Part shown: piece by piece, positions 1 to 62,758 of the stretch
Position numbering within the stretch: the stretch's first letter is position 1
Layout of the letters: each line of letters starts with the position of its first letter
Source of the DNA: an uncultured Gammaproteobacteria bacterium
GTDB lineage: Bacteria > Patescibacteriota > Microgenomatia > Levybacterales > UBA12049
Reading direction: 5' to 3'
NCBI GenBank assembly: GCA_964544105.1
Contig: CAZIZQ010000001.1
Location: forward strand, 1-62,758
Length of the DNA stretch: 62,758 nucleotides
Notes under the pieces: model-generated
Database searches by the model: none
What the model was told of the DNA's origin: nothing
What the model saw: the letters and a program-made list of their open reading frames with translations, nothing else
Position numbers and translations under genes: made by a program

Positions 1-2
1 GG

Positions 3-572
3 CTTCTGGCTATGCTTCTTTTTACGCTGCGGGGTATGCCGTTTGTTTATTATGGCGATGAAATAGGCATGAAAAATGCAGATATTCCTATCAATAAACA
101 AAAGGATTTGGTTGGAAATCGTCTGGCCAGAAATCGTGATGGAGAAAGAACGCCCATGCAATGGAATAGCTCGGATTATGCCGGTTTTTCTATTGTTAAA
201 CCATGGTTGCCCGTGGGTAAAAAATACAAAGATGTAAATGTTAAGACAGAATTAAACGATTCCTTATCTATGCTTCATTTGTATCGTAAGCTTATTCATT
301 ACCGCGCACGCAATCATGTTCTTCTCTATGGTTCTTATCGCTCCTTAGATTTAGATAATAATCATGTATTTGCTTATTTACGTGAACTTGGTGATAAAAA
401 AGTTCTTGTTATATTAAATTTTTCCAAAGAGCAAGAATCCGCCTCTTTTCCTTATCAAAAGGCAAAGGTGATATATACTACAAACGGGGAAAGTTCTGGC
501 AAAATGATTGATATCAGCACAATAACACTGTCTCCATATCAAGGGCATGTCCTTAACCTCGAGGCATTTTGA
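3..572 (+). CDS. GH13 alpha-amylase-family enzyme, C-terminal part (alpha-glucosidase / trehalose-synthase-like); 5' end outside window
   Basis: The frame is open from the window edge. It contains the GH13-type FVYYGDEIGM block followed by a C-terminal beta-domain-like tail, with the stop at 570-572. Confidence 0.7.
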   Translation, partial: LLAMLLFTLRGMPFVYYGDEIGMKNADIPINKQKDLVGNRLARNRDGERTPMQWNSSDYAGFSIVKPWLPVGKKYKDVNVKTELNDSLSMLHLYRKLIHYRARNHVLLYGSYRSLDLDNNHVFAYLRELGDKKVLVILNFSKEQESASFPYQKAKVIYTTNGESSGKMIDISTITLSPYQGHVLNLEAF

Positions 573-604
573 CTAAAATTTAGTAAAGGAGTAAAATACA
601 CCAT

Positions 605-2839
605 ATGAAACAAATTTTTATAGCGCTTATTGTTATTGTTGCTGTTATAGCGCTTATTATTATAATTTTCACCATTAATCAGGTAAGCAGTGAAGACGAG
701 AGGCTTAAAAACGATATGGTTTATAGGTCTACTCTTCTTGCAGATAGCTTAAAAGAGACGATAGAGCCAAACTTTATTAATAAATCGGAAGCATCTTTGC
801 AAAATGTTGTTGATAGGTTTACAAATAAAGAAAGATTTGCAGGACTTGGAATTTACGATAATAAAGGTACTGCAATTTCCGTTTCTTCCACTATTCCCGA
901 GGCAACCTCGAGTGCTCAACAAATAGTAGCTGATGCTATGGATGAAGATAAAGCAAATGGTGATTTTACAACATTTGGAGGTAGAAAAGTGTATGCTCTG
1001 GCAGTGCCGATCCACGATGACAAAAGCGTGGTTGGAGCTTTGCTGGTGGTCCAAAATGCAGGATATATCGATGTCAGACTCCAAGAAATCTGGAAAAATA
1101 ATTTAGTGCGCTTTTTGTTGCAGGCATCACTTTTGTCTCTTGCAATGTTGCTTCTTATACGATGGATCATTTACGAACCGATTAAAAGTCTTGTTGAAAC
1201 ATTACGGCAGACACGTTTCGGAGGTATCCAAAATTCAAAGGGATTAAATAATTCATTCCTTTTTCGCCCGCTCCAGAGAGAAATTTCTCATATGCAACAG
1301 AATCTTATCCAGGCAAGACTTGCAGTAACCGAAGAAGCAAAAGCAAATCTTGAAAAACTGGATTCTCCCTGGACCGCGGAACGATTAAAGGAATTCGTTA
1401 AAGAGCTTTTAAGAGATCAAACAATTGTTGTTGTATCGAATAGAGAGCCATATGTGCATACAAAAGTAGGTGGAAAAATTATCCATTATATTCCGGCAAG
1501 TGGTATGGCAACGGCAATAGAACCGGTTATGCAGGCAACCGGTGGTATCTGGATTGCCAATGGGAATGGAGATGCCGACAAGCTTGTCGTGGATAAAAAT
1601 GATACCATACAAGTACCACCCGATGACCCTAAATATACCCTTAAAAGGGTATGGTTAACAGACGAGGAAGAAAATGGTTATTACAATGGTTTTTCCAATG
1701 AAGGTCTTTGGCCGCTTTTACATGTCGCGCATGTACGTCCTATTTTTCGAAAAGAAGATTGGGAGCAGTATAAAAGAGTAAACGGTAAATTTGCAGAGGT
1801 AGTTCTATCTGAAATAAAAAAACTTCACAAGCCTGTTGTTTTTATCCAAGATTTTCATTTTTCTTTGCTACCCAGAATGATTAAAAACAGCAGGCCCGAT
1901 GCAATTGTTGGTTTGTTTTGGCATATTCCGTGGGTAAGTCCTGAAGCCTTTAGTATTTGTCCCTGGAAGAAAGAAATTCTGGATGGCATGTTGGGAGCAG
2001 ATTTAATAGGTTTTCATACACAACAATACTGCAACAATTTTATTGAGACTGTCGGACACCAGTTAGAATCATTAATTGATCTAGAACAATTTACGGTAGC
2101 AAGAAATGATCATATATCTTTTATAAAACCATTCCCAATCAGTATTGCTTTTTCCAATAGTACAAAACCTCACTCTATTGAGAAAGAAGAAACAGAAGGA
2201 GCCAGAAAGATTTTAGAAAACCTAGGCATCGAGGCAAAATACATAGGTGTTGGCGTTGACAGGCTGGATTATACAAAAGGAATTCTGGAACGAATAAAAG
2301 CTGTTGAGCTTTTCCTTACCAAATATCCTGCTTATATTGGACAATTCACTTTTCTTCAGATTTCTCCTCCTTCAAAAAGAAAAACAAAAAAAGATCAGGA
2401 ATTTGCAATGCAGGTGGAAAAAGAGGTAGAACGGATCAATGAAATGTTTAAGGCAAAAAAATGGAAACCAATTGTGTTTATACAGAAGTTACATAGTCAT
2501 GAAGAGCTTAGTCATTATTACAAGCTTGCCAATTTTTGTTTGGTAACATCTTTACACGACGGTATGAATATTGTGTCAAAAGAATATGTAGCAGCTAGAA
2601 ACGACGAAAGTGGCGTTTTAATTATTAGTCAATTCGCTGGTGCGTCCAAAGAATTTAAAGATGCTCTGGTTGTTAATCCATATAATGGCGAACAGACCGC
2701 AGATGCTTTATATGCCGCTCTTATTATGTCTCCTATTGAACAAACGAAGCGAATGAGAAAACTGCGAAATTCGGTAAGAAATAATAATATTTATCGTTGG
2801 TCTGCAGAATTTTTAAAAACAATTGTAAGTTTGGGGTAG
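605..2839 (+). CDS. otsA: Trehalose-6-phosphate synthase (GT20) fused to an N-terminal TM/extracytoplasmic/TM/HAMP-like module
   Basis: 744-aa ORF with AGGAG 13 nt upstream. The C-terminal ~470 aa carry GT20 blocks (GFSNEGLWPLLH, IGFHTQ, VDRLDYTKG, TSLHDGMN). The N-terminal ~230 aa have two hydrophobic helices flanking a ~140-aa loop. Confidence 0.85.
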   Translation: MKQIFIALIVIVAVIALIIIIFTINQVSSEDERLKNDMVYRSTLLADSLKETIEPNFINKSEASLQNVVDRFTNKERFAGLGIYDNKGTAISVSSTIPEATSSAQQIVADAMDEDKANGDFTTFGGRKVYALAVPIHDDKSVVGALLVVQNAGYIDVRLQEIWKNNLVRFLLQASLLSLAMLLLIRWIIYEPIKSLVETLRQTRFGGIQNSKGLNNSFLFRPLQREISHMQQNLIQARLAVTEEAKANLEKLDSPWTAERLKEFVKELLRDQTIVVVSNREPYVHTKVGGKIIHYIPASGMATAIEPVMQATGGIWIANGNGDADKLVVDKNDTIQVPPDDPKYTLKRVWLTDEEENGYYNGFSNEGLWPLLHVAHVRPIFRKEDWEQYKRVNGKFAEVVLSEIKKLHKPVVFIQDFHFSLLPRMIKNSRPDAIVGLFWHIPWVSPEAFSICPWKKEILDGMLGADLIGFHTQQYCNNFIETVGHQLESLIDLEQFTVARNDHISFIKPFPISIAFSNSTKPHSIEKEETEGARKILENLGIEAKYIGVGVDRLDYTKGILERIKAVELFLTKYPAYIGQFTFLQISPPSKRKTKKDQEFAMQVEKEVERINEMFKAKKWKPIVFIQKLHSHEELSHYYKLANFCLVTSLHDGMNIVSKEYVAARNDESGVLIISQFAGASKEFKDALVVNPYNGEQTADALYAALIMSPIEQTKRMRKLRNSVRNNNIYRWSAEFLKTIVSLG

Positions 2840-2840
2840 T

Positions 2841-3632
2841 ATGCAATATTTTTGGGAACAATTAGAGTTTTTAGAACCAATTATTAGAAAAGCAAACAAA
2901 ATACATCTTTTTTTAGATTTCGACGGTACCCTTTCTCCGATTGTATCTGCTCCGGATAAGGCAAGATTGCCAAAACAGACAAAAAGAATACTTGGGAAAC
3001 TGCTTTTGGTAAATAATATACAGATGTCTGTAGTAAGTGGGCGTACTTTGGCAGATATTAAACAAAGGGTGAATACAAAAGGGATTATCTATGCTGGCAG
3101 CCATGGGATGGAATGGGAATACAAAGGACAGAGACATACAATCAAAGTTCCATCCAAAACATTCCACATATTACAACAGGTAAAACAAGCGCTACAAAAA
3201 ATCAGCCAAGATTTCCCGGGTACGATTGTAGAAGAAAAAATATTTTCGATAGTATTCCACTATAGGCAGGTTACTACAGACACCAAACAAACACTAAAAG
3301 AGATTCTTAAAAAGGCATTAGATAAATATATAAAAAAAGGAGACGTTGCTTTGCTATTGGAAAAGGAATCATACGAGCTTTGGGCAAATGTAGATTGGAC
3401 AAAAGGAGACCTTATAAACAAATTTAAAAGTTTATTTCCTAATACTGACACAATTATTTATATTGGAGACAGCACAACAGATGAAGGGGCCTTTAAAAAA
3501 CTTCGTAATGACATAACAATAAAAGTGGGAACACCACATAATTCAATGGCAAACTATTTTCTTAAAGACGAAAAAGATGTACAAAAATTTTTAAGCCGGC
3601 TTCTTTATATACTTACAAATAATAATGCATAA
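2841..3632 (+). CDS. otsB: Trehalose-6-phosphate phosphatase (HAD family)
   Basis: Has HAD motif I (FLDFDGTL) and a later GDSTTDE motif. It starts 2 nt after the otsA stop. Confidence 0.85.
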   Translation: MQYFWEQLEFLEPIIRKANKIHLFLDFDGTLSPIVSAPDKARLPKQTKRILGKLLLVNNIQMSVVSGRTLADIKQRVNTKGIIYAGSHGMEWEYKGQRHTIKVPSKTFHILQQVKQALQKISQDFPGTIVEEKIFSIVFHYRQVTTDTKQTLKEILKKALDKYIKKGDVALLLEKESYELWANVDWTKGDLINKFKSLFPNTDTIIYIGDSTTDEGAFKKLRNDITIKVGTPHNSMANYFLKDEKDVQKFLSRLLYILTNNNA

Positions 3633-3662
3633 GCAGTTGTAATTGCTGTATAATATATCAAT

Positions 3663-5792
3663 ATGGGACGGCGAAGGCATGCTTTAAGAGGAAGAAGGCG
3701 TAGATTTCCTAAGTTTAAGCTCCGAAAAGAAACAGTATACACTATTTTTGGATTCGGCCTTTTTCTGATTGGGATTTTATCGTTACTGTCGTTTGTCAAA
3801 AGCGAGGGAGTTTTTGCCACACTCCATGAAACACTAGTGTATTATTTTGGTTGGGTAGCCATACTTACCCCATTGTTGTTCTTTTTTTTCTCCCTGTTAC
3901 TTCTTCGTTTCAGAATGTTTTTATCCAGGCCAAATGTGGCAATCGGTTTTTGTCTATTTTTTGTTGCATTAGGTGCGCTTACTAGGACAGGAGTTTTTGG
4001 CATATCTCTTTTTTCAATGGTGGCCGAAGTGCTTACAGATTTAGGTGCAATGTTGGTGTTTCTTATAGGTATTGGTGTTGGGATTGTTGTTTTCTTTGAT
4101 ACAACAATAGATGAACTTGGAAAAGGTGCAATTGCAGTTATGAATGCGTTTCGGCGAATAATTCCCAAAAACGCCATTTCGTTTTTTAAGACCAGTAATC
4201 AGCCTCTTGTTGTTAGGAATAAGCCCATGGAAATTAAAGGAGGAGGAAAAGAAATATCGCAATCAATGCCCAAAGATAATGCTTCACAACCTCTAGTTAA
4301 AAAAGAATCTATGATGCTTGCAGATCAGTTAGTTACCAATACAGTCTTAAAAGATGGTATCTGGGAATATCCATCTTTGTCGATTCTTTCCGATGGTCCA
4401 GGCCAAAAGGCAGATACAGGTGACGTAAAAAAGATTGCCACAGTTATCGAAAAAACTCTGCAGAGTTTTGGTATTGGCGCCCGGGTTGTCGAGGTAAATG
4501 TTGGGCCGGCAGTTACCCAGTATGCCCTAGAAATTGCTCTTGGGACAAAGGTATCAAAAATCACATCGTTATCAAATGATTTAGCCCTTGCCACCGAAGC
4601 GCCAACAGGCCAAATTCGTATCGAAGCGCCTATTCCCGGACGAAACCTTGTTGGTATAGAAATTCCTAATAGGTCACTTCAGGTTGTAACCATAAAAACT
4701 ATGCTTTCGTCCCAGATTATGCAAAAGAGCAAGTCAAAACTGACCGTTGCGCTTGGACTGGACGTGTCGGGTAATCCAGTTGTGGCCAATATTGCCAAAA
4801 TGCCCCACATACTTATTGCTGGCACCACCGGGTCCGGAAAGTCGGTCATGATGAATACGTTTATCACCTCTCTTTTATTCCGCGCATCACCGAATGAGGT
4901 AAAATTTATCTTGGTCGATCCAAAACGGGTCGAGCTGACTGGTTATAATGGCATTCCTCATTTGCTTACTCCGGTTATTGTTGAGGTAGAAAAAATTCTT
5001 TCATCCTTACGGTGGGCAATGGGAGAAATGGATAGGCGGTACAAGCTCTTTGCAGAGCGGGGTGTAAGAAATATCGATGCGTATAACGAAATGTCCGGTT
5101 TTCAGGCTATTCCCTATATTGTTATTCTTGTTGACGAATTGGCAGATTTAATGGCCTATGCGCCTGTTGAAGTAGAAGATTCCATTGCCCGTCTTGCCCA
5201 AATGGCCCGAGCAACCGGTATTCACCTGGTTGTGGCAACACAGCGTCCATCGGTCGATGTTATTACAGGACTTATTAAAGCAAATATTCCAACCCGTATT
5301 GCCTTTAATGTGTCTTCCATGATAGATTCTCGTGTTATTATTGACACACCGGGAGCAGAAAAACTTCTTGGCCGGGGAGACATGTTGTATATCCCGCCGG
5401 ATCAGGCCAAGCCGACTCGTATTCAAGGAACGTTTGTTTCAGACAAAGAAGTAAAGAAATTGGTAGAGTATTTACGGGCAAAATCTCCTGTGGTTGAGTA
5501 TTCGGAAGAGGTTGTTTTGCAGGTATTGCCATTAAAAAAAGGTAGTGCTTCAGGTGGTGGTACAGATGGGAAAGATACATTTTTTGAAGAAGCAGTGCGT
5601 ACTGTTTGTCAGCATGACCGGGCGTCGGCATCGCTCTTACAGCGTCGATTGTCGGTTGGGTATGCAAGAGCAGCTAGGATACTGGATCAACTCGAGGCTG
5701 CCGGTGTTGTTGGTCATGGGGAGGGGTCAAAACCAAGGGATGTATTGGTAAAAAATGCAGAAGAATTTATCGCAAGCCTACACGAGTCATAA
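3663..5792 (+). CDS. ftsK: DNA translocase FtsK/SpoIIIE
   Basis: N-terminal membrane helices, Walker A (GTTGSGKS), the VDELADL and ATQRPS blocks, and a C-terminal gamma wHTH (LLQRRLSVGYARAARILDQLE). Confidence 0.93.
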   Translation: MGRRRHALRGRRRRFPKFKLRKETVYTIFGFGLFLIGILSLLSFVKSEGVFATLHETLVYYFGWVAILTPLLFFFFSLLLLRFRMFLSRPNVAIGFCLFFVALGALTRTGVFGISLFSMVAEVLTDLGAMLVFLIGIGVGIVVFFDTTIDELGKGAIAVMNAFRRIIPKNAISFFKTSNQPLVVRNKPMEIKGGGKEISQSMPKDNASQPLVKKESMMLADQLVTNTVLKDGIWEYPSLSILSDGPGQKADTGDVKKIATVIEKTLQSFGIGARVVEVNVGPAVTQYALEIALGTKVSKITSLSNDLALATEAPTGQIRIEAPIPGRNLVGIEIPNRSLQVVTIKTMLSSQIMQKSKSKLTVALGLDVSGNPVVANIAKMPHILIAGTTGSGKSVMMNTFITSLLFRASPNEVKFILVDPKRVELTGYNGIPHLLTPVIVEVEKILSSLRWAMGEMDRRYKLFAERGVRNIDAYNEMSGFQAIPYIVILVDELADLMAYAPVEVEDSIARLAQMARATGIHLVVATQRPSVDVITGLIKANIPTRIAFNVSSMIDSRVIIDTPGAEKLLGRGDMLYIPPDQAKPTRIQGTFVSDKEVKKLVEYLRAKSPVVEYSEEVVLQVLPLKKGSASGGGTDGKDTFFEEAVRTVCQHDRASASLLQRRLSVGYARAARILDQLEAAGVVGHGEGSKPRDVLVKNAEEFIASLHES

Positions 5793-6430
5793 TGATACGG
5801 GTTGGACAAAAGTTAAAAGAGGAGCGTCTTCGTAAGGGATTGGCGCTGGAAGACGTCGCAAAAGCTACAAAAATAAAAGTGGCTTTTTTGCAAGCAATAG
5901 AAAAAGGTGAATATAAAAAGCTTCATTCAAGTGCTTATGCTCACGGATTTGTAAAAAACTATGGAGAATTCCTAGGTTTATCTTCTAAAGAAACACTGGC
6001 AATATTTCGTCGGGAATTTGATGAAAAGAAAGTCTATAAAGTTTTGCCAGTTGGTTTTTCAGAAAGAGAAATTTCTATTGTAAAAAGATTTCCTATACAG
6101 AGGACCCTGCTTATAGGAGGATTATTTTTTATTTGTCTTTTGGGTTATATACTTTTTCAGTATAGGTATGCTTTTATGAGCCCGACATTGACTGTGCTTG
6201 TGCCAAAAGAAAATCAGGTTTTTTCAGAAAAACTCATTCCTGTATCAGGGACAACAGATCTTAATGCTACAGTATATGTAAATACAATTTCTGTGCTTGT
6301 TGATGAAAACGGAGAATTTAAAAAAACCATTAGTGTTTTTCCCGGTAAAGAAACAATTATTATTCGCGCAATCAGTCGATTTGGAAAGGAAACTGTTGTA
6401 GAGCGGCATATTCAAGTAAACGAGCAATAA
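5792..6430 (+). CDS. RodZ-like HTH membrane protein
   Basis: N-terminal XRE-type HTH followed by a HGFVKNYGEFLGL-type block, one TM helix and a beta-rich C-terminus. Confidence 0.65.
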   Translation: MIRVGQKLKEERLRKGLALEDVAKATKIKVAFLQAIEKGEYKKLHSSAYAHGFVKNYGEFLGLSSKETLAIFRREFDEKKVYKVLPVGFSEREISIVKRFPIQRTLLIGGLFFICLLGYILFQYRYAFMSPTLTVLVPKENQVFSEKLIPVSGTTDLNATVYVNTISVLVDENGEFKKTISVFPGKETIIIRAISRFGKETVVERHIQVNEQ

Positions 6431-6474
6431 TCTTTGATCTTGACACAAGCTTTTGGTTTAGATACCATTGTTTT

Positions 6475-6741
6475 ATGATTGATTCTGCCCAAGGGGTATT
6501 ATTTTTTGTTCTTTTTGTGTTAACTGTTTTAGTGTTGGTACTTGGCGTACAGGTATTTTTTATCCTGCGGGAGCTTCGTCAAACAGTCATAAAAGCAAAC
6601 AAAGTGCTGGACGACGCGGGTGTTATTACCAAAAGCGTATCGGGTCCGGTTTCCAGTCTTTCAAGTTTGGCAACTGGCGTCAAAACCGGCGCATTTATTG
6701 CAGGGCTACTGAAAAGAAAAAAGGAGAAAAGCGATGAGTGA
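6475..6741 (+). CDS. Small membrane protein (DUF948-like)
   Basis: 88-aa ORF with an N-terminal TM helix and a helical tail. It overlaps the next ORF by 8 nt. Confidence 0.5.
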   Translation: MIDSAQGVLFFVLFVLTVLVLVLGVQVFFILRELRQTVIKANKVLDDAGVITKSVSGPVSSLSSLATGVKTGAFIAGLLKRKKEKSDE

Positions 6742-7036
6742 TAATAATTCTCAGCAGGGAGGTAAATTTTTACCTGGTTTTCTTTTTGGGACAATTCTGG
6801 GAGGAGGAATTGTATATCTACTTGGAACAAAAAAAGGAAAAAAAATACTCCAGACTATAACAGAAGAAGGTTTGGAAGGTATCAGTACTATAGAAGATTT
6901 GGTTGAAGAAGTAGCAGAAGAATATGACGAGCCCGAGGTTTTGCCTGTTGTTTCAAAAGATTTAAAAAAAGAAGAGGTGGTTGAAGAAAAACCATCAGGA
7001 GTAAAACGTTTCTTCAAAGGTACTCGTAAAAAATAA
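6734..7036 (+). CDS. YtxH-like small membrane protein
   Basis: Gly-rich TM segment (FLFGTILGGGIVYLLGTKKGKK) followed by an acidic tail. Confidence 0.5.
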   Translation: MSDNNSQQGGKFLPGFLFGTILGGGIVYLLGTKKGKKILQTITEEGLEGISTIEDLVEEVAEEYDEPEVLPVVSKDLKKEEVVEEKPSGVKRFFKGTRKK

Positions 7037-7043
7037 TCCTCAA

Positions 7044-7712
7044 TTATTGTAGTGTAATATGGATTCGGGATTGGACAAGGTTTGTTAGTCCTTTTAGTTG
7101 CGTTTTTATTTGTACCTGGTATATTTTTTGTCCAATATCGTAGATAATAGGCTGTGAAACCAGGTACGCAGATGTTTCCCCTTTTGTTGTAACTTCAGAA
7201 TACCACACAGGATGTTTATCAGTAATGTTCCAAAGCCTTACCCATACTAATTGGCTGGATGATGGAACAGTAACAGATGTTTCAAAACGAATTTCTTTTA
7301 TATTTTTGTATTGTCCAAAATCAGCCGAAGTTTCTGTCCCTGCAACATTTTCCCATTCATCAGATTTGCTTGTCCCTGTACCCATAGGAATGAAATATTC
7401 TTTCACAAGTGGTGAATCTGTATTTTGTGTTTGGATTATTGTTTCTTTAGGTAGTGTTGGTTGGGGCTGATAAAATTGAGTTTGTGTAGAAGTAGGTTGT
7501 GGTGAAAGAAAGGGCGAAGGCGTAACAACTGATAATTGTTCGATGGTTCTTTTTTGCTCGGCTTTGTTTTTTCCTAGGTTGTAGGTAAGGTATAAGGTAT
7601 TTAAAAACAAAAGAATAATAATTACACCAAAAACCAACAAAGAGAGTTGCATGATTTTTTCATCCTGTTGAAGGCGCAGGCGCAAAAACCGATCTCCAAT
7701 TATACGTAGCAT
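7044..7712 (-). CDS. Hypothetical membrane-anchored / secreted protein
   Basis: ORF with one TM helix, a Pro/Thr/Gln linker and a beta-rich domain. The start is uncertain (ATG at 7712 or 7652). Confidence 0.5.
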   Translation of the reverse strand: MLRIIGDRFLRLRLQQDEKIMQLSLLVFGVIIILLFLNTLYLTYNLGKNKAEQKRTIEQLSVVTPSPFLSPQPTSTQTQFYQPQPTLPKETIIQTQNTDSPLVKEYFIPMGTGTSKSDEWENVAGTETSADFGQYKNIKEIRFETSVTVPSSSQLVWVRLWNITDKHPVWYSEVTTKGETSAYLVSQPIIYDIGQKIYQVQIKTQLKGLTNLVQSRIHITLQ

Positions 7713-7721
7713 ATATCTATT

Positions 7722-8678
7722 TTAGGGTAAACCGTATTTTGCAATGTTTGCGTGGTGTTCTTCAAGAGTCTTCCCGTAATGATTTACCCCATTTTTATCA
7801 GAAATATAGTATAGATAATTAGTTTTTGCCGGGTTTGCAGCTGCATTAAGCGCGGCAAGTCCCGGGTTAGCAATAGGGGTAGGGGGAAGACCAGCATTTC
7901 TATAGGTATTGTAGGGAGAAGCAAGATCGATGTCTTCTCTTGTTAATGCTTTTTTCCACCATGATTTTTCGTTTGGCTCATACCCAAGTGCGTATTGGAT
8001 AGTTGCATCTATATCAAGTTTCATGCCAATACGGAGTCTGTTAGTAATAACAGATGCCACAAGTGGCCTATCTACTTCGTGTTTTGCTTCTCTTTCGATA
8101 AGCGAGGCAATGGTAACCAGTTGATTTTTGGAAACTTTTTGAGATATTGTTAATTGCTGATATTTTTTTTCAAACGTGTCTTTCATAACTTGTATAATAA
8201 TAGAAATATCTGTGTCTTTTGGAAATAGATATGTATCAGGGAATAAATAACCTTCGTTCGCGACAAGTTCTTTTCTCCATTCTTCATTATATGTTGGGAG
8301 TGATTTTTGTAGGATATCGGCAATTTCTTCTGCCCGTTTTCCTTCCGGAATTGTTACCCAGATATCAAGTGTTCCGTGAGTAAGATTTTCTGCAATTTCC
8401 AGTGCAGTCATCGATTTAGATAATCTAAAATCCCCTGCCTGTATTTTTGAATCAAGTCCTTCTTTTTTTATTAATAAGAAAAAAACTACAGGAGACCGAA
8501 TTAATTTTTCTGCTTTTAATTTATTTGCAATTTCTTTAATACCTGCCCCCTTTTCAATCACAAAAATAATTTTTGTTGTATCTGTTGGATTTACCGCTCT
8601 TGTCCCATTTTTCCACCAGATAAATATTCCTATAAGAGAAAAACAAAGTATTACTAAAAACACATATAATCTTTTCAT
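7722..8678 (-). CDS. mltG: Endolytic murein transglycosylase MltG (YceG family)
   Basis: N-terminal TM helix plus YceG blocks (GYLFPDTY, ASLIEREA, SPYNTYRNAGLPPTPIANPG). Confidence 0.9.
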   Translation of the reverse strand: MKRLYVFLVILCFSLIGIFIWWKNGTRAVNPTDTTKIIFVIEKGAGIKEIANKLKAEKLIRSPVVFFLLIKKEGLDSKIQAGDFRLSKSMTALEIAENLTHGTLDIWVTIPEGKRAEEIADILQKSLPTYNEEWRKELVANEGYLFPDTYLFPKDTDISIIIQVMKDTFEKKYQQLTISQKVSKNQLVTIASLIEREAKHEVDRPLVASVITNRLRIGMKLDIDATIQYALGYEPNEKSWWKKALTREDIDLASPYNTYRNAGLPPTPIANPGLAALNAAANPAKTNYLYYISDKNGVNHYGKTLEEHHANIAKYGLP

Positions 8679-8684
8679 AAGTTA

Positions 8685-9959
8685 TTAAAATGAAAGGATT
8701 GGAAATTGAGAAAGCGACTCTTTTGCTTCTTTGAGATTATACATGGTTTCAGCATATATGGTATAGAGGATATCTCCTTTTTCGATTTTATCACCCTTTT
8801 TTTTATGAAAAAATATGCCGGTCCCCTTTTGCATAGGAGAGCCTAATATTTTGGCAATAATAGTAACATTTTTACTGTTAATCTCGGCAATTTTTTTATG
8901 AGTTTGCGCTTTTATGCTGTACGAGTAATTTCCTGGACGGAGCGTATCGCTAGTGGTATGGGGATTTCCTCCTTGGGCAGCAATAATTTCCTGCATTTTT
9001 CGTAATGCTCCCCCGCTTTGCAAAATATCTTCTGCCCACTTTGCGCAATTGCCATATTTATTTTTTATTTCATCTCTTTTTTGTTGTAAAGAATCCTGCA
9101 GGCATAGCTCCAGAAGGTTACTGGCAAGATGAAGACTCTTTTTTTCCAAAGCCAATGATCTTTCTGGCTTTTGTTCTAGAATAAGCAAGGCATCCCGCGC
9201 TTCGAGAATCGGCCCGATGCCATTTCCTGCTGGTTCTCCAACTGGATCAATAAGCACCCGAATTTTTATATTGAACCTTTTTGCGATTGCTTCAAATTTT
9301 TTCTTTAACACCTCTGCATCGCTGATTCTGTGCACCTTTGCTGTTTTTCCGTATGGCAAGTCAATTACAACATGAGTTGAGCCAAAGGCAATTTTTTTTG
9401 CAATTATTGAAATAATAATTTTATCGTAGCTTTCAAATAGCAGCGGCGCTTCTACTTTTATAAGTATGTCGTCAGCCGGGGCAATATGGAAGCTTCCTCC
9501 CCAAACAATACAGCCATTTGTTTTTTTGACAATCTCATAAATTTTTTTCTTGGAGAAAATAACTTGGGCCAAAATTTCCATGGTGTCTGCTGTGCCGCTG
9601 GGGGTGGTAATGGCTCTGGAGGAACTTTTGGGGATAGTAAATCCGGCAGAGGCAATGATTGGTGTAACAATTAAGGTTGTGCGAGACCCAGGCATGCCAC
9701 CAATTGAATGTTTGTCTGCAACGATGCCTGGAAATGTTAGTCTTTCGCCTGTCTCCACCATTGCTTTTGTGAGGTAATAGATTTCTTCATTAGTAAATCC
9801 TTTGGCATATCCGGATGCAGCAAAATAGGTGGTTAAAATATTGCCCAGCCGGTCATGAGCAATTTCGTCCATAATGGCAAAGACCTCTTCGTAGGTAAGT
9901 TTTTTTCCAACCAGTTTTTTTCTAATTGCCTCGATTGCTATCTCTTTTTCGTCAGTCAT
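8685..9959 (-). CDS. Thymidine-phosphorylase-family enzyme, archaeal AMP-phosphorylase-like
   Basis: KHSIGGMPG and SSRAITTPSGTADTME blocks. From memory these resemble archaeal AMP phosphorylase rather than the bacterial TP block SGRGLGHTGGTLDKLE. A PYNP C-terminal domain is present. Confidence 0.65.
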   Translation of the reverse strand: MTDEKEIAIEAIRKKLVGKKLTYEEVFAIMDEIAHDRLGNILTTYFAASGYAKGFTNEEIYYLTKAMVETGERLTFPGIVADKHSIGGMPGSRTTLIVTPIIASAGFTIPKSSSRAITTPSGTADTMEILAQVIFSKKKIYEIVKKTNGCIVWGGSFHIAPADDILIKVEAPLLFESYDKIIISIIAKKIAFGSTHVVIDLPYGKTAKVHRISDAEVLKKKFEAIAKRFNIKIRVLIDPVGEPAGNGIGPILEARDALLILEQKPERSLALEKKSLHLASNLLELCLQDSLQQKRDEIKNKYGNCAKWAEDILQSGGALRKMQEIIAAQGGNPHTTSDTLRPGNYSYSIKAQTHKKIAEINSKNVTIIAKILGSPMQKGTGIFFHKKKGDKIEKGDILYTIYAETMYNLKEAKESLSQFPILSF

Positions 9960-9968
9960 ATAAATTTC

Positions 9969-10673
9969 CTATATTTTTTCCAATGTACTTTTTATTACCA
10001 GCCTTTTCCATGTTGTGCCAGGCGGTGTACAAGTTACAAGGGTAAGATAGGAATTATCAAGACTTTGAGCAAAGATTGTGGTGTCTGACGGGTCAACAAC
10101 GCGTATTGTTTTTATTTTATATATATATGAGATGTTATCTATACGTACGTTAATAGTGTCGGCCACTTGTAGTTTATACGCGTTGGCAAATATTGTTTTG
10201 TAATCTTTCGGATTAAAGAGTTGGGGTAGTGTTGAATGGCCAAAAATAACCGCGTTGCCAAGATCGGGAGGAAGGTTTGTGCCTCCATAATGGACCAAAT
10301 GGTTACTTAAATCGTAATCAGTTGTTGTAACAACAGCCTCGGCAATACCTAATTTAGGAATAGAAAGAAAGTATTCCGTAAGTTTTGCAACTTTGTTGTC
10401 TTGGGTTTGATGGTCGGGAAACCAGGTCTTTGCATTTTTATAATCAACCCCACTTCCCGTAAAAATATCTTTTAAGACTATGGTTGTTTTAGGTATAGGG
10501 ATAGTAAGGTCTGAAGATGCAAAAACTGGGGAAAAATATAAATGCCAGGATATGAATGGGGCAACAACATATAAAAGTATACCGCTTCCAGAGAGAATAA
10601 AGAGAGCAGAAAGAAGGCGGAAAAAATTTTTAAGAGTAGGGCGGTGTTTTTGTTTTTTGTAATATATTGTCAT
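9969..10673 (-). CDS. Sortase-family transpeptidase
   Basis: N-terminal TM anchor, a His block (IFGHSTLP) and the TLVTCTPPG catalytic Cys motif. Confidence 0.8.
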   Translation of the reverse strand: MTIYYKKQKHRPTLKNFFRLLSALFILSGSGILLYVVAPFISWHLYFSPVFASSDLTIPIPKTTIVLKDIFTGSGVDYKNAKTWFPDHQTQDNKVAKLTEYFLSIPKLGIAEAVVTTTDYDLSNHLVHYGGTNLPPDLGNAVIFGHSTLPQLFNPKDYKTIFANAYKLQVADTINVRIDNISYIYKIKTIRVVDPSDTTIFAQSLDNSYLTLVTCTPPGTTWKRLVIKSTLEKI

Positions 10674-11161
10674 TCTTTTTGGATGTTAATAGAAATGTTT
10701 TGGGAAAATTTTGGCATGACCATTGGCAGTAGTGGAATGTTTGGTTGAAGTTTGATGTCTACGCTTTTTATCTGGGGATTTTTTTCAATAATATTTTTTG
10801 TGTCTGCAAAAGATTTTCCGGCAATGTCTTTTGCCAGATTTTCTTTTTCCAGTTTGGGGAGCAAAAAGGCTTTTGCGAGAATGGTGCTAGTTATATCGTT
10901 ATTTTTGCCCTTTTTGGTATTTTCTAAAGTATAGGTTGTTGTATCAAGCACAAGATTAGGGTCAATATCTTTGTCGAGAAGGTTTTTTACAAATTGTTTT
11001 ATGTCATTTTCCTGGTAAGAAAGAGATTCATATGTTACTGTTCCAACAAGCGTGAATGTGTTTGCTTCCTCATCTATTTTTTTATCAAGATTACTTTGAG
11101 AAAATGATGTACCGGTAATAAAAGGCAGGATTTTACTTTCCTGATCTATTTTTTGCTGCAT
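10670..11161 (-). CDS. Hypothetical protein, possibly the C-terminal continuation of the upstream surface protein
   Basis: 163-aa ORF whose ATG overlaps the upstream stop by 16 nt around an A6 run. It has no signal peptide of its own. Confidence 0.45.
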   Translation of the reverse strand: MQQKIDQESKILPFITGTSFSQSNLDKKIDEEANTFTLVGTVTYESLSYQENDIKQFVKNLLDKDIDPNLVLDTTTYTLENTKKGKNNDITSTILAKAFLLPKLEKENLAKDIAGKSFADTKNIIEKNPQIKSVDIKLQPNIPLLPMVMPKFSQNISINIQKE

Positions 11162-12807
11162 TTCTTCTTGAGCTTTACTTCTTTTTTTGTTCCTCCGGAA
11201 AACGCGGTGTCGTTTTTTGCTTCTACTTCTGACGTATCAAAGGAGGCAACAGTAAATTTGACACCTGATGGCAAATTAGATTCTTTCCCAATATTACTGG
11301 CAACGACATTTGCTTTTTTTGTTTTGACATCGCTTAGTCCAGAAGAAGAAGCAATTACTACTGTTTCATCAAGTATAAATTTAAGACTATTTGAAGATGT
11401 AAGCGTTGTCCCTTTGGTCAGTGTTTGCTCTTTTGGTAAAACGCTAAGAATAGTTACATTTCCTTTTGCTTTTTCACCGATCTCTTTTTTTCCTGTTGCG
11501 CTTCTGGTTGTTTTTCCTTCTTTACTTATTTCTATACTTTTGGCAATTATCGTTTTTTTATCAACGTCTGTTGGGGTTTTTGTGGAAAAAGTAATATCTT
11601 GTTTTTGCTCGACAATTTTTGGTGTAACCGTTATTGATACTGCTGCTTTGACAAAAAAGATATATGAGATAAATAGAGCCAGAATAGTTAGAAGAAAAAT
11701 AGGAATTATAAGAAGAAATTTTTTCTTTTGGGGGTTATGTTGAGAAGGTTTGGGTAAAAGAGAAAAAATTTTCTTACTGTTTTTAATGACAAACGATAAT
11801 CCGGATAAAACCATTTTCCCAAATGGTTTTTTTGTTTCTAAAGGTTCAGGTTCTTTTTCCGGTATTATTTCTTCTTCCAGTTTTGTTTTGTTAATTCGTA
11901 TATCGGCATTTTTTATAAATCCAAAATTTTCTTCTTCCTCCGGCTCGCTCGCCTCGCTGGAGCTCTCGCCTCGCGGCGAAGCAGCGGGTTGGCGAAGCGG
12001 GCCGTAGCTTTTAGCGGAGGCGGCTTCTTCTTTTTGTTGTTGTTCGCCAGACAATAATTCAAATCCCATTTGCGATGCTGCGCCGGAAAGTACGGCTTTA
12101 GCATCAAAATTTTTGGGGAGAATTGTGATTTGCGGCACATGGAGAAAGGGAAGACTTTTGCTCCATGAATGACTAATAAACGACTGTGATAGTTTTTCGT
12201 TATCATGTTTGTCAGAAAGTACCAGAATCCTTGATGGGAGCACCTCATAATTGGTAAAGTGATGTAAGAGTCTATCAGTAATTTGAGCAATATTATCTTC
12301 ATTGGCTGTTCGTTTGGTTTCAATAACTCGTCCTGCCCGAAGCAAGGATACGGTAGTATGTTTTTGCCCAATCTCAATTAATATACCCGATACTGGTGCT
12401 CCTTCCTCCTCTTGTAGCAAATGGGCGATTGCCTCATGGATTACTAAAAAGCCAATTGGCTGCAATCCAAGGGCGTCGCTGGCTTTTTTTAGCAGCAATA
12501 AATACTCTTTTTTAATTTTTGTATCCTCAACCCAGGTTTCTTTTACACCAAAAATTGTTTTTTGTGTCTCGACATTTTCTGGTAATGTTTCTTCAGCCCT
12601 GCTTATGGCATTATCAAAAGATTCCAGCCATTCGTCTGGTGTTGATTCCTCAAGTGATGTGTTGAGAAATACTTCGTTTTTTCCAACTACCCGTACAATT
12701 CCACCGAGTTCTTCAAAGATTACCGCAGTTACCTTTTCGTCCCGAAGAAGAAGAGCCAGAAAATATTCCTTATTTTCTTTTTTCCCGAAAAAACTTGGCA
12801 GTTTCAT
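11146..12807 (-). CDS. Actin-like ATPase (FtsA/PilM-like) fused to a low-complexity linker, one TM helix and an extracellular beta-rich domain
   Basis: The N-terminal ~250 aa carry actin-fold-like blocks (GILIEIGQKHTTVSLL, HEAIAHLL, AVLSGAAS). One TM helix (LLIIPIFLLTILALFISYIFFV) follows. The start was chosen at ATG 12807, because the longer ORF only reads through the repeat element. Confidence 0.55.
   Translation of the reverse strand: MKLPSFFGKKENKEYFLALLLRDEKVTAVIFEELGGIVRVVGKNEVFLNTSLEESTPDEWLESFDNAISRAEETLPENVETQKTIFGVKETWVEDTKIKKEYLLLLKKASDALGLQPIGFLVIHEAIAHLLQEEEGAPVSGILIEIGQKHTTVSLLRAGRVIETKRTANEDNIAQITDRLLHHFTNYEVLPSRILVLSDKHDNEKLSQSFISHSWSKSLPFLHVPQITILPKNFDAKAVLSGAASQMGFELLSGEQQQKEEAASAKSYGPLRQPAASPRGESSSEASEPEEEENFGFIKNADIRINKTKLEEEIIPEKEPEPLETKKPFGKMVLSGLSFVIKNSKKIFSLLPKPSQHNPQKKKFLLIIPIFLLTILALFISYIFFVKAAVSITVTPKIVEQKQDITFSTKTPTDVDKKTIIAKSIEISKEGKTTRSATGKKEIGEKAKGNVTILSVLPKEQTLTKGTTLTSSNSLKFILDETVVIASSSGLSDVKTKKANVVASNIGKESNLPSGVKFTVASFDTSEVEAKNDTAFSGGTKKEVKLKKKCSKK
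11944..12003. repeat. GC-rich patch with 2-3 copies of the motif CTCGCCTCGC-N-GCGAAGC-GGG inside a CDS
   Basis: The 12-mer ctcgcctcgctg (11948-11959) and the ~22-mer at 11965-11988 match 12848-12869 inside repeat element E1. Confidence 0.6.
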
Positions 12808-12814
12808 AGTATTA

Positions 12815-12938
12815 AGCTCAAAAATCAAAGCGCAAAGTTCAAAACAACTCGCCTCGCTGCGAAGCGGGCAACGCAAAACTAAAAAGTTTTAAGATTTGAG
12901 CTCTAGTTTTGAGTTTTGACATTTGAGTTTTGAGTTTG
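12815..12938. repeat. Heptamer-built palindromic element, copy E1 (carries a GC-rich insert)
   Basis: CAAA-type heptamer arm 12815-12847, GC-rich 22-mer 12848-12869, and complementary TTTGAG-type arm 12887-12938. A 34-nt exact match to 27630-27663 lies at 12904-12937. Confidence 0.85.
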
Positions 12939-14810
12939 TGAATGATTATTATTCACGACAGCATATATTCTTCTTTGCCTGTGACCAATATTTTCTTGCT
13001 TTATAATTGTAAACTGTTTTATCTTTCCTGTAAAATCAACATGTGGCCCGCCACAGAATTCGGCCGAATACGGCCGTTCTGAGCTCGTCGAAGTACCCCC
13101 ACCAATAAAATACACTTTTACTTTCTCTTGGTATTTTTCATCAAATAGTCCTATTGCCCCAAGTTTTTTTGCATCAGCTAGATGCATTATTTCAAAATGG
13201 ACGGGAAGATTTTCGCTGATTTTTTGATTTACAATTTTTTCAACTTGTTTTATTTCTTCATCAGTAAGTTTTCGGTCAAAGTTAAAATCAAAACGTAATC
13301 TTTCTGTTGTAATATTAGATCCTGTTTGATGAACATTATTACCTAATGTATCGCGAAGTGCTTGATGAAGAATGTGTGTTGCTGTATGCCCCAAGATGGT
13401 TTTTTTCTGATGGTCAGCAAGGCCTCCGGCAAATTTTTGGGCAGCACCAAGTCTTGAAAGATCTTTGTGTTCTTCCATTTTTTTGGCAAATTCCAAGATG
13501 TTAAAGGTATAACCTAGGCTTTTTATTTGTGTTGGAGAAAGACCGTGGGTGGCATAAAGAATAAAGGCATCTTCTGGGGAAATTTCGGTTGTTCCCATAA
13601 GCTCGTCTCCTTGTTTTTTATTGGGATATTTTTTAACGATGTATTCTTTAGCCCGATTTTGGGCTTTTCTATACGTTTGTTCTTCTTCGAGAATAGTAAG
13701 TTTTATCCGTTCAAAATCAACTTTTAGTTGAGGGTCTGTTTCTTGATATTGGCTAACAATTGATTCAATAATATTGGCACTGTTTTTACCATCCAGTTTA
13801 TCCAGATTGTCGATAGATCTTCGGATAAGTCGGCGAAGAATATATCCTTGTTCGGTATTAGAGGGGGTGATATTGCCGCTAATCATAAAACAACTACCAA
13901 TATAATGGTCGGTAATAATGCGCATTTCCCGAGCATTTGATTGGTATTCTTTGCCTGTTTCTTTTTCAACTGTTTTAATTATTGGTGAACACAAATTTGT
14001 TTGGAAAACATCTTGTAGGTTTTGGGAAGCTGCTAGTAATCTTTCCAGTCCGCCCCCAAAGTCCACATTTTTTTGAGGAAGTTCTTTAAATGTGCCGTCT
14101 TTTTGTTTGACGTATTGCATAAAAACACTATTACCAATTTCCATATATCGTCCACAATCACAATTTACATGACATAATTTTCCAAATTTTGTGTCGTGCG
14201 GGGTTTCGAAATCAAAAAATACCTCGCTGTCCGGCCCTCCCGGTTCCCCCGAAGGCATGTTTTCTGGTGTGCCAGATCTTGACCACCAGTTTTTTGATGT
14301 ACCGTAATAAAAAATTCTTTTATCTGTATCGACGCCGGCATTTTCAAAAAGTCCTTTCCAAATATTTGCAGCCGTTTCGTCTTTTGGAATGTCGTTATAT
14401 CCCTGGAAAACCGTGACATATAATTTTTCAGCAGGCAACCCAAGTGATTCTGTTAGGAAAGAAAAAAACCAAGGCAGTTGTTCGTTTTTGAAATACCCGC
14501 CTTGTCCGATGCCATCAGGCGAGGCAGGATCGCCCAAAGACCAATTGCCAAGCATGCGAAAAAATGTGGTATGGCGGTTATCTCCAATTTCGTCTATATC
14601 TTGGGCCCGAAAACTGTTTTGTACGTTAACTAGTCTTTTTCCTTGTGGGTGTGGTTCTCCAAGTAAATATGGCACTAGTGGTTGCATACCGCTACTGGTA
14701 AAAAGGGTGGTTGGATCGTTCTCTGGAACAAGAGGAGCATTAGGGATTTGTTTGTGTTTTTTATCCTTGAAAAAAGATATATATAAATCAACAATATTTT
14801 TAGCTGTCAT
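12903..14810 (-). CDS. alaS: Alanine--tRNA ligase, short form without the C-Ala domain
   Basis: Class II AlaRS core (FTSSGMQP, FFRMLGNWSLGD), editing-domain HxxxH (HTATHILHQALR) and CGGPHV. The start was chosen at the ATG giving MTAKNIVDLY. The last ~12 codons are encoded by repeat E1. Confidence 0.9.
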   Translation of the reverse strand: MTAKNIVDLYISFFKDKKHKQIPNAPLVPENDPTTLFTSSGMQPLVPYLLGEPHPQGKRLVNVQNSFRAQDIDEIGDNRHTTFFRMLGNWSLGDPASPDGIGQGGYFKNEQLPWFFSFLTESLGLPAEKLYVTVFQGYNDIPKDETAANIWKGLFENAGVDTDKRIFYYGTSKNWWSRSGTPENMPSGEPGGPDSEVFFDFETPHDTKFGKLCHVNCDCGRYMEIGNSVFMQYVKQKDGTFKELPQKNVDFGGGLERLLAASQNLQDVFQTNLCSPIIKTVEKETGKEYQSNAREMRIITDHYIGSCFMISGNITPSNTEQGYILRRLIRRSIDNLDKLDGKNSANIIESIVSQYQETDPQLKVDFERIKLTILEEEQTYRKAQNRAKEYIVKKYPNKKQGDELMGTTEISPEDAFILYATHGLSPTQIKSLGYTFNILEFAKKMEEHKDLSRLGAAQKFAGGLADHQKKTILGHTATHILHQALRDTLGNNVHQTGSNITTERLRFDFNFDRKLTDEEIKQVEKIVNQKISENLPVHFEIMHLADAKKLGAIGLFDEKYQEKVKVYFIGGGTSTSSERPYSAEFCGGPHVDFTGKIKQFTIIKQENIGHRQRRIYAVVNNNHSQTQNSNVKTQN

Positions 14811-14881
14811 CTTAGCTTCTATTATAGCACGGTATACATAGTGTAAGAAAAGGTGTTTTTTGCTGTGATATAGTAGATGTA

Positions 14882-17800
14882 ATGACTGCTCCAAAAGAAT
14901 TAGGGGGATTTGGGAATGAGGTTAAACGTGTCCCGTCTTCGTTAATTGCATCAACAAGTGAAGTGGTACAAATGTTAGATGCTATACGAGCTGGGGATGG
15001 AACATTTTGGTACGAATTATTTCAAGGAGCAGTTGATTATAATAAAGCTTCGGCTGGTAAACCATCTATAGAATGCGTTCTTTCTGATGGAAGAACACAA
15101 CAATTGCCCGAATTTTTAAACGTTAATCCAGAAGCAACAGTAAGACAAGTTTTGGTCAAAAATCATATTCGTTCCGGAGAAGGTTTAAGTCCAGGTAATA
15201 TTAGGGTTTTAGGTCATGGTGGTGGTGAAGGCACCTTGGGTCAACATGGAAGAGGATTAACAATCAGCGCCACAGCAAGTCTGGTTGGTAATCATTGCAA
15301 AGATATTTCCTTTTTGTCAGTAGCTGGTGGTAAACCATGGCGAGGAAGAGGCGAGATGGCAGTAGTAGATGGAGAAGAAGATCCTTGTTTTACTTTGGAG
15401 TACACCCAACAAGGAATTGTTCCAACGGATCAGACAGTAATAACAGTTGAGCGGCCAAGCGTGGAATTAATGAGATCATTACGAGCAATGCCAAGGGATT
15501 TTTTGCTGGCAAATGCTCAATATCAACATTCCGAAATTGCAGGCGATCAATATGAATATAAAATACCAAACGTATTTACTATGTACGCACAAAGAGACGA
15601 TACTGTGTCTGTTGATCCTCAAGCATCATTTTTTTCAAATGAAGAAATAAGGACGTTTGGGTTACCAGATATACCAAGAGATAAATTAACCCAACTACCA
15701 AGAGTAGAGATACTTGATGATAGCTTGATATGCAAAAATCCTTCGGATGTAACAAGTAATGTTTTTGTTGATGGGCTTCGTTTGCAAAACAGTTATTATA
15801 ATTATGCAATGCCATGGAGCTTTTATGGTTTTGGAAATGCATCGAATTATTTTGTAAAAAGATCACACGATTCACGATATGTCGAGGGAAATCCACAATT
15901 TCTTATTGGAAAGGTATTAGCTAAATGTAATTCTTCCGATGTGTTCTTAAGAATTTTGAGAAAAAATATCAATGGGCAGGAAACAGTAGAAGGGACAATA
16001 AGAAAAGAAACATTTGATCATATTTTGCCTTCTGCTGAAGATGCAATTTGTGCAGCATGGGATTTATTAGTTGTGGAGAGTGGTTACAAACCAGAAGAAG
16101 TATATGTAACAAGTAGTAGGGTAATGCAGCAAAGAGCAGAAGCAGAAGGGTTTTCAACCATTCTTTTGGGAGAAGGTGCGTATCGTGAAGTCTTACGAAA
16201 AAAAGGGAAAATACGCTCTGCAGAAGAGGCATTAGGAGTTAAGAAAGCAAGTCAGAGTATTGGAGAGACTGTGCATGTAAGAATGAGGACATCTGAAGAG
16301 CATGAAGAATCTTTGTTAGAAAAAGCAGTGCATTTGCTTGCCCTTTTTAAGGGGAGGATGCATATAGATCATATTTCTGGAAAAGCAAGTATTGATTTGG
16401 GAGAGGAAGCGGCAGCGGGTTTTCAGGGTAGTGTTAATGATCTTCCCTATTTTGTTGGCGCATTTGCCAGAGAGGTAGCAGTATTGGCTAGGCGAGCAGG
16501 TCGGGTAGATGTTGTTGTTGGTGATGGGCAAGCAGGAACCCAATTTGAGTTTGATGTATCTGACATCTCTGGAGGACTAGCAAAAGTAGAAACAAAAAAA
16601 GGAGAGGTTATTGCAAGAAAAAAGGGTCTTGATATTGCCATTTTCTCTAGAGGAAAAACAGAAGATGCCTTAAGTAGGTTTCTTGTTAGGTTGGAAGATG
16701 AAGTAGGTGTCCTTATTGGAGAAGATGGTTATATTGATTTAGAGAAATACCAAGGATCTGCAGCAAGTAAACTTGCGCTTATGAATATGCAGTTAGAACA
16801 GAAACGAAGAGAAATAGAAAAAATGAAGGAGGATTTTGCGAGTGAGGAAAGGCAGATTGCAATAAGACGAGATCAGATTCGGCAAGGTGCTCGGGCAAAA
16901 ATCGCACTGCCAATGTCTTTATCTCCAAATACATCAGATATGCAGTTTGGTTCTCGAACTATTCAGGATCGTTCGTGGCAACATCAAGAGGAGGTACAAG
17001 AAATGCGAAATGAATTCCCCGATCTTATTATTACACCTCGGCAGTCTGGTAAAACAGGTCAACTTATTACTGCTATTAGTTCTTCATACAGTGTGGGAAC
17101 AGAGCTTGAATATTACGAATTGTCCCCACTTCCGTTTGAACAAAGGCGGTATGCTGATAAAGCAATTACTCTCAAAAGAGTAATTGCTTCGGGAAAACGT
17201 CCCTTTTTTTCGATAGTAGGTCATAGGCCGGTTGGTTATTTTCATCCCGAAGGACAAGAAGTAAGTTTTTTTAAGTTACCTGGTAAAAATATTTGGGCAG
17301 CTTCTTCGGATAAGCAAATAGCGCCAGGTCTTGAGGTATATTTTGAAGCTACAGATGAAGTGGATATAAGCACTCCTAGTCAGATAGAGCAGGAACAACT
17401 TGTTAATGTTTCTATGCTAGATTTTTCGTGGCGTAATATTATTAGTTCGGTTTTAAGAAACAAAGTGCTTACAGAGAGAGAAAAAGCAGATATTATACTT
17501 GGTCATTGGCACAAAGAATTTGTATATAATCCAACTAAGCCCCCTGAATTTAAAAATGGCGATGATGTTTTTTTAGAAACAATAAGGGGTGCAGAAGGGA
17601 ATTGCCAGGAGGCTGCTCGTGGACCACTCGCTTTGCTTCGTGCCGTTGGTATACCAACGCGGTACTTATTTGCTCAGCTTCCTCAGGATGGGAGATTGTT
17701 ACTTGAAGAAGATGGTCATGCAATGATCCAGGCATATATAGATAAAGAATGGGTGACAATTGAACCACAATGGGGAATTTATGGGTATCTTGATGGAAAA

Positions 17801-18130
17801 CAAAGTAAATCATTAAAAGCATCGTACCTACTTGATAGAATGCAAACAGAGCGTGCATTGCTTGCATCAGAATTACTTGGTGTTCCAGAAGTAGAAAGGG
17901 AACGCACAGTTCGCGCAGTGCTTGGTATGATTAATTACCAAAAACTTATCGAAAAAGGAGAGAAAATACGAAGCGAGGATTTGGTAAGAGAATATAGCGA
18001 TTTTTTTGAAGGATTAAGCAAAGAACAAATTGCATTGCTTTTGCAACTGTTTGATACGCCAAATGTATTCCAATCTGGTACACAATATAAAAGAGCAAGG
18101 CAAATGAGAAGATTTGCAGATAATATTTAA
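14882..18130 (+). CDS. Large cytoplasmic protein with a C-terminal transglutaminase-like cysteine-protease core
   Basis: 1082-aa ORF with no signal peptide or TM helix. It has a central coiled coil. The TGase-like core is GNCQEAARGPLALLRAVGIPTRY ... DGHAMIQAYIDKEWVTIEPQ. Confidence 0.7.
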   Translation: MTAPKELGGFGNEVKRVPSSLIASTSEVVQMLDAIRAGDGTFWYELFQGAVDYNKASAGKPSIECVLSDGRTQQLPEFLNVNPEATVRQVLVKNHIRSGEGLSPGNIRVLGHGGGEGTLGQHGRGLTISATASLVGNHCKDISFLSVAGGKPWRGRGEMAVVDGEEDPCFTLEYTQQGIVPTDQTVITVERPSVELMRSLRAMPRDFLLANAQYQHSEIAGDQYEYKIPNVFTMYAQRDDTVSVDPQASFFSNEEIRTFGLPDIPRDKLTQLPRVEILDDSLICKNPSDVTSNVFVDGLRLQNSYYNYAMPWSFYGFGNASNYFVKRSHDSRYVEGNPQFLIGKVLAKCNSSDVFLRILRKNINGQETVEGTIRKETFDHILPSAEDAICAAWDLLVVESGYKPEEVYVTSSRVMQQRAEAEGFSTILLGEGAYREVLRKKGKIRSAEEALGVKKASQSIGETVHVRMRTSEEHEESLLEKAVHLLALFKGRMHIDHISGKASIDLGEEAAAGFQGSVNDLPYFVGAFAREVAVLARRAGRVDVVVGDGQAGTQFEFDVSDISGGLAKVETKKGEVIARKKGLDIAIFSRGKTEDALSRFLVRLEDEVGVLIGEDGYIDLEKYQGSAASKLALMNMQLEQKRREIEKMKEDFASEERQIAIRRDQIRQGARAKIALPMSLSPNTSDMQFGSRTIQDRSWQHQEEVQEMRNEFPDLIITPRQSGKTGQLITAISSSYSVGTELEYYELSPLPFEQRRYADKAITLKRVIASGKRPFFSIVGHRPVGYFHPEGQEVSFFKLPGKNIWAASSDKQIAPGLEVYFEATDEVDISTPSQIEQEQLVNVSMLDFSWRNIISSVLRNKVLTEREKADIILGHWHKEFVYNPTKPPEFKNGDDVFLETIRGAEGNCQEAARGPLALLRAVGIPTRYLFAQLPQDGRLLLEEDGHAMIQAYIDKEWVTIEPQWGIYGYLDGKQSKSLKASYLLDRMQTERALLASELLGVPEVERERTVRAVLGMINYQKLIEKGEKIRSEDLVREYSDFFEGLSKEQIALLLQLFDTPNVFQSGTQYKRARQMRRFADNI

Positions 18131-18133
18131 TAA

Positions 18134-18598
18134 GTGCTTATGCAAAAATTTAATTTTTTTAGTTGTCTAGGATTAGATGATCTTTCATCTCTAGAGAAGG
18201 AGAGATTACAAAAAGAAATAGAGGATGTAATCTGGGGAAAATTTATCTTAATAGGGACTGTTAAGTTACTTTCATTTGAAGAACGAAAGCTGCTTTCTAA
18301 TTTAGTAGAACAAAAGGCACAAAAAGATACAATACAACATTTTTTGAATAGTAAGGTAAATAATTTCTCTCAAGAGTATGCAGCTTTTGCTCAAAAGGTT
18401 GAAGTTGAAATAATTAATGATCATATTGCTAATTTAATTACAGAGACGATACAAGTAATATCTTTGATAAAAGATAATAAAAAAAAGGAAAAATTAGAAG
18501 AAAAACTTAAACGGTATAAAAAGGCATTGGAATATTGTAGAGGATATGAATGGAAAAAGGTTGATAAAGAATTAAAGCAAGGAGAATTAAAAAGGTGA
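18134..18598 (+). CDS. Small helical / coiled-coil hypothetical protein
   Basis: ORF starting 4 nt after the TGase-like gene (GTG 18134 or ATG 18140), with a Lys/Glu-rich C-terminus. Confidence 0.5.
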   Translation: MLMQKFNFFSCLGLDDLSSLEKERLQKEIEDVIWGKFILIGTVKLLSFEERKLLSNLVEQKAQKDTIQHFLNSKVNNFSQEYAAFAQKVEVEIINDHIANLITETIQVISLIKDNKKKEKLEEKLKRYKKALEYCRGYEWKKVDKELKQGELKR

Positions 18599-18624
18599 AA
18601 TTAAAGGTATTTTACTATAGGTTA

Positions 18625-18654
18625 TTGACAGCTTAGAGATTCGTATGTTATACA
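18625..18654 (+). promoter_or_regulatory. Sigma70-like promoter upstream of rpoB
   Basis: TTGACA (18625-18630), 18-nt spacer containing TGt, then TATACA (18649-18654). Confidence 0.35.
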
Positions 18655-18748
18655 CATAAAGCTCTCATCAAGGAAACAAAAAGAGGGTAGCTTACCTGGC
18701 TACTTTTTTTGTGTTTTTATAGATTGGGTATATCTGCCAAAACTGCAA

Positions 18749-21700
18749 ATGCCAAAAAGCGACATACATAACAAAAAAAGACAAAATTGGGGAAGATCCT
18801 ACTCTCGTCTTCCGGTATTAGATCTTCTTGCTATGCAAAAAGAATCATACCAATGGTTTCAAGATGTTGCAATTGGCGAAATCCTTAAAGAAATTTCCCC
18901 AGTTGATGATTTTACAGAAAAAGCTTGGTCATTAAGTTTAGATGAATACCGTTTTGGTAAGCCGTCTACAACTCCGCAAGTTGCGTTAGCAAAAGGCACA
19001 ACATTTGATGTGCCTTTATATGTTAAGGCAACCTTAACTAACAAGAAAACCGAAAAAACCCAAACTCAAGAAGTTTTCCTTGGAGATATTCCTCAAATGA
19101 CAGAGCGGGCAACATTTATTGTTAATGGTATTGAAAGAGCTGTAGTTAATCAACTTGTTCGTTCACCGGGGGTATTTTTTACTGCTGTACCGGATGTAGT
19201 AACTGGTAAAACTTTGCATATGGCAGAAATACGCCCAACTCATGGGTCTTGGTTGGAATTTGTAACAACCAGACATGATACCATAACAGTCAAGATAGAC
19301 AGACGACGAAAGTTTTTAGTTTCTACATTTCTTCGAGCAATCGGCCTTTCCAGCAACGAACAAATCCAGGAAAAATTTAAAGCAGTAGAGGAATTAGACA
19401 AAAACGGATTTATCCGAAATACTCTTATGAAGGACGAAACAGCGAGCGAAACCGAAGGCTTAATTGAAATTTTTAGGAAAATGCACCCGGGAGAACCGGT
19501 TGTGTTGGAAAAAGTGCGGGAAAATTTTCGAGGACTCTTTTTTAACAATAGACGATACGATATTGGCAAAGTTGGTCGGTATAAAGTAAATAAGAAGCTT
19601 GGTGAAATTGCAGGTTTTGTTGGATCGCCGGAAACAGTATTAACAGTTAACGATATCATTGGTACAATTCAGTACCTTATTTCGCTTACCCAAGGAATAG
19701 GAAGTGTTGACGATATTGACAGTCTTGCAAATAGACGGGTCCGCCGGGTCGGCGAGTTGGTTGCCACAACTGCATTTCGTGTTGGTATGCTTCGACTCGA
19801 GCGCAGTATTAAAGAGAGAATGAGTCTTATCCAGCCGGAGATTCCTGTTGTTATCTCCAGTCTTATTAATGCACGTCCTATTATGGCTTCTATCAACGAA
19901 TTTTTCCGCACATCCCAGCTTTCCACAATCCTCGACCAGACAAATCCGCTTTCAGAAATAGATAATCTTAATCGTTTAACAGTTATGGGTACCGGCGGTA
20001 TTTCGAGAGAGCGTGCTTCATTCTCGATTCGAGATATTAATAGTTCTCAGTATAGTAGAATTTGTCCAATCAGATCTCCTGAAGGACCAAATATTGGTTT
20101 GGTTACTTATGTAGCTTCATATACTCGTGTTAATGAGTATGGGTTTCTTGAAGCACCGTATCGAAAAATCGAGAAGGAAAAACAAGGGAATAAAACAGTT
20201 ATTAAAGCAACAGATGAGATTGTTTATCTCGATGCCGAAGATGAGCGAAAGCACTATATTACTCATGCCATGGCAATATCTGAAGATAATATTATTGTTT
20301 CAAATCGGGTGCCAGCCCGTTTTAATGGGGAATTTTTAGAAGCAGATAAAGAAAAAATTGGTTATGTTGATATGACGCCACGTCAAGTTGTGGGAGCAGC
20401 CGCTTCTCTTATTCCTTTTGTGGCTCATGACGAAGCAAACAGAGCCTTAATGGGAACTCACATGCAATGCCAGGCAGTTCCACTTGTCCAGCCAGAAGCG
20501 CCAGTTGTTGGTACAGGGATGGAAAAAACAGTTTCCCAAGTGATGGGACGGGTAGTTTGTGCGCCATTTGATGGAAAAGTTATCTATGCAGATGGGACAA
20601 AATTGCAATTAGAAGGTCTTAAAGGTGAAAAAGCAGTATATGCAATCGATTCATTTAAGAGAACAGCCCAGGCAACTTCGTATACACAAAAAGCAGTGGT
20701 GTCAGCTGGAGAAAGAGTAAAGAAGGGTGATGTATTGATTGATGGGCCGGCTAGTGACAGCGGAGAGTTAGCGCTTGGGCAAAATTTACTTATTGCCTAT
20801 GCATCACTTGACGGTCTTGGCTACGAAGACGCAATTGTGATTTCCGATAGATTGGTAAAAGAAGATGTTCTTTCCTCTATTCACATTGAAAAATATGAAG
20901 CTTCGGTTGTTGAAACGAAGCTTGGCCCGGAAGAAACCACACAGGATATTCCTAATGTTTCGGAAGAAGATTTAGCAAATCTTGATGAAGATGGAATTGT
21001 GGTAGTGGGAAGCGAAGTCAGCCCAGGCGACATACTGGTTGGAAAGATTGCGCCAAAAGGCGAGACAGAACTAACAGCAGAAGAACGCCTGCTTCGGGCA
21101 ATTTTTGGAGAGCAGGCTCGGGAAGTACGAGACACCAGTCTTCGCATGCCACATGGTGAGAGGGGAACTATTATTAGTGTCCAAACTCTTGATCGAAAAC
21201 GGGGAGATGAGTTAGAGCCGGGAACAATTCGCAAGATTTTGGTTGAAGTTGCCCAATTTAGGCATGTGGTAGTTGGAGATAAGTTAGCCGGTCGACATGG
21301 TAACAAAGGGGTTATTTCAAAGATTTTGCCGACTTCCGATATGCCACATTTAGAAGATGGAACGGCAGTTGATATTGTTATTTCCCCAATTTCAGTGTTA
21401 GCTCGTATGAACCTTGGACAATTGTTGGAGGCTCATCTTGGTTGGGCAGCTCGAGCTTTGGGTGAAAAGGTTGCCACTCCGGTGTTTGAAAACATTAGCG
21501 AAGAAAAGATTGTAGAAATTCTTAAAAGAGCAGGATTGCCGATAAATGGAAAAACAACACTTTATGACGGTCGAACAGGAAAAGCCTACGAAAACCCGGT
21601 GGTAGTTGGTATCGAATATATTATGAAACTTATTCACATGGTTGAAGATAAGACTCATGCCCGGTCAACTGGTCCATACTCTTTAGTTACCCAGCAGCCC

Positions 21701-22084
21701 TTGGGTGGAAAAGCTCAAATGGGAGGCCAGAGACTTGGAGAAATGGAAGTTTGGGCACTAGAGGCACATCGAGCACGCTACATTTTACAGGAAATGTTAA
21801 CCATTAAATCTGATGATATCGTTGGTCGAGCCAAGGCATTTGAGGCAATTGTTAAAGGTATCGATATTCCAACACCAAAAGTGCCTGAGTCGTTTAAGGT
21901 ACTTATAAAAGAATTACAGGCATTGGCATTAAATGTTATACCGGTCGGCGCGTTAACTACACAAGTATTGCCAGTTGAGGGAGAAAAAGTGGAAACTGAA
22001 GCTAAAGAATTACAAGTTACGCTTGGAGGAGAAGAAGTGGTAGGAATAAATCCAAGCACAGGTATGCATGAGGAGAAAATATGA
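18749..22084 (+). CDS. rpoB: DNA-directed RNA polymerase subunit beta
   Basis: 1111 aa with canonical beta blocks (FIVNGIERAVVNQLVRSPG, GRHGNKGVISKI, GGQRLGEMEVWALEA). Confidence 0.98.
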   Translation: MPKSDIHNKKRQNWGRSYSRLPVLDLLAMQKESYQWFQDVAIGEILKEISPVDDFTEKAWSLSLDEYRFGKPSTTPQVALAKGTTFDVPLYVKATLTNKKTEKTQTQEVFLGDIPQMTERATFIVNGIERAVVNQLVRSPGVFFTAVPDVVTGKTLHMAEIRPTHGSWLEFVTTRHDTITVKIDRRRKFLVSTFLRAIGLSSNEQIQEKFKAVEELDKNGFIRNTLMKDETASETEGLIEIFRKMHPGEPVVLEKVRENFRGLFFNNRRYDIGKVGRYKVNKKLGEIAGFVGSPETVLTVNDIIGTIQYLISLTQGIGSVDDIDSLANRRVRRVGELVATTAFRVGMLRLERSIKERMSLIQPEIPVVISSLINARPIMASINEFFRTSQLSTILDQTNPLSEIDNLNRLTVMGTGGISRERASFSIRDINSSQYSRICPIRSPEGPNIGLVTYVASYTRVNEYGFLEAPYRKIEKEKQGNKTVIKATDEIVYLDAEDERKHYITHAMAISEDNIIVSNRVPARFNGEFLEADKEKIGYVDMTPRQVVGAAASLIPFVAHDEANRALMGTHMQCQAVPLVQPEAPVVGTGMEKTVSQVMGRVVCAPFDGKVIYADGTKLQLEGLKGEKAVYAIDSFKRTAQATSYTQKAVVSAGERVKKGDVLIDGPASDSGELALGQNLLIAYASLDGLGYEDAIVISDRLVKEDVLSSIHIEKYEASVVETKLGPEETTQDIPNVSEEDLANLDEDGIVVVGSEVSPGDILVGKIAPKGETELTAEERLLRAIFGEQAREVRDTSLRMPHGERGTIISVQTLDRKRGDELEPGTIRKILVEVAQFRHVVVGDKLAGRHGNKGVISKILPTSDMPHLEDGTAVDIVISPISVLARMNLGQLLEAHLGWAARALGEKVATPVFENISEEKIVEILKRAGLPINGKTTLYDGRTGKAYENPVVVGIEYIMKLIHMVEDKTHARSTGPYSLVTQQPLGGKAQMGGQRLGEMEVWALEAHRARYILQEMLTIKSDDIVGRAKAFEAIVKGIDIPTPKVPESFKVLIKELQALALNVIPVGALTTQVLPVEGEKVETEAKELQVTLGGEEVVGINPSTGMHEEKI

Positions 22085-25000
22085 TAGAGAAAAGACCAAA
22101 AGATCAAACAATTATTGATTTTAAATCATTAAAGATTTTATTAGCAGATCATAAAGATATTACTTCATGGTCGTATGGTGAGGTAACCAAGCCCGAAACA
22201 ATTAACTATCGAACTCTCCGGCCGGAAAAGGACGGTTTGTTTGATGAGAGAATTTTTGGACCCACAAAAGACTGGGAATGTTATTGTGGAAAATACAAGA
22301 GAATCCGCTACAAGGGCATTATTTGTGATAAATGTGGTGTTGAAGTTACTCTCTCGAGAGTGAGACGCGAACGCATGGGACATATTACACTTGCATGCCC
22401 AGTTGGTCATGTATGGTTTTTCAAAGGGCCTTCTTCTCCTTTGGCATTGATATTGGATATCCCACAAAAAAGTCTTGAATCAGTTATTTACTATGCTTCG
22501 CATCTAGTTATTGCTATTGATGATAGGAAAAAGGAAGAGGCAATTAAGAAGTTTACAGAAACAATAGAAGAAAGACGGGAAAAGCTTAAAAAAGATATTG
22601 AGGTCGAGCAAAAGAATATGGAGCAGGACCTTGACGATAAGAAAAAAGAGGCCAAAGACCGAAAATCCACACAGGAACAAAAAGACCTTATTGTATCAGA
22701 AATAGAGCTTCTTAAGAGGCAAAAAGTGACAGCTTTAGAAAAACGATTCGAAGAAGAAAGCAGTAAATTAACCGAGCTTGCCGATGCGCTATTACGTCTT
22801 TTGAAGAGTCTTAAGGTTGGTAGTGTTATTTCTGAAGAAGAATACTTCAAGCTTATTGAATACGATATTTCAATTTTCTTCACCATGCAAACAGGTGCAG
22901 AAGGTTTACATGCTCTTTTAGACAAGCTTGATCTTTCGGCACTTATTGTAAACCTTCGGGAAGAAGCAGAAAAATCATCTGGCGCCCGGTATCTAAAGGT
23001 TATTAAGCGACTTCGTCTTATAGAGGCAATGAGAAAAGCAAGTATTTCGCCGTCCGCGATGATTATGATTGCCCTGCCTGTTATCCCGTCAGACCTTCGT
23101 CCGATGGTTCAGTTGGTGGGTGGTCGGTTTGCTACCTCTGATTTGAATGATTTGTACAGAAGAATTATTAACCGAAATTCAAGGTTGAAGCATCTAATGC
23201 AGCTTGGTGCGCCAGAGATAATTCTTCGAAACGAAAAACGAATGCTTCAGGAAGCAGTTGATTCACTCATTGATGCATCACAACGAAACCAGGTCGTGTC
23301 GGCTCCTCTTCGATCCCTTTCTGATATGTTGCGAGGAAAGCAAGGACGATTTAGACAGAATTTGTTGGGAAAACGTGTTGATTACTCTGGACGCTCTGTT
23401 ATTGTAGTTGGTCCACAGCTTAAGCTTACCCAATGTGGCTTACCAAAAGAAATGGCCTTGGAAATGTTTAAACCATTTGTGCTTAGAGAAGTAATAACTA
23501 GAGGTTTAGCGCCAAATATAAAATCAGCAAAGCGATTTATCGAAAAGCGCCCACCAGAGGTATTTGATATTTTGGAAGAAATTACTAAGAATCATCCGGT
23601 ACTACTTAACCGGGCACCTACACTGCACAAACTTGGTATCCAAGCATTCTATCCGGTATTAATTGAAGGAGCAGCAATTCAGCTTCATCCTTGTGTCTGT
23701 GCAGGTTACAATGCAGATTTTGACGGCGACCAGATGGCTGTTCATATTCCGCTTTCTCAAAAAGCACAAGAAGAAGCAGTACGATTGATGATGCCAAGTC
23801 ACAATTTATTAAAACCGGCAGATGGTAGTCCAATAACGCTGCCAAATAAAGAAATGGCGGTTGGCATTTTTTACCTTACCTCGGTAGACGAACAAGCACG
23901 AAAAGAAGTACTGCCGTCATTTGCCAGTATTAACGAGGCAATGTTGGCATACTCACTAGAAAAGGTAAAACTTCGTGAACCAGTAAATGTCAAAATCGAA
24001 GATAAGAGCGAACAAGTTATAGAGACAACTGTTGGAAGAATTATGTTTAACGAGCGTCTTCCAAAGAGTATGGATTATGTCAATGAAGCAGTAAAAGCAT
24101 CAGGAATCAATAAATTAATTAGAAAAGCTATTGGTAAATATACTTCAGAGGAAACAACAGAAATTATTGATGCTATTAAAAACCTTGGGTTTATTGCTTC
24201 AACACTATCCGGTATTTCTGTATCTGTATTTGATAACCATATGGTGCCGGAAAAAGATGCGCTTATTGAGGCATCAGAGAAGAAAATTACTGCTATTGAA
24301 GATGAATATCAAAAGGGGCTTATTACTATTGATGAGAAAAAGAGACTTTCAAACGATGTATGGTTAAAGACAACCGATCATATTGCAGATTTGACATGGA
24401 ATAATTTGAAATCGACCAACGTGATTAAAACCATTATCGATTCCGAAGGTGCTCGTGCAGGGAAAGAGCAGCTGAAGCAGCTTTCGGCAATGAGAGGGTT
24501 AATTCTTGATCCGCTTGGTAAAATCGTTGAATTGCCAATTAAATCTAATTTCCGTGAAGGTCTGTCTATTTTTGAATACGTTGCATCAGCCCGTGGTTCT
24601 AGAAAAGGTCTTACCGATTCAGCACTCAAAACAGCCAATGCAGGATACTTAACTAGACGGTTAGTTGATGTAGCTCACGATGTGATTATTAGTCAAGAAG
24701 ATTGTGGCGCTACAGAGGGAATTGTGGTAGCAGAAACAGACCGTCGTGTAGCGCCATTCACGAATAGAATTATTGGTAGGGTAACAGCGCAAAAAGTTGT
24801 TTCAAAGAAAACTAAAAAGACAATTCTTGAAGCAAACGAAGAAATTACCGAAGAAAAAGCAGCAAGTTTGGTTGAAAACGATGTTTTGGAAATTCAGGTG
24901 CGCTCTCCTTTATATTGCAAATTGTCTTATGGTATTTGTGCGCTTTGTTATGGTTGGGATTTTGCCACCCGAACAAAAGTACATCTTGGTGTTCCAGTAG

Positions 25001-25794
25001 GAGTTGTAGCAGCTCAATCAATCGGTGAGCCTGGTACACAGCTTACCATGCGTGTTCGTCATTTTGGTGGTGTTGTTATGTCTGATGTTACTCAAGGTTT
25101 GCCACGTGTCGAAGAGCTTTTCGAAATGCGAACACCCAAGAATTTCTCTCCAATTGCAGAAATTGGTGGAAAAGTTACGATCGAAACATCAGATGATGGT
25201 CATGTCATTCGTGTTCGCAATACACGAATGAAGCCGGTTGAGGAGCGTGAGTATTTCGTGCCCTTAGCAGCCAACCTGTTGGTTACCGATGAGGATGAAG
25301 TTGTATCTGGTACCCAGTTTGCTCAAGGATATTTAGATCCAAAAGAAGTATTAAAGGTAAAAGGACTTATTGCAGCTCAAAGGCACATTATTGAGGAAGC
25401 ACAAAAAGTATACGAGTCTCAAGGTATCACCATTAACGATAAACATTTCGAAGTTACACTTAGAAAGATGTCCGATAAAATTATTATCGAAACTGTTGGA
25501 GATACAGCCTTTGTCCCAGGTGACTTTGTTACAAAGACCAAGTTTGAAGAAGTAAATACCGAAATGATTGCCCAGGGTGGAGAGCCGGCAACAGGACGAC
25601 AAATGGTCTTGGGCGTTACCAAAGCATCGTTATTCTCCGACTCATGGCTTTCGGCAGCATCATTTCAAGAAACAACAAAAGTACTTACCGAAGCAGCACT
25701 TGAAGGACGAGAAGATTATCTTGTTGGACTTAAGGAGAATGTTATCATCGGTCGTCTTATCCCAGTTGAAGGCGCAGCGCCGGTTGAAGTATAA
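22081..25794 (+). CDS. rpoC: DNA-directed RNA polymerase subunit beta'
   Basis: 1237 aa. Has the zinc motif CYCGKY..CDKCG and NADFDGDQMAVH. Its start overlaps the rpoB stop in an ATGA. Confidence 0.98.
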   Translation: MIEKRPKDQTIIDFKSLKILLADHKDITSWSYGEVTKPETINYRTLRPEKDGLFDERIFGPTKDWECYCGKYKRIRYKGIICDKCGVEVTLSRVRRERMGHITLACPVGHVWFFKGPSSPLALILDIPQKSLESVIYYASHLVIAIDDRKKEEAIKKFTETIEERREKLKKDIEVEQKNMEQDLDDKKKEAKDRKSTQEQKDLIVSEIELLKRQKVTALEKRFEEESSKLTELADALLRLLKSLKVGSVISEEEYFKLIEYDISIFFTMQTGAEGLHALLDKLDLSALIVNLREEAEKSSGARYLKVIKRLRLIEAMRKASISPSAMIMIALPVIPSDLRPMVQLVGGRFATSDLNDLYRRIINRNSRLKHLMQLGAPEIILRNEKRMLQEAVDSLIDASQRNQVVSAPLRSLSDMLRGKQGRFRQNLLGKRVDYSGRSVIVVGPQLKLTQCGLPKEMALEMFKPFVLREVITRGLAPNIKSAKRFIEKRPPEVFDILEEITKNHPVLLNRAPTLHKLGIQAFYPVLIEGAAIQLHPCVCAGYNADFDGDQMAVHIPLSQKAQEEAVRLMMPSHNLLKPADGSPITLPNKEMAVGIFYLTSVDEQARKEVLPSFASINEAMLAYSLEKVKLREPVNVKIEDKSEQVIETTVGRIMFNERLPKSMDYVNEAVKASGINKLIRKAIGKYTSEETTEIIDAIKNLGFIASTLSGISVSVFDNHMVPEKDALIEASEKKITAIEDEYQKGLITIDEKKRLSNDVWLKTTDHIADLTWNNLKSTNVIKTIIDSEGARAGKEQLKQLSAMRGLILDPLGKIVELPIKSNFREGLSIFEYVASARGSRKGLTDSALKTANAGYLTRRLVDVAHDVIISQEDCGATEGIVVAETDRRVAPFTNRIIGRVTAQKVVSKKTKKTILEANEEITEEKAASLVENDVLEIQVRSPLYCKLSYGICALCYGWDFATRTKVHLGVPVGVVAAQSIGEPGTQLTMRVRHFGGVVMSDVTQGLPRVEELFEMRTPKNFSPIAEIGGKVTIETSDDGHVIRVRNTRMKPVEEREYFVPLAANLLVTDEDEVVSGTQFAQGYLDPKEVLKVKGLIAAQRHIIEEAQKVYESQGITINDKHFEVTLRKMSDKIIIETVGDTAFVPGDFVTKTKFEEVNTEMIAQGGEPATGRQMVLGVTKASLFSDSWLSAASFQETTKVLTEAALEGREDYLVGLKENVIIGRLIPVEGAAPVEV

Positions 25795-25797
25795 TAT

Positions 25798-25890
25798 GCA
25801 AACTCAAAGCTCAAATGTCAAAGTTCAAAACTATAACTTAAAACTTAAAACTTTTAGTTTTGACTTTTGAGTTTTGCGTTTTGAGATTTT
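25798..25890. repeat. Heptamer-built palindromic element, copy E2
   Basis: Fills the rpoC-rpsL spacer. Register: ctcaaag ctcaaat gtcaaag ttcaaaa ctataac ttaaaac ttaaaac / ttttag ttttgac ttttgag ttttgcg ttttgag. Confidence 0.85.
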
Positions 25891-25893
25891 ATT

Positions 25894-26367
25894 ATGCCTA
25901 CATTAATGCAGCTTACAAAAAAAGGAAGAAAGAAAAAGGTAAAAAAGACACGTTCAACTGCTTTGCGGCGTTTGTACAATGCCAAAGAGCGAAAGTATAC
26001 TAACGAACTTTCACCGCAAAAACGAGGGGTAGTAACTTTGGTTAAGACCATGACGCCAAAAAAGCCAAATTCAGCTCTTAGAAAAGTGGCTCGTGTAAAA
26101 TTATCTAACAGAATGGAAGTTACAGCCTATATTCAGGGTGTTGGACATTCTCTATCCGAGCATGGTATTGTGGTTGTTAGAGGCGGACGTGTCAAAGATT
26201 TGCCAGGTGTAAAATACCATATTATCAGAGGTAAATACGATTTGTTAGGCGTTGACGGACGAAAGACATCCAGAAGTAAATATGGTACCAAGAAAGGTTT
26301 GGGTGGTGCGCCTGCTGCGCCGTCTGCGCAAGCAAAAGCGGCTCCAGCAGCGCCCGCAGCAGCATAG
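25894..26367 (+). CDS. rpsL: 30S ribosomal protein S12 with an Ala/Pro-rich C-terminal tail
   Basis: S12 core ([29 protein letters not shown]) plus a ~20-aa tail [21 protein letters not shown]. Confidence 0.95.
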
Positions 26368-26370
26368 TAT

Positions 26371-26844
26371 ATGAGACATAAAAAAACAGCAAAAAGAGAA
26401 ACATTGCCAGATCCGATATATAAAAATAAGCTTGTAACTAAGTTTATTAATCATGTCATGATTGCCGGTAAAAAGACAGTTGCCGAAAAAATGTTTTATG
26501 CTGCTTTTGTAGCAATCGAAGCAAAGGGCCAAAAACCGCTTGAGGTTTTTGAAAAAGCAATCCAGACTGTTGGGCCAAAAGTGGAAGTGCGGGCAAGACG
26601 AGTTGGTGGGGCAAATTACCAGGTTCCGGCAGAAGTACGGGGGGAGCGAAAAGTATCATTGGCAATCCGTTGGATTTTAGACGCGGCAAAAGCGCGGCCA
26701 AGTAAGGAATACCATAGTTTTGCCAACAAATTAGCAGCAGAACTGCTTGACGCAGTGCAAAACCAGGGAGCAGCCATTAAAAAAAGAGACACCGTTCATC
26801 GTATGGCAGATGCCAACAAAGCCTTCGCCCACTTTAGGTGGTAA
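26371..26844 (+). CDS. rpsG: 30S ribosomal protein S7
   Basis: S7 blocks (PDPIYKNKLVTKFIN, VEVRARRVGGANYQVP). Confidence 0.96.
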   Translation: MRHKKTAKRETLPDPIYKNKLVTKFINHVMIAGKKTVAEKMFYAAFVAIEAKGQKPLEVFEKAIQTVGPKVEVRARRVGGANYQVPAEVRGERKVSLAIRWILDAAKARPSKEYHSFANKLAAELLDAVQNQGAAIKKRDTVHRMADANKAFAHFRW

Positions 26845-26847
26845 AAA

Positions 26848-27507
26848 TTATTCTATAGTTATTCCGAGTATTTTGTCTCCGATTTCTATTTTTCCAACAA
26901 TATCCATTCCCTTTGTTACTATTCCAAAGTTAGTATATTGGCCATTAAGCCACGGCGACTCCTTTTTAGTTATAAAAAACTGGGCGTCGTTTTGGACTTT
27001 GCCGTCTCCCCGACTGGCCATACCGACCGATCCAACAATAAAAGGATTGTTATTAAATTCAACCGGCATGTTGCTGTTGCCACCTGTTCCATTGCCAAAC
27101 GGATCTCCACCTTGGATAACCCAATCTTCTACTCGATGAAAGGTAAGGTTGTTATAAAATCCGCTTTTTGCTTTGTTGACAAAATTGTAAACGGTATTAA
27201 TGGCATCCCGGGTATAAAAAGTCATGGTGATACTGCCTTTACTGGTTTTTACTACAGCACTTTTCGATGCCATTTCTTCTAAAAAAAGTTGTCCAAGCCT
27301 GGCGCTTTCAGAAGCCGGGTTTGCTGCTACAGATGCAGGTTGGTTAGGGGGTAGTTGTTGGGGTTGCACAGGCGCTGACGTTGGAGATGGCGAAAGGGGG
27401 ATAATTGTTGGAATAACAGTTGATTTTTGATCCTGTGAGTTTGCCATAAATAATATTCCTAACATGCCAAGCGCAACAATTGTGACAAAGAAAATAACCT
27501 TGCCCAT
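26848..27507 (-). CDS. Cyclophilin-type peptidyl-prolyl isomerase, membrane-anchored or secreted
   Basis: FHRVEDWVIQGGDP..GTGG core with an N-terminal hydrophobic anchor. The start was chosen at ATG 27507, because the longer ORF reads into repeat E3. Confidence 0.85.
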   Translation of the reverse strand: MGKVIFFVTIVALGMLGILFMANSQDQKSTVIPTIIPLSPSPTSAPVQPQQLPPNQPASVAANPASESARLGQLFLEEMASKSAVVKTSKGSITMTFYTRDAINTVYNFVNKAKSGFYNNLTFHRVEDWVIQGGDPFGNGTGGNSNMPVEFNNNPFIVGSVGMASRGDGKVQNDAQFFITKKESPWLNGQYTNFGIVTKGMDIVGKIEIGDKILGITIE

Positions 27508-27551
27508 GCGGGAGATTGTAGCACAAAAATTAAAAGTATGGTATACTGAAT

Positions 27552-27665
27552 AAAGCTCAAAGTTCAAATCGCAAAGCTCAAAGTTACAACTAAAAGCTCA
27601 AAGCTTATAAGTTTTTTAGTTTTGAACTGTAGTTTTGAGTTTTGACATTTGAGTTTTGAGTTTTT
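27552..27665. repeat. Heptamer-built palindromic element, copy E3
   Basis: The CAAA-type arm 27552-27610 is complementary to the TTTGAG-type arm 27611-27665. It ends 3 nt before the fusA ATG. Confidence 0.88.
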
Positions 27666-27668
27666 ATT

Positions 27669-29786
27669 ATGGCTGACCAAAAATCAAGATTAACAGAATT
27701 AGATAAAATTAGAAATATTGGCATTATTGCTCATATCGATGCGGGGAAAACAACTACTACCGAGCGTATTTTATATTACACAGGAAAAACCTACAAAATT
27801 GGCGACATTGATGAAGGAAATACCCAAATGGACTGGATGGAGCAGGAAAAAGAGCGTGGTATTACCATTGTTTCTGCAGCTACAACCGCATTTTGGAAGG
27901 ATTATCGCATTAACATTATTGATACCCCAGGCCACGTTGATTTTACCGCAGAAGTCGAACGTTCGCTTCGAGTATTAGATGGGGGCATTACTGTTTTGGA
28001 TGCAGAAGAAGGCGTGCAGTCGCAATCCGAAACTGTCTGGCGCCAGGCAGACAAGTATAAAGTTCCTCGTATTTGTTTTGTTAATAAAATGGACAAACTT
28101 GGCGCCGACTTTTTGGCAACTGTTAAAAGTATCGAAGACAGACTTGGTGCAAATCCGGCAATTATGGTACTCCCAATTGGCCGCGAGCAGGAATTTAAGG
28201 GTATTTTTGAGCTTCTTACCATGAAATCTATAGTTTGGGGTGGCGAGGAGCTTGGGGCAAAGTTTACAGTAACCGATGATATTCCCGAAGGCATGGAGGC
28301 CGAGATTAAAGAATATAGAAATAAACTAATTGAAAAAATTTCCGAGACAGACGACGCCTTGTTAGAAAAATATCTTGGAGGAACAGAACCTCCAATCGAC
28401 GAGCTTAAAAAGGCGCTCCGTAAAGCAGTTATTGCATACAAATTAGTTCCAATTTATGCAGGCTCGTCATTGCGCAATAAAGGTGTTCAGCCGCTACTTG
28501 ACGCAGTGATTGATTATCTTCCATCTCCTGTTGATTTAGGAGAAGTAAAGGGTGTACATCCCAAAACGAATGCGCCAGAGGTTCGAAAACTTGTTGTGGA
28601 AGAGGCGCTTTCGGGTCTGGCTTTTAAAATCCAAAACGATCCACACGTTGGAAAAATTACCTACTACCGAGTATATTCAGGAAAAATTATAGCCGGATCT
28701 TATATTTATAACAGTACTAAAAATATTCGAGAACGCGTTGGTCGATTACTCCTTATGCATGCAAATCAAAGGGAAGAAATTAATGAAGCATATTCAGGAG
28801 AAATAGTTGCTGTTGTAGGACTCAAAGATACGACCACCGGAGATACGCTTTGTGATGAGGCAAAACCAATTATTCTTGAAAAAATTTCTTTTCCTGATCC
28901 TGTTATTTCTCTTGCAATCGAACCAAAAACAAAATCAGACCAAGAAAGACTTGGATATTCATTAAAACGTCTGATGGACGAAGATCCAACATTTCATGTT
29001 AAAACCAATCACGAAACAGGCCAAACTATTATCTCGGGCGTGGGAGAATTACAGTTGGAAATTATGGTCGACCGTATGAAACGGGAATTTAATGTGTTGG
29101 CAAACGTTGGCGCACCACAAGTTGCGTATAAAGAAACAGTCAGTAAAACTGCCGAGGCAGAAGGAAAGTACATTAAACAGTCCGGTGGTCGGGGACAATA
29201 TGGCCATTGTTTCTTACGTGTTGAGCCAAAGCCTAGGGGTGAAGGATACGAATTTGTTGATGCCATTAAAGGTGGCGCAATTCCGGCAGAATTTATAAAA
29301 TCTGTTGAAAAGGGCGTAAAGGAAACTATGGAAAACGGTATCTTACTCGGATATCCAATGGTTGATATGACAGTAACGTTGTATGATGGAAGTTTTCACG
29401 ATGTTGACTCGTCAGATATTGCCTTTAAAATCGCAGCATCACAAGCTTTGCAGGCAGTAACCAAAAAAGCAGATTTAACACTTCTTGAGCCAATTATGAA
29501 GGTCGAAGTAACTACTCCATCTGAATTTATGGGAGATGTTATTGGGGATTTATCTGCCAAGCGGGCGCAAATTTCAGGAACAGAAGAAAAGCATAAAGCT
29601 ACCATTGTTATGGCAATGGTGCCGCTTGCCGAACTTTCAGGATACGCAACAACTCTGCGAAGCATGTCTAAAGGTCGAGCAAGTTATTACATGGAGCCAT
29701 CACACTACGAAGAAGTGCCACGAAACATTGTGGAAGCAATGCTGGCAAAATCCACCTTCACTGGCCGCGTCAACGCCCAATCGTAG
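27669..29786 (+). CDS. fusA: Elongation factor G
   Basis: 705 aa with [22 protein letters not shown] and NKMD GTPase motifs plus EF-G domains IV and V. Confidence 0.98.
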
Positions 29787-29852
29787 TGTGTTTTTTCTCA
29801 CACTCTGAAAACAAAAAATTTATTTTCACAGGGTGAGGGGAGAATGTCATTT

Positions 29853-29878
29853 GTATCCGTAGACTAGTCTACGGATAC
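29853..29878. other. Perfect 26-bp palindrome gtatccgtagactagtctacggatac
   Basis: The sequence is identical to its reverse complement. It lies 67 nt after the fusA stop and 47 nt before the next promoter-like box. Confidence 0.9.
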
Positions 29879-29939
29879 TGAGTAAGGAGTAAAGTATTAA
29901 GAAGAAATGTTTTTTTGAAAGGTTTGGTATAATGGCGGG

Positions 29940-30992
29940 GTGGAAAAGGTTGTAGTTTTATTATTTTTGATTATTGGTGTTGCTGTTTTCTTTTTTCTGC
30001 AGAAAAAAGAAGAACAAAAAAAGCAAGTTTTGCCTGCGTCTGATGTTTTTATTTCTCCTACTCCAGAGATTATTCGTGATACCGAAAAGAAGTTTTTATT
30101 TGTTCCTTACTGGGGGCAGACGCAAGAGCGTATACCAGATTCGTTTGGAGATGGGTTAATATATTTTGGAGTTACTCCAGGAGAAGAAGGTGTTGATACA
30201 AAAGAAGATGGTTATTTAGGACTTGGCAGATTTTCGGCAATTGCCCAAGGACGGGATACATTTTTAACATTGCGGATGATTGATGATAAAACAAGTTTTC
30301 CCATACTCAAAGATAAGCCTCGTCAAAAGAAGATAATCGAAGACTCAGTTGCAATTGCAAAGCAATATAATTTTGACGGAATCGTTTTGGACCTCGAAAT
30401 TAGCAGTTTACCGTTTACAACGGTAACCGACCAGATGAATAGTTTTGTTACAGACTTTTCCAAAAGCGCAAAGTCAGAAAATCTCAAATTTTCCATGGTG
30501 TTTTTTGGAGATACGTTTTTCAAACTTCGGTCATACGATGTAACCGTATTACGGCAGTATCTAGATACAGTTTTTGTTATGGCATATGACTTTAGTAAAG
30601 CAAACGGCGATCCAGGGCCTAATTTTCCTTTGCCGGAGTTTACTCTGATGGTGCAAGATTTTCTAAACCTTATTCCAAAAGAAAAACTGGTGATTGTGTT
30701 TGGGATGTTTGGGTACGACTGGACAGTTGACGAACAAAATAAATCTATAAAGCAAGCACAGGCTAGGACACTCACAGTTGCCAAAAAGCAATTTATTGGT
30801 ACCTGTATATTTCTAAATTGTGTAGTAAAACGGGACGAGCAGTCGGCAGAAATAACAGTGTCGTATGTAGATAAAGATGGGAATAATCATATTGTGTGGT
30901 TTGAAGATGAAGAATCCGTGGCTAAAAAGAGTGAATTTCTCAAAGAGAAAGGAATTAAAAGTGTTGGTTACTGGGCATACTCGTATTTCTAG
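29940..30992 (+). CDS. GH18-like (chitinase-like) secreted / membrane-anchored protein
   Basis: GTG start, N-terminal TM anchor and FDGIVLDLE, which resembles the GH18 DxxDxDxE motif with the middle Asp missing. Confidence 0.6.
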   Translation: MEKVVVLLFLIIGVAVFFFLQKKEEQKKQVLPASDVFISPTPEIIRDTEKKFLFVPYWGQTQERIPDSFGDGLIYFGVTPGEEGVDTKEDGYLGLGRFSAIAQGRDTFLTLRMIDDKTSFPILKDKPRQKKIIEDSVAIAKQYNFDGIVLDLEISSLPFTTVTDQMNSFVTDFSKSAKSENLKFSMVFFGDTFFKLRSYDVTVLRQYLDTVFVMAYDFSKANGDPGPNFPLPEFTLMVQDFLNLIPKEKLVIVFGMFGYDWTVDEQNKSIKQAQARTLTVAKKQFIGTCIFLNCVVKRDEQSAEITVSYVDKDGNNHIVWFEDEESVAKKSEFLKEKGIKSVGYWAYSYF

Positions 30993-31053
30993 TTTTCCCA
31001 CCTCGGAGGAGTCATGGTTTCACTTCGTTCAGCCTGCCACCATCCGAGGTGCA

Positions 31054-31791
31054 TCAGAGAGAGTATGGAATTTGGTGTTTGTAGGCGTTTGCTTTGACTC
31101 GTTGGATGATTTTTTCTGCATTTGGAAAACCTTTCTTAATAATTTCTTCAATAGTTAGTTTATGTTCAAAGTAGTAATATAGGACTTGGTCGGCTTCTTG
31201 GTAGGTAAAGCCAAGTTCTCCTTCATCTGTTTGACCTTCCCATAAATTGGCTGTTGGTTTGGCTGTGATAATTTCTTTTGGAACACCCAGGTATTTTGCC
31301 AGTTCAATAATTTGGGTTTTATATAAATGTTGAATTGGTTCTATGTCGGACGCTGCGTCGCCAAAGCGGGTAAAGTAGCCAAGGAGATGTTCGGATTTAT
31401 TCTCAGTGCCCACAACCAGGCATTTGTGTTTTTTTGCAAGATCATATAAAAAGATCATTCGAATTCTCGCCATAATGTTTCCGATACGAACATTGTCGTT
31501 TCGATTTACACCAAGATTTTGCACACAAGCATCAACAGCATTCTTTATATAAATTTCAAAAACATTTTTTGTGGGAGTAGTAATGGAAGAAGGAAAATAG
31601 GTAAGAGAAATAGGAAATATATTTTTTTCTGGGAGGGCTCTTTTGAGAAGCAGGAGGCTTGTGGCTGAATCAATCCCGCCAGATATACCAATTACGGCAT
31701 TTTTAATATTTTGTTCTTGAAATGTTTTTTTGAGAAACAAAACAATCTTTTCGGTTTCTTGTTTTGGATTAATTGATGGAATGATATTCAT
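31054..31791 (-). CDS. nadE: NH3-dependent NAD+ synthetase
   Basis: PP-loop motif GISGGIDSA; 245 aa. Confidence 0.88.
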   Translation of the reverse strand: MNIIPSINPKQETEKIVLFLKKTFQEQNIKNAVIGISGGIDSATSLLLLKRALPEKNIFPISLTYFPSSITTPTKNVFEIYIKNAVDACVQNLGVNRNDNVRIGNIMARIRMIFLYDLAKKHKCLVVGTENKSEHLLGYFTRFGDAASDIEPIQHLYKTQIIELAKYLGVPKEIITAKPTANLWEGQTDEGELGFTYQEADQVLYYYFEHKLTIEEIIKKGFPNAEKIIQRVKANAYKHQIPYSL

Positions 31792-31983
31792 ATCTATTTC
31801 GTCTCATTGACTTTTTGATATTTTTGTGATAACATCATCATAGATTAGGGCGTCAACCGTTAGGATGATGGCTCTTTTTTATTTGGGTATTGACGATTAC
31901 ACAAAACATTTGATAAAATACATCTATCATTAGGGAGAATACGAACAATAGACTACGTGTCTATTTGCAACGCCTCCCATTTT

Positions 31984-32547
31984 TTATGGCTTTAACTCTA
32001 ACTTATTTTTCTCAAAAACAATAAAAGTTTTGTATTTCTGAAAAGGCTTCAATAATGATGACTCTGATTTATCATTCGGTACTATAATGCTAAGGAGTTT
32101 TTTGTTCTTAACCAAAAACTCATGAAGACAATAAAAATCTCCATCTCCTGAAACAATTACTGCTTTTTCGTACTTATCGTATTGAATTTTTGCTGCATGC
32201 AAAACGAGCTCCGCATCAACATTTCCTTTCACTTTGCCAAAACTGTCTTTAACAGTTGGTTTGAATACCAAATCATATCCATAAGATTTAAGCTTTTTAT
32301 ATAAAATCTCATTTTGTTTTACATATCCTATGCAAAGAAATGCTTTTTGTACTCTGAATTTGTCAGTTAAATATCTCCTGAATCTTTTGAAATCTAGTTT
32401 CCAACCTTTATAAACCACTTTTCCATGCTTAACGATATTCTTACTTGTCCCCAAGTTTAAATTCTGACTATCAATAAAAGCATATACTTTCGGTTGTTCT
32501 TTTTTCATTTGTAATTTATTTGACTTAAATTCATTAAAATTTATCAA
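31984..32547 (-). CDS. NYN/LabA-like (PIN-fold) domain protein
   Basis: AFIDSQNLN at the N-terminus and VSGDGDF, as in NYN/DUF88 proteins. Confidence 0.7.
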   Translation of the reverse strand: MINFNEFKSNKLQMKKEQPKVYAFIDSQNLNLGTSKNIVKHGKVVYKGWKLDFKRFRRYLTDKFRVQKAFLCIGYVKQNEILYKKLKSYGYDLVFKPTVKDSFGKVKGNVDAELVLHAAKIQYDKYEKAVIVSGDGDFYCLHEFLVKNKKLLSIIVPNDKSESSLLKPFQKYKTFIVFEKNKLELKP

Positions 32548-32575
32548 CTAGCTACGTCCTTCGTTAAAAAAACGA

Positions 32576-33268
32576 TTACTCTTCTCGGATTTTTGGGTGA
32601 TGGATTATAGACAATGGGAATTCGATGTCGAAGGAATCGCGGGAAAGTAATTGTTTTGCTAAATCTTTCTTTTTCTCTCCACTAATAATTACAGCCACAT
32701 TTTTTGCACTTAAGACTTGCTGTGGACCTAAGGACATACCGTATTCTCGAAAATGAGAACCGCTATACGCTTGATTTTCGTGATTTTGATTAAATCCCGG
32801 AAGTAAATGTGTAACGTTCCAGCCGGTCTCCTCTTTTGTTCCTGGTATGACATTTGCATAATTTCCTTTTGGACCAATTGCTAAAATAAGTAGATCGATT
32901 TCTGCCTCAAAATCATCAATATGCGATGCTTCTGGTTTAACCACCTTAACTGCGACACCTGTTTTTTCTTGCAATGGAGCTAATAAGTGCTTTCTTGCAA
33001 ATCCTTCATAACTTGCAGGATCACTAGTTGAAACATAAACAAATAGAGGCTGCTTCTCTTCTAGCTGCTCATCCATGAGGACAAATTGAACTTTATCCCA
33101 ATTCTTAAATTCCTTCGCATGATTAATTGTCCATTCGTAAATAGGCAAAGGGGTACTTGATAATGGAGATGATACGCGGAACAAACCACTTTCTGTAGAT
33201 TTAGATTGTAAATCTTTCCAAAGATTCCCAACTGGTTCTGCAAGAGATGGAACTACTTTTTTTTTCAC
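32576..33268 (-). CDS. NagB / 6-phosphogluconolactonase-family protein (divergent)
   Basis: The length and block order resemble the sugar-phosphate isomerase/lactonase family, but the usual GxGxDGH block is degenerate (AIGPKGNYAN). Confidence 0.5.
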   Translation of the reverse strand: MKKKVVPSLAEPVGNLWKDLQSKSTESGLFRVSSPLSSTPLPIYEWTINHAKEFKNWDKVQFVLMDEQLEEKQPLFVYVSTSDPASYEGFARKHLLAPLQEKTGVAVKVVKPEASHIDDFEAEIDLLILAIGPKGNYANVIPGTKEETGWNVTHLLPGFNQNHENQAYSGSHFREYGMSLGPQQVLSAKNVAVIISGEKKKDLAKQLLSRDSFDIEFPLSIIHHPKIREE

Positions 33269-33347
33269 GGTAACATTATAACACCATGAGTTATAAGTGT
33301 GGGATTGTATGATTGTATCTTTACCTGAAGATGTTGTGCTATGCTTT

Positions 33348-33863
33348 TTATTTATATAAACTGTGTTTTTTAATATACTCTTCTACTTTTGTTGGTACAA
33401 GGCCAGTTATTGGTTCACCTTTTTTTACTTTTTCTCGTATTTCGGTTGAAGAGATATTGGGAATATTATTTTTTCCATCTCGCTGGATAATAATAAGGCC
33501 AAAGGTGTGTGTTATTTCTTGCCATCCCTCCCATTTTGGAAAGTCTGCAATTTGGTCTGACCCAATAATCCAAGAAAAAGAGTGATGGGGGTGAAGTTCT
33601 TTTAGATCAATAAGTGTTTCATAGCTTATGCTTATCCCTCCTTTTATTATTTCGTAATCTGATGTTTGTATTGTTTTTGTTTCTAAAAGTACAGTCATGG
33701 CGAATCTGTCTTTGGCTGAAGTAAGGTTTTTTCCAAAGGCATGGGCAAAACAAGGCATAAGCCAGACTTGATCAAATTTCAGCTTCGAAATAACAGATTC
33801 AGCAATTTTTACATGACCATTGTGCGGCGGATCAAAGCTTCCGCCCAAAATTGCAATGCGCAT
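33348..33863 (-). CDS. nadD: Nicotinate-nucleotide adenylyltransferase
   Basis: GGSFDPPHNGH nucleotidyltransferase motif and a late ISSTEIR block. Confidence 0.88.
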   Translation of the reverse strand: MRIAILGGSFDPPHNGHVKIAESVISKLKFDQVWLMPCFAHAFGKNLTSAKDRFAMTVLLETKTIQTSDYEIIKGGISISYETLIDLKELHPHHSFSWIIGSDQIADFPKWEGWQEITHTFGLIIIQRDGKNNIPNISSTEIREKVKKGEPITGLVPTKVEEYIKKHSLYK

Positions 33864-33888
33864 TTGGGGTATTATACAATTTTGACCC

Positions 33889-33917
33889 TTGACTAGGCAA
33901 GGGAAATGTTGTATATT
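33889..33917 (+). promoter_or_regulatory. Sigma70-like promoter for tuf
   Basis: TTGACT (33889-33894), 17-nt spacer, TATATT (33912-33917). The ATG follows at 33936 with no SD. Confidence 0.5.
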
Positions 33918-33935
33918 TATTTTTTATAAACACAT

Positions 33936-35123
33936 ATGGCAGATGTAAAAAAATTCGAAAGAAATAAACCACATATTAATATCGGAACCATCGGTCACGT
34001 TGACCATGGTAAAACCACCACAACCGCAGCAATTGCAACAGTCCTTTCTAAAAAGGGATTGGCAACCGCAAAAAAGTATGAAGATATAGATAATGCCCCA
34101 GAAGAAAAAGCACGAGGAGTCACAATTAACATTTCCCACATTGAATACGAAACAGATAAAAGACACTATGCACACATTGATGCTCCAGGTCACGCAGATT
34201 ACATTAAAAACATGATTACCGGTGCAGCACAAATGGATGGAGCAATTTTAGTTGTTTCTGCACCAGATGGTCCTATGCCACAGACTCGAGAACACATTCT
34301 GCTTGCGCGCCAGGTTGGTGTTCCATCAATTGTTGTATATCTTAACAAATGCGACATGGTGCAAGATGCAGAGCTTTTGGATTTAGTCGAAATGGAAGTT
34401 AGGGAGCTTCTTACCAAGTATCAATATCCTGGAAACGATGTGCCAATTATCCGCGGTTCATCTCTTAAAGCGCTTGAAGGCGACGCAGAATACGAGAAAA
34501 AGATTATGGAGCTTATGGATGCTGTTGATAACTACATTCCAACACCAAAACGAGATATCGAAAAGCCATTTATGATGGCTGTAGAAGACGTCTTTTCTAT
34601 TAAAGGACGAGGAACCGTTGTTACCGGACGGGTCGAGCGGGGACAAGTAAAAGTAAACGAGACTGTAGAAATAGTTGGAATTAGACCTACAAAATCAACT
34701 GTTGTAACCGGAGTTGAAATGTTTCGAAAGCAGCTTGACGAAGCCCAAGCAGGAGATAACGTTGGATTACTGCTTCGAGGTATCGAAAAAGACGATGTAG
34801 AACGAGGCCAGGTTATTGCCAAACCAGGCAGTATTACTCCACATACAGAATTTGAGGCAGAAGTATATATCTTAACTAAAGAAGAAGGCGGACGACATAC
34901 CCCATTCTTTACCGGTTACAGACCACAATTTTATATTAGGACAACAGATGTTACAGCAGAAGTTGCTTTGCCACAAGGTGTAGAAATGGTTATGCCAGGA
35001 GATAGTACAAAAATGACAGTTAAGCTTATTAATCCAATCGCTTTGGAAGAAGGATTAAGGTTTGCAGTACGAGAAGGCGGCAAGACAGTAGGAGCAGGAG
35101 TTATTAGCAAGATTCTTAAATAG
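33936..35123 (+). CDS. tuf: Elongation factor Tu
   Basis: 395 aa with [17 protein letters not shown] and NKCD motifs. Confidence 0.99.
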
Positions 35124-35154
35124 TTTTGTACTTTAACTTGTTGGGAGGATATAT

Positions 35155-35463
35155 ATGCCAAGAGGAAGAATTAGAGTTCGTCTAAAAAGTTACGACGCGC
35201 GGGTTATCGACACCTGCTGCCAGCAAATTTTAGATACGGCCATTCGGACCGGCGCAAAAGTCGTGGGTCCAATCCCTCTCCCAACAGATAGAAGTTTATA
35301 CGCAGTAAATAAATCCCCATTTGTTGATAAAAACGCCCGAGACCATTTTGAAATCCGCGTCCACAAACGCCTTATTGACATTATCTCTCCAACCGACCGC
35401 ACCATCGATCAATTAACTCATCTCGAGCTCCCAGCTGGAGTTGATGTCACAATCAAGATGTAA
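35155..35463 (+). CDS. rpsJ: 30S ribosomal protein S10
   Basis: 102 aa with an S10 pattern (IRVRLKSYD ... [13 protein letters not shown]). GGAGG lies upstream. Confidence 0.96.
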
Positions 35464-35485
35464 TTTGTATCTCCCCAGAAGCTTA

Positions 35486-35514
35486 TTGCAATTCGAAGCT
35501 GCTCGTTATATAAT
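35486..35514 (+). promoter_or_regulatory. Near-consensus sigma70 promoter inside the rpsJ-rplC spacer
   Basis: TTGCAA (35486-35491), exactly 17 nt of spacer, TATAAT (35509-35514). Confidence 0.55.
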
Positions 35515-35590
35515 AAGTTTCAAATAAACATGATAAACCTTTTGGAGGTATATCTGGCTACATAGCGCACGGGTTTAGGGTCTAGACGCA

Positions 35591-35616
35591 AAGCGACTGT
35601 ATGTAGTCGCTTTTTT
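35591..35616 (+). terminator. Intrinsic terminator / attenuator hairpin 11 nt upstream of the rplC ATG
   Basis: Stem aagcgac / gtcgctt with loop tgtatgta, followed by TTTTTTGGTTTTTTT. Confidence 0.6.
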
Positions 35617-35627
35617 GGTTTTTTTAT

Positions 35628-36299
35628 ATGCAAGCATTTATTGGACAAAAAAAAGATCAGTCGCAAGCATTCCTAACCGACGGAACCAGAATTCCTGTGA
35701 CAAGAATTGCCACAGGTCCGCTTCCAGTTGTATGGGTAAAAATAATGGAAAAAGACGGATATGCCAGTATTCAACTTGGAATGGGAATTAAAAAGCATCC
35801 AAATAAAGCTTTGAGCGGACACATACGAGGAGCAAAACTAGAAAAAGCCCCTCGTTTTTTACGGGAAATTCGCCTCAATGACAGCGAAGTAGCAGATGCG
35901 CCCAAAATAGGGGATAAAGTAGTGGTTACCGATGTCTTAAAACCGGGAGATATAGTTGATGCCATGGGATTTTCGAAAGGAAAAGGTTTTGCAGGAGGGG
36001 TAAAACGGTACCACTTTAAGGGAGGACCAAGGACTCATGGACAGTCAGACCGCGAACGCGCACCAGGGTCAATCGGCCAGACCACTACACCAGGGAGGGT
36101 TTATAAGGGTAAACGCATGGCAGGGAAAATGGGTGCGGAAAATGTAACGGTTAAAAATCTTTTGGTTGTGTCAGTTACCGAATCAGAAGTGTTGGTAAAA
36201 GGGTTAATTCCAGGAGCTAAAGAAAGTTTGGTTATTCTAAAAAAGAAAAAAGAGAGTAAGAAATTCGTGCCGCTTTATAAGGAGGAGAAAAATGGTTAA
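35628..36299 (+). CDS. rplC: 50S ribosomal protein L3
   Basis: 223 aa with the L3 blocks GFSKGKGFAGGVKRYHF and GSIGQTTTPGRV. Confidence 0.96.
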   Translation: MQAFIGQKKDQSQAFLTDGTRIPVTRIATGPLPVVWVKIMEKDGYASIQLGMGIKKHPNKALSGHIRGAKLEKAPRFLREIRLNDSEVADAPKIGDKVVVTDVLKPGDIVDAMGFSKGKGFAGGVKRYHFKGGPRTHGQSDRERAPGSIGQTTTPGRVYKGKRMAGKMGAENVTVKNLLVVSVTESEVLVKGLIPGAKESLVILKKKKESKKFVPLYKEEKNG

Positions 36300-36939
36300 A
36301 AAAGCTGGTTTGACAATTGATGTTTTTGATACAAAAGGGAAAGTTGTGGAAACAATAAAATTGTCAAAAGAGGTGTTTGGTGTAAAAGTGAATAAGGCGC
36401 TTTTGGCCCAAGCGGTAAGGGTATACCGAAGAAATCAGCGTTCGGGGAGTGCTTCCACAAAAACTAGAGGAGAGGTTACCGGGTCTACCCGAAAGATATA
36501 TAGACAAAAAGGTACAGGAAGAGCTCGCCATGGCGGAGTCCGGGCTCCAATTTTTGTCCATGGAGGTATTGCGCATGGGCCAAAACCAATCAATTTTTCC
36601 AGAGATCTGTCTAAAAACATGAAAAAACAAGCATTGTTTTCTGCGCTTTCATTAGTATTTCAACAAAAAGGTCTTACTGTTATTGCAGGGCTAGATAAGT
36701 TAAAGCCAAAAACAAAAGCAATGGCTCAAAGTCTGGAAAAGCTCGATTTGTTTAAAGGAAAGAAGGGTAATAATTCGTTATTGTTTGTCGAGCCTAAAGA
36801 TGCAGAAGCTATGCATAAGTCTATAAGAAATATTGCCGGAGTTACTGCCATGCAGGCATCTCAATTAAATGCATATGATGTTTTACGGTATAAGCATATT
36901 CTTTTTGTAAAAGAGGCAGTAGAGTCTATTTCGAAATAA
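36292..36939 (+). CDS. rplD: 50S ribosomal protein L4
   Basis: KGTGRARHGGVRAPIFVHGGIAHGPKP block. Confidence 0.96.
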   Translation: MVKKAGLTIDVFDTKGKVVETIKLSKEVFGVKVNKALLAQAVRVYRRNQRSGSASTKTRGEVTGSTRKIYRQKGTGRARHGGVRAPIFVHGGIAHGPKPINFSRDLSKNMKKQALFSALSLVFQQKGLTVIAGLDKLKPKTKAMAQSLEKLDLFKGKKGNNSLLFVEPKDAEAMHKSIRNIAGVTAMQASQLNAYDVLRYKHILFVKEAVESISK

Positions 36940-36940
36940 T

Positions 36941-37237
36941 ATGAATCAAGGTATGATACGGCCAATTATTAGCGAAAAATCAATGCAAGATGCAAAGAGT
37001 GGTAAATTTACCTTTGTTTTTGCAAAGTACTCAAGAAAAGAGGATATAAAAAAAGAAATCGAAAAAGCATTTAATGTTCATGTTTTGTCATTAGCTACAA
37101 GTGTAGTAAAAGGCGGCAGGAAGAGGATTGGTAAGCGAAGAGAAGAAGTACGTATAAGTCCATGGAAGAAAGCTATAGTTATGCTATCAAAAGGTGAAAA
37201 AATTAGCCTGTTTGATATAGGAGAAGAAAAAAAATAA
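36941..37237 (+). CDS. rplW: 50S ribosomal protein L23
   Basis: 98 aa with an L23 pattern, in the conserved operon position. Confidence 0.93.
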   Translation: MNQGMIRPIISEKSMQDAKSGKFTFVFAKYSRKEDIKKEIEKAFNVHVLSLATSVVKGGRKRIGKRREEVRISPWKKAIVMLSKGEKISLFDIGEEKK

Positions 37238-37241
37238 ATAT

Positions 37242-37988
37242 ATGAAATTAAAAGTTATTAAAAAGAAACATTCTGGAAGAGATGCAACTGGACAAGTGTC
37301 AATTAGACATCAAGGCGGGCAGCATAAGCGGTTTCTTCGTATTATTGATTTTAAACGTGACAAGCACGGGATTTCTGGAAAAGTGGTTGCTTTTGAGTAC
37401 GATCCTAATCGAACATGCGACGTGGCACTTATCCAGTATAAAGACGGAGAAAAACGTTATATACTAAAGCCGGAAGGATTAGCCATAAGCGATGTGGTTG
37501 TTTCTGGGAGAGACGTAGAAACAAAAATTGGCAATGCCTTGCCTATGGATGTATTGCCAATTGGTACAGTTATTCATAATATAGAGCTTCGTCCCGGAAA
37601 AGGTGCACAGATGGCGCGATCTGCCGGAACGGCGGCAGTTATTCAGGCTAGAGAAGGGGAATTTGTCCATCTAAAACTTCCATCTGGAGAGGTACGAAAG
37701 GTAAGAAGTTTGGGATTTGCCACCATTGGACAGCTTGGTAACATTGAATGGAAAAACGAAGTATTAGGAAAAGCAGGTCGGGCCAGGCACGTGGGAAGAC
37801 GGCCAACAGTTAGGGGAGTTGCTCAAAATCCACGGTCTCATCCACACGGTGGAGGAGAAGGAAGATCTGGAATTGGCATGGCAACACCAAAGACATATGC
37901 AGGTCGAGCTGCAGTTGGGAAAACCCGAGATAGAAATAAATATTCTAATAAACATATTTTGCAAAGGAGGAAAACAAAACATGGGTAG
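37242..37988 (+). CDS. rplB: 50S ribosomal protein L2 (short, 248 aa)
   Basis: [18 protein letters not shown] block. Confidence 0.96.
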
Positions 37989-38265
37989 ATCAAGTAAAAA
38001 AGGACCGTATATTGATACTAGAGTCCTAAAAAAAGTCATAAAACAAAAAGAAACAGGAGAAAGAGGACAAATAAAAACATGGTCACGAGCTTGTCAAATT
38101 CCACCAGAATTTGTAGGACACACCTTTGGTGTGTATAATGGCAAGATGTTTGTAAACGTCTATGTTGTAGAAGGTATGGTTGGGCACAGGCTTGGTGAGT
38201 TTTCGCCAACTAGGACATTCCGATCTCATGGAAGAGTTGTTGCAAGAGAAATAAGTAAGACTTAA
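37981..38265 (+). CDS. rpsS: 30S ribosomal protein S19
   Basis: Starts [12 protein letters not shown] and overlaps the rplB end by 8 nt. The ORF-track start at 37819 was rejected. Confidence 0.95.
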
Positions 38266-38277
38266 TGGTGAAATAAT

Positions 38278-38625
38278 ATGGAAGTAAAAGCAGAAAGTAA
38301 AAATGTTCGAATGAGTCCAAGAAAGATTAGTCTGATTGCTGATGCATTGCGTAATAAGACTGTCGCTCAAGCTTATGCGATGTTGGCAGTTGTCCGCCAG
38401 CGTGCGGGAGGGGTACTTGAAAAGACACTCAAAAGTGCTATTGCAAATGCAGTACACAATGCAAAATTAAAGGAAGAAACATTGGTAATTAAAACAATCG
38501 AAGTCACACAAGCACAGGCATTAAAGAGGTTTCACCCATCAACAAGAGGACGGGTTCATCCATATAAAAGACGAGGAAGCCATATCAGAATTGTATTAGA
38601 GGAGGCACATGGGACAAAAAGTTAA
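38278..38625 (+). CDS. rplV: 50S ribosomal protein L22
   Basis: 115 aa with L22 pattern (RMSPRKISLIADALR). Confidence 0.95.
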   Translation: MEVKAESKNVRMSPRKISLIADALRNKTVAQAYAMLAVVRQRAGGVLEKTLKSAIANAVHNAKLKEETLVIKTIEVTQAQALKRFHPSTRGRVHPYKRRGSHIRIVLEEAHGTKS

Positions 38626-39256
38626 TCCACATGCATTAAGAATTGGTCCGGTATATGACTGGGTAAGCCATTGGTTTGACCAGAAGCGATATAAAGATGT
38701 GTTGCTGGAGGATTACATAATTAGAAAGAAGCTTTTAGATAGGTTAAAACCAGCAGGTGTAGCCAGGGTAGAAATAGATCGATCCATCAATAGTGTGAAG
38801 ATTACGGCATTTGTGGCAAAGCCAGGTATGGTTATTGGTCGGGCAGGGACTGGACTTGAAGAATTAAAAAAGTTTTTAACAGTAACCATACGATCTTTTG
38901 CTAAAAGCAAAAAAACTGCGCCAAAGTTTGATATTCGTATCGAACCAGTAAAAGAGCCAAATCTTGATGCATTCTTAGTTGCTAATACCGTTGCCGATCA
39001 GCTGGCAAAAAGGCTTTCATATAAACGCGTGCTTTTGCAGACAGCAGAAAAAGTAATGGGGGCAGGCGCAAAGGGAGTAAGAATACTTTTGTCTGGAAGA
39101 ATCAATGGTGCAGAAATTAGCAGACGCGAGAAGGTGCAACGTGGCACAGTACCATTATCGTCAATTAGGGAGCATATCTATTTTGCTAGCGTCCCGTCGT
39201 TAACCAAAAAAGGATATATCGGAGTAAAAGTGTGGATCAACAAACCAGAAAAATAA
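38609..39256 (+). CDS. rpsC: 30S ribosomal protein S3
   Basis: MGQKVNPHALRIG KH-domain N-terminus; 215 aa. Confidence 0.96.
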   Translation: MGQKVNPHALRIGPVYDWVSHWFDQKRYKDVLLEDYIIRKKLLDRLKPAGVARVEIDRSINSVKITAFVAKPGMVIGRAGTGLEELKKFLTVTIRSFAKSKKTAPKFDIRIEPVKEPNLDAFLVANTVADQLAKRLSYKRVLLQTAEKVMGAGAKGVRILLSGRINGAEISRREKVQRGTVPLSSIREHIYFASVPSLTKKGYIGVKVWINKPEK

Positions 39257-39356
39257 CTCAAAACTCAAATGTCAAAACTCAAAATTACAACTCAAAACGT
39301 AAAACTTTTAAGCTTTAAGCTTTAGATTTGAGCTTTGCGTTTTGCACTTTGAGATT
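39255..39356. repeat. Heptamer-built palindromic element, copy E4 (inside the S10 operon)
   Basis: Starts within the rpsC stop codon. Positions 39255-39284 are the exact reverse complement of 27634-27663. The right arm runs into the rplP start region. Confidence 0.85.
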
Positions 39357-39767
39357 ATTACTATAGTACCAAAACGAGCAAAATATAGAAAAACTTTTAG
39401 AGGAAGAATGAGAGGCAATGCCCATGCCGGCACCGAAGTATCTTTTGGTGAATTTGGCCTAGAATCAACCGAGCGGGGCTGGGTATCGTCCCGACAAATA
39501 GAAGCAGCTCGACGGGCAATTACCCATTATACTGCGCGTGGAGGTCGTGTATGGATTCGTATTTTTCCAGACAAGCCAATTACCAAAAAAGCAGCAGAAA
39601 CCAGGATGGGAAGTGGTAAGGGCGATGTTTTTGAATATGTTGCGGTGATAAAACCAGGAAGAGTGCTTTTCGAAATGGCAGGAGTAACAAAAGATATTGC
39701 GCGTTCTGCGCTAAGACTGGCATCACATAAGTTATCGGTAAAGTCACGAATTGTGGAGAAAACATAA
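39342..39767 (+). CDS. rplP: 50S ribosomal protein L16 (start codon uncertain)
   Basis: [17 protein letters not shown]16 N-terminal block. There is no ATG or GTG upstream. Candidate starts are TTG 39342 (inside repeat E4) and ATT 39354 or 39357. Confidence 0.9.
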
Positions 39768-39772
39768 ATCTT

Positions 39773-39985
39773 ATGAAAACTAAAGAAAAAAAAGCATTAC
39801 GGGAAAAAACAATTGCAGAATTGCATCTGGCTCTTGTTGAAATGCAGGATTCACGTAGAACTGATTATCTTGAAGCGCAAAGAGGAAAGTTAAAAAATAC
39901 AAGTTCCCTTTTACATAAAAAGAAAGATATTGCTAGAATAAGCACCATTTTACGAGAAAAGGAGTTATTGCATGAAAACGCTTAA
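39773..39985 (+). CDS. rpmC: 50S ribosomal protein L29
   Basis: 70 aa, helical, in the conserved operon position. Confidence 0.92.
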   Translation: MKTKEKKALREKTIAELHLALVEMQDSRRTDYLEAQRGKLKNTSSLLHKKKDIARISTILREKELLHENA

Positions 39986-40202
39986 AGGTATAGTTGTATC
40001 AACAAAAATGACAGGAACAGTAATTGTATCGGTTATGCAGACGGTAAAACACCCTTTGTATAAAAAAGAATTGAAAAGGCATAAAAAATATAAAGCTGAC
40101 ACAAAGGGTTTTACTACTTCTGTTGGCGATACTGTTATTATTGCCGAGACAAAGCCAATGGCAAAAGAGAAAAATTTTAAAATTTTGGAGGTAGTTAAAT
40201 AA
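39972..40202 (+). CDS. rpsQ: 30S ribosomal protein S17
   Basis: [16 protein letters not shown] ... YKKHKKY pattern. Confidence 0.94.
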
Positions 40203-40203
40203 A

Positions 40204-40578
40204 ATGGTACAGTTACGAACAATTCTTAGGGCAGCAGATAATTCCGGAGCCAAAGAGCTTTCCGTTATTCACATTTTTGGCGGATCTAGACGAAAATTCG
40301 GCCATTTGGGAGATGTACTTAATTGTGTCGTAAAAGAGGCAACGCCAACAGGTCAGGTAAAGGATGGAGAAATAGTAAAAGTCGTTTTAGTACGGACCAG
40401 AAAAGAATGTAAGCGCGCAGATGGGTCATACATTCGTTTTTCTGACAATGCGGGTGTTGTTATAGACAATCAAAAGGATAAAAATCCAAGAGGAACCCGT
40501 ATTTTTGGTCCAATTGCAAGAGAAGTTAAAAATAACGGGTTTAATAAAATAGCCAGTATGGCAATAGAGGTGGTATAA
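40204..40578 (+). CDS. rplN: 50S ribosomal protein L14
   Basis: [19 protein letters not shown]-terminus. Confidence 0.96.
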
Positions 40579-40582
40579 AATT

Positions 40583-40888
40583 ATGAAACTAAAAAAAGGA
40601 GACGAGGTAAAAGTTGTTGCCGGAAAAGATAAGGGGAAAACAGGTAAGGTAGAGAAAGTGTTGCCAGATGCTCAAAAAGTTTTAGTAACAGGAGTCAATC
40701 AGTATAAACGGCATATGAAGGGGAAAGGACAGGGGCAAAAATCGGAAATAATAACCATTACCAAGCCCTTGCCGGTAGCAAATGTTATGTTTGTTTGTCC
40801 AAAGTGTCATATTGTGGCCCGAGTTGGGTATACAGTTTCCGGTGATAAAAAAGAAAGAATATGCAAAAAATGCCAACAAGCAATATGA
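40583..40888 (+). CDS. rplX: 50S ribosomal protein L24 (with CxxC...CxxC ribbon)
   Basis: KOW motif KKGDEVKVVAGKDKGKTGKV plus CPKC ... CKKC. Confidence 0.94.
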   Translation: MKLKKGDEVKVVAGKDKGKTGKVEKVLPDAQKVLVTGVNQYKRHMKGKGQGQKSEIITITKPLPVANVMFVCPKCHIVARVGYTVSGDKKERICKKCQQAI

Positions 40889-41370
40889 GTGATATAAAAA
40901 ACATTATGGCAGTGCCAAAGCTGGTAAAGATTGTTGTTAATATGAGTGTAAAAGATGCAATTGCAGACAAGAAAAATATGGAGCGCGCGCAAGCTATTTT
41001 TACCCAAATTACCGGTCAGAAACCAAAAGTGACAAAGGCAAAACAATCTATAGCAACTTTTAAGCTCCGAGAAGGAGAGCCAATTGGTGTTGTAGCCACA
41101 TTACGGGGAAAAAGAATGCATGATTTTTTTGTAAAACTTACCCGTATTGTTTTACCGCGACTTCGAGACTTTAGAGGAGTCGGGAGAAGCCAGTTTGATA
41201 GTCGGGGAAATTACACATTAGGATTTTCCGAACATACTGTTTTTCCAGAAATCGATCCGGGAAAAGTTGAAAAAGTTTTTGGTCTGGAAGTTGTTATTGT
41301 TACAACAGCCAAAGATACAAAAGCAGGATTGGCGTTACTTGAGGCATTAGGCATGCCTTTTAAAAAATAA
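40885..41370 (+). CDS. rplE: 50S ribosomal protein L5 (N-terminally short)
   Basis: The ATG overlaps the rplX TGA in an ATGA. The protein starts MSDIKNIMAVPKLVKIVVNM, lacking the ~20 aa that usually precede this block. Confidence 0.92.
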   Translation: MSDIKNIMAVPKLVKIVVNMSVKDAIADKKNMERAQAIFTQITGQKPKVTKAKQSIATFKLREGEPIGVVATLRGKRMHDFFVKLTRIVLPRLRDFRGVGRSQFDSRGNYTLGFSEHTVFPEIDPGKVEKVFGLEVVIVTTAKDTKAGLALLEALGMPFKK

Positions 41371-41373
41371 TAT

Positions 41374-41559
41374 ATGGCAAAAAAATCAAACGTTGTAAAA
41401 TTTTCTAGAAAACAAAAATTTGCAGTTAGAAACAAAAATCTGTGTAACTTATGTGGTAGATCAAGTGCATATATGCGCAGGTTTGGATTATGCCGTTTAT
41501 GTTTTAGAGAATTAGCAATGAAAGGAGAGTTGCCTGGAGTAACAAAGGCAAGTTGGTAA
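41374..41559 (+). CDS. rpsN: 30S ribosomal protein S14, zinc-binding type Z
   Basis: 61 aa with CNLCGR ... CRLCFRE. Confidence 0.95.
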
Positions 41560-41563
41560 ATAT

Positions 41564-41953
41564 ATGTATAAATTAGGAGATTTTATTATTAGGTTAAAAA
41601 ATGCATCTTTGGCACGCAGACGCACTGTGGTGTTTCCTTATTCGAAAATAAATAAATCTATTTCTGACATTTTGGTTAAAGAAGGCTTTTTGAAAAGTAT
41701 CGAAGAAGTAGAAGAAAGTGGTAAAAAAACACTCGTTGGCGAGATTCAGTACCAACATAGAAAACCAGTTTTTGTTGATGTGGCATTAGTATCCAAGCCA
41801 TCACTTCGTATTTACACCAAAGTAAATAGTGTGGCACAAAGAAAACGAAAGGGTTTTCGTATAGAAATTATCTCAACAAGTCAAGGCGTTATGACAAGTC
41901 ATAAAGCACAAAAAATGGGTATTGGTGGAGAATTACTTTTTCAAATTTGGTAA
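41564..41953 (+). CDS. rpsH: 30S ribosomal protein S8
   Basis: 129 aa with an S8 pattern, in the conserved operon position. Confidence 0.95.
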   Translation: MYKLGDFIIRLKNASLARRRTVVFPYSKINKSISDILVKEGFLKSIEEVEESGKKTLVGEIQYQHRKPVFVDVALVSKPSLRIYTKVNSVAQRKRKGFRIEIISTSQGVMTSHKAQKMGIGGELLFQIW

Positions 41954-41957
41954 ATAT

Positions 41958-42509
41958 ATGTCGAAAATTGGAAAAAAACCAGTATCGCTAAAAACAGGAG
42001 TAACAGCAGAAGTAAAAAATGGTTCTGTTGTGATTAAGGGTGAAAAAGGAGAATTGTCTTATCCAATACCCGATGTTATTTCTGTAGAAGTTTCAGATAA
42101 TAACCTTGTTGTTTCGCAAAAAAAAGGTTTTGAAGAAACATCAAAAGCCATGTTTGGTCTTATACGGGCATTACTGGCAAATATGGTAAAAGGTGTATCT
42201 GAGGGTTTTCAAAAAAAACTTGAGATGACCGGTGTAGGATATAGAGCAAGTATGACTGGAAATGATTTGTCTATTTCTGTTGGTTTTTCTCATCCTGTAA
42301 AGATTGTGGCGCCTGAAGGCATTCAGTTTGCAGTTGTTGAAAATACTATTGTTGTTTCAGGGATGGATAAGGCTAAAGTTGGTAATACAGCTGCGTCAAT
42401 TAGGGCAATAAAACCGCCAGAACCATATAAGGGTAAAGGTATCAAGTATGCTGGGGAGCGTATTCGAAGAAAAGCCGGAAAAGCAGCAAAAGCTGTAGGG
42501 ACAAAATAA
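41958..42509 (+). CDS. rplF: 50S ribosomal protein L6
   Basis: Starts MSKIGKKPVSL and contains PEPYKGKGIKY. Confidence 0.95.
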   Translation: MSKIGKKPVSLKTGVTAEVKNGSVVIKGEKGELSYPIPDVISVEVSDNNLVVSQKKGFEETSKAMFGLIRALLANMVKGVSEGFQKKLEMTGVGYRASMTGNDLSISVGFSHPVKIVAPEGIQFAVVENTIVVSGMDKAKVGNTAASIRAIKPPEPYKGKGIKYAGERIRRKAGKAAKAVGTK

Positions 42510-42510
42510 T

Positions 42511-42858
42511 ATGAATACTAATAAACAAAAATTAAGAAGAAAAGTAAGAACACGAGGTAAAATTATTGGTACCAAAGAAAGACCAAGACTTTCCGTGTTT
42601 AGGTCTAGTAGATTTATCTATGGACAGATTATTGATGATAAGAATAGGGTGACAGTACTTGGTGTTTCCGAAAAACTGCTCGGCGATAAAAAAGAGGCAG
42701 GAAAGGCAAATCGGGCAAAGCAATTAGGCTTGGTCTTAGCCAAGCTTGCCAGTAAAAATAAAATTAAATCAGTAGTTTTTGATAAAGGCAATTATAAATA
42801 TCATGGACGTGTCAAAGCATTTGCAGAAGGTGCACGGGAAGGAGGACTAATTTTTTAA
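42511..42858 (+). CDS. rplR: 50S ribosomal protein L18
   Basis: RPRLSVFRSSRFIYGQIIDD and YHGRVKAFAEGAREGGL blocks. Confidence 0.95.
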   Translation: MNTNKQKLRRKVRTRGKIIGTKERPRLSVFRSSRFIYGQIIDDKNRVTVLGVSEKLLGDKKEAGKANRAKQLGLVLAKLASKNKIKSVVFDKGNYKYHGRVKAFAEGAREGGLIF

Positions 42859-43325
42859 TGGAAAGAGAATTTAAAGAACATATTGTACAAATTAACCGAG
42901 TGTCAAAAAAGACAAAAGGAGGAAATAAAATTGGTTTTTCTGTTTTAGTTGTCGTGGGTGATAAAAAAGGTAGAGTTGGCGTGGGTCTTGGGAAAGCCGC
43001 AGATGTTGCTTCTTCAATTAGAAAAGGTATTGAAGTTGCAAAAAAACGTTTGTTAACAGTCCCAATTATCAACGATACTATTCCCTTGCCAATTTATGTT
43101 AAAGTTGGCGCAGCAAAAATAATGTTAAAGCCAGCGCCAAAGGGTAGTGGAGTTATTGCCGGTGGAGCTGTACGAAGTGTTGTTGAAGCAGCAGGAATTC
43201 GTAATATCTCATCAAAAGTTTTGGGGACAAAAAATCAAGCATCAAATGTGCATGCAGCGCTTGTGGCGCTAGCAGAGATTGCTATTAGATATGAAAGGAG
43301 AGAACATGAAAAACTTTCTAAGTAG
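42858..43325 (+). CDS. rpsE: 30S ribosomal protein S5
   Basis: VQINRVSKKTKGGNKIGFSVLVVVGD block. Confidence 0.96.
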   Translation: MEREFKEHIVQINRVSKKTKGGNKIGFSVLVVVGDKKGRVGVGLGKAADVASSIRKGIEVAKKRLLTVPIINDTIPLPIYVKVGAAKIMLKPAPKGSGVIAGGAVRSVVEAAGIRNISSKVLGTKNQASNVHAALVALAEIAIRYERREHEKLSK

Positions 43326-43749
43326 TCTTCCAAAAATTGTTGCCAAAAAGAAAAGGCGGCTTGGACAAGGGCATGGATCCGGTCGGGTAAAGACGGCGGG
43401 GAGAGGAACAAAAGGACAAAATGCCCGCAACAGTGTCCCGATATTTTTTGAAGGTGGCGCTGTAACACTTCTAAAACGTTTACCGTTTAGACGTGGTAAA
43501 GGCAGAAATAACGTCTTTAAGAAAAAACCAATTGCAGTAAATGTTTCGGCATTAAATTTATTCCAAAAAGGAGAAATAGTTACTATTGAGACATTGGTGG
43601 AAAAGCATATTGTCGACGCAAAACAAGCAAAAATTTACGGTGTAAAGATTTTAGGTGATGGAGTGTTATCGGTTTCATTAACAGTTTCTTTGCCTGTTTC
43701 AAAAGGAGCTAAGGCAAAGATCGAAGCAGCAGGCGGACAAGTAGTATGA
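43306..43749 (+). CDS. rplO: 50S ribosomal protein L15
   Basis: RRLGQGHGSGRVKTAGRGTKGQ block with GGAG upstream. It overlaps the rpsE end, so no rpmD lies between them. Confidence 0.94.
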   Translation: MKNFLSSLPKIVAKKKRRLGQGHGSGRVKTAGRGTKGQNARNSVPIFFEGGAVTLLKRLPFRRGKGRNNVFKKKPIAVNVSALNLFQKGEIVTIETLVEKHIVDAKQAKIYGVKILGDGVLSVSLTVSLPVSKGAKAKIEAAGGQVV

Positions 43750-45029
43750 AGGGAATCCTAGGGATTTTTCAAAATTCACTCAAGACCAAGGATGTACGCA
43801 ACAAAATTCTTTTTACTGCCGCCATCTTTGTAGTTTTTCGTATTTTCGCCCATATTCCTGTTTCAGGTGTTAATCTTGCCAGCCTCAAAGCACTTTTTTC
43901 CCAAAGTCAATTTCTTGGATTACTCGATATTTTTTCCGGAGGGACATTGGCAAATTTTTCGGTGATGGCTTTGGGGTTAAATCCATATATTAATGCTTCA
44001 ATTATTTTACAGCTTGGTACATTTGTTTTTCCAAAGTTGGAAGAGTTATCAAAAGAGGGAGAGTCAGGTAGACAAAAAATTAATCAGTATACCCGGTTTT
44101 TAACTGTCCCTCTTGCCCTTGCTCAGGGGTTTGGTACCTATGCCTTGCTGCGTAGTCAGGGCATTATTGCCTTGCTTTCTCCAATAGAATTAGTAGGATT
44201 TGTTGCCACAATGACAGCGGGAACAATGCTCTTGGTTTGGTTTGGCGAGCTTATCACGGAAAAAGGTATTGGTAATGGGATATCTGTGCTTATTTTTGGC
44301 GGAATTGTTGGGCAAATGCCTATTGCCTTGCAGCAGACAATTCAGACAACAACTAGTGAAAATATAGTAACTATACTTTCGTTTTTAGTAATGGGTATTG
44401 CTGTGGTGGCAGGAATTGTCTTTATGAACGAAGCGGTGCGTCAAATAACAGTGTATTACGCTAAGCGCACCCGGGGCAATAAAGTATATGGCGGTCAAAC
44501 CACACATTTACCATTGCGGCTTAATCAGGCGGGTGTTATTCCTATTATTTTTGCTGTTTCACTTGTTCTTTTACCTTCTTTAGTAGCCAACTATTTGTTG
44601 TCTTCAAAAAATCCTAGTCTTCAAGGTATTGCTACAACCATGTCTGCTCTTTTTAATCCCACAGGGTCCTTTTATAACGGGTTGTATTTTTTTCTGATTG
44701 TTGGGTTTACTTTTTTTTACACAGCAGTTATTTTTAACCCTAAAAAAATTGCAGGAGAGATTCAAAAACACGGCGGTTTTATTCCCGGTATCCGTCCCGG
44801 CACCCCAACAGCACAGTATTTAAACCATATTTTAACCAGAATAACGTTAGCCGGAGCTGTGTTTTTGGGCTGTATTGCAATATTGCCAACTATTGCCCAG
44901 ACCATATCTGGAGTAGGTACATTTCTTCTAGGAGGGACAGGTATTTTAATTGTGGTGTCGGTTGTTTTAGAAACTGTTAGGTCGATTGAAGCACAATTAG
45001 TTATGCGTAATTACGATCGGTTTACCTAA
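43746..45029 (+). CDS. secY: Preprotein translocase subunit SecY
   Basis: 427 aa with ~10 TM helices and a SecY pattern. Confidence 0.96.
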   Translation: MKGILGIFQNSLKTKDVRNKILFTAAIFVVFRIFAHIPVSGVNLASLKALFSQSQFLGLLDIFSGGTLANFSVMALGLNPYINASIILQLGTFVFPKLEELSKEGESGRQKINQYTRFLTVPLALAQGFGTYALLRSQGIIALLSPIELVGFVATMTAGTMLLVWFGELITEKGIGNGISVLIFGGIVGQMPIALQQTIQTTTSENIVTILSFLVMGIAVVAGIVFMNEAVRQITVYYAKRTRGNKVYGGQTTHLPLRLNQAGVIPIIFAVSLVLLPSLVANYLLSSKNPSLQGIATTMSALFNPTGSFYNGLYFFLIVGFTFFYTAVIFNPKKIAGEIQKHGGFIPGIRPGTPTAQYLNHILTRITLAGAVFLGCIAILPTIAQTISGVGTFLLGGTGILIVVSVVLETVRSIEAQLVMRNYDRFT

Positions 45030-45037
45030 AAAGTCTT

Positions 45038-45577
45038 ATGAAGATTGTACTTATTGGTATTCAAGGTTCGGGAAAATCAACGCAGGGAAATTTGCTTTCT
45101 CAAAAATTTGGCATCCCATTTTTGTCTTCTGGGGATATTTTTAGAACACTGGCAAAAGAAGATGCAGATTTAGGAAAATATATAAAAGAGGTGATGAATT
45201 CAGGTCTTTTAATTCCAGATGATAAAACAATTGATATTATAACCGAGTATTTAAACCGCCCCGAATATAAAAATGGTTATATTCTGGACGGATTCCCTAG
45301 AACCATCACTCAAGCGGAGCAATTTAAAAATGGCGTTGGATTTGCAATTTATTTAAAAGTTTCCGATCAAGAAGCGTTACGCAGAATTAGCTTAAGAAAG
45401 TCAGCTAGACAAGATGAGACAGCAGAGGCAATTAAAAAAAGAATCGAACTTTTTCATACCCATACAGAACCGTTGTTAGATTTTTATAGAAAAGATAAAA
45501 AACTAATCGAAATAGATGGGGAACAAGACATTAAAGCAATTCATCTGCAGATTCTTAAGGGATTTAAAGTAGCATGA
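45038..45577 (+). CDS. adk: Adenylate kinase (short-lid type)
   Basis: GIQGSGKSTQG P-loop and ILDGFPRT block. Confidence 0.9.
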   Translation: MKIVLIGIQGSGKSTQGNLLSQKFGIPFLSSGDIFRTLAKEDADLGKYIKEVMNSGLLIPDDKTIDIITEYLNRPEYKNGYILDGFPRTITQAEQFKNGVGFAIYLKVSDQEALRRISLRKSARQDETAEAIKKRIELFHTHTEPLLDFYRKDKKLIEIDGEQDIKAIHLQILKGFKVA

Positions 45578-46137
45578 GCCAAAAACAGATTATTGCTCTA
45601 GTTGGTATGCCAGGGTCTGGAAAAACCGCAGGGGTAAGTTATATCCAAAAAAAAGGTCTTCCGGTGCTGCGGTTTGGGGATTTAACAGAGAAGAAATTAC
45701 AAGAGCAGCATCTTGCGATTACTCCAGAAAATGAGAAGAAAGTCAGAGAAGCCTTACGAGCGGAATTTGGCATGGCTGTCTATGCCGAAAAATCAAAAGC
45801 AAAAATTGATAAGCTTTTTGCGTCACATGAGACTGTTGTAATTGATGGATTATATTCGTGGGAAGAATACTTATTTTTAAAAAAATCTTTCCCCAAATTA
45901 ATACTCATTTATATTTTTGCCCGACCAAGCGTTCGATATCAAAGGCTTGCCAAAAGAAAGATTAGACCCCTCATTGAAGAACAGGCAAAGTTGCGAGATG
46001 TTTTGGAAATAGAAAAGCTCAATAAAAGCGGCCCAATTGCCATGGCGGACTTTGTTATAGATAATTCCGAAAGAAGCAAAGAAGCATTGCACAAGCAGAT
46101 AGATGAGGTTCTTAAAAAACTCAAAGCAGAAAAATGA
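45574..46137 (+). CDS. Second P-loop nucleotide kinase-family protein (CoaE/UPF0200-like)
   Basis: GMPGSGKT Walker A, 187 aa. Its reading frame overlaps adk upstream and map downstream by 4 nt each. Confidence 0.5.
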   Translation: MSQKQIIALVGMPGSGKTAGVSYIQKKGLPVLRFGDLTEKKLQEQHLAITPENEKKVREALRAEFGMAVYAEKSKAKIDKLFASHETVVIDGLYSWEEYLFLKKSFPKLILIYIFARPSVRYQRLAKRKIRPLIEEQAKLRDVLEIEKLNKSGPIAMADFVIDNSERSKEALHKQIDEVLKKLKAEK

Positions 46138-46901
46138 TACAGAGAAAAACAGAAAAAGAAATTGCCATTATGGCAACAGGCGGCAGGATTTTGGCAGATG
46201 TTTTGTTTGAGGTTCTAAAACATGCAAAACCAGGGGTATCGGAATTGGAGCTGGATGCGTTAGCCGAAAAATTAATTAGAGAGAGAGGCGGAGAGCCTGG
46301 GTTTAAAAAAGTTCCGGGTTACAAACACACCATTTGTGTTTCTACAAATAGTGTTGTGGTGCATGGTATACCAACAGCCTATAAATTGCGTGAAGGAGAT
46401 GTGTTGGGAATTGACTGTGGCGTTTACTATGAAGGTTTTCATACCGATGCCGCACATACCGTGCGAATTCAAAACTCAAAACTCAAAACTCAAAACGATA
46501 AGATAGATAAATTTTTAGAAACGGGTAAGCATGCGCTGAAAGAGGCGATTAAACAAGTAAAACCCGGGAATAGAATCGGGCATATTTCAAAAACCATTCA
46601 AGATATTGTGGAGAAAGCGGGGTACTCGGTTGTTAGAAGTCTTATTGGTCATGGTGTTGGGCGTGAGCTTCATGAAGAGCCCGAGGTACCAGGCTTTCTC
46701 AACAGAAAAATTGAAAAAACCCCTCTCCTTGTTGAGGGTATGACAATTGCAGTTGAGGTTATTTATAACATGGGCAGGAAGGATGTTGTTTTGAATAAAG
46801 ACGATAACTGGACAATTTCTACCGCCGATGGCAGCATCTCCGGCCTTTTCGAGAGAACAGTTTGCATAACAAAAAGCGGTAATCAAATACTCACAATATA
46901 G
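46134..46901 (+). CDS. map: Type I methionine aminopeptidase
   Basis: Metal-ligand blocks (GIDCGV, GFHTDAAHT, GHGVGRELHEEP, AVEVIY..). Contains an in-frame heptamer array. Confidence 0.93.
   Translation: MIQRKTEKEIAIMATGGRILADVLFEVLKHAKPGVSELELDALAEKLIRERGGEPGFKKVPGYKHTICVSTNSVVVHGIPTAYKLREGDVLGIDCGVYYEGFHTDAAHTVRIQNSKLKTQNDKIDKFLETGKHALKEAIKQVKPGNRIGHISKTIQDIVEKAGYSVVRSLIGHGVGRELHEEPEVPGFLNRKIEKTPLLVEGMTIAVEVIYNMGRKDVVLNKDDNWTISTADGSISGLFERTVCITKSGNQILTI
46470..46497. repeat. (CAAAACT)x3 + CAAAACG tandem heptamers inside map
   Basis: Read directly from the sequence. It is translated as QNSKLKTQN. Confidence 0.95.
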
Positions 46902-46923
46902 TCTTGCTCTTTATAGGCTAGTT

Positions 46924-46932
46924 TGTTATAAT
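46924..46932 (+). promoter_or_regulatory. Extended -10 box TGtTATAAT, 8 nt upstream of the infA ATG
   Basis: Read directly from the sequence. It implies a 1-2 nt leader. Confidence 0.45.
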
Positions 46933-46940
46933 GTGAACTC

Positions 46941-47159
46941 ATGGCTCATCAGGGATCGATAGAAATAGACGGAATAGTTAAGGAATCATTGCCTAATACC
47001 CTTTTTCGTGTCGAAACAACGGATGGAAATCTTATTCTCTGTCATTTATCAGGCAAGATGCGGATGCATTTTATTAAGATTTTGCCAGGAGACAAAGTGC
47101 GAGTCGAAATGACCCCGTACGATAAGAATAAGGGGAGAATTACCTACAGAGGAAGATAA
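46941..47159 (+). CDS. infA: Translation initiation factor IF-1
   Basis: 72 aa, S1-like fold, with LPNTLFRVE ... [16 protein letters not shown]. Confidence 0.96.
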
Positions 47160-47160
47160 T

Positions 47161-47274
47161 ATGAAGGTGCAAGCAAGTGTTAAACCAAGATGCGCAAAAT
47201 GTAAAATTATAAAACGGAAAGGTGTTGTTAGAATTGTGTGTGAAAATCCACGACACAAGCAGCGACAGGGATAA
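47161..47274 (+). CDS. rpmJ: 50S ribosomal protein L36
   Basis: [37 protein letters not shown]. Not in the ORF track because it is too short. Confidence 0.93.
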
Positions 47275-47277
47275 GAT

Positions 47278-47712
47278 ATGAGAATTGCAGGAGTTAATTT
47301 ACCAGATGAAAAACGAGTAGATATTGCCTTAACATATATTTATGGTATTGGGCGCGGGAATGTTGGTTTGGTATTAAAGAATGCAGAAATAGATACAGCA
47401 AAGCGAGTAAAAACACTTTCCGAAGAAGAGCAAAAGCGAATTCAAAAGGCATTAGAAACATACAAAGTAGAAGGAGATTTGCGTGCAGAAATAACAGGTA
47501 ATACTAAACGATTAAAAGAGATTGGAGCTTATCGAGGCACCAGGCACTCACGTAGTCTTCCTGCACGAGGACAGAGGACTAGGTCAAATGCCCGCACCAA
47601 ACGAGGAAAGCGTATGACAATTGGCGCAATCAAGAAAGAAATGGCTGCAAAGCTAGGTATCGATTCAAAGACAGATAGTGCACCAAAAGCCGCGGCAGGA
47701 GGGAAAAAATAA
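47278..47712 (+). CDS. rpsM: 30S ribosomal protein S13
   Basis: MRIAGVNLPDEKRV ... YRGTRHSRSLPARGQRTRSNART. Confidence 0.96.
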   Translation: MRIAGVNLPDEKRVDIALTYIYGIGRGNVGLVLKNAEIDTAKRVKTLSEEEQKRIQKALETYKVEGDLRAEITGNTKRLKEIGAYRGTRHSRSLPARGQRTRSNARTKRGKRMTIGAIKKEMAAKLGIDSKTDSAPKAAAGGKK

Positions 47713-47715
47713 TCT

Positions 47716-48123
47716 ATGGCAGAAAAACCAAAGGAAACAAAGCAGTCAATTGGTAAAAAAAAGGCTGGGGTAAAAACCACTCAAAAGGGACGGGTATATA
47801 TTACTTCAACATTTAATAATACTTTAGTTGCAGTAACAAATGAAGGTGGAGATGTTATTTCCTGGGGTTCCTCCGGTGGATCAGGATTTAAGGGTACTAG
47901 AAAATCTACTCCATATGCAGCAGGAATTGCAATGGAAAATGCGGCCAAAAAAGCAATGGTTAAAGGAATAGAAGCAGTTGACATTTTTGTAAAAGGGCCT
48001 GGTTCGGGTCGGGATTCGGCTCTACGGGCAATCAAGACAGTAGGACTTTCAATTTTATCTATTGCCGATATTACGCCTATTCCACATAATGGGCCACGGG
48101 CAAAGAAAAAGAGGAGAGTCTAA
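47716..48123 (+). CDS. rpsK: 30S ribosomal protein S11
   Basis: GFKGTRKSTPYAA ... DITPIPHNGPR blocks. Confidence 0.96.
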   Translation: MAEKPKETKQSIGKKKAGVKTTQKGRVYITSTFNNTLVAVTNEGGDVISWGSSGGSGFKGTRKSTPYAAGIAMENAAKKAMVKGIEAVDIFVKGPGSGRDSALRAIKTVGLSILSIADITPIPHNGPRAKKKRRV

Positions 48124-48129
48124 AATTAT

Positions 48130-48729
48130 ATGGCACGATATATTGGACCAAAACATAAATTAGCACGTAGAGAAGGAATAAATGTTCTAGATAAAGAATC
48201 ACAGTCTTTAGCTAGACGACTTAATGTTCCTCCTGGCGTACATGGCCGAAAAAGAAAAAGAGCTCTTTCTGAATTCGGTACTCAGATGCGGGAAAAGCAA
48301 AAGGCAAAAGCCGTATATGGCATGTTAGAAAAACAGTTTAGAAATATGGTCGAGCGACTCCAAAGACAAAAGGGAGAAACCGGCGAACTTTTAATTTCTT
48401 TACTTGAGACAAGGCTCGATAATCTTGTATATAGATTGGGTTTTGCCAAAACCCGTTTCCAGTCTCGTCAATTTGTTGGCCACGGACACATACTGGTTAA
48501 TGGAAAGAAAATGACTATTCCTTCTTATCAGGTAAGAATTGGAGAGACAATAGCTCTTTCTCCAAAAATGCAAAAAAAGGTTGTTGAAAAGCCGGAAGAA
48601 GAGGAAACGCGAGTCCTGCCATTTTTGGAGAAAGAGAAAGAAACAGGAAAACTTTTACGCATGCCGAAAGCTTTGGATGTGCAAGTTCCCTTTGATACGC
48701 AATTGATCATTGAATATTATTCAAGATAG
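48130..48729 (+). CDS. rpsD: 30S ribosomal protein S4
   Basis: MARYIGPKHKLARREG N-terminus and an S4 RNA-binding domain. Confidence 0.96.
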   Translation: MARYIGPKHKLARREGINVLDKESQSLARRLNVPPGVHGRKRKRALSEFGTQMREKQKAKAVYGMLEKQFRNMVERLQRQKGETGELLISLLETRLDNLVYRLGFAKTRFQSRQFVGHGHILVNGKKMTIPSYQVRIGETIALSPKMQKKVVEKPEEEETRVLPFLEKEKETGKLLRMPKALDVQVPFDTQLIIEYYSR

Positions 48730-48756
48730 TGGTAGAATACTATTTTTACAAGCTTT

Positions 48757-49686
48757 ATGACAGAGCCAACATTTAAAGTCAAAGAAGAAAAGCATACCGA
48801 TACATACGGTGAGTTTGTTATAGAACCGTTGGAGCCAGGGTATGGGCATACCGTTGGGAATGCCCTCCGTCGGGTATTATTAACTTCTATTCCGGGAGCT
48901 GCAGTCGTTGCTATTAAAATTTCTGGTGTAAAACATAAATTCTCTACCCTTGCAGGATTAAAAGAAAATATTGTTGACCTACTTCTTAATATAAAAGGAA
49001 TCAATTTTCAGCTTACCGATGCCAAGCAAAGCGCGGTTGTTAAGATTTCGGAAAAAGGTCCAAAAGAAATTACTGCAGGAGATATTGTGGTAAGCGATGG
49101 TGTGGCTGTTGTTAATAAAGATCACTATATTGGTTCTTTGGCAGATAAAAAGGCAAAGTTAGATATGGAACTTACTATTGAGCGAGGCCAGGGATATATG
49201 TTGGCAGAAGAGCGAAAAGCAGAAGAATTAGGAGTTATTACAACCGATGCTATTTTTACCCCAGTGCACAGAGTAAGCTACACAGTATCGGCAACCCGTG
49301 TTGGAAGGCAAACAAATCTAGACCGAGTTGTCCTTTCTATTTGGACAAATGGTGCAATTTCTCCAAAAGATGCCTTAAAACAGGCAGCAAAGGTCCTTGC
49401 GTCGTTCTTTATGCAGGTATACGAGCCAAAGGCAGGCAGCAGTGCTGCAACAGAAGGAGTAGCAATCAGCCCATCGGTTTCAGAAGATCTTCTTAAACTT
49501 ACAATCGATGAATTAGATTTACCAACCCGTATCTATAATAGTCTTCGAAATGGCGGCATAGAAACATTGGGTCAGCTTCTTGGTACATCAAAGCGAGACC
49601 TTATGACAATGAGAAATATGGGAAATAAGTCAATAACAATTATCGAAGACAAGTTGCGAGAAAAAGGTATTTCACTAGGAATGTAG
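48757..49686 (+). CDS. rpoA: DNA-directed RNA polymerase subunit alpha
   Basis: 309 aa with GYGHTVGNALRRVLL and a C-terminal domain containing LDLPTRIYNSLRNGGIETLGQL. Confidence 0.96.
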   Translation: MTEPTFKVKEEKHTDTYGEFVIEPLEPGYGHTVGNALRRVLLTSIPGAAVVAIKISGVKHKFSTLAGLKENIVDLLLNIKGINFQLTDAKQSAVVKISEKGPKEITAGDIVVSDGVAVVNKDHYIGSLADKKAKLDMELTIERGQGYMLAEERKAEELGVITTDAIFTPVHRVSYTVSATRVGRQTNLDRVVLSIWTNGAISPKDALKQAAKVLASFFMQVYEPKAGSSAATEGVAISPSVSEDLLKLTIDELDLPTRIYNSLRNGGIETLGQLLGTSKRDLMTMRNMGNKSITIIEDKLREKGISLGM

Positions 49687-49687
49687 A

Positions 49688-49801
49688 GCAAAACTCAAAG
49701 TTCAAATGTCAAAGCTCAAAACTACAGTTCAAAACTAATAATCTTTCAAGTTTTGAGATTTTAGTTGTAGATTTGCGATTTGCGTTTTGAGATTTGAGTT
49801 T
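49688..49801. repeat. Heptamer-built palindromic element, copy E5
   Basis: Fills the rpoA-rplQ spacer. Positions 49690-49738 match the reverse complement of 27616-27664 at 46 of 49 positions. Confidence 0.88.
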
Positions 49802-49808
49802 ATTTTTT

Positions 49809-50267
49809 ATGAAAAAGCATGTCTTTGGACGAAAATTAAAACGAGATAAAAATCAGAGGACGGCTTTGTTTAAGGGTCTTATTTCGTCATTTATTTTACA
49901 TGGTAAAATGCAGACAACAGAAGCAAAGGCAAAATCAGTCAAAGGTGTAATAGATAGTTTAGTGACAAAAGTTAAAAAGAATAGTCAAGTTGTTGCAAAA
50001 AGACTTATTTCGCCATATGTTGCACATAATGCGATTTCCAAGTTTGTTGACGAAGTTGTACCGGCCTTAACAGAGCGCAAAGGGGCATATACAAAAATGG
50101 TAAAGCTTGGAAAACGACTTAAAGATGATTCTTCAATGGTACTAATTGAATGGGTGGAACAAATCTCAAATGTCAAAACTCAAAGCTCAAAACTAAAAAG
50201 CGACAAAGAAACCAAGGTTAAAAAAGTAAGTAAGCCAAAAGTTAAAAAAGAAAAGGCAGCAAAATAA
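49809..50267 (+). CDS. rplQ: 50S ribosomal protein L17 with a repeat-derived, Lys-rich C-terminal extension
   Basis: Starts MKKHVFGRKLKRDKNQRTALF. The ORF-track start at 49794 was rejected because it lies inside repeat E5. Confidence 0.93.
   Translation: MKKHVFGRKLKRDKNQRTALFKGLISSFILHGKMQTTEAKAKSVKGVIDSLVTKVKKNSQVVAKRLISPYVAHNAISKFVDEVVPALTERKGAYTKMVKLGKRLKDDSSMVLIEWVEQISNVKTQSSKLKSDKETKVKKVSKPKVKKEKAAK
50161..50200. repeat. Single arm of the heptamer element embedded in frame in rplQ
   Basis: aaatctcaaatgtcaaaactcaaagctcaaaactaaaaag. It shares the 20-mer ctcaaatgtcaaaactcaaa with the E3 and E4 arms. Confidence 0.85.
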
Positions 50268-50692
50268 TGAAAAAAACAACACAAGCAACAAAGGCAAAAG
50301 AAATTAAAAGAGCGTGGCATCTTATTGATGTAAAGGACAAGATTCTTGGACGAGCATCAACGGAAATTGCCCTTCTTATTATGGGAAAGGCAAAGCCATA
50401 TTTTATTAAAAATCTTGATTGCGGCGATTATGTGGTGGTTATCAATGCCAGAGATATAAAAGTAACCGGTAAAAAAGAAACAGATAAAATATATACTCGT
50501 TATTCAGGATATCCAGGTGGTTTAAAAAAAGAGGTATACGGTAAGCTTCATGCACGAAAACCAGAAGAAATCATTATTCATGCGGTAAAAGGCATGTTGC
50601 CACAGACCAGACTTCGCGATAGAATGCTAACACGGCTTTTTGTATATGCCGAAGATAAGCATCCATACGAAGAGAAACTCAAAACTCAATAA
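50267..50692 (+). CDS. rplM: 50S ribosomal protein L13
   Basis: WHLIDVKDKILGRASTEIA block. The last codons (KLKTQ) are aaactcaaaactcaa. Confidence 0.95.
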   Translation: MKKTTQATKAKEIKRAWHLIDVKDKILGRASTEIALLIMGKAKPYFIKNLDCGDYVVVINARDIKVTGKKETDKIYTRYSGYPGGLKKEVYGKLHARKPEEIIIHAVKGMLPQTRLRDRMLTRLFVYAEDKHPYEEKLKTQ

Positions 50693-50697
50693 AATAT

Positions 50698-51183
50698 ATG
50701 GCAAAAGAAGAAAAAAAGAAAGAAGAAAAAGTAAAGGTAGATAATTCAAAAAAGAATTTTGTTCATGCTGTTGGCCGGCGACGGGAAGCAGTTGCGCGGG
50801 TTCGTTTGTATCACGAGCCCAAAGAGCCTGTTGTGTGGAGCGAACAAAAAATTGAAAAAGGACAAATCTTTGTGAATGGCATGCCAATTTCACAGTATTT
50901 TTCAGGTAGTGTTGCACAAGCAGCATACGAAGAGCCGCTTAGGGCAACCAACATGTTGGAAAAGAGTGTTGTTACCATTATTGCCTCGGGCGGTGGGAAA
51001 AATGGACAGTTGGATGCGGTAATTCATGGTCTTGCACGTGCGTTGTCCAAGCATGATACAGAAAAGCATAGAAAAACTCTAAAGAAAAAAGGATTTTTGA
51101 CTAGAGATCCCCGAACACGAGAGCGACGAAAAGTCGGCATGGGTGGTAAAGCTCGTCGAAAGAGACAATCACCAAAACGTTAA
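50698..51183 (+). CDS. rpsI: 30S ribosomal protein S9
   Basis: GGGKNGQLDAVIHGLARAL ... TRDPRTRERRKVG ... C-terminal KR. Confidence 0.95.
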   Translation: MAKEEKKKEEKVKVDNSKKNFVHAVGRRREAVARVRLYHEPKEPVVWSEQKIEKGQIFVNGMPISQYFSGSVAQAAYEEPLRATNMLEKSVVTIIASGGGKNGQLDAVIHGLARALSKHDTEKHRKTLKKKGFLTRDPRTRERRKVGMGGKARRKRQSPKR

Positions 51184-51187
51184 GGTT

Positions 51188-52024
51188 ATGTCCCAAGACA
51201 AATACTCTGCTGTCTGGGTTTCCAATTCCTCGATTAGTGATTTTTTAAATTGTCCAAGACTCTATTTTCTTCGGAATGTCTATAAGGATCCAAAAACCAA
51301 TCACAAAATAAATATTGTTAGCCCCCCTCTTGCTTTGGGCCAAACCGTGCACGAGGTGTTGGAATCTTTGTCATTTCTGCCAAGCGATAGCCGACTTAAC
51401 GAATCGCTGTTGGATAAATACGATGTTGTTTGGAAAAAAGTCAGCGGTAAGCTTGGTGGGTTTACAGACGAAACAGAAGAAAAGTATGTTAAAGAGCGGG
51501 GCGCAGCCATGCTTAAGCGAGTTATGGAGCACCCTGGCCCACTTTTAAATAAAGCCATAAAAATACATAAAGACGACCCAAACTATTTACCCCATTACTA
51601 TTTATCCGAAGAAGAAAATATTATCCTTTGTGGCAAGATTGATTGGCTGGAATACATGCCGCAAGATGGCAGTGTTCACATTATTGACTTTAAGACCGGT
51701 AAAAACGAAGAAAAAGAAGACTCTCTCCAACTGCCCATCTATTACTTGTTAGTCAACAATTGCCAAAAGATGAAGGTGACCAAAGCCAGCTATTGGTACC
51801 TGGATCGAGATACCAAGCCTGTCGCGGTCGAGCTACCGCCCCTTGAGGAGGCCTACAATATGGTTTTAGAGGCTGCAAGCAAGGTCAAGCAGGCAAGGGT
51901 TAAAAAAGAGTTCCTCTGCCCTAAAAATGGCTGTTTTTCCTGCCGGCCGTTTGAAGCCATTCTCAAGGGCGAGGCAGAGTTTGTTGGGGTGAGCGGCTAC
52001 AGCCAGGATATGTATATTTTGTAG
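51188..52024 (+). CDS. PD-(D/E)XK nuclease, Cas4/RecB-like, with Cys cluster
   Basis: IIDFKTGK and LQLPIYYLL motifs. One N-terminal Cys (FLNCPRLYF) plus C-terminal CPKNGCFSC. Starts 4 nt after rpsI. Confidence 0.7.
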   Translation: MSQDKYSAVWVSNSSISDFLNCPRLYFLRNVYKDPKTNHKINIVSPPLALGQTVHEVLESLSFLPSDSRLNESLLDKYDVVWKKVSGKLGGFTDETEEKYVKERGAAMLKRVMEHPGPLLNKAIKIHKDDPNYLPHYYLSEEENIILCGKIDWLEYMPQDGSVHIIDFKTGKNEEKEDSLQLPIYYLLVNNCQKMKVTKASYWYLDRDTKPVAVELPPLEEAYNMVLEAASKVKQARVKKEFLCPKNGCFSCRPFEAILKGEAEFVGVSGYSQDMYIL

Positions 52025-52030
52025 CCCACA

Positions 52031-52057
52031 AAAACCCCCGCCAAGGCGGGGGCTTTT
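52031..52057. terminator. Bidirectional intrinsic terminator between the nuclease gene and csp
   Basis: aaaa-cccccgc-caag-gcggggg-ctttt: a GC stem flanked by an A run and a T run. Confidence 0.7.
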
Positions 52058-52075
52058 GTGTATAGCCTAATATTA

Positions 52076-52273
52076 TTAGGCAAGTTTGACGTTTTTTGCA
52101 TTTGGGCCTTTTGGTCCATCTACAACTTCAAACGTTACGGCTGCTCCAACTTGAAGTTCATCAAATGTAACACCGACTAAATCTTTGGAATGAAAGAATA
52201 GATCTTTTACTTCTCCTTCTCGAGAAATAAATCCAAATCCTCGATCTGTTTTTGTTTTAACTGTTCCGTTCAT
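52076..52273 (-). CDS. Cold-shock protein (CspA family)
   Basis: 65 aa, contains DRGFGFI. AAGGAGG SD and TGgTATAAT lie upstream on the minus strand. Confidence 0.95.
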   Translation of the reverse strand: MNGTVKTKTDRGFGFISREGEVKDLFFHSKDLVGVTFDELQVGAAVTFEVVDGPKGPNAKNVKLA

Positions 52274-52438
52274 GTATTTTTCTACCTCCTTTCACTCTTT
52301 AGATTATACCACGGTAACTATTGAATTGCGACAAAAAGTAAAAAAGATGCCTGTTTTTGTTTATATTATCTTTACCAGATATTGCCAAATCTTGCCAGAT
52401 AGTATGTTGATGCCCATTTAGAAAAACAAAATTCCCTA

Positions 52439-52474
52439 TTGAAAATCGTCTAATAATCGTCTATAATACGTCTA
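52439..52474 (+). promoter_or_regulatory. Consensus-like fic promoter overlapped by three CGTCTA boxes phased at 11 bp
   Basis: TTGAAA (52439-52444), 17 nt, TATAAT (52462-52467). CGTCTA occurs at 52447, 52458 and 52469. Confidence 0.55.
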
Positions 52475-52483
52475 TATACTCTT

Positions 52484-53527
52484 ATGATTAAACCTCGATA
52501 TATAATTACTGATCGTCTTTTAGCCAATATTAAAAGAGTTAATTCCTTGGTCAGTGAATTGAATGACAAAAGATTTCCTAATATAGTCCTACTTGAGCTA
52601 GAAAGAACTGCAAGAGAAGTTTCCTCTTATGCTTCAACCAGTATTGAGGGTAATCCTCTTCCTTTAACTGAAGTCAAAAGGATCCTTAAAAATAAACCTG
52701 CTCATATTAGAGATAGTGAAAAAGAGGTCTTAAACTATAATCAAGCGCTCCAAGATCTAAATGAAAAGATTAAGGAAGGTAAAGCTAAACTTTCTCTAGA
52801 ACTTATATTAATAATTCAAAGACAGGTAACTAAAAATTTATTACCTAATTTCGAATCAGGTTATTTAAGAGAAAAGGCAGTAGTTGTTAATGATCCTAGA
52901 ACTGGTCAAGCAGTATTTCTACCTCCTGATGCTAAGGATGTAAAACCATTGCTTGAAAATTTAGTGGATTTTGTGGAGAGTAATCAAGAAAAAATTGATC
53001 CTCTAATTCTTGCTGGGATATTTCATAAACAAATGGTAATTATTCACCCTTTTATGGATGGTAATGGTAGGGCTACTAGATTGGCTACAAAACTATTGCT
53101 TGCTGAGATGGGATTAAATACCTTTAATCTATTTAGTTTTGAGAATTATTATAACCAAAATGTTACCAAGTACTTTCAAACTGTAGGTGAATTTGGAAAT
53201 TATTATGAGTTAATAGACAAAATAGATTTCACTAGTTGGTTGGAATATTTTACCGAAGGGATTATTGATGAATTACTAAGGGTACAGAAATTACTTCCTA
53301 AAACAGCAGTAGGATTTACCCCAGAAAGTATTTTAAAACCACATTATTTAAAAATTCTTGAATTTATTAGAGAGAAAGGCTTTATTGCAGATCAAGATTA
53401 TGCAAAGATAACTAATAGGGCAAATTCAACAAGGGCATTTGATTTTCAAAAATTAGTAAAAATAGGCCTTATTGAAATGAGGGGAAAAGGAAAAGCTACA
53501 TATTATGTATTAAAAGAAATAGATTAA
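52484..53527 (+). CDS. fic: Fic-family protein with N-terminal inhibitory helix and C-terminal wHTH
   Basis: Canonical HPFMDGNGRATR motif, a STSIEGN match to (S/T)xxxE(G/N), and a C-terminal wHTH-like ~70 aa. Confidence 0.85.
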   Translation: MIKPRYIITDRLLANIKRVNSLVSELNDKRFPNIVLLELERTAREVSSYASTSIEGNPLPLTEVKRILKNKPAHIRDSEKEVLNYNQALQDLNEKIKEGKAKLSLELILIIQRQVTKNLLPNFESGYLREKAVVVNDPRTGQAVFLPPDAKDVKPLLENLVDFVESNQEKIDPLILAGIFHKQMVIIHPFMDGNGRATRLATKLLLAEMGLNTFNLFSFENYYNQNVTKYFQTVGEFGNYYELIDKIDFTSWLEYFTEGIIDELLRVQKLLPKTAVGFTPESILKPHYLKILEFIREKGFIADQDYAKITNRANSTRAFDFQKLVKIGLIEMRGKGKATYYVLKEID

Positions 53528-53535
53528 CTTAAATT

Positions 53536-53748
53536 ATGAATAAAATACAACCAAAATTAAAACTTATCAAACAAGGCTCAATAAAGGGTTATACAATAAG
53601 TAATATAGAAAAGGTTCTTAGTAAAGAAAAATACAATAGTTTTAAACAATGGATTTATGGACAAACAGTAGGAATATATAAGGGAGAGGATCTTATTTAT
53701 GCTCATGATTTTGATAGCTTCTTAAAAGGTCTTCCAGTTGTGGATTAA
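53536..53748 (+). CDS. Small hypothetical protein (70 aa)
   Basis: ORF 9 nt downstream of fic. No recognisable motif. Confidence 0.4.
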   Translation: MNKIQPKLKLIKQGSIKGYTISNIEKVLSKEKYNSFKQWIYGQTVGIYKGEDLIYAHDFDSFLKGLPVVD

Positions 53749-53872
53749 AATTAACTTTATCGTTTAAGAACGATTTAGACGAAGTATTTTTTCTCTTTAT
53801 TTATAATTCTGAAGCACATATGAGATTGAATAGTCCGTAAGATTCTTTAGGATAAGCTATAATGACATAATT

Positions 53873-54844
53873 ATGGAACTGCAAATTCCGACAAAGAAAA
53901 TGCTATTTGTTGCATACCCTTGGGATATGTATATCCAAAGCATGTATGAGGATATATTTAGCGAATTATTTGAAGAATGGGATATTAGGCATGGATCAGA
54001 GGTAACTTTAAAAGATAGCGATGCTTCAGAAGTCGAAAAATTCATGAACAGGAATAAACATCTTTACGATATTTTTGTCTCAGCAATTGGGAAATCAGAT
54101 TTTTTTATTGCAGATGTCACTAAAACAAATCCGAATGTAATGCTTGAGCTTGGAGTTGCAATACAACTAAACAAAAACGTATTGATTGTTACTAGTGATG
54201 AGCTTAAAAAACTACCGTTTGATATCAGTGGATTTAGAGTTAGTAGATATAAGAATAAAAATGAATTGAAGAAGATAATCAAAGACGAACTAAAAACCTT
54301 TGAAAAAATAAGATCTCAAACTTTCCTCAAATATTTTGATGGATTTTATTTTCCCTATCCGTCCGAAGGAGAGTTAAAACACGGAAACGCATTGCCACTA
54401 CCAATACCGAGAAATATTAAGAATCTTCACCTACGAATAGAATATAAATTCTTGTCGATTTCGAATTCTCATGATTGGTTAGGTATCCATTTAAGAACTC
54501 AAGCTCCTGATATTGTAAGATCTGAATTAGTTTACGTCAGGAGTAATAAAAAGCTCGAATCAGTCTCTTTTCCTGGTAGACGCACACCTATTGTTGGAAA
54601 AGAAGCAACAACACAAAATTCTCAAATAGAGGGTGATTTTAAGGTGCTAGAATTAATAATGGTAGAGAATTCATTGAAAGCGGTAACTCCAGATAGCAGT
54701 CTTGAAGATAATGAACTTCAGAATGAAAACTTAGGCGGAATTGTTTTACATGCTTGGGCACATAACCCTCCAACGCAACAGAACCTAGCTATAAGATATA
54801 GAAACATAGAAATAATAAGCTTAGATACAACTGCTCCTATTTAG
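53873..54844 (+). CDS. Nucleoside 2-deoxyribosyltransferase-like / TIR-like Rossmannoid domain fused to an unknown beta-rich C-terminal domain
   Basis: The N-terminal ~140 aa contain FFIADVTKTNPNVMLELGVAIQLNKNVLIV, typical of NDT-like/TIR-like folds. The C-terminal ~180 aa are unassigned. An alternative start is at 53900. Confidence 0.45.
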   Translation: MELQIPTKKMLFVAYPWDMYIQSMYEDIFSELFEEWDIRHGSEVTLKDSDASEVEKFMNRNKHLYDIFVSAIGKSDFFIADVTKTNPNVMLELGVAIQLNKNVLIVTSDELKKLPFDISGFRVSRYKNKNELKKIIKDELKTFEKIRSQTFLKYFDGFYFPYPSEGELKHGNALPLPIPRNIKNLHLRIEYKFLSISNSHDWLGIHLRTQAPDIVRSELVYVRSNKKLESVSFPGRRTPIVGKEATTQNSQIEGDFKVLELIMVENSLKAVTPDSSLEDNELQNENLGGIVLHAWAHNPPTQQNLAIRYRNIEIISLDTTAPI

Positions 54845-54850
54845 ATAAAT

Positions 54851-55855
54851 TTAGTTTCCTTTTATATCTTGATACTTTCTTAGGATATACAAACAAAATT
54901 CGATAGTCATATTTTTACTCAGCCTTGCATCTTCAGGAAGAGATTTTAATTTATGAGAACCTTGATTAGATAGAAAATGTCTTAATGAAATAAGAATTTT
55001 ACCCTGATCGTCAGAGATTATATTTGTTTCTTTAAAAAACTTAGCTATCTTCTCTGAATCCTTCTCATCCATTTTGCTGCCTGATTCTGGATTTATTGAC
55101 TTAGCTATTATCTGATAAAACCTTTCAGTGAAACTCCTTAATAAGTCCATACAGCCCTTATAATCAAAATTATCTGATGCTGTATTAAATTTTTGATCAA
55201 TCTTATCTAAAGTCTCTGTTAAATCATCTGGAAAATTATATTTTTTAAATTGAGATTTTAAAACCTCTTTATCCTCGTTTATTTCCTGATTAGTATTTTC
55301 AAGTTGTGTAGATAAATTTTTAAGCTGAGCACTATTTATTCTATCGTGTAGCTGAAATTCATTTTCATCTCCCAGGGCATTTTTTATTTTTTCTAATTCT
55401 TCTTCAGATAAATAGGCATGTTCGTACTTTATAATATTTTTGAGAATTCCGAGTAAGTTACTAAATGAATTTTCAGGTGCTTCTTTTAAATTATTTTTTG
55501 CTTGTGTTATTGCTTCTTCTGTTTTACCAGCTCTATGAAGAATAAAAAATGTAAGGTAAGAAACCTCGTAATAGGGGGATTCTTTTGATAGATACGAGAT
55601 TAATATATTTTGGAATTCATTTCTATCTTGTCCACTCAAACTTGAATATATCTTAAGTAATATTTTTGCATTTTCAGAATGCAATATATCTAAACTTGGA
55701 ACATCAGTTATTAATTTTGGAATTTCTCCTACAGTTGTCCATTCTGTTTCCAATCCTGTATTAAAACTTCCTAAACCACCACCTCTTCGACCATTAGCCT
55801 TATAGGCTCTTTTTTCCTCATTTAAGACCAAGTTGATTTTATCAGCAATACTCAT
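54851..55855 (-). CDS. Helical hypothetical protein with an Abi_C/HEPN-like C-terminus (tentative)
   Basis: ATG 55855 (or TTG 55870). The C-terminal region contains ...LISLRHFLSNQGSHK...; the R..H spacing is longer than canonical Rx4-6H. It lies downstream of an XRE gene on the same strand. Confidence 0.35.
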   Translation of the reverse strand: MSIADKINLVLNEEKRAYKANGRRGGGLGSFNTGLETEWTTVGEIPKLITDVPSLDILHSENAKILLKIYSSLSGQDRNEFQNILISYLSKESPYYEVSYLTFFILHRAGKTEEAITQAKNNLKEAPENSFSNLLGILKNIIKYEHAYLSEEELEKIKNALGDENEFQLHDRINSAQLKNLSTQLENTNQEINEDKEVLKSQFKKYNFPDDLTETLDKIDQKFNTASDNFDYKGCMDLLRSFTERFYQIIAKSINPESGSKMDEKDSEKIAKFFKETNIISDDQGKILISLRHFLSNQGSHKLKSLPEDARLSKNMTIEFCLYILRKYQDIKGN

Positions 55856-55930
55856 AATAGTTTGAAGCAATTCTTTTTAACTTTGAAGTTAGTAGAATAA
55901 GTTGATTAAAATACTTATTATTCAAAGAGT

Positions 55931-56146
55931 TCAGAAAAGATCCTTTATTTGAACTTTTAAGGCTTTTGCTATTTTTTCCAAAAGCTCCAATGAAGGAGAA
56001 CGACGTCCTTGCTCGACATGACTTATATAAACTCTACTTGAGTCTATTTTTTTCGCTAGGTCTTCTTGAGTAATACCTAATTTCTTTCTTAGTTCTGCAA
56101 TTTGCTTACCTAATTTATCGATAGTTTTTTGTTCGATTTTTACCAT
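55931..56146 (-). CDS. XRE-family HTH transcriptional regulator
   Basis: 71 aa with LRKKLGITQEDLAKKIDSSRVYISHVEQGRRSPS. TGcTATAAT lies 6 nt upstream of the ATG. Confidence 0.85.
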   Translation of the reverse strand: MVKIEQKTIDKLGKQIAELRKKLGITQEDLAKKIDSSRVYISHVEQGRRSPSLELLEKIAKALKVQIKDLF

Positions 56147-56212
56147 ATCGAGATTATAGCATAGATTTTGAAAAAGATGTCTACATGATAACAAATAGGC
56201 ACAAAATACTTA

Positions 56213-56241
56213 TTGACATGATGTTAGCTGTGTGATAACAT
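56213..56241 (+). promoter_or_regulatory. Promoter for the integrase gene with repeated TGATAACA boxes
   Basis: TTGACA (56213-56218), 17 nt, TAACAT (56236-56241). tgataaca also occurs at 56186-56193 and 56233-56240. Confidence 0.45.
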
Positions 56242-56253
56242 TTAGCTAGGATT

Positions 56254-57183
56254 ATGAAATATATTTACTCTTTACCTTTAGCTGATGATTTCTTCTTATA
56301 TCTTTCTACTAATAATTATTCTTCTAAAACTGTTTCTGACTATAAGGGTGATCTAGCGATATTTGATGGCTTTCTAGCAGATACTAATCTCGAAATGAAA
56401 ACACTAACTAAAAGAAATATTTTTGAATTTAAAGCTTATCTTTATTCAGAAGAAAGAAAAACTGCGACAACAAAAAAAGTTGCTCATAAAAAATTATCCG
56501 CTGTTACCATTAACAGACTTTTATCTGTTATTAGAGTGTATTTAAGATTTTTAACAGATCAAGATTATTTAGTCTTAATTAATGCAGATATGTTCAAAAT
56601 GGTAAAGAAGGAAAGGCATCATGCAAATGTTGCAGATTTTAAGGATTTAGTTTCCTTAATAGAATTACCAACCAAAGTTGAAAAAGATCCTTGGGTTGCC
56701 AGTAGGAATAGAGCAGTTTTGGAAATGTTATTTGCAACAGGGATGAGAATTTCCGAACTTATTAATTTAAACAAAAGAGATCTAAATGATGAAGGAAAAC
56801 TTTTTATAACTGGCAAAGGGAGAAAAGAGCGTTTTGTTTATTTAACGGATCGAGCAAAATCTTTTATAGAACAATACTTAAAATGTAGGACTGATGAGGA
56901 AGCACCATTGTTTATTTCCAAGAAACGTTCTGACAGAATAACTCCTCGATATGTTCAAGAAAGAATTCACAAATATTGCGAGATTCTCAAAATAGGTATT
57001 CGTACAACCCCACATTCTTTTCGCCACGGCTTTGCAACCTACCTTGCAGAAAATGGCGCATCGCCTGCCGCTATTCAAGTACTGCTAGGACATGAGTCTC
57101 TTAATACCACAACAAGGTACATCAATGTTTCGGACCGTTTTGCCCAAGAAACTCATAAAAAATTCCATCCTTTGGCGATCTAG
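56254..57183 (+). CDS. Tyrosine recombinase / integrase (XerC/D-like)
   Basis: HSFRHGFATYLAENG and LLGHESLNTTTRY catalytic blocks, plus an N-terminal SAM-like domain. Confidence 0.9.
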   Translation: MKYIYSLPLADDFFLYLSTNNYSSKTVSDYKGDLAIFDGFLADTNLEMKTLTKRNIFEFKAYLYSEERKTATTKKVAHKKLSAVTINRLLSVIRVYLRFLTDQDYLVLINADMFKMVKKERHHANVADFKDLVSLIELPTKVEKDPWVASRNRAVLEMLFATGMRISELINLNKRDLNDEGKLFITGKGRKERFVYLTDRAKSFIEQYLKCRTDEEAPLFISKKRSDRITPRYVQERIHKYCEILKIGIRTTPHSFRHGFATYLAENGASPAAIQVLLGHESLNTTTRYINVSDRFAQETHKKFHPLAI

Positions 57184-57431
57184 CGAGTATCAGATCGCTG
57201 ATACCCATTTTGGGTACTTTTGAAGCTAATCTTCCCGAAATTTTTTCCCTTCCTCTTATATATGTAAAAGAGAAAAAAATATATCCATAAACCATATATT
57301 TAAAGACCAACCCCCAATAATAAATGCTGAGATACTTAGTCTAATAACACAGAAACAGTAATCTTAAATCATTATCTGCAAGCAGTTACTAATACCGAAA
57401 CTTAAGGAAGAATCTTTGCTATAATAGCCAT

Positions 57432-58451
57432 ATGAAACCTAAAAAATCTACTAACTTAGATAACTCAGCTTTAGATAGAAAAAATATACTTAATAATCCT
57501 TTTGCCGTAGAACATGTTCAGAAAGAGGTAGGTATAAAAGGATTTAAGTTTGAAAACGAATATAGATATACGCTTGATCAAGTTTCTAGATTTTTTGAGG
57601 TGGATTTAAGGACAATACGAAGGTATGTAGCTAAATATGGTGAAGAATTAACTCAAAATGGCTACGAGATACTTACTGGAGATAGATTATCTAGCTTCAA
57701 GAATCAATTTGGTAGTGACATTGATGTCACTACCAAAACTACAGTGCTGGGAATATTTACTTTTAAAGCCTTTTTAAACATAGGTATGCTTTTAAGGGAA
57801 AGTGAGAAAGCACGTATCCTCAGAGGTTTAATCTTAAATATCGTTATAGACGTTGTTAGTAAAAAAGCAGGTGGAAGCACTAAATATATAAACCAAAGAG
57901 ATGGAGATTACTTAGTTAGCTTATATATTGGAGAAAATTATAGAAAAGAGTTTCTTGAGGCATTAAAAAGATATGTAAGCATGGGCGGTAATATTAAATA
58001 TCTAATTTACACTAATAAAATTTATACTTCTATTTTTAAAGAGAAGGCCCACGAATATAAAAATATTCTCGATTTAACAAAGGAAGATAATGTGAGGGAT
58101 ACGATGTATGCAGAAGTATTAACTATAATAGCCTCATATGAAACTGGTCTTGCGCATGAAATAAGAAAGAAGTCTGAAAAATTAAAAAGAAAATTGAATG
58201 AGCAAGAAACTAACGAATTATTTGAAGAATTTGAAAATAATCCTATTTGGAAACCACAAATTGATACTGTCAGAATAAAAATGTCTAGCAGAGATAACGC
58301 TTTAAGAGGTATTATTCATCCAGAATTAAGTAACTATATTCAACCCTTAAATACTGCAGATTTTGAACGGTTCTTGGGAGAAAAAAGCAAGGAATTAGAA
58401 AAAAGAATAAAAGAAAATAAAGAGGTATTTAAAAGACTAAAAGATAAATAA
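57432..58451 (+). CDS. RhuM-like DNA-binding protein (tentative)
   Basis: N-terminal HTH-like segment (YTLDQVSRFFEVDLRTIRRYVAKY) and a helical C-terminus. It ends 4 nt before the Doc reading frame. The assignment is by architecture only. Confidence 0.35.
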   Translation: MKPKKSTNLDNSALDRKNILNNPFAVEHVQKEVGIKGFKFENEYRYTLDQVSRFFEVDLRTIRRYVAKYGEELTQNGYEILTGDRLSSFKNQFGSDIDVTTKTTVLGIFTFKAFLNIGMLLRESEKARILRGLILNIVIDVVSKKAGGSTKYINQRDGDYLVSLYIGENYRKEFLEALKRYVSMGGNIKYLIYTNKIYTSIFKEKAHEYKNILDLTKEDNVRDTMYAEVLTIIASYETGLAHEIRKKSEKLKRKLNEQETNELFEEFENNPIWKPQIDTVRIKMSSRDNALRGIIHPELSNYIQPLNTADFERFLGEKSKELEKRIKENKEVFKRLKDK

Positions 58452-58455
58452 TCCT

Positions 58456-58886
58456 ATGTCCACTATTCTTTATTTTGATCTAAAACATGCGATTGAAGCT
58501 CATGATAAAGTTATAGAGATTTCAGGTGGCGCGTTGGGAATTCGTGATGTTGGCCTTTTAGAGAGTGTTTTGAACATGTTAAAAATGATGATTATTATCC
58601 AACCTTAAGTGATAAATTAACTCATATAGTTTTTTCTGTTGCGATGAATCATGCTTTTCTAGATGGTAACAAGCGTTCGTCAATTGCCTTGGCCGGATTT
58701 TTTCTAGATATTAATGGTTACGGAAGAAGAGTAGGCACATTCATAGTAGAGATGGAAAATATTGTACTTTGGGTAGCAGAAAGAAAAATTAATAAAGATT
58801 TTTTATTAGAAATAATCACTTCTTTATTAGAACAAGGAGAATTTACAGAAGAAATAAAATTAAAACTCTTTGAAATTCTCGAATAA
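58456..58886 (+). pseudogene. doc: Doc (death-on-curing) Fic-fold toxin, disrupted by a frameshift near 58568-58575
   Basis: Frame 1 gives MSTILYFDLKHAIEAHDKVIEISGGALGIRDVGLLESVL and stops at 58606-58608. Another frame continues HVKNDDYYPTLSDKLTHIVFSVAMNHAFLDGNKR. Confidence 0.75.
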
Positions 58887-58948
58887 CTACCTAGTTACTT
58901 CGTCTAATAACACCTTGTTGTAATAAATTTTATTTTAGGTAAGTACAG

Positions 58949-59422
58949 TCAATTCAGAAGTACTATACTAAGATTTAATAGTACTGCAAAACTGACCCAT
59001 GCTATATATGGGTATAAAAGCAAGGCTGCTGTTTTTGAAATTTTCTTAAACAACATAATTGTGTAGACAATAGAGATCCAAAGAAAAATTATAACAACAA
59101 AAGCAGACAAAGGATTTTGTAGTCCAAAAAATACGAAAGACCAGGAAAAATTTAAAGCCAATTGTATAAAAAATATCTGTAAGGCATGCTTGGCTTTGTT
59201 GCTTTTTAATTCCTTTTTCCAAACCAAGAAAAGAGACATCCCCATTAGAGCATATAGGATTGTCCATACAGGACCAAAGATCCAATTGGGAGGATTAAAG
59301 TTTGGCTTATTTAAAAGTGGGTACCATGTTGTTACCGAAGAAAATGTAAAGACAGAACCAGCAATTCCGACTGCTTCACACATAGCGATCGAGATAATAA
59401 GTTTAAAAATATTTTTAGGCAT
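58949..59422 (-). CDS. tspO: TspO/MBR tryptophan-rich sensory protein
   Basis: 157 aa with 5 TM helices. Contains WYPLLNKPNFNPPNWIFGPVWTILYALMG. Confidence 0.88.
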   Translation of the reverse strand: MPKNIFKLIISIAMCEAVGIAGSVFTFSSVTTWYPLLNKPNFNPPNWIFGPVWTILYALMGMSLFLVWKKELKSNKAKHALQIFFIQLALNFSWSFVFFGLQNPLSAFVVIIFLWISIVYTIMLFKKISKTAALLLYPYIAWVSFAVLLNLSIVLLN

Positions 59423-59453
59423 TGATATTATTATGACACATTTCTTTCAAAGT

Positions 59454-59526
59454 CGGGGAGACTGGTTCCGCCCCAGCGACCTCTCGCACCCCATGCGAGT
59501 GCTCTAACTGTCTGAGCTACTCCCCG
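59454..59526 (-). tRNA. tRNA-Pro (anticodon GGG) with non-canonical D and T loops
   Basis: 73-nt cloverleaf folded by hand: C1-G72 acceptor stem CGGGGAG/CTCCCCG, anticodon loop AUGGGGU, T loop GGCGGAA instead of TTCRANY, D loop AGACAGTTA without GG. No CCA is encoded. Confidence 0.75.
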
Positions 59527-59538
59527 GAAACTGATCTC

Positions 59539-59567
59539 TTGTATTTTAACACAAAAGCTTTTACAAT
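59539..59567 (+). promoter_or_regulatory. Sigma70-like promoter for recA
   Basis: TTGTAT (59539-59544), 17 nt, TACAAT (59562-59567), 10 nt before the ATG. Confidence 0.45.
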
Positions 59568-59577
59568 CGGCACTAAG

Positions 59578-60675
59578 ATGGGCAGGACTCCAAACGCGCA
59601 AAAACAATCTTCAAACGGTCACTCCGAGTTGTCCGGCAAGCTTTCTGCTGTCAAACTTGCCATGGAGCAAATCGAAAAGCAGTATGGCCGGGGATCTATT
59701 ATGCGCTTTGGCGACTCGGGGCAAAAATTTGATATTTCGGTTATTTCTACCGGTTGCTTACCTCTCGATATCGCCCTTGGTGTTGGTGGTGTACCAAGGG
59801 GGCGGATTATCGAAATTTATGGCCCCGAGGCATCGGGTAAAACAACTATTTGTCTCTCCATTATTGCCCAAGCTCAAAAGCATGGCGGTGTTGCTGCATT
59901 TATCGATGCCGAACATGCGCTTGATCCAATCTGGGCGCAGCGTTTGGGGGTAAAATTAGATGAATTGCTTATTTCCCAGCCAGACACCGGCGAGCAGGCA
60001 CTGGAAATTGCCGAAAGCCTTATTAGAAGTGGTGGAGTAGATGTGCTAGTTATCGATTCGGTGGCAGCCCTTGTGCCACGAGCCGAAATAGAGGGAGAAA
60101 TGGGAGATTCTATGATGGGTTTGCAAGCTCGTCTTATGTCCCAGGCGCTTCGAAAACTAACCGGTGTTATTTCCAAATCCAAAACTGTTTGTATTTTTAC
60201 CAATCAATTGCGGCAAAAAATTGGTGTTATGTTTGGTAATCCCGAAACAACAACCGGCGGTTTGGCGCTTAAATTCTATTCGTCGGTCCGCATGGATGTT
60301 CGAAAGATAGAAACTATTAAGGATGGTGATAAAGTTGTGGGATCTCGGCACAGGGTAAAGATTGTCAAAAATAAAGTATCCTCTCCATTTCGCATTGCCG
60401 AATTTGACGTTGACAGCCGGGGCATTTCCCGGGAAGGCGGTATTTTAGATGTGGGGCTGGAGATGGGAATTTTCCAAAAGTCCGGCGCATTCTACCGTTA
60501 TAACGACCAGATGATTGGACAGGGAAAAGCAGCGGTACAGGAATATTTAAAGGAAAACCAGGATGTTGCCAAAAAAATAGTTGCCGAGATTATGAGTAAG
60601 AATAAAGAAGCTGGTACTCCCGTTGCAGTAGGTATGGAAGAAAAAGAAGTACCTTTAAATGGAGAAATTCAATAG
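59578..60675 (+). CDS. recA: Recombinase RecA
   Basis: GPEASGKTT Walker A and a canonical RecA core. The start was chosen at ATG 59578 (MGRTPNAQ). Confidence 0.97.
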
Positions 60676-61132
60676 GTTATACAACAGCGCCCTCAAATTT
60701 CTTTCTTTTCGTTCCCGCAGTGAAAAAGAGATTAGGGAATACCTTAAGAAAAAAAAAGTAGATCCTCAAGTCACAGAAAAAATTATTACCAAACTTAAAG
60801 AGCAAAAATTTCTCAATGACTTTGAATTTGCAAAACAGTGGGTAGAAAGTCGAATGCGGTTTAGACCACGGAGCCAAAAAATGCTTACATTTGAACTAAA
60901 ACAAAAAGGCATCTCGCAAGATATTAGCGATAGCGTAATTCAGAATTCAGAATTCAGAATTCAGAATGATTTAGAACAAGCCAAAAAACTCGTAGAAAAA
61001 AAGATTGAGAAGTACAAAGGTTTATCAAGGCAGGAAATTTTTCAAAAACTGGGGGGATTTTTAGCCCGCCGCGGCTTTGATTACGACACTATAAAAGCAT
61101 CCATTGACGACATATTGAAAAAAGAGGTATAA
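60659..61132 (+). CDS. recX: RecX regulatory protein
   Basis: 157 aa with helical repeats, overlapping the recA end. Contains an in-frame (ATTCAGA)x4 array. Confidence 0.85.
60938..60965. repeat. (ATTCAGA)x4 tandem heptamers inside recX
   Basis: Read directly from the sequence. It is translated as IQNSEFRIQ. Confidence 0.95.
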
Positions 61133-61225
61133 TAAAAAGTGCAAAAAGGACAGGTGTCTATGAAAAGACAAGATAGTATTACATCCACACCTTCAATACT
61201 CCCATAAGTTTGGAGTTTCTCCTTT

Positions 61226-62482
61226 TTGTCAAAAATTATGTCACAACAACAAGATCTTATTTCTCTTGAGAAAAAACTTATCGAAAGAGAAGAAAAACTC
61301 GAAGCAGTAAAAGAAGAGTTAGTAAATCTTAAAGACAGGTACCTAGAAAAGCTCGAAGATGTGTCCGGCCTTACCCGGGACGAAGCAAAAAAAACCCTCC
61401 TTGAAGAAGTAGAAAAACAGCAAGCGCAAATCGTTGCCCGCATTATTAAAGAGCGTGAAGAAGAAGCAAAGTTAACCTCCGATAAAAAAGCCCAGGAAAT
61501 CTTGAGCGACAGTATGCGCCACGGTGCCCTTAATTTTATTGCCGAGTTTACCGTTTCGACCGTTAAGGTTGATACCGAAGAAGTGAAAGGCAGAATTATT
61601 GGTAAAGAAGGACGTAATATCCGCGCATTCGAGCAAGCAACCGGAGTAGACGTTAATTTAGACGACGAAGGTGTTATTCGCCTTTCCTCTTTCGATCAGG
61701 TACGGCGCGAAGTCGCTCGCCGCTCGCTTGAAAAGTTGCTCAGAGACACCCGTATCCAGCCATTTCGCATCGAAGAAATTGTTACCGAAACAAAAAAAGA
61801 AGTCGAGAAAGTTATGTTGGAAGAGGGCGAAAAGCTGGCCTTTGATGCAGGAGCGCATAACATTCCGGTAGAACTCTTGTCTGTTTTAGGACGATTTAAA
61901 TTCCGCACATCCTATGGACAAAATCTGGTTGTCCATACACTTGAGGAAACAAAAATTGGCGTGCATATTGCACAGGAAATTGGAGCAGATGCAGAAATTG
62001 TCAGAATAGGCTGTTTGTTTCATGATATTGGTAAGGTCGTCGAAGGAGAGGGAAGTCATGTCAAACTGGGAGTTGAGTTATTAAAACGGTTTAATATTCC
62101 CGATGTGATTGTAAATTGTGTTGCCGAGCACCATGAAGACAAACCATTCTCCTCCATTGAATCAATTATTGTCCATGTGGCCGATGCCATTTCCGGCGGC
62201 AGACCAGGAGCACGTTACGAGGATTACGAAGAATATGTCAAGCGCCTCTCCGATATGGAAAAAATTGCCAAGCGATACGAAGGCGTAGAAGATGCTTATG
62301 CTTTTGAGGCAGGTAGGGAACTACGCGTTATTATAAACCCCGGCAAACTTGATGACGCCCAAACTGTACTTATTGCCAATAAAATTCGGGAAGAAGTAAC
62401 AAAGTCATTAGCAGTGCCTGGGGAAATAAAAGTAACAGCAATTCGAGAATTTCGTGCCATCTCCCCCGAACCAGCTGCATAA
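61226..62482 (+). CDS. rny: Ribonuclease Y (no N-terminal membrane anchor)
   Basis: KH domain (GRIIGKEGRNIRAFE) and HD domain (LFHDIGK ... AEHHED). Start is TTG 61226 or ATG 61238. An in-frame TAA at 61205 precludes any upstream TM segment. Confidence 0.92.
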   Translation: MSKIMSQQQDLISLEKKLIEREEKLEAVKEELVNLKDRYLEKLEDVSGLTRDEAKKTLLEEVEKQQAQIVARIIKEREEEAKLTSDKKAQEILSDSMRHGALNFIAEFTVSTVKVDTEEVKGRIIGKEGRNIRAFEQATGVDVNLDDEGVIRLSSFDQVRREVARRSLEKLLRDTRIQPFRIEEIVTETKKEVEKVMLEEGEKLAFDAGAHNIPVELLSVLGRFKFRTSYGQNLVVHTLEETKIGVHIAQEIGADAEIVRIGCLFHDIGKVVEGEGSHVKLGVELLKRFNIPDVIVNCVAEHHEDKPFSSIESIIVHVADAISGGRPGARYEDYEEYVKRLSDMEKIAKRYEGVEDAYAFEAGRELRVIINPGKLDDAQTVLIANKIREEVTKSLAVPGEIKVTAIREFRAISPEPAA

Positions 62483-62576
62483 AAAGTTTTCACCTCTTGA
62501 CTTCTTTTACGTTTTCATTGTATTGTTGAGCTGTTTTTAAGATACCAATATTACTGCCCAAAAGGAGGTGAGTCAC

Positions 62577-62758
62577 TTGACAAAGAAAGATTTAGTAGAT
62601 TTAGTTGCAAAAAAAGCAAATCTTACCAATAAAGCGGCGCGAGATTCAGTTGGCGCGTTTCTTAACGCGGTACGAGATTCTCTAAAGCGAGGAGAGAAAG
62701 TTGTTATTACAGGTTTTGGAACATTTTCAGTTAGAAGTCGTGCAAGTCGACCCGGACG
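62577..62758 (+). CDS. hup: HU-family DNA-binding protein (3' end outside window)
   Basis: TTG start 7 nt after AAGGAGGTG. The product reads MTKKDLVDLVAKKANLTNKAARDSVGAFLNAVRDSLKRGEKVVITGFGTFSVRSRASRPG. Confidence 0.85.
   Translation, partial: MTKKDLVDLVAKKANLTNKAARDSVGAFLNAVRDSLKRGEKVVITGFGTFSVRSRASRPG

Follow-up and report, generated by a model that had tools for sequence, protein, structure and literature searches.

The palindrome of 7-nt units that lies between a cyclophilin gene and fusA is one of five copies, in the 62,758-nt stretch of DNA analysed here (hereafter the window), of a family built from the heptamer CAAANNT. It was found that this family is real and widespread, and apparently it has not been described before. 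It is most aptly regarded as a heptad-built kind of bacterial intergenic palindromic repeat, in which simple-repeat slippage is combined with REP/RPE-like dispersal, and the results of the tests reported below are better accounted for by a selfish repeat that is tolerated than by a dedicated terminator or translational switch.

Five palindromes in the window

The palindromes are 95-125 nt long (n = 5 in the window) and are located as follows.

E3 (the palindrome first noted), 27552-27665: CAAA-type arm at 27552-27605 and TTTG-type arm at 27613-27664 (from the sequence and TRF)
E1, 12815-12938: between alaS (minus strand) and the gene at 11146-12807 (minus strand)
E2, 25798-25890: fills the spacer between rpoC (stop codon 25792-25794) and rpsL (ATG 25894)
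E4, 39255-39356: fills the spacer between rpsC and rplP; its first triplet is the S3 stop codon
E5, 49688-49801: fills the spacer between rpoA (stop codon 49684-49686) and rplQ (ATG 49809)

A preliminary description of this DNA had read 27552-27665 as consisting wholly of 7-nt units, CAAA-type followed by complementary TTTG-type, and TRF and the sequence agree. The four further full copies that it listed are present at the positions given above, and all of them fold better than shuffled sequence. E3 is flanked by the divergent cyclophilin gene (minus strand, ATG 27507) and fusA (ATG 27669). The distance from the end of the element to the ATG is, as had been reported in outline, 3, 3, 7 and 7 nt for rpsL, fusA, rplQ and the 11146-12807 gene, respectively. 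It was not mentioned in that description that the upstream stop codons adjoin the elements as closely as the downstream ATGs do: the stops of rpoC and rpoA lie 3 nt before E2 and 1 nt before E5. The product of the 11146-12807 gene, which had been labelled actin-like, is a protein of 553 aa with no assigned function, and searches of Pfam and the PDB gave no match for it.

The plus strand of E3 folds into one long hairpin of -42.4 kcal/mol (z = -7.5), a stability that none of 200 shuffles reached, and the minus strand folds with -27.8 kcal/mol (z = -4.3). Both strands of E1, E2, E4 and E5 were likewise more stable than shuffles, with z values of -2.5 to -5.1, and so the comparison of folding energies that had been suggested as a check came out in favour of hairpin formation from either strand in all five copies. 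The stems are 25-30% GC and contain many mismatches. The centre of E1 (12848-12866) holds a nested GC-rich hairpin followed by a T-run, which is the top terminator-like match and is on the minus strand. A TATAAT box at 25790-25795 lies directly 5′ of E2, and direct reading of the sequence placed a TGgTATACT box (27539-27547) just 5′ of E3 and a U-rich run after E3 and E5 only.

Where they are named, the homologues of the window SecY at 73-93% identity are mostly labelled Levybacteria (Microgenomates, CPR), and the window belongs to a genome of this group. One 939-nt contig in Logan matches the source contig, and the arrangement at E2 (rpoC end, S12 gene and element) recurs in an independent Logan contig, L118.

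Arm architecture and sequence kinship

The ten arms of the five elements can be aligned without gaps as AAnCT-(CAAAnnT)x4-ACAnnT-(C/T)AAAnnT, and TRF reports a period of 7 in all of them. Within the heptamer CAAANNT a core of 4-5 nt is conserved, positions 5-6 are variable and the 7-nt spacing is strict, and the consensus of the arm terminus is merely AA[AT]CT-CAAA.

An HMM made from these ten arms, another check that had been suggested, recovered from the window the ten arms plus one copy inside rplQ (50162-50196) and one inside map (46469-46500), and nothing more. The arm 20-mer CTCAAATGTCAAARYTCAAA, with up to 3 mismatches allowed, has 15 matches in the window as compared to 0.08 expected, which rules out chance as the source of the signal; two phased heptamers have 23 matches as compared to 2.1 expected. 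The copies had been said to be related by sequence and not just by composition, and this is borne out by the HMM, by the gapless arms and by the exact 34-nt identity of 12904-12937 and 27630-27663. The reported match of 49690-49738 to the reverse complement of 27616-27664 at 46 of 49 positions was correct as given. The 30-nt reverse-complement match is also real, but its coordinates were off by one, because 39255-39284 equals the reverse complement of 27633-27662.

Arms identical over 30-34 nt are thus found at three unlinked loci. Arms within one genome resemble each other more than arms of different genomes do (p = 1.7e-6), and no less than the two arms of a single element do, which points to copying or conversion between loci. 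At the variable positions (three per in-register heptamer) the two arms of an element are complementary in 54% of cases, relative to 46% in shuffled controls, a difference that is significant but small, and it is chiefly the CAAA/TTTG cores that stabilise the stem. The copies in the window suggested that an internal loop, TGT/NCG, is conserved, but this fails across 55 elements.

Gain, loss and slippage at orthologous sites

Eight Levybacteria ribosomal-protein loci were used for comparison. At the S3|L16 junction, four Levybacteria have a spacer of 1-3 nt (TAAtATG) and a GGAGG within the 3′ end of the S3 gene. The same junction holds the ~100-nt E4 in the window, a different CAAA-type palindrome in L126, and a 69-nt palindrome of AGCGNNT heptamers in L123, and the old SD (the GGAGG in S3) has decayed in all three. 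A tree of six concatenated proteins did not unite the window, L126 and L123 (15% bootstrap). Therefore, S3|L16 has been hit more than once or has often been cleared. The comparison with orthologous spacers, proposed in the preliminary description, thus spoke against the functional roles proposed there, since at S3|L16 the element is absent from most close relatives.

The rpoA|rplQ junction, where E5 lies in the window, has in every relative an unrelated hairpin of 60-73 nt followed by a T-run, so that E5 may have inherited a genuine function there. In L125, a 96-nt palindrome that lies flush against infA is made of a second type of heptamer, TAGCGNN. The junction between alaS and the MKLP gene, at which E1 lies in the window, is also occupied in a CPR3 genome (L053), the AlaRS of which is just 37% identical.

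In the MetAP loop of nine Levybacteria we found TCAAAAC x4, TCAAAAG x4, CTCAAAT x4, about 5 mixed units, 1-2 units or none, and this variation in units is the signature of in-place slippage. A like tendency is seen in recX, which contains a perfect AATTCAG x4.4 array of an unrelated unit.

A purely local origin would hold that slippage and inverted duplication (template switching) acted in each spacer separately, with no copying between loci, and that the likeness of the arms is convergent. The changes in MetAP, the existence of heptamer arrays of other units, and the ragged outer ends and missing target-site duplications described below are consistent with such an origin, as is the statement that, among long simple repeats, heptanucleotides are the most frequent class in many prokaryotes (Mrazek 2007, as cited in PMC4679880). 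However, slippage gives homogeneous arrays and not one heterogeneous order with a fixed ACANNT, which is what is present in ten arms and in other phyla. Furthermore, the 34-nt identity joins unlinked loci, and an arm resembles arms of other elements in its genome as closely as it resembles its own partner arm. We regard a purely local origin as highly improbable.

Distribution across genomes

The exact 20-mer was found in more than 117 species-representative genomes among the matches listed, most of which are Patescibacteria (CPR) of nearly every class. Together with the arm HMM, this exact-pattern search did the work of the covariance-model scan that had been proposed and yielded many further copies, and the reading of the palindromes as a dispersed REP/RPE-like family is upheld. 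Other matches are on long contigs labelled Ignavibacteria, Nitrospirae, Chloroflexi, Omnitrophota, Stahlbacteria, Marinimicrobia, deltaproteobacteria (one of 2.97 Mb) and a Microcoleus isolate; some of the taxonomic labels, notably 'binchicken Gammaproteobacteria', may be unreliable. Many of the matched genomes contain the same palindrome with the ACANNT kink, and identical 30-35-mers are common to deeply divergent lineages or phyla.

A simple detector found 61 palindromes in 806 kb of survey loci, which were taken from the matches listed and form a biased sample because they were seeded with one 20-mer; genes in these loci were called by crude ORF calling. The same detector found 5 palindromes in the window (8 per 100 kb) and 0 in 379 kb of unrelated control contigs of higher GC content. 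The control contigs came from a metagenome scan queried with S7, which returned only relatives at 51-62% identity.

The arm 20-mer was seen in IMG/VR phage contigs solely as one chance coding match. A looser pattern gave phage contigs of 47-58% GC with direct (CAAAGYT)n arrays situated between a -10-like box and an SD-less ATG. Only one of these leaders (L219) was palindrome-like and they do not belong to the CAAANNT palindrome family, and carriage by phages was rejected. The left end of E3 shares the 19-mer ATAAAGCTCAAAGTTCAAA with the phage (CAAAGYT)n leaders.

Rfam 15 gave no match at the gathering score in the whole window, and none at E <= 1 over 49600-50300. Literature searches by literal sequence and for heptamer or palindrome repeats of CPR bacteria found no description of CAAANNT palindromes, the sole analogue being a paper on TAACTGA repeats. 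The earlier remark that no description of such heptamer-built elements was known therefore agrees with Rfam and the searchable literature.

Mobility features

The sequences flanking 60 elements were inspected for target-site duplications: flanking 2-mers match in 7 cases as compared to 5.0 expected, and 3-mers and 4-mers in 0. The inner architecture is conserved, and the outermost paired bases vary (CAA, CTC, AAT, AAA, TCA and others), so that the ends are ragged and terminal inverted repeats with fixed ends were not found. Neither a consistent pairing of an A-array with a T-array 0.3-5 kb apart, as expected of an autonomous partner, nor a transposase was seen in ~1 Mb of loci, and for this reason we infer mobility rather than observe it. 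A scan of 30 proteins of the window gave no Y1 transposase. Of 117 loci, 5 contain homologues of the window integrase, one of which adjoins an element, an association with tyrosine recombinases that we rejected as too weak. The analogy with Correia elements or MITEs that had been drawn earlier fails on target-site duplications and defined ends, and REP/BIME and RPE are better analogues than MITE/Correia.

Copies within genes and translation starts

In addition to the full palindromes, parts of arms were found within three genes of the window.

50160-50199, plus strand: arm-like half copy inside rplQ, in the A-rich orientation alone (HMM E = 8e-8)
46469-46496, plus strand: pure TCAAAAC x4 array inside map
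50675-50692, plus strand: two heptamers that form the last codons (KLKTQ*) and the stop of rplM (L13)

The half copy in rplQ encodes ...ISNVKTQSSKLK... in the C-terminal extension of L17, and the array in map encodes the MetAP loop RIQNSKLKTQND. AlaRS enters the E1 arm (12903-12940), and its final 12 residues are encoded by the element, which had escaped the preliminary description. The A-rich orientation is free of stops in all three frames, whereas the T-rich orientation has a TGA in all three, and this explains how AlaRS, L17, MetAP and L13 can carry arm sequence. Translated half copies are also present in L4, L13, L24 and MetAP of relatives, always as the A-rich arm only. The N-terminal extensions of L4 in relatives hold a whole arm including the kink, and the L13 tails of L125 and L126 hold 4-5 units. 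Solitary arrays were inside ORFs in the sense orientation in 59 of 114 cases.

The L16 gene beside E4 has lost its ATG, a further point not made before. Relatives read TAA-t-ATG-TTA-GTA-CCA at the start of this gene, and the window reads the element followed by ACT-ATA-GTA-CCA; therefore, the single listed canonical start of L16 in the window is a TTG at 39342, located in the T-rich arm. An SD-like motif was found in just 17 of 73 window genes, many of which appear leaderless, and many genes have a TATAAT 6-9 nt ahead of the start codon. The suggestion that the elements bury an SD in their stem therefore has little weight.

Evaluation of transcript-level roles

The preliminary description had inferred that the palindromes serve at the boundaries of core operons, as terminators, processing sites or translational gates. 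When the 42 elements at co-directional junctions were folded, the two strands came out level: the sense strand was the more stable in 20 elements and the antisense strand in 20, a parity that offers no sign, in the form of G-U wobble pairs, of selection on the RNA. Of the two arms, the conserved one is 5′ in 13 cases and 3′ in 16, and so the polarity relative to genes is random. Co-directional, convergent and divergent junctions make up 75, 17 and 8% of those with elements, relative to 72, 17 and 11% of the background (p = 0.8), so that no junction type is preferred. The median co-directional spacer is 23 nt without an element, and a median of 33 nt remains beside an element where there is one. 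The flush geometry thus needs no special cause, since an insert of ~100 nt into normally short spacers yields the same arrangement.

Canonical GC-rich terminators are present elsewhere in the window, at 52025-52075, about 18680-18720 and about 35590-35627, where they occupy a convergent junction and positions upstream of rpoB and rplC. The combination expected of intrinsic terminators (GC-rich stem, U-tract and enrichment at convergent junctions) was not found in the elements, which have AT-rich, mismatched stems and are at convergent junctions in the same 17% as the background. With no junction preference, folding bias or polarity, and with ordinary terminators elsewhere, the proposed use as terminators, processing sites or gates is not borne out, and a dedicated functional reading of the heptamer palindromes is weakly supported.

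We nevertheless weighed the individual readings. We judge it very unlikely that the elements fix transcript boundaries or stoichiometry by acting as bidirectional terminators or attenuators, or as RNase III sites. Long hairpins do form on both strands, U-rich runs follow E3 and E5, the E5 junction in relatives holds a hairpin and then TTTT, and A-rich arrays often adjoin GC-rich terminator hairpins (the E1 centre, L010, L078 and L086). However, convergent junctions are not enriched, the sense strand has no wobble bias, the stems are poor in GC and mismatched, the window has the canonical terminators listed above, and E4 interrupts the S10 operon between S3 and L16, a place at which termination would do harm.

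A hairpin for translational coupling or gating would have a stop codon at one foot of the stem and a start codon at the other, so that a terminating ribosome would melt the base and free an SD-less start, and translation of the downstream cistron would depend on its coupling to the upstream one. In roughly 23 of 41 co-directional cases no more than ~9 nt separate the stop from the first paired base, and in 26 of 40 the ATG is no more than 20 nt from the last one. Such a mechanism is also consistent with the low use of SD sequences in the source genome, with the loss of both the ATG and the old SD of L16 beside E4, a protein that still must be made, and with the absence of polarity, because a palindrome is indifferent to orientation. 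In contrast, the geometry is that expected from insertion into ordinary short spacers, co-directional junctions are not enriched over background, the elements are missing at S3|L16 in most relatives, pairing of the variable positions is under little selection, and E3 is at a divergent junction with nothing translated upstream. On balance, we judge coupling or gating unlikely.

The best sigma-70-like match in 12-31 kb, TTGACA-17-TATTAT, is in the E3 arm beside fusA, and the TTGACA of this T-rich arm makes a perfect -35 box. A promoter as the general role was rejected because this -10 box overlaps the fusA ATG and the equivalent arm in E1 and E2 faces antisense.

It is also conceivable, but quite unlikely in our estimation, that proteins read the 7-nt arrays, either a Csp (OB-fold) on the U-rich RNA arm by the start codon or an omega-type RHH repressor on dsDNA heptads. 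The omega protein of pSM19035 binds direct and inverted 7-bp heptads, and a heptad arrangement is present in the CAAANNT arrays. The strict 7-nt period with a conserved 4-5-nt core and variable positions 5-6, the recurrence of the CAAANNT unit across phyla, the phage (CAAAGYT)n arrays with a -10-like box on one side and an ATG on the other, and a csp gene in the window at 52076-52273 are in keeping with a protein reader, and the weak complementarity of the arms suggests that the arrays matter more than the stem. CspB of B. subtilis binds heptamer repeats with one protein per heptamer (as reviewed in PMC4679880). On the other side, Csp proteins are universal and weakly sequence-specific and no partner protein was identified, the presence of elements at orthologous junctions is sporadic, half of the solitary arrays are within coding sequence, and TAGCGNN heptamers build like palindromes, which argues for an effect of unit length more than for a single recognition sequence. 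We attach a very small likelihood to the specific form of this reading in which the arrays are an orientation-independent cis element for a universal 7-nt-binding protein such as a cold-shock OB-fold protein. The transcribed strand would then place a U-rich array by the start codon and an A-rich array by the preceding stop, and binding versus hairpin formation would set the translation of SD-less genes. If true, the arrays would be a new widespread regulatory signal, a portable, slippage-tunable post-transcriptional switch of CPR bacteria, several other phyla and some phages.

Proposed explanation: a tolerated, dispersed repeat family

The explanation that we prefer, and to which we give about an even chance, is that the palindromes are a non-coding, orientation-independent repeat family with REP/BIME- and RPE-like behaviour, grown by slippage, copied between loci and tolerated. 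Replication slippage of the 7-nt unit would lengthen, shorten and homogenise arrays in place, and a copy process (gene conversion or non-DDE transposition) would carry a specific arm, consisting of four heptamers, the ACANNT hexamer and one or two further heptamers, between spacers. Survival would be limited to copies that are harmless to genes, which would account for full palindromes placed exactly from a stop to the next start. Copies inside genes would be A-rich only, because that orientation is open in all three frames, and would be translated as a peptide rich in K, T, Q, N and S. Because of co-transcription with neighbouring genes, the mRNA would contain a long imperfect A/U-rich hairpin whichever strand is transcribed, and any effects on expression (coupling of translation maintained by the hairpin, partial attenuation or cleavage by RNase III) probably arise as by-products and are not the raison d'être of the elements.

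A counterpoint is that neutral DNA does not readily account for identical 30-35-mers across deeply divergent phyla. Such sharing would need either frequent horizontal transfer or a sequence-specific partner, and a partner would point to function; the route by horizontal transfer is questioned by the IMG/VR phage contigs, in which the arm 20-mer was seen as no more than one chance coding match. The occupied alaS|MKLP-gene junction of the CPR3 genome and the hairpins at rpoA|rplQ in relatives likewise count against the preferred explanation.

The genomes of CPR/Patescibacteria are tiny and tightly packed, and are thought to be poor in repetitive or selfish DNA. The palindromes are an abundant repeat family that has invaded even the S10, str and alpha ribosomal-protein operons, that rewrites the termini and loops of proteins and can remove a start codon, and that has arms common to several phyla. 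They provide a marker of genome dynamics, and possibly of horizontal exchange, in uncultured lineages. The arrays also supply essential proteins with new disordered peptide segments, and they are a practical nuisance in assembly and start-codon calling.

Comparison with known systems

Rickettsia palindromic elements are palindromes of ~100-150 nt that are dispersed in a small genome, both between genes and in frame within essential genes, and to our knowledge no transposase or target duplication is known for them. Judged from descriptions of RPE, the half copies in genes of the window correspond to an in-frame palindromic repeat that adds a peptide to its host genes. The differences are that the arms described here are tandem heptamers, that only the A-rich half is found in ORFs, the T-rich half having a TGA in every frame, and that the CAAANNT family is present across many phyla, whereas RPE are confined to one genus.

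REP/BIME sequences, which as REPINs are mobilised by RAYT transposases, are similar in being extragenic palindromes that lack target-site duplications, are co-transcribed in operons as stem-loops, are homogenised per genome and are variably present at orthologous spacers. However, REPs are 20-40 nt long and GC-rich with a GTAG end, whereas the present elements are ~100 nt long, AT-rich and heptad-periodic with ragged ends. A conserved GTAG/CTAC end was not found in them, CTACA being present only in the mid-arm kink, and no RAYT gene was seen within the one window and the short survey loci.

Correia elements, which are MITEs of Neisseria, are RNase III substrates and have outward promoter-like hexamers. 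The resemblance is in the ~100-150-nt intergenic inverted repeats that are co-transcribed and form hairpins, and the T-rich arm in the window has a TTGACA. In contrast to the ragged ends and absent duplications found here, Correia termini are defined and flanked by a TA target duplication.

Repeats of the same unit length are the TAACTGA heptamers of Beggiatoaceae, cyanobacteria and Bacteroidetes (MacGregor 2015, PMC4679880), which are intergenic tandem 7-nt units a few nt from start codons, often in place of an SD (PMC4679880). They are found in ribosomal-protein operons, including upstream of fusA, and have a patchy spread across phyla with no known mechanism of transfer, and S1, Csp and CsrA have been proposed as their readers (PMC4679880). 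The phage leaders with direct (CAAAGYT)n arrays before an SD-less ATG are reminiscent of these repeats. Those repeats are direct arrays, with one inverted set reported, whereas the intergenic copies described here are not simple direct arrays of a single unit: they are inverted pairs of a different unit, with a fixed heterogeneous order and a hexamer kink. The CAAANNT palindromes share with the TAACTGA repeats, and with heptanucleotide long simple sequence repeats (LSSR) and cyanobacterial STRR, tandem 7-nt units near starts and a number of units that varies among relatives, as seen in MetAP, and they add to the few reports of heptamer repeats at SD-less starts.

Terminator-like hairpins and translation starts

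At the centre of E1, the heptamer-built palindrome at the alaS junction (12815-12938), a nested GC-rich hairpin followed by a T-run was found on the minus strand (12848-12866). This hairpin was the top terminator-like match of the region and is probably the alaS terminator. Comparable GC hairpins are nested within or abut the arrays of the survey loci L010, L047, L078, L080 and L086. Canonical intrinsic terminator-like hairpins also occur in the window, at 52025-52075, 18680-18720 and 35590-35627; one is bidirectional and lies at a convergent junction, and the others are attenuator-like and located 5′ of rpoB and of rplC.

The gene that comes after alaS, with a heptamer palindrome between the two, occupies the same place in a CPR3 genome, and its 553-aa product, called actin-like in the note, had no sequence match in Pfam or PDB:

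Window 11146-12807, minus strand: gene for the 553-aa protein, which begins MKLPSFF
L053 286-1488: CPR3 counterpart

An SD-like motif was found in only 17 of the 73 ORFs in the window, and many start codons have a TATAAT or TACAAT box 6-9 nt on their 5′ side, for example:

Window 3663, 29940, 46941, 53873 and 57432: start codons with a box
Window 32576-33268, 33348-33863 and the gene starting at 27507, minus strand: genes with a box

Judged from these signals, many transcripts of this organism seem to be leaderless. Beside E4, the palindrome in the rpsC-rplP (S3-L16) spacer (39255-39356), rplP is without an ATG at 39342-39370: the sequence after E4 is ACT-ATA-GTA-CCA, and that of the relatives is TAA-t-ATG-TTA-GTA-CCA. 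The rplP start is probably the TTG at 39342, within the E4 arm, or else a non-canonical ATT or ATA.

Gene order and insertions around the ribosomal-protein clusters

The str operon of the window is split by a gene on the opposite strand, which has a TGcTACAAT box 7 nt 5′ of its ATG:

Window 26848-27507, minus strand: cyclophilin-type peptidyl-prolyl isomerase gene, between rpsG and fusA

A low-GC stretch (29-34%) at about 52.3-58.9 kb encodes a Fic protein and a tyrosine recombinase (56254-57183), together with several ORFs for which Pfam gave no match. This stretch is possibly an integrated island, with ribosomal-protein genes on one side and recA on the other. In relatives, AbiEii toxin-type or Bro-N genes are inserted within the ribosomal-protein gene cluster, at the S10/L3 or map/infA junctions, and therefore this cluster has been invaded by more than the palindromes:

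L126 509-1365
L123 13302-14163
L128 8821-9677
L122 7677-8268

The secY-map interval of the window contains two neighbouring kinase-like genes (45038-46137). By synteny with relatives, they would be adk and an AAA_18 paralogue, an arrangement kept in every Levybacteria locus examined.

Other heptamer repeats

A perfect AATTCAG array (4.4 units; 60937-60967) lies inside the ORF immediately 3′ of recA, a putative recX by synteny with relatives, and is translated within a 12-residue segment of the product. Its unit is unrelated to CAAANNT; the habit of 7-nt slippage is the same. In related Levybacteria, a different heptamer, TAGCGNN or AGCGNNT, is the unit of a second palindrome family, one copy of which abuts the infA ATG and another of which occupies the S3-L16 junction:

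L125 13202-13297
L123 5318-5386

On IMG/VR phage contigs of 47-60% GC, direct arrays of the heptamer, (CAAAGYT)n, were observed that can reach 10 units or more:

L216 8112-8164
L220 9711-9763
L210 1199-1251
L209 344-368

Most of these phage arrays have a conserved ATCATAAAG box on one side and an SD-less ATG on the other, and the array looks like a repeat-built 5′ leader.

Follow-up and report, generated by a model that had tools for sequence, protein, structure and literature searches.

A palindromic repeat at the rpsC-rplP junction of a Patescibacteria genome coincides with the absence of an ATG start codon for ribosomal protein L16

Small palindromic mobile repeats at gene borders have been described as the Rickettsia palindromic elements (RPE) and as the MITE-like Correia and ERIC sequences (PMC3184786, PMC2229807). 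We analyzed a repeat that lies between rpsC and rplP on a contig of 62,758 nucleotides. This window represents one whole contig (C1) of an 864-kb MAG consisting of 44 contigs with a completeness of 92.75%, and its L16 clusters with database homologs from Candidatus Levybacteria (Patescibacteria/CPR). Using nhmmer and a profile of the copies within the window, we found the repeat at 28 loci of the genome. The copy at the rpsC-rplP junction, termed E4 (39254-39357, 104 nt), was delimited by nhmmer, by the repeat families D1-D4 and I2-I9 and by RNA folds. It matched the family profile with E = 2.5e-26 on the plus strand and 7.3e-19 on the minus strand, scores that are partly circular as E4 itself contributed one of the four sequences behind the profile, whereas the matches on other contigs are independent. 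As with RPE- and MITE-type repeats, the family consists of imperfect palindromes of about 100 nt whose 28 dispersed copies are located at operon junctions and, in some cases, in frame within genes, and the insertion of E4 is lineage-specific. Unlike those repeats, the arms are AT-rich arrays of 7-nt units, the copies lie flush against start codons (GAG-N8-9-ATG), and E4 coincides with the loss of the start codon of its host gene. At the flanks of E4 and of the other copies, we recognised no consistent direct repeat that would mark a target-site duplication, and the AATAA and TTATT flanking E4 are inverted. REP/BIME elements do not fit: they are short (20-40 nt), GC-rich, RAYT-associated stem-loops, whereas E4 is 104 nt long, AT-rich and heptamer-periodic. 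An intrinsic terminator has a GC-rich stem followed by a T run, while the stem of E4 is followed by ATTATTACTAT.

Conserved start codons other than AUG, GUG and UUG are known from infC, where AUU is linked to autoregulation by IF3, and from pcnB (AUU). If ATA or ATT were used at rplP, this would likewise be an essential gene of the translation apparatus that initiates at a near-cognate AUN codon. The infC codon, however, is conserved and regulatory, whereas the relatives of rplP all use ATG. Because every relative has ATG, the rplP codon appears to be a recent accident and not a conserved infC-type device. Translational coupling is established both via RNA unfolding and via scanning, as in genes VII-IX of phage f1, the coat and lysis genes of MS2 and E. 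coli rpmI-rplT, and re-initiation works best when stop and start are close together (PMC12548453). The rplP start resembles these systems since it lies in or beside a hairpin starting at the stop codon of the gene upstream and has no SD of its own, and an upstream ribosome would open the hairpin. In contrast to them, the rpsC stop and the rplP start are 85-106 nt apart, far past the usual range of efficient re-initiation, and E4 is a recently inserted repeat and not an evolved regulatory hairpin; coupling is something we infer here. Ribosome termination structures (RTS) are stable structures located directly 3' of a stop codon that insulate against re-initiation (PMC7518266). The structure of E4 also begins right after a stop codon inside an operon, but its sense fold is weak (z = -0.96) and rplP lacks an independent strong initiation site. 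E4 is neither a terminator nor a clear case of an RTS.

The rpsC gene (S3, 215 aa) occupies 38609-39256 on the plus strand according to the list of open reading frames, its TAA stop codon taking up 39254-39256. The gene product has KH_2 and Ribosomal_S3_C Pfam domains on record, and its protein and DNA sequences are identical in two Logan contigs. E4 starts within this stop codon, and its pairing can be extended to 39252-39359 (AAUAA with UUAUU). CTCAAAR heptamers, about seven in number, are followed by a turn and then by a similar number of YTTTGAG heptamers, and the two sets form the inverted-repeat pairs I2-I9. On the plus strand, the left ('A') arm (39257-39305) reads CTCAAAA CTCAAAT GTCAAAA CTCAAAA TTACAA CTCAAAA CGTAAAA C and the right ('B') arm (39313-39353) reads ...CTTTAGA TTTGAG CTTTGCG TTTTGCA CTTTGAG. 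Translation further reveals a putative mini-ORF of 18 codons inside E4 (39269-39325, plus strand). It is in frame with rpsC, has its ATG at 39269, 12 nt past the stop codon of that gene, and closes with CUU-UAG.

The conserved coding region of rplP extends on the plus strand from the proline of PKRAKYRK... at 39369 to 39767 (stop TAA 39765-39767). Its frame, open from 39312, runs GCT...TTG(39342) CAC TTT GAG ATT(39354) ATT(39357) ACT ATA(39363) GTA CCA(39369), with neither ATG nor GTG between 39312 and PKRAKYRK. The in-frame start candidates 5' of the conserved N-terminus are therefore the TTG at 39342-39344, the two near-cognate ATT codons at 39354-39359 (unpaired probability 0.42-0.49) and the ATA at 39363-39365, all on the plus strand; only the first is a canonical start. 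We found no SD core upstream of rplP: the terminal GAG of E4 (39351-39353), 9 nt before the ATA, is the sole SD-like trinucleotide. The next ATG in frame, at 39408-39410, encodes the methionine of FRGRMRG. These data bear out an earlier note on this DNA, according to which E4 separates rpsC from rplP, begins within the rpsC stop codon and leaves no ATG, GTG or SD before the conserved L16 N-terminus, and all coordinates were verified. The note had also concluded that expression of L16 depends on a non-canonical start, on unfolding of the element, or on both. Provided that the sequence is correct, a start other than ATG or GTG is unavoidable, but 'non-canonical' fits ATT and ATA only, as TTG is a canonical bacterial start codon.

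On the sense (mRNA) strand, E4 is predicted to fold with -18.9 to -19.9 kcal/mol. Together with its flanks it folds no better than shuffled sequences (z-score -0.96), and it represents the weakest sense hairpin of 18 full copies, the others ranging from -22.5 to -45.6 kcal/mol. The opposite strand folds with -32.4 kcal/mol. The weakness of the sense hairpin results from the arm order, which on the mRNA strand creates A.C mismatches and not G.U pairs. The predicted fold has the TTG at 39342 in a paired state (its unpaired probability is 0.05, against 0.20 for the surrounding window), while the window around the ATA at 39363 is about 0.49 unpaired. Masking the footprint of a terminating ribosome in silico raised the value for TTG only to 0.14. 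The proposal that the TTG is base-paired when the hairpin forms thus agrees with the predicted fold, although the sense hairpin is weak. That rplP expression depends on unfolding of the element is plausible, but because of this weakness the dependence is probably modest. A scan of the plus strand between 38500 and 39900 gave no terminator-like or promoter-like site, and in Rfam the E4 region matched no family above threshold, all hits being hairpin noise of 18-20 bits where the gathering scores are 50-98. With neither promoter, terminator nor Rfam match, rplP should be co-transcribed with rpsC.

E4 is a typical member of its family and not a decayed copy. The copies have two distinguishable arms and are present in both orientations. 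Copy C5:8733 shares the first 31 nt of the left arm of E4 exactly, and the right arm of E4 is nearly identical to C2:45401 (1 base in 25 differs) and C15:14505. Among the gene-adjacent copies, 16 of 17 have an ATG 5-22 nt (mode 8-9) past the last GAG, with tails such as TTTGAGCTTAATACT-ATG. The tail of E4 is TTTGAGATTATTACT-ATA. At 9 nt past GAG, the ATA at 39363 lies within the range of the family and occupies the slot that holds ATG in 16 sister element leaders; the position is kept, the ATG is not. An in-frame TTG 21 nt before the ATG is found in six other copies. Since a 9-nt tail automatically frames the arm TTG 21 nt upstream, the TTG at 39342 is a generic by-product of the arm and no E4-specific adaptation, and we found no convincing case among the other copies of a gene that depends solely on the arm TTG. 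Copies of the repeat also precede rpsL, fusA and rplQ, again without SD, which suggests that a leader derived from the element supports highly expressed genes.

The reading ATG-TTA-NNN-CCA is found at the rplP start in all 28 evaluable relatives of the same family and order as well as in the Logan contigs L033-L036. At the protein level, all 119 other database homologs among the matches listed begin with M-L-x-P, after correction of one apparent exception: homolog P0098, which starts with 'MPRR', has a miscalled start and a normal TAATG-TTA-ATG-CCA junction. The rpsC-rplP junctions of relatives, named in the earlier note as a check, thus retain the ATG throughout (28/28), and the nearest relatives are without the element. 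The genome studied here is the only one of about 150 homologs without an ATG for rplP, a rarity beyond chance. Spacers between rpsC and rplP measure -1 to 7 nt in 19 of the 28 relatives. The other nine carry inserts of 27-142 nt at the junction, several of which are again palindromes of the heptamer type, though built from another unit that is peculiar to the genome in question; the ATG is retained in all nine.

In the closest relatives (Logan contigs with 91-95% amino-acid identity), rpsC and rplP are joined directly by 'gggaaaTAAtATGTTAGTACCAAAACGAGC' with a 1-nt spacer and no element, the junction reading TAA T ATG TTA GTA CCA. As these relatives join the two genes directly, the insertion of E4 is specific to the lineage. 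'gggaaaTAAtATGTTAGTACCAAAACGAGC' aligns to the window as gaaaaaTAA, the element ending in GAGATTATTAC, then TAT, a gap of three bases and AGTACCAAAACGAGC. From this alignment, made with L033, L034 and L035, and from the tails of the other copies, the ATA at 39363 is the remnant of the ancestral ATG-TTA, AT(GTT)A, after an in-frame deletion of 3 nt; initiation there would yield M-V-P-K-R. The purine-rich run before the rpsC stop, which precedes rplP in most relatives, is shortened in this genome.

The rplP gene itself is present as a single copy in the MAG, at its usual operon position and with an intact frame. Compared with L033, it shows 50 synonymous and 7 non-synonymous codon differences. 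In the 13 codons from CCA 39369 to the internal ATG there is one synonymous and no non-synonymous difference, which argues that this block is still translated and speaks against a protein of 119 aa, although the test is weak if the insertion of E4 is very recent. Judged by these codon comparisons, the coding region of rplP is intact and under purifying selection. The gene product uL16 is an essential protein of the 50S subunit, and its loss is not expected to be viable.

SD-like cores precede only about 17% of the crude gene starts in this genome, so the absence of an SD from rplP is unexceptional here. Many gene starts look leaderless (TATAAT-N6-ATG), and strong AAAGGAGGTGA sites are also present. 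The MAG contains no 16S rRNA from which the anti-SD could be read, and a search of the MAG for an initiator tRNA returned one elongator-like tRNA-CAU and a tRNA-Ile(UAU) only. As a separate observation, infC of this genome has no ATG at its N-terminus either, and the choice between TTG and ATA is ambiguous there. For in vivo initiation in E. coli, UUG is reported to reach 10-100% and AUA 1-2% of the level of AUG (10.1101/063800), while AUA equalled AUG in vitro once the initiation region had been optimised (PMC5499595). It is on conserved genes with high expression that selection for AUG acts most strongly (PMC5622118).

On balance, we regard it as probable that E4 is a genuine, lineage-specific insertion and that rplP is translated from an SD-less leader derived from the element, coupled to rpsC. 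The ancestral junction would have read '...AAA TAA T ATG TTA GTA CCA...', and the repeat would have inserted between the rpsC stop and the rplP start. With or after the insertion, three bases may have been lost from ATG-TTA, giving ATA, together with the purine-rich run just before the rpsC stop. An in-frame TTG was already present, and the loss of the ATG could therefore have been survivable and the evolutionary path is plausible. In the resulting arrangement, rplP mRNA would be co-transcribed with rpsC and initiation would occur on the SD-less leader donated by E4. Ribosomes terminating on rpsC would stand 0-10 nt from the hairpin base and open the weak sense hairpin: a ribosome at 39254-39256 would unwind the first ~12 nt of the left arm, releasing the base of the right arm and freeing the region from TTG to ATA. 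Initiation at rplP may thereby be coupled to rpsC translation through RNA unfolding and possibly re-initiation, a coupling that we deduce from the layout of the junction.

As to the codon used, if the sequence is real we favour, tentatively, the TTG at 39342 in the right arm. The ATA at 39363 in the old ATG slot, which would yield MVPKR, is a serious second candidate, and we hold the ATT codons and any other start to be unlikely, each to the same degree. Against TTG stand its pairing in the predicted fold and the lack of an SD; against ATA counts its low efficiency as an initiator in E. coli in vivo. Starting at TTG would add six residues and starting at ATA would remove one, and both products would be unprecedented among the 119 listed M-L-x-P homologs. 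The ingredients would be of known kinds, and we propose a combination of repeat insertion and start-codon replacement, with ordinary coupling plus an alternative start as the mode of expression.

The left junction of E4 is reproduced exactly by two independent Logan contigs, which are exact substrings of the window over 1.1-1.3 kb. These rpsC-bearing contigs stop at 39283 and 39284, within the left arm, where they break because of the 31 nt shared with C5:8733. They stem from two different sequencing runs, and the insertion is therefore not a singleton. For the right junction (39340-39370), no covering contig was found in Logan, JGI or GTDB. Exact-protein look-ups with L29, L14, S17 and the 141-aa TTG form of L16 returned no other contig, and a 26-mer from the 5' end of rplP had no match in JGI metagenome or GTDB genome contigs, where records of the genome itself are possibly masked.

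A local consensus or assembly error thus has to be weighed against the preferred reading. The true sequence would be TATGTTAGTACC, assembled as TATAGTACC after loss of GTT beside a hairpin-forming repeat, and L16 would start normally. With GTT put back, the site becomes identical to that of the closest relatives and regains the usual 'tact ATG' tail of the family 9 nt past the element. Moreover, the site adjoins a repeat of the kind at which assemblies break, the genome is the sole one without the ATG among about 150 homologs, and odd findings are enriched for errors. A clean 3-nt deletion, however, is an unusual error for a short-read assembly, and a mis-join caused by the repeat is excluded across 39350-39375, as the k-mers of that stretch are unique. 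The two overlapping Logan contigs match the window exactly, and no L16 of this species with a normal start (135 aa, ...EKT) is present in a collection of 5.8 billion proteins. We consider an error unlikely, but because three restored bases suffice to give an ordinary start we continue to allow for it.

The repeat might instead have been co-opted as the entire initiation region of L16, replacing SD and AUG, with a hairpin-spanning relay from the rpsC stop. The hairpin would juxtapose stop and start, or the mini-ORF in the arm would be translated, or both, such that ribosomes reach a UUG or AUA that is otherwise incompetent. We think this improbable; if true, it would represent a natural long-range (~100 nt) termination-reinitiation across a structured insert.

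Alternatively, the MAG consensus may carry a defective allele, a recent deleterious variant or pseudogene, with functional L16 supplied by other cells or encoded by an unassembled copy. The incompleteness of the MAG (92.75%, 44 contigs) leaves room for such a copy, the near identity of the E4 arms to other copies suggests a recent event, and the coding region could owe its signature of constraint to the time before this event. Yet the genome holds one rplP only, at the normal operon position and with an intact frame, the left junction occurs in two sequencing runs, and a loss of L16 would hardly be viable. We give this explanation a low probability.

A further alternative is translation of L16 from the internal ATG at 39408, giving a protein of 119 aa without the first ~16 residues. 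No other ATG occurs in the 5' part of the frame, an AGAGGA ends 4 nt upstream of this one, and the gene caller chose it (P0007, 119 aa). The same ATG and purine run, however, are found in all close relatives, which start normally, and are thus a by-product of coding for FRGRM. A start at 39408 would also skip the most conserved basic N-terminal block of L16, whose motif 115 of 119 homologs share (in the two other non-matching homologs the sole difference is K in place of R), and the skipped segment shows no non-synonymous change. Such a start is very unlikely. In practice, gene callers clip this L16 to 119 aa at the internal ATG, and marker-gene pipelines based on L16 would inherit the clipped sequence.

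Slightly less probable still is re-initiation at the ATG at 39269, translation of the mini-ORF and then either a start at the TTG at 39342, 16 nt past the mini-ORF TAG, or a +1 slip at CUU-UAG (39320-39325). The mini-ORF shares the rpsC frame and ends in CUU UAG, where a +1 slip would enter the open rplP frame, the A arm conserves the ATG of 'CAAATGTC' across the repeat family, and short distances favour re-initiation (PMC12548453). The mini-ORFs of other copies, however, vary in length and end in the loop, giving no sign of selection, and the frameshift product would place a 33-residue extension on an invariant N-terminus. In prfB, a +1 frameshift combines a CUU-stop slippery site with an SD-like stimulator about 3 nt upstream. 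No such stimulator precedes the CUU UAG at 39320-39325 in the upstream UUAAGCUUUAAG, so this is not a frameshift of the prfB type, and the idea is purely sequence-based.

The remaining candidates were rejected: a read-through fusion with rpsC (the frames differ, rpsC codons being at 2 mod 3 and rplP codons at 0 mod 3), excision of E4 from the RNA (no junction restores an in-frame AUG), A-to-I editing of the AUA (its context is UAGU and not the UACG loop of TadA-type editing), an internal promoter TTGCAC-14 nt-TATAGT (the spacer is too short and the plus strand scan was empty) and a second rplP copy (none in the MAG).

If the sequence is correct, the preferred reading, insertion of E4 with coupled translation of rplP from its leader, would describe a natural experiment in which an essential, stoichiometric protein lost its invariant AUG and tight coupling via a selfish repeat while the gene was maintained. 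It would then show how far initiation that is SD-less, non-AUG or embedded in structure can reach for core genes of CPR bacteria, and that repeats can donate start codons and leaders to the genes next to which they insert.

The junction between rpsC and rplP, where copy E4 of the palindromic repeat lies, is a recurrent landing site. Inserts of 27-142 nt were found directly upstream of the rplP match in nine of 28 relatives (loci L004, L009, L011, L017, L018, L020, L023, L028 and L030), and several of these inserts are palindromic, with a repeating 7-nt unit that differs from the one seen here and is specific to the genome in question (e.g. CTAATTR, GCTAAAA or CTTAGGT). All nine insert-bearing relatives retain the ATG-TTA of rplP. 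The public L16 gene call for the genome studied here (P0007, 119 aa, 39408-39767) starts at an internal ATG and drops 13 conserved N-terminal residues. This start is probably an annotation error brought about by the lack of the rplP ATG.

As the two arms of the palindromic repeat can be told apart throughout the genome, the element has a definable orientation. Copies in the window lie at 12814-12938, 25799-25892, 27552-27665, 39254-39357 and 49689-49803. Apart from E4, 16 copies abut a gene; by eye, the CTCAAATGTCAAAAC arm comes first relative to the downstream gene in roughly 11-12 of them. RNA folds of the sense and antisense strands differ by up to ~14 kcal/mol, with G.U pairs on one strand set against A.C mismatches on the other. 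E4 also contains a mini-ORF of 18 codons (39269-39325), whose ATG lies 12 nt downstream of the rpsC stop codon and in the rpsC frame. It ends in CUU-UAG, where a +1 slip would lead into the open rplP frame. Across the family the ATG within CAAATGTC is conserved in one arm, but the length of the mini-ORF varies from copy to copy.

ARAGORN identified only 26 tRNAs in the whole genome, none of them on the contig analyzed here and none recognisable as an initiator tRNA; tRNA-Ile(UAU) is located on contig C30. A 16S rRNA signature was likewise not found in the whole genome.

Unusual starts of infC, the gene for IF3, are known in other organisms, and the probable start of infC in this genome (C28:5399-5662, locus L037) would agree with them. 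Its N-terminus lacks an ATG and the open frame begins TAC AAG AAA TTG ATA CGA, which points to TTG or ATA as the probable start codon. Across the genome, 745 crude gene starts were considered, and an SD-like core was seen at only about 17% of them; strong AAAGGAGGTGA sites are present too. Many genes display TATAAT followed after 5-7 nt by ATG (e.g. C2:31685, C6:874, C7:5028, C18:154 and C19:17517), and judged by this arrangement they look like genes with leaderless mRNAs.

Follow-up and report, generated by a model that had tools for sequence, protein, structure and literature searches.

The locus

The window, by which we mean the whole 62,758-nt stretch of DNA that was analysed, belongs to an 864-kb genome available as a MAG in 44 contigs. 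Between rpsI and a tRNA-Pro/recA pair it carries a low-GC block, whose genes and junction features are listed here together with the flanks.

50698..51183, + strand: rpsI, left-hand flank, conserved; congener G001 has tRNA-Pro 5 nt from the rpsI stop
51188..52024, + strand: PD-(D/E)XK (Cas4/RecB-like) nuclease gene, GC 0.435, normal
52035..52052, + strand: G+C-rich hairpin terminator separating csp from the nuclease gene; the low-GC block has its left edge here
52076..52273, − strand: csp, cold-shock protein gene (CSD 2e-19)
52418..52429, − strand: degenerate core (7 of 12 positions match), placed at the Fic cassette's left breakpoint
52439..52474, + strand: promoter of Fic (TTGAAA, 17 nt, TATAAT); carries three CGTCTA boxes at 11-bp phasing; conserved in L070
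52484..53527, + strand: class-II Fic AMPylase gene of SoFic architecture (Pfam Fic 9e-16; PADLOC SoFic 1.6e-44)
53536..53748, + strand: ORF70, a 70-aa basic protein, pI 9.4, no family match
53759..53791, − strand: type-b junction element, the hairpin ATCGTT-n4-AACGAT plus core TACTTCGTCTAA at 53775-53786
53873..54844, + strand: 323-aa NDT-like protein (PADLOC TIR effector 1.4e-8; Pfam PF05014 3.8e-5, which misses the Pfam cut-off)
54851..55870, − strand: all-helical protein of 339 aa (334 aa if counted from the ATG at 55855)
55931..56194, − strand: XRE-family HTH regulator, divergent from the recombinase; pair conserved in L115 and L139
56254..57183, + strand: extra Xer-like tyrosine recombinase; R165, K190, H254, R257, H280 and Y288 intact
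57319..57350, + strand: 32-nt direct repeat, copy 1, preceding the PDC-M59 pair; has core TACTTAGTCTAA at 57333-57344
57432..58451, + strand: PDC-M59A, 339 aa, putatively a DNA-binding partner for Doc; matches the PADLOC model at full length, 3e-96
58456..58886, + strand: Doc-family toxin gene (PDC-M59B), apparently broken in two by a single-base frame shift around 58570-58575
58882..58913, + strand: 32-nt direct repeat, copy 2, with core TACTTCGTCTAA at 58896-58907; right after the Doc stop
58949..59422, − strand: TspO/MBR membrane protein (4e-52); outside the core-delimited array, adjoining the tRNA
59453..59526, − strand: tRNA-Pro(GGG), 3′ end towards the island; atypical elbow
59539..60675, + strand: recA, conserved right flank

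The ORFs listed by an earlier sequence-only reading of this DNA (Fic, a 70-aa ORF, an NDT-like and a 339-aa protein, XRE, an integrase, a ‘RhuM-like’ protein, two Doc pieces and TspO) all lie where it put them, and the tRNA-Pro was mapped with its 3′ end facing the island, as that reading had said. The tRNA gene, whose elbow has the T-loop GGCGGAA and a D-loop without GG, was detected solely by an Rfam E-value scan (45.5 bits), being missed by ARAGORN and by the Rfam gathering scan.

Composition, flanks and empty site

GC content over 52300-59453 is 0.309, the minimum among 1152 genome windows of 7 kb (mean 0.388, sd 0.022). The tetranucleotide L1 distance of the block has z=4.8, and its GC-normalised tetranucleotide deviation has z=5.2, ranking 1 of 587 windows. 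GC3 is 0.17-0.30 in the island genes versus 0.32-0.49 in rpsI, recA, rny and the PD-(D/E)XK gene; csp, at 0.17, groups with the block, which therefore begins near 52060, and GC over 52.06-59.45 kb is 0.31 versus a genome mean of 0.39. These sliding-window checks bear out the earlier claim of a low-GC compositional outlier, whose figure of 20-28 percent holds for single lines of sequence but not for the block, which averages 31%. The block is foreign-looking, horizontally acquired accessory DNA.

AT-rich stretches occur elsewhere in the genome as well, for example at rplQ/rplM (GC 0.33-0.35).

A search of related genomes for an empty site, proposed with the earlier reading, found one in the same-genus genome G001: rpsI stop, 5 nt, tRNA-Pro, then recA. 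Relative to G001 the insert measures 8.3 kb and includes the normal-GC PD-(D/E)XK gene and csp, both missing from G001 and patchy in the family (the accessory nuclease gene present in 11 of 41 relatives, csp in 7 of 25). G001 is a distant congener (ribosomal proteins 55-66% identical), so its empty site gives no date for the insertion. All genes of the block are missing from the congener and rare in the family (5/194, 2/401, 7/25 and 11/41 genomes). The csp 5′ leader (52278-52309) is 91% identical to the csp leader of G015, and in G012 a TspO of 46% identity likewise lies beside tRNA-Pro, in opposite orientation.

The divergent tRNA-Pro/recA pair was present at 18 of 18 family loci examined (16 of the tRNAs found by ARAGORN, one by BLAST in L048, and none detected in L044). 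The gap from rpsI to tRNA-Pro ranges from 0.85 to 13.5 kb across the family, and in other genera the same slot holds very different, often housekeeping genes (uppS, nadD/nadE-like, mutS/mutL).

Gene content of the block

Fic and ORF70. The Fic motifs are intact (STSIEG at residues 51-56, HPFMDGNGRATR at 188-199) and are followed by a C-terminal wHTH-like domain. Fic-ORF70 DNA is 88.9% identical to L070 over 52429-53750, with unrelated flanks. The closest known system is SoFic with its small downstream antitoxin AS1 (PMC12249575; Millman et al. preprint 10.1101/2022.05.11.491447), SoFic having been shown experimentally to be an abortive-infection toxin (PMC12249575). Like SoFic, the window protein is a class-II Fic: it has the inhibitory helix motif in its N-terminal part, HPFxDGNGRxxR intact and a C-terminal domain, it matches the PADLOC model over its full length, and a small ORF follows it 9 nt downstream; the protein differs in scoring 67.6 bits against an NCBIfam SoFic equivalog cut-off of 550, and ORF70 has 70 aa against 47 aa for AS1. 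ORF70 is always the last gene ahead of a type-b junction element, the gene preceding it being Fic in the window and L070, HigA-like in L212/L213, and another gene in L214 and L071. Because it also follows non-Fic genes, ORF70 may go with the junction element instead of with Fic.

NDT-like protein. An N-terminal NDT/DNPH1-like Rossmannoid domain with invariant D81 and E92 (VMLELG) is fused to a C-terminal concanavalin/galectin/CBM66-like beta-sandwich, and its profile aligned to the catalytic-Glu segment of the NDT and DNPH1 structures. The VMLELGxAxxLNK strand-helix segment with the catalytic Glu is that of the NDT/DNPH1/MilB N-glycosidase superfamily, Asp and Glu being invariant among 39 homologs; departures from that superfamily are the sub-threshold Pfam match, PDB E-values near 0.01, the fused sandwich, and homologs that lie chiefly near housekeeping genes with no conserved partner. 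NDT-like effectors are known in defence, for example that of retron Ec86, and TIR-like DUF4062 NADases are related. The gene is 77-81% identical in L061-L066. Since its homologs are mostly in housekeeping surroundings, part of the cargo is not defence.

Helical protein. The 339-aa all-helical protein carries the conserved C-terminal motif LRHFLSNxGSH...EDARLS, and this end is probably a HEPN domain of the DUF4145 type, DUF4145 being a HEPN family (PMC3710099). The C-terminal four-helix region of ~120 aa gives local Foldseek matches to HEPN (probability 0.9-0.98), 6 of 35 members have weak DUF4145 matches, Arg, Asn and His are conserved in the motif, the plan of N-terminal domain plus C-terminal effector is that of Abi proteins, and one homolog lies beside TerB_N, HEPN and DpnII-MboI genes. 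Against this, no match is significant (best Pfam 0.029; best Foldseek E 0.06) and the spacing is R-x8-H, not the canonical Rx4-6H; the N-terminal domain gave no match. Of the earlier HEPN/Abi-like call, then, the ORF stands in its place and the HEPN match is weak. In six contexts of the NDT-like gene and four of the helical gene the two never occur together, nor with other island genes, save that in L069 an XRE homolog lies about 2 kb from a homolog of the helical protein. The idea that the cargo forms an undescribed defence module did not hold up: these two proteins have no conserved neighbours, and SoFic and PADLOC PDC-M59 are of known kinds.

XRE/Xer pair. XRE-Xer is 71-85% identical in L114, L115 and L139. 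No ortholog of the island Xer was found in 40 relatives, whose best matches (at most 38% identity) are housekeeping Xer; the housekeeping Xer of this genome is on contig C24.

M59A-Doc. The label ‘RhuM-like’ for the protein at 57432..58451 is rejected, there being no Pfam RhuM match even at E<=10 and a sole match to PADLOC PDC-M59A. As in PDC-M59, A (338 aa) adjoins B (Doc) in canonical order, and the same pair is found in other phyla and in satellite phages, being intact in G292, Ilyobacter and Streptococcus satellite phages. The Doc motif HxFx(D/N)(A/G)NKR of Phd-Doc systems is present as HAFLDGNKR within the second Doc piece. The window Doc appears frameshifted, unlike in either system, and its partner is a 339-aa putative DNA-binding protein where Phd has ~75 aa. 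PDC-M59 is a computational candidate, of which a search of the available papers found no mention.

A 12-nt core at the junctions

The 12-nt core TACTT[CA]G[TC]CTAA matches the 864-kb genome three times, every time at an island junction (Markov-3 expectation 0.275 per genome; reversed control 0). In 1.49 Mb of fetched loci it matches seven times against none for the control, always in intergenic DNA and always in L070, L071 or L139. One of the three perfect window copies is inverted relative to the other two, and the degenerate copy at 52418..52429 corresponds to a perfect core in L070. Homology breakpoints of the window with L070 and with L071 abut the core, and the type-b element has an intergenic counterpart of 91% identity in L139. 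No cores were found at the junctions of the NDT gene, the helical gene or XRE. The core was not enriched in 194 family genomes (10 single matches versus about 30 in the control), a 17-nt TAACAC-extended form gave 3 matches versus 2 in the control among 400 class genomes, and the core is missing from other loci whose Xer homologs are of 70% identity or less.

A core was predicted 3′ of ORF70 and was found in the new contigs L212 and L213. L212 has a HigBA-like/ORF70 cassette between direct cores. In L213 the core runs straight into INVSDRFAQETHKKFHPLAI*, identical to the window Xer C-terminus, joining the 20 final codons of that gene and spanning its catalytic-Tyr codon; with the 3′ end of the window Xer gene the DNA is 80% identical over 66 nt (score 67, reached by no shuffle), and tblastn sets NE*TK* opposite NTTTRY. 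This link between core and Xer 3′ end is one sequence in two samples (L212, L213). Near repeat copy 2, on the opposite strand, ACAACAAGGT gives the Xer T-T-R-Y codons 4 nt off the core; the intact Xer gene holds only a diverged core, about 6/12.

Fic promoter box 1 and the core have TCGTCTAAT in common, and because CGTCTA is shared the core could be an operator. The core is without the dyad symmetry usual for sites of tyrosine recombinases.

Origin of the block

We favour, with a probability of about 0.6, a mosaic of at least six separately circulating cassettes, most likely joined by site-specific recombination at the core. What was observed is that the composition is foreign, that the site is empty in G001, that cassettes assort independently, that the core is restricted to junctions and that it is continuous with the Xer 3′ end in L213. 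The array would comprise csp; Fic-ORF70 with its own CGTCTA-box promoter; the NDT/DNPH1-like gene, a solitary predicted N-glycosidase fused to a lectin-fold domain; the helical HEPN-like gene, likewise solitary; XRE/Xer; and PDC-M59 with its seemingly frameshifted Doc. TspO would stand outside it beside the tRNA, and the whole would fill a variable slot of a small CPR-type genome, with rpsI on one side and the conserved tRNA-Pro(GGG)/recA pair opposite. The 12-13-nt joining core (TACTTCGTCTAAT) would correspond to the codons for T-(K/R)-Y, catalytic tyrosine included, that genes of this Xer family have at their 3′ end. Each insertion would deposit one core copy at its junction, which would account for the direct cores that flank the Fic-ORF70 and M59A-Doc cassettes. 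In our reading the cores are scars left by serial site-specific recombination, which we infer to be carried out by the island Xer.

The sequence-only reading saw classical tRNA integration geometry. A rival explanation along these lines would have a prophage, satellite or IME enter the tRNA-Pro 3′ end via its own integrase and then decay until its att repeats were unrecognisable. The tRNA 3′ end does point at the block, an integrase and a CI-like XRE regulator lie within it, and PDC-M59 adjoins the integrase, as in Streptococcus satellite phage Javan742; furthermore, G023 has a 502-aa serine recombinase directly at this tRNA-Pro 3′ end, Bro-N-like genes occupy this slot in G023 and G457, and the M59 pair of G292 is beside a tRNA-Ser 3′ end. 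Yet the direct repeat of the tRNA 3′ end expected near 52.3 kb was not found: 51-59.7 kb contains no repeat of the window tRNA or of any family tRNA-Pro allele, and the window tRNA is unrepeated elsewhere in the genome. The recombinase sits mid-block, paired with XRE and 2.3 kb from the tRNA, with TspO and M59 intervening; replication, packaging and transfer genes are absent from the block; the cassettes differ in nearest relatives and in contexts; and the sequence repeated at junctions comes from the Xer gene rather than a tRNA. We consider such an origin unlikely. What survives of the proposed integrative element with defence cargo is the foreign DNA, the extra recombinase and the largely toxin/defence-type cargo, but not the classical tRNA element.

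Somewhat less doubtful is a flexible hotspot anchored by rpsI and recA, where homologous recombination and illegitimate gene flux among related CPR genomes would have assembled the block, the motif being a shared regulatory element (a CGTCTA-related operator, or terminator-associated) that travels with cassettes of one donor pool. The divergent slot contents of other genera fit this, and the tRNA-Pro allele, unlike that of the congener and matching alleles scattered over at least nine genera, suggests whole-segment replacement. The core also contains CGTCTAAT of Fic promoter box 1, it lacks dyad symmetry, and the type-b hairpin is terminator-like in position, directly 3′ of ORF70. However, core orientation bears no constant relation to neighbouring genes, the 58896 copy lying between convergent genes; homology breaks exactly at core edges; and the L213 core is continuous with, and homologous to, the Xer catalytic-Tyr region, which is unexpected for an operator. 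An artefact, in which a low-GC fragment of another organism was mis-assembled into the contig, or a native, vertically inherited AT-rich region, might be suspected from a MAG of 44 contigs with further AT-rich stretches such as rplQ/rplM, but is highly improbable, the block being internal to a 62.7-kb contig, syntenic with relatives on both flanks, the strongest compositional outlier even after GC normalisation, and made of genes that the congener lacks and few family members have.

Comparison with known systems

The cassette array resembles tycheposon-like islands (tRNA-adjacent hotspots of successive integrations) in being a low-GC accessory block by a tRNA with small toxin-antitoxin/defence cassettes, and differs in that its core is not tRNA-derived and only three or four junctions carry it. 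With integrons (IntI, attI, attC) it shares a tyrosine recombinase by an array of cassettes of one or two genes that occur singly elsewhere, with a recurring site between them; unlike in integrons, the recombinase scores 59.7 bits against an integron-integrase cut-off of 265, attC-type imperfect palindromes are lacking, cassettes have their own promoters and both orientations, and the core, instead of lying upstream of the recombinase gene, falls within the 3′ end of that gene family. SSV1-type integrases have attP inside the int gene, SSV-type elements being archaeal viruses that target tRNA genes, and the pdif modules of Acinetobacter plasmids have 28-bp XerC/XerD dyads in alternating orientation on which host XerCD acts. 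The likeness to the former is a crossover site within recombinase coding sequence, integration splitting off a 3′ gene fragment (compare L213), and to the latter small modules, often toxin-antitoxin, bounded by Xer-type sites; neither a tRNA-targeting archaeal virus nor 28-bp XerC/XerD dyads with host XerCD is seen at the island.

New here is a 12-nt core confined to the island junctions and to contigs with the same cassettes. For the cargo we infer a role in abortive-infection/toxin-antitoxin defence, through Fic AMPylation, Doc phosphorylation (now presumably inactive), a HEPN RNase and a nucleotide N-glycosidase.

COMPOSITION AND EXTENT OF THE ISLAND

The sequence-only reading had described a low-GC island at 52300-59453, and its composition is borne out on the scale of the host genome (863,808 bp in 44 contigs, GC 0.388). 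GC is 0.28-0.34 across 52.25-59.25 kb, against 0.41-0.48 in the flanks (500-nt windows), and the value for 52300-59453, 0.309, is the lowest among 1152 overlapping 7-kb windows (mean 0.388, sd 0.022). The L1 distance of its tetranucleotide usage from the genome average has a z of 4.8, with only one region, on contig C6, more distant; with base composition normalised out, the block has the largest tetranucleotide deviation among all 587 windows (z=5.2). Third codon positions follow the same pattern, with GC3 of 0.17-0.30 in island genes and 0.32-0.49 in rpsI, rny, recA and a gene for a PD-(D/E)XK nuclease. At a GC3 of 0.17 csp is compositionally part of the block, and the start of the block is therefore set at the hairpin at 52035-52052.

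All of the ORFs named in that reading were found in the window. The order is csp, Fic, ORF70 (a 70-aa basic ORF), a 323-aa NDT-like protein, a 339-aa HEPN-like protein, an XRE regulator, an extra tyrosine recombinase (Xer), M59A, Doc, TspO and tRNA-Pro.

Three more stretches of the host contigs stand out in composition, either in GC-normalised tetranucleotide usage or through low GC: C8:9000-23000, C3:32000-41500 and C7:1500-14000. These may be additional islands.

THE SLOT BETWEEN rpsI AND tRNA-Pro

The only same-genus genome, G001 (a single 763-kb contig), has the rpsI stop codon, 5 nt, tRNA-Pro(GGG) and then recA. Relative to this empty site, all of 51184-59452 is extra in the window. The extra stretch also includes the PD-(D/E)XK gene, of normal GC and found in 11 of 41 relatives; this gene and csp (7 of 25) are both missing from G001. 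Ribosomal proteins of G001 are 55-66% identical to those of the window, so that it is a distant congener; the comparison establishes that the slot need not be filled, and gives no age for the insertion. Both an empty site and deviant composition were thus seen, and the island block is foreign accessory DNA.

The divergent tRNA-Pro/recA pair is kept across the family. The gap from rpsI to the tRNA runs from 0.85 to 13.5 kb, with frequent housekeeping content (uppS, nadD-like genes, mutS/mutL), and the slot is a variable region repeatedly used by mobile DNA. The PD-(D/E)XK (Cas4-like) nuclease gene (51188-52024), which begins 4 nt past the rpsI stop and whose copies in relatives are 54-70% identical, came to occupy this slot earlier or by a separate acquisition.

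Other occupants were seen in two relatives. In G023 (L035, 9548-14776) the gene for a 502-aa large serine recombinase abuts the tRNA-Pro 3′ end, and a Bro-N-like gene and an XRE gene share the slot with it; in G457 (L097, 1742-2629) a Bro-N-like gene adjoins the tRNA.

tRNA-Pro AND THE SEARCH FOR AN ATTACHMENT REPEAT

The tRNA-Pro(GGG) gene lies at 59453-59526 on the minus strand and scores 45.5 bits in an Rfam E-value scan of 59300-59700; neither ARAGORN nor the Rfam gathering scan reports a tRNA in the window. Its T-loop is GGCGGAA and its D-loop lacks GG. The 3′ end points towards the island, which had been taken for classical tRNA integration geometry, but that claim fails on two counts: there is no tRNA-derived direct repeat, and the recombinase sits mid-island. 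The proposed check for a direct repeat of the tRNA 3′ end was run as a repeat search, as blastn-short with the window tRNA and as a search with 17 family tRNA-Pro alleles, and across 51-59.7 kb it returned chance 9-11-mers only. The window tRNA has no second copy elsewhere in the genome. The Xer gene, at 56254-57183, is separated from the tRNA by 2.3 kb of DNA that holds M59A, Doc and TspO.

The window tRNA-Pro allele is strongly unlike that of G001. The same atypical allele is shared by some 11 of the 194 family genomes, which represent at least 9 genera, and it always lies beside recA. A link between this allele and the island was considered and rejected, as the allele is found at this locus, and without any island gene, in ten other genomes.

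Congeners can differ in having the atypical or the canonical allele (the host and G001; G466 and G003). The T-loop of the atypical tRNA is invariant in 10 copies (the window; L048, L092-L099), and there are compensatory changes in the acceptor, anticodon and T stems. Judging by these compensatory changes, the tRNA seems to be functional, with an elbow that is non-canonical. From the 864-kb genome ARAGORN reports no more than 26 tRNA genes, the window tRNA-Pro not among them, and further tRNAs with odd elbows may be hidden there. Unusual anticodons in the ARAGORN output are tRNA-Ser(ACT) on contig C2 and tRNA-Ile(TAT) on C30.

CASSETTE CONTENT

The island cassettes move independently, as the differing contexts of their homologs indicate.

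Island cassettes and the contexts of their homologs
52429-53750, Fic-ORF70 with a CGTCTA-box promoter: in contig L070 the DNA is 88.9% identical and the flanks are different
53852-54844, NDT-like gene: 77-81% identical in L061-L066; six contexts, one mobile or defence-like
54851-55870, gene for the 339-aa protein: on two contigs beside TerB_N, HEPN, DpnII-MboI and recombinase genes; in two genomes, ordinary contexts
55930-57183, XRE/Xer divergent pair: paired in L115 (70%, 72%) and L139 (94%, 59%), with differing content beyond XRE
57432-58886, M59A-Doc: intact in G292, 66%, beside tRNA-Ser; in Ilyobacter pILYOP01, 55%, adjoining a type III R-M system; in Streptococcus satellite phages, 46%, adjoining an integrase

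The genes are rare among relatives: the NDT-like gene is in 5 of 194 family genomes and M59A in 2 of 401 class genomes. Two modules belong, or nearly belong, to known kinds (SoFic; PADLOC PDC-M59 or Doc). Taken as a whole, this is a well-known sort of genomic island, with defence or toxin-antitoxin content, in an unfamiliar host. For Patescibacteria, both genomic islands and the horizontal transfer of defence genes have been reported before (PMC12455944).

Fic. The Fic gene (52484-53527) matches Pfam Fic (9e-16) and, over residues 10-345, the full-length PADLOC SoFic model (1.6e-44), while falling below the SoFic equivalog level of NCBIfam (NF046030, 67.6 bits against a cut-off of 550). The protein is class-II, with the N-terminal inhibitory motif STSIEG at residues 51-56, an intact Fic motif, HPFMDGNGRATR, at 188-199, and a C-terminal domain. 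It is likely an abortive-infection toxin acting by AMPylation. Fic paralogs are found on contigs C32, C22 and C25.

M59A-Doc. The protein that had been labelled RhuM-like is PADLOC PDC-M59A (3e-96, full length). The label has to be dropped, since RhuM (PF13310) gives no match even at E<=10; DUF6899 (E=1) is the only Pfam match, and no NCBIfam or PHROG family matches. Directly adjacent, two Doc pieces (50 and 80 aa) together make up PDC-M59B, a Doc-like toxin. Only the second piece is recognised by the PDC-M59B model; for the first, the match is to the PHROG Doc-like toxin family. The frame change between them, near 58570-58575, is a one-base shift in the assembled sequence. The pair in the window therefore has B split, and the pair in G292 is intact. 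M59A-Doc is likely a toxin-antitoxin pair of Doc type or a candidate defence pair, and is no longer active. In Streptococcus satellite phage Javan742 (L075, 2998-5716) an M59A-like gene (‘CiaB protein’) and a 150-aa Doc-like ORF directly adjoin the integrase, so that the candidate M59 defence pair is accessory cargo of phage satellites.

TspO is a clear match (4e-52); it and csp are likely not defence genes.

323-aa NDT-like protein. The protein scores 24.2 bits with Pfam NDT, whose cut-off is 28.8, and 1.4e-8 with a PADLOC TIR-effector model. Among 39 aligned homologs, D81 and E92 do not vary, E92 being part of NVMLELG, and the profile of that alignment matches NDT, DNPH1 and MilB structures only, over the catalytic-Glu segment (E ~0.012), with VMlELGiAiqLNK aligned to NDT VMVELGMAIALNK. 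Two domains are seen in the AlphaFold model (pLDDT 86): a Rossmannoid one at the N-terminus and, at the C-terminus, a concanavalin/galectin/CBM66-like beta-sandwich (Foldseek E ~5e-7). Because the Pfam score is under the cut-off, profile and model place the protein in the NDT/DNPH1 superfamily at the superfamily level only. It is likely a nucleotide N-glycosidase, which may act in defence or in salvage. A 29-nt inverted repeat around the gene (53928, 54863) was discarded, both arms being in coding sequence and the match being no better than the chance level of the other repeats in the search.

339-aa HEPN-like protein. None of about 60 homologs scores above a Pfam cut-off. The C-terminus carries a conserved motif, LRHFLSNxGSHRLKS..EDARLS, in which the spacing is R-x8-H, against Rx4-6H in HEPN, and the Arg is not invariant. 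DUF4145, a HEPN family (PMC3710099), gives weak matches in 6 of 35 family members (best 0.029). The predicted structure is all-helical (pLDDT 88.6) and has no significant whole-chain Foldseek match; its last ~120 residues match HEPN proteins locally, with probabilities of 0.9-0.98 to 1wty, 1wwp and 8xdj_B at E>=0.7. A PDB profile search with a second alignment gave nothing. The protein is possibly an Abi-like HEPN RNase.

The suggestion that the cargo forms an undescribed multi-gene defence module found no support, as neither of these two uncharacterised proteins has a conserved partner. Treating the two as one module was rejected, since they are never together in 10 contexts.

JUNCTION CORE

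A 32-nt direct repeat (26/32 matches) exactly flanks M59A-Doc, at 57319-57350 and 58882-58913. That level was reached in 2 of 60 Markov shuffles, and there is no third copy, the next best match being 22/32. The element common to the intergenic pieces is a 12-mer, TACTT[CA]G[TC]CTAA, of which the whole genome has three copies (Markov-3 expectation 0.275, reversed control 0), all intergenic and all in the island.

Core copies in the island
53775-53786, minus strand, after ORF70
57333-57344, plus strand, before M59A
58896-58907, plus strand, after Doc

The 1.49 Mb of fetched loci hold seven copies, against none in the control, again all intergenic and confined to L070, L071 and L139, contigs with island cassettes. 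Longer forms are not widespread: the 17-mer ACTTNGNCTAATAACAC has 3 matches in 400 class genomes (control 2), and a 13-mer has 10 in 194 family genomes (control ~30). The lack of enrichment of the 13-mer argues that the core is specific to the cassette pool of the island and not family-wide. Scans of viral contigs with two extended core forms gave a single chance match, in an unrelated phage, for one form and none for the other.

This pool-specific core marks cassette junctions. Homology between the window and L070 starts exactly at a core, and that between the window and L071 stops exactly at one; L070 has a 10/12 core after ORF70, and the window has a 7/12 relic at 52418-52429, left of Fic. 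The prediction that every ORF70 has a core after it was borne out in two new contigs, L212 and L213, at 27 nt past the ORF70 stop. In both, a HigB/HigA-like pair takes the place of Fic ahead of ORF70, and another perfect core precedes the cassette.

ORF70 itself lies 9 nt downstream of Fic in the window and L070, and elsewhere follows HigA-like and other genes. It is basic (pI 9.4) and always beside a type-b junction element (hairpin plus core), with three different upstream genes; on these grounds it may be part of the junction machinery, for example a directionality factor. Alternatively ORF70 could be a SoFic antitoxin, in the role of AS1, a 47-aa protein shown to be the SoFic antitoxin in E. 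coli (PMC12249575). In L214 (2-343) and L071 (2-91) the gene before ORF70 ends with a segment 38% identical to M59A residues 187-245, so that ORF70 is also found after M59A- or RhuM-related genes.

In L213 the core continues directly into INVSDRFAQETHKKFHPLAI*, identical to the last 20 residues of the window Xer. The DNA is 80% identical to the Xer 3′ end over 66 nt, with an alignment score reached by no shuffle, and tblastn at this core aligns NE*TK* with NTTTRY. From this continuity and alignment the core corresponds to the T-(K/R)-Y codons of the Xer family, including that of the catalytic Tyr288. In the window, ACAACAAGGT adjoins the 58896 core on the Xer-sense strand and is identical to the T-T-R-Y codons of the window Xer (p ~0.02). 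Both physically and in its evolution the core belongs to a Xer 3′ end, a link made by a single sequence that is present in two samples.

THE XRE/Xer PAIR

The Xer-like recombinase (56254-57183) has all of its catalytic residues intact. Its best models are XerC (204 bits), XerD (181 bits) and XerA, each under its cut-off, and it is not IntI-type (TIGR02249, 59.7 bits against a cut-off of 265). No ortholog was found in 40 relatives, where the best matches, 33-38% identical, are counterparts of the housekeeping Xer on contig C24. By these comparisons it is an extra copy and not the housekeeping XerC/D-dif recombinase.

Pairing XRE with the 339-aa protein as a toxin-antitoxin system was rejected, since XRE is conserved with the recombinase instead. 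Beyond XRE, L139 has a different 123-aa gene and L115 has none. With XRE conserved beside Xer and the gene beyond it variable, XRE makes better sense as a regulator of the recombinase than as an antitoxin to the 339-aa protein.

In the metagenome contig L139 (1341-6586) the Xer gene, 94% identical, has lost residues ~60-171 by internal deletion. Other genes of that island encode a type I R-M HsdM, a Bro-N-like protein and a MerR-type HTH protein, the last accompanied by a STAS-like partner. Two cores and a Replic_Relax-like gene are present as well, and L070 likewise has a Replic_Relax gene.

A POSSIBLE CASSETTE-CAPTURE SYSTEM

The junction core and Xer scar are the unusual part of the island. 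The most likely reading, which we infer, is that the Xer family recombines at the core and leaves a copy of it at every junction, and that cassettes with or without a recombinase of their own were stacked in the rpsI/tRNA-Pro slot by core recombination. On a more far-reaching reading the locus would belong to a CPR cassette-capture system, run by an XRE-controlled Xer-like recombinase whose core lies inside its own 3′ end, at the catalytic-tyrosine codon; we hold this tentatively, at a probability of roughly 0.3. Toxin-antitoxin or defence cassettes of 1-1.6 kb (Fic, HigBA-like, M59A-Doc), bracketed by cores, would be inserted, excised and exchanged in trans, and the ORF70 found throughout by the type-b junction would be a directionality or accessory factor.

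An alternative is that the core is an operator, since CGTCTA is common to the core and to the Fic promoter boxes. Against the recombination reading, the island has only three perfect cores, one of them inverted; the core is 12-13 nt long and lacks dyad symmetry, and the intact window Xer gene holds a diverged core only.

The capture system, if it exists, would be functionally integron-like but without attC. The island has no attC-type sites, and its cassettes have their own promoters and lie on both strands, whereas attC cassettes are promoterless and in one orientation. The closest analogues of the structure are integrons, pdif modules and SSV-type split integrases, none of which it matches in the features that define them.

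The genomes of CPR/Patescibacteria are very small, and classical defence systems are believed to be scarce in them. At this locus a CPR genome retains a compact, partly decayed set of abortive-infection-type modules. Two uncharacterised families are delimited, each with about 60 homologs, the named ones all from CPR lineages: one combines an NDT-like with a lectin-fold domain, the other a new N-terminal domain with a HEPN-like end, and both plausibly have enzymatic cores. The 12-nt core tied to a recombinase gene offers a concrete possible route of cassette shuffling. If the junction-core reading is true, this would be a new kind of gene-cassette system, and it would aid the annotation of similar metagenome islands that are missed by finders based on integrases and att sites.
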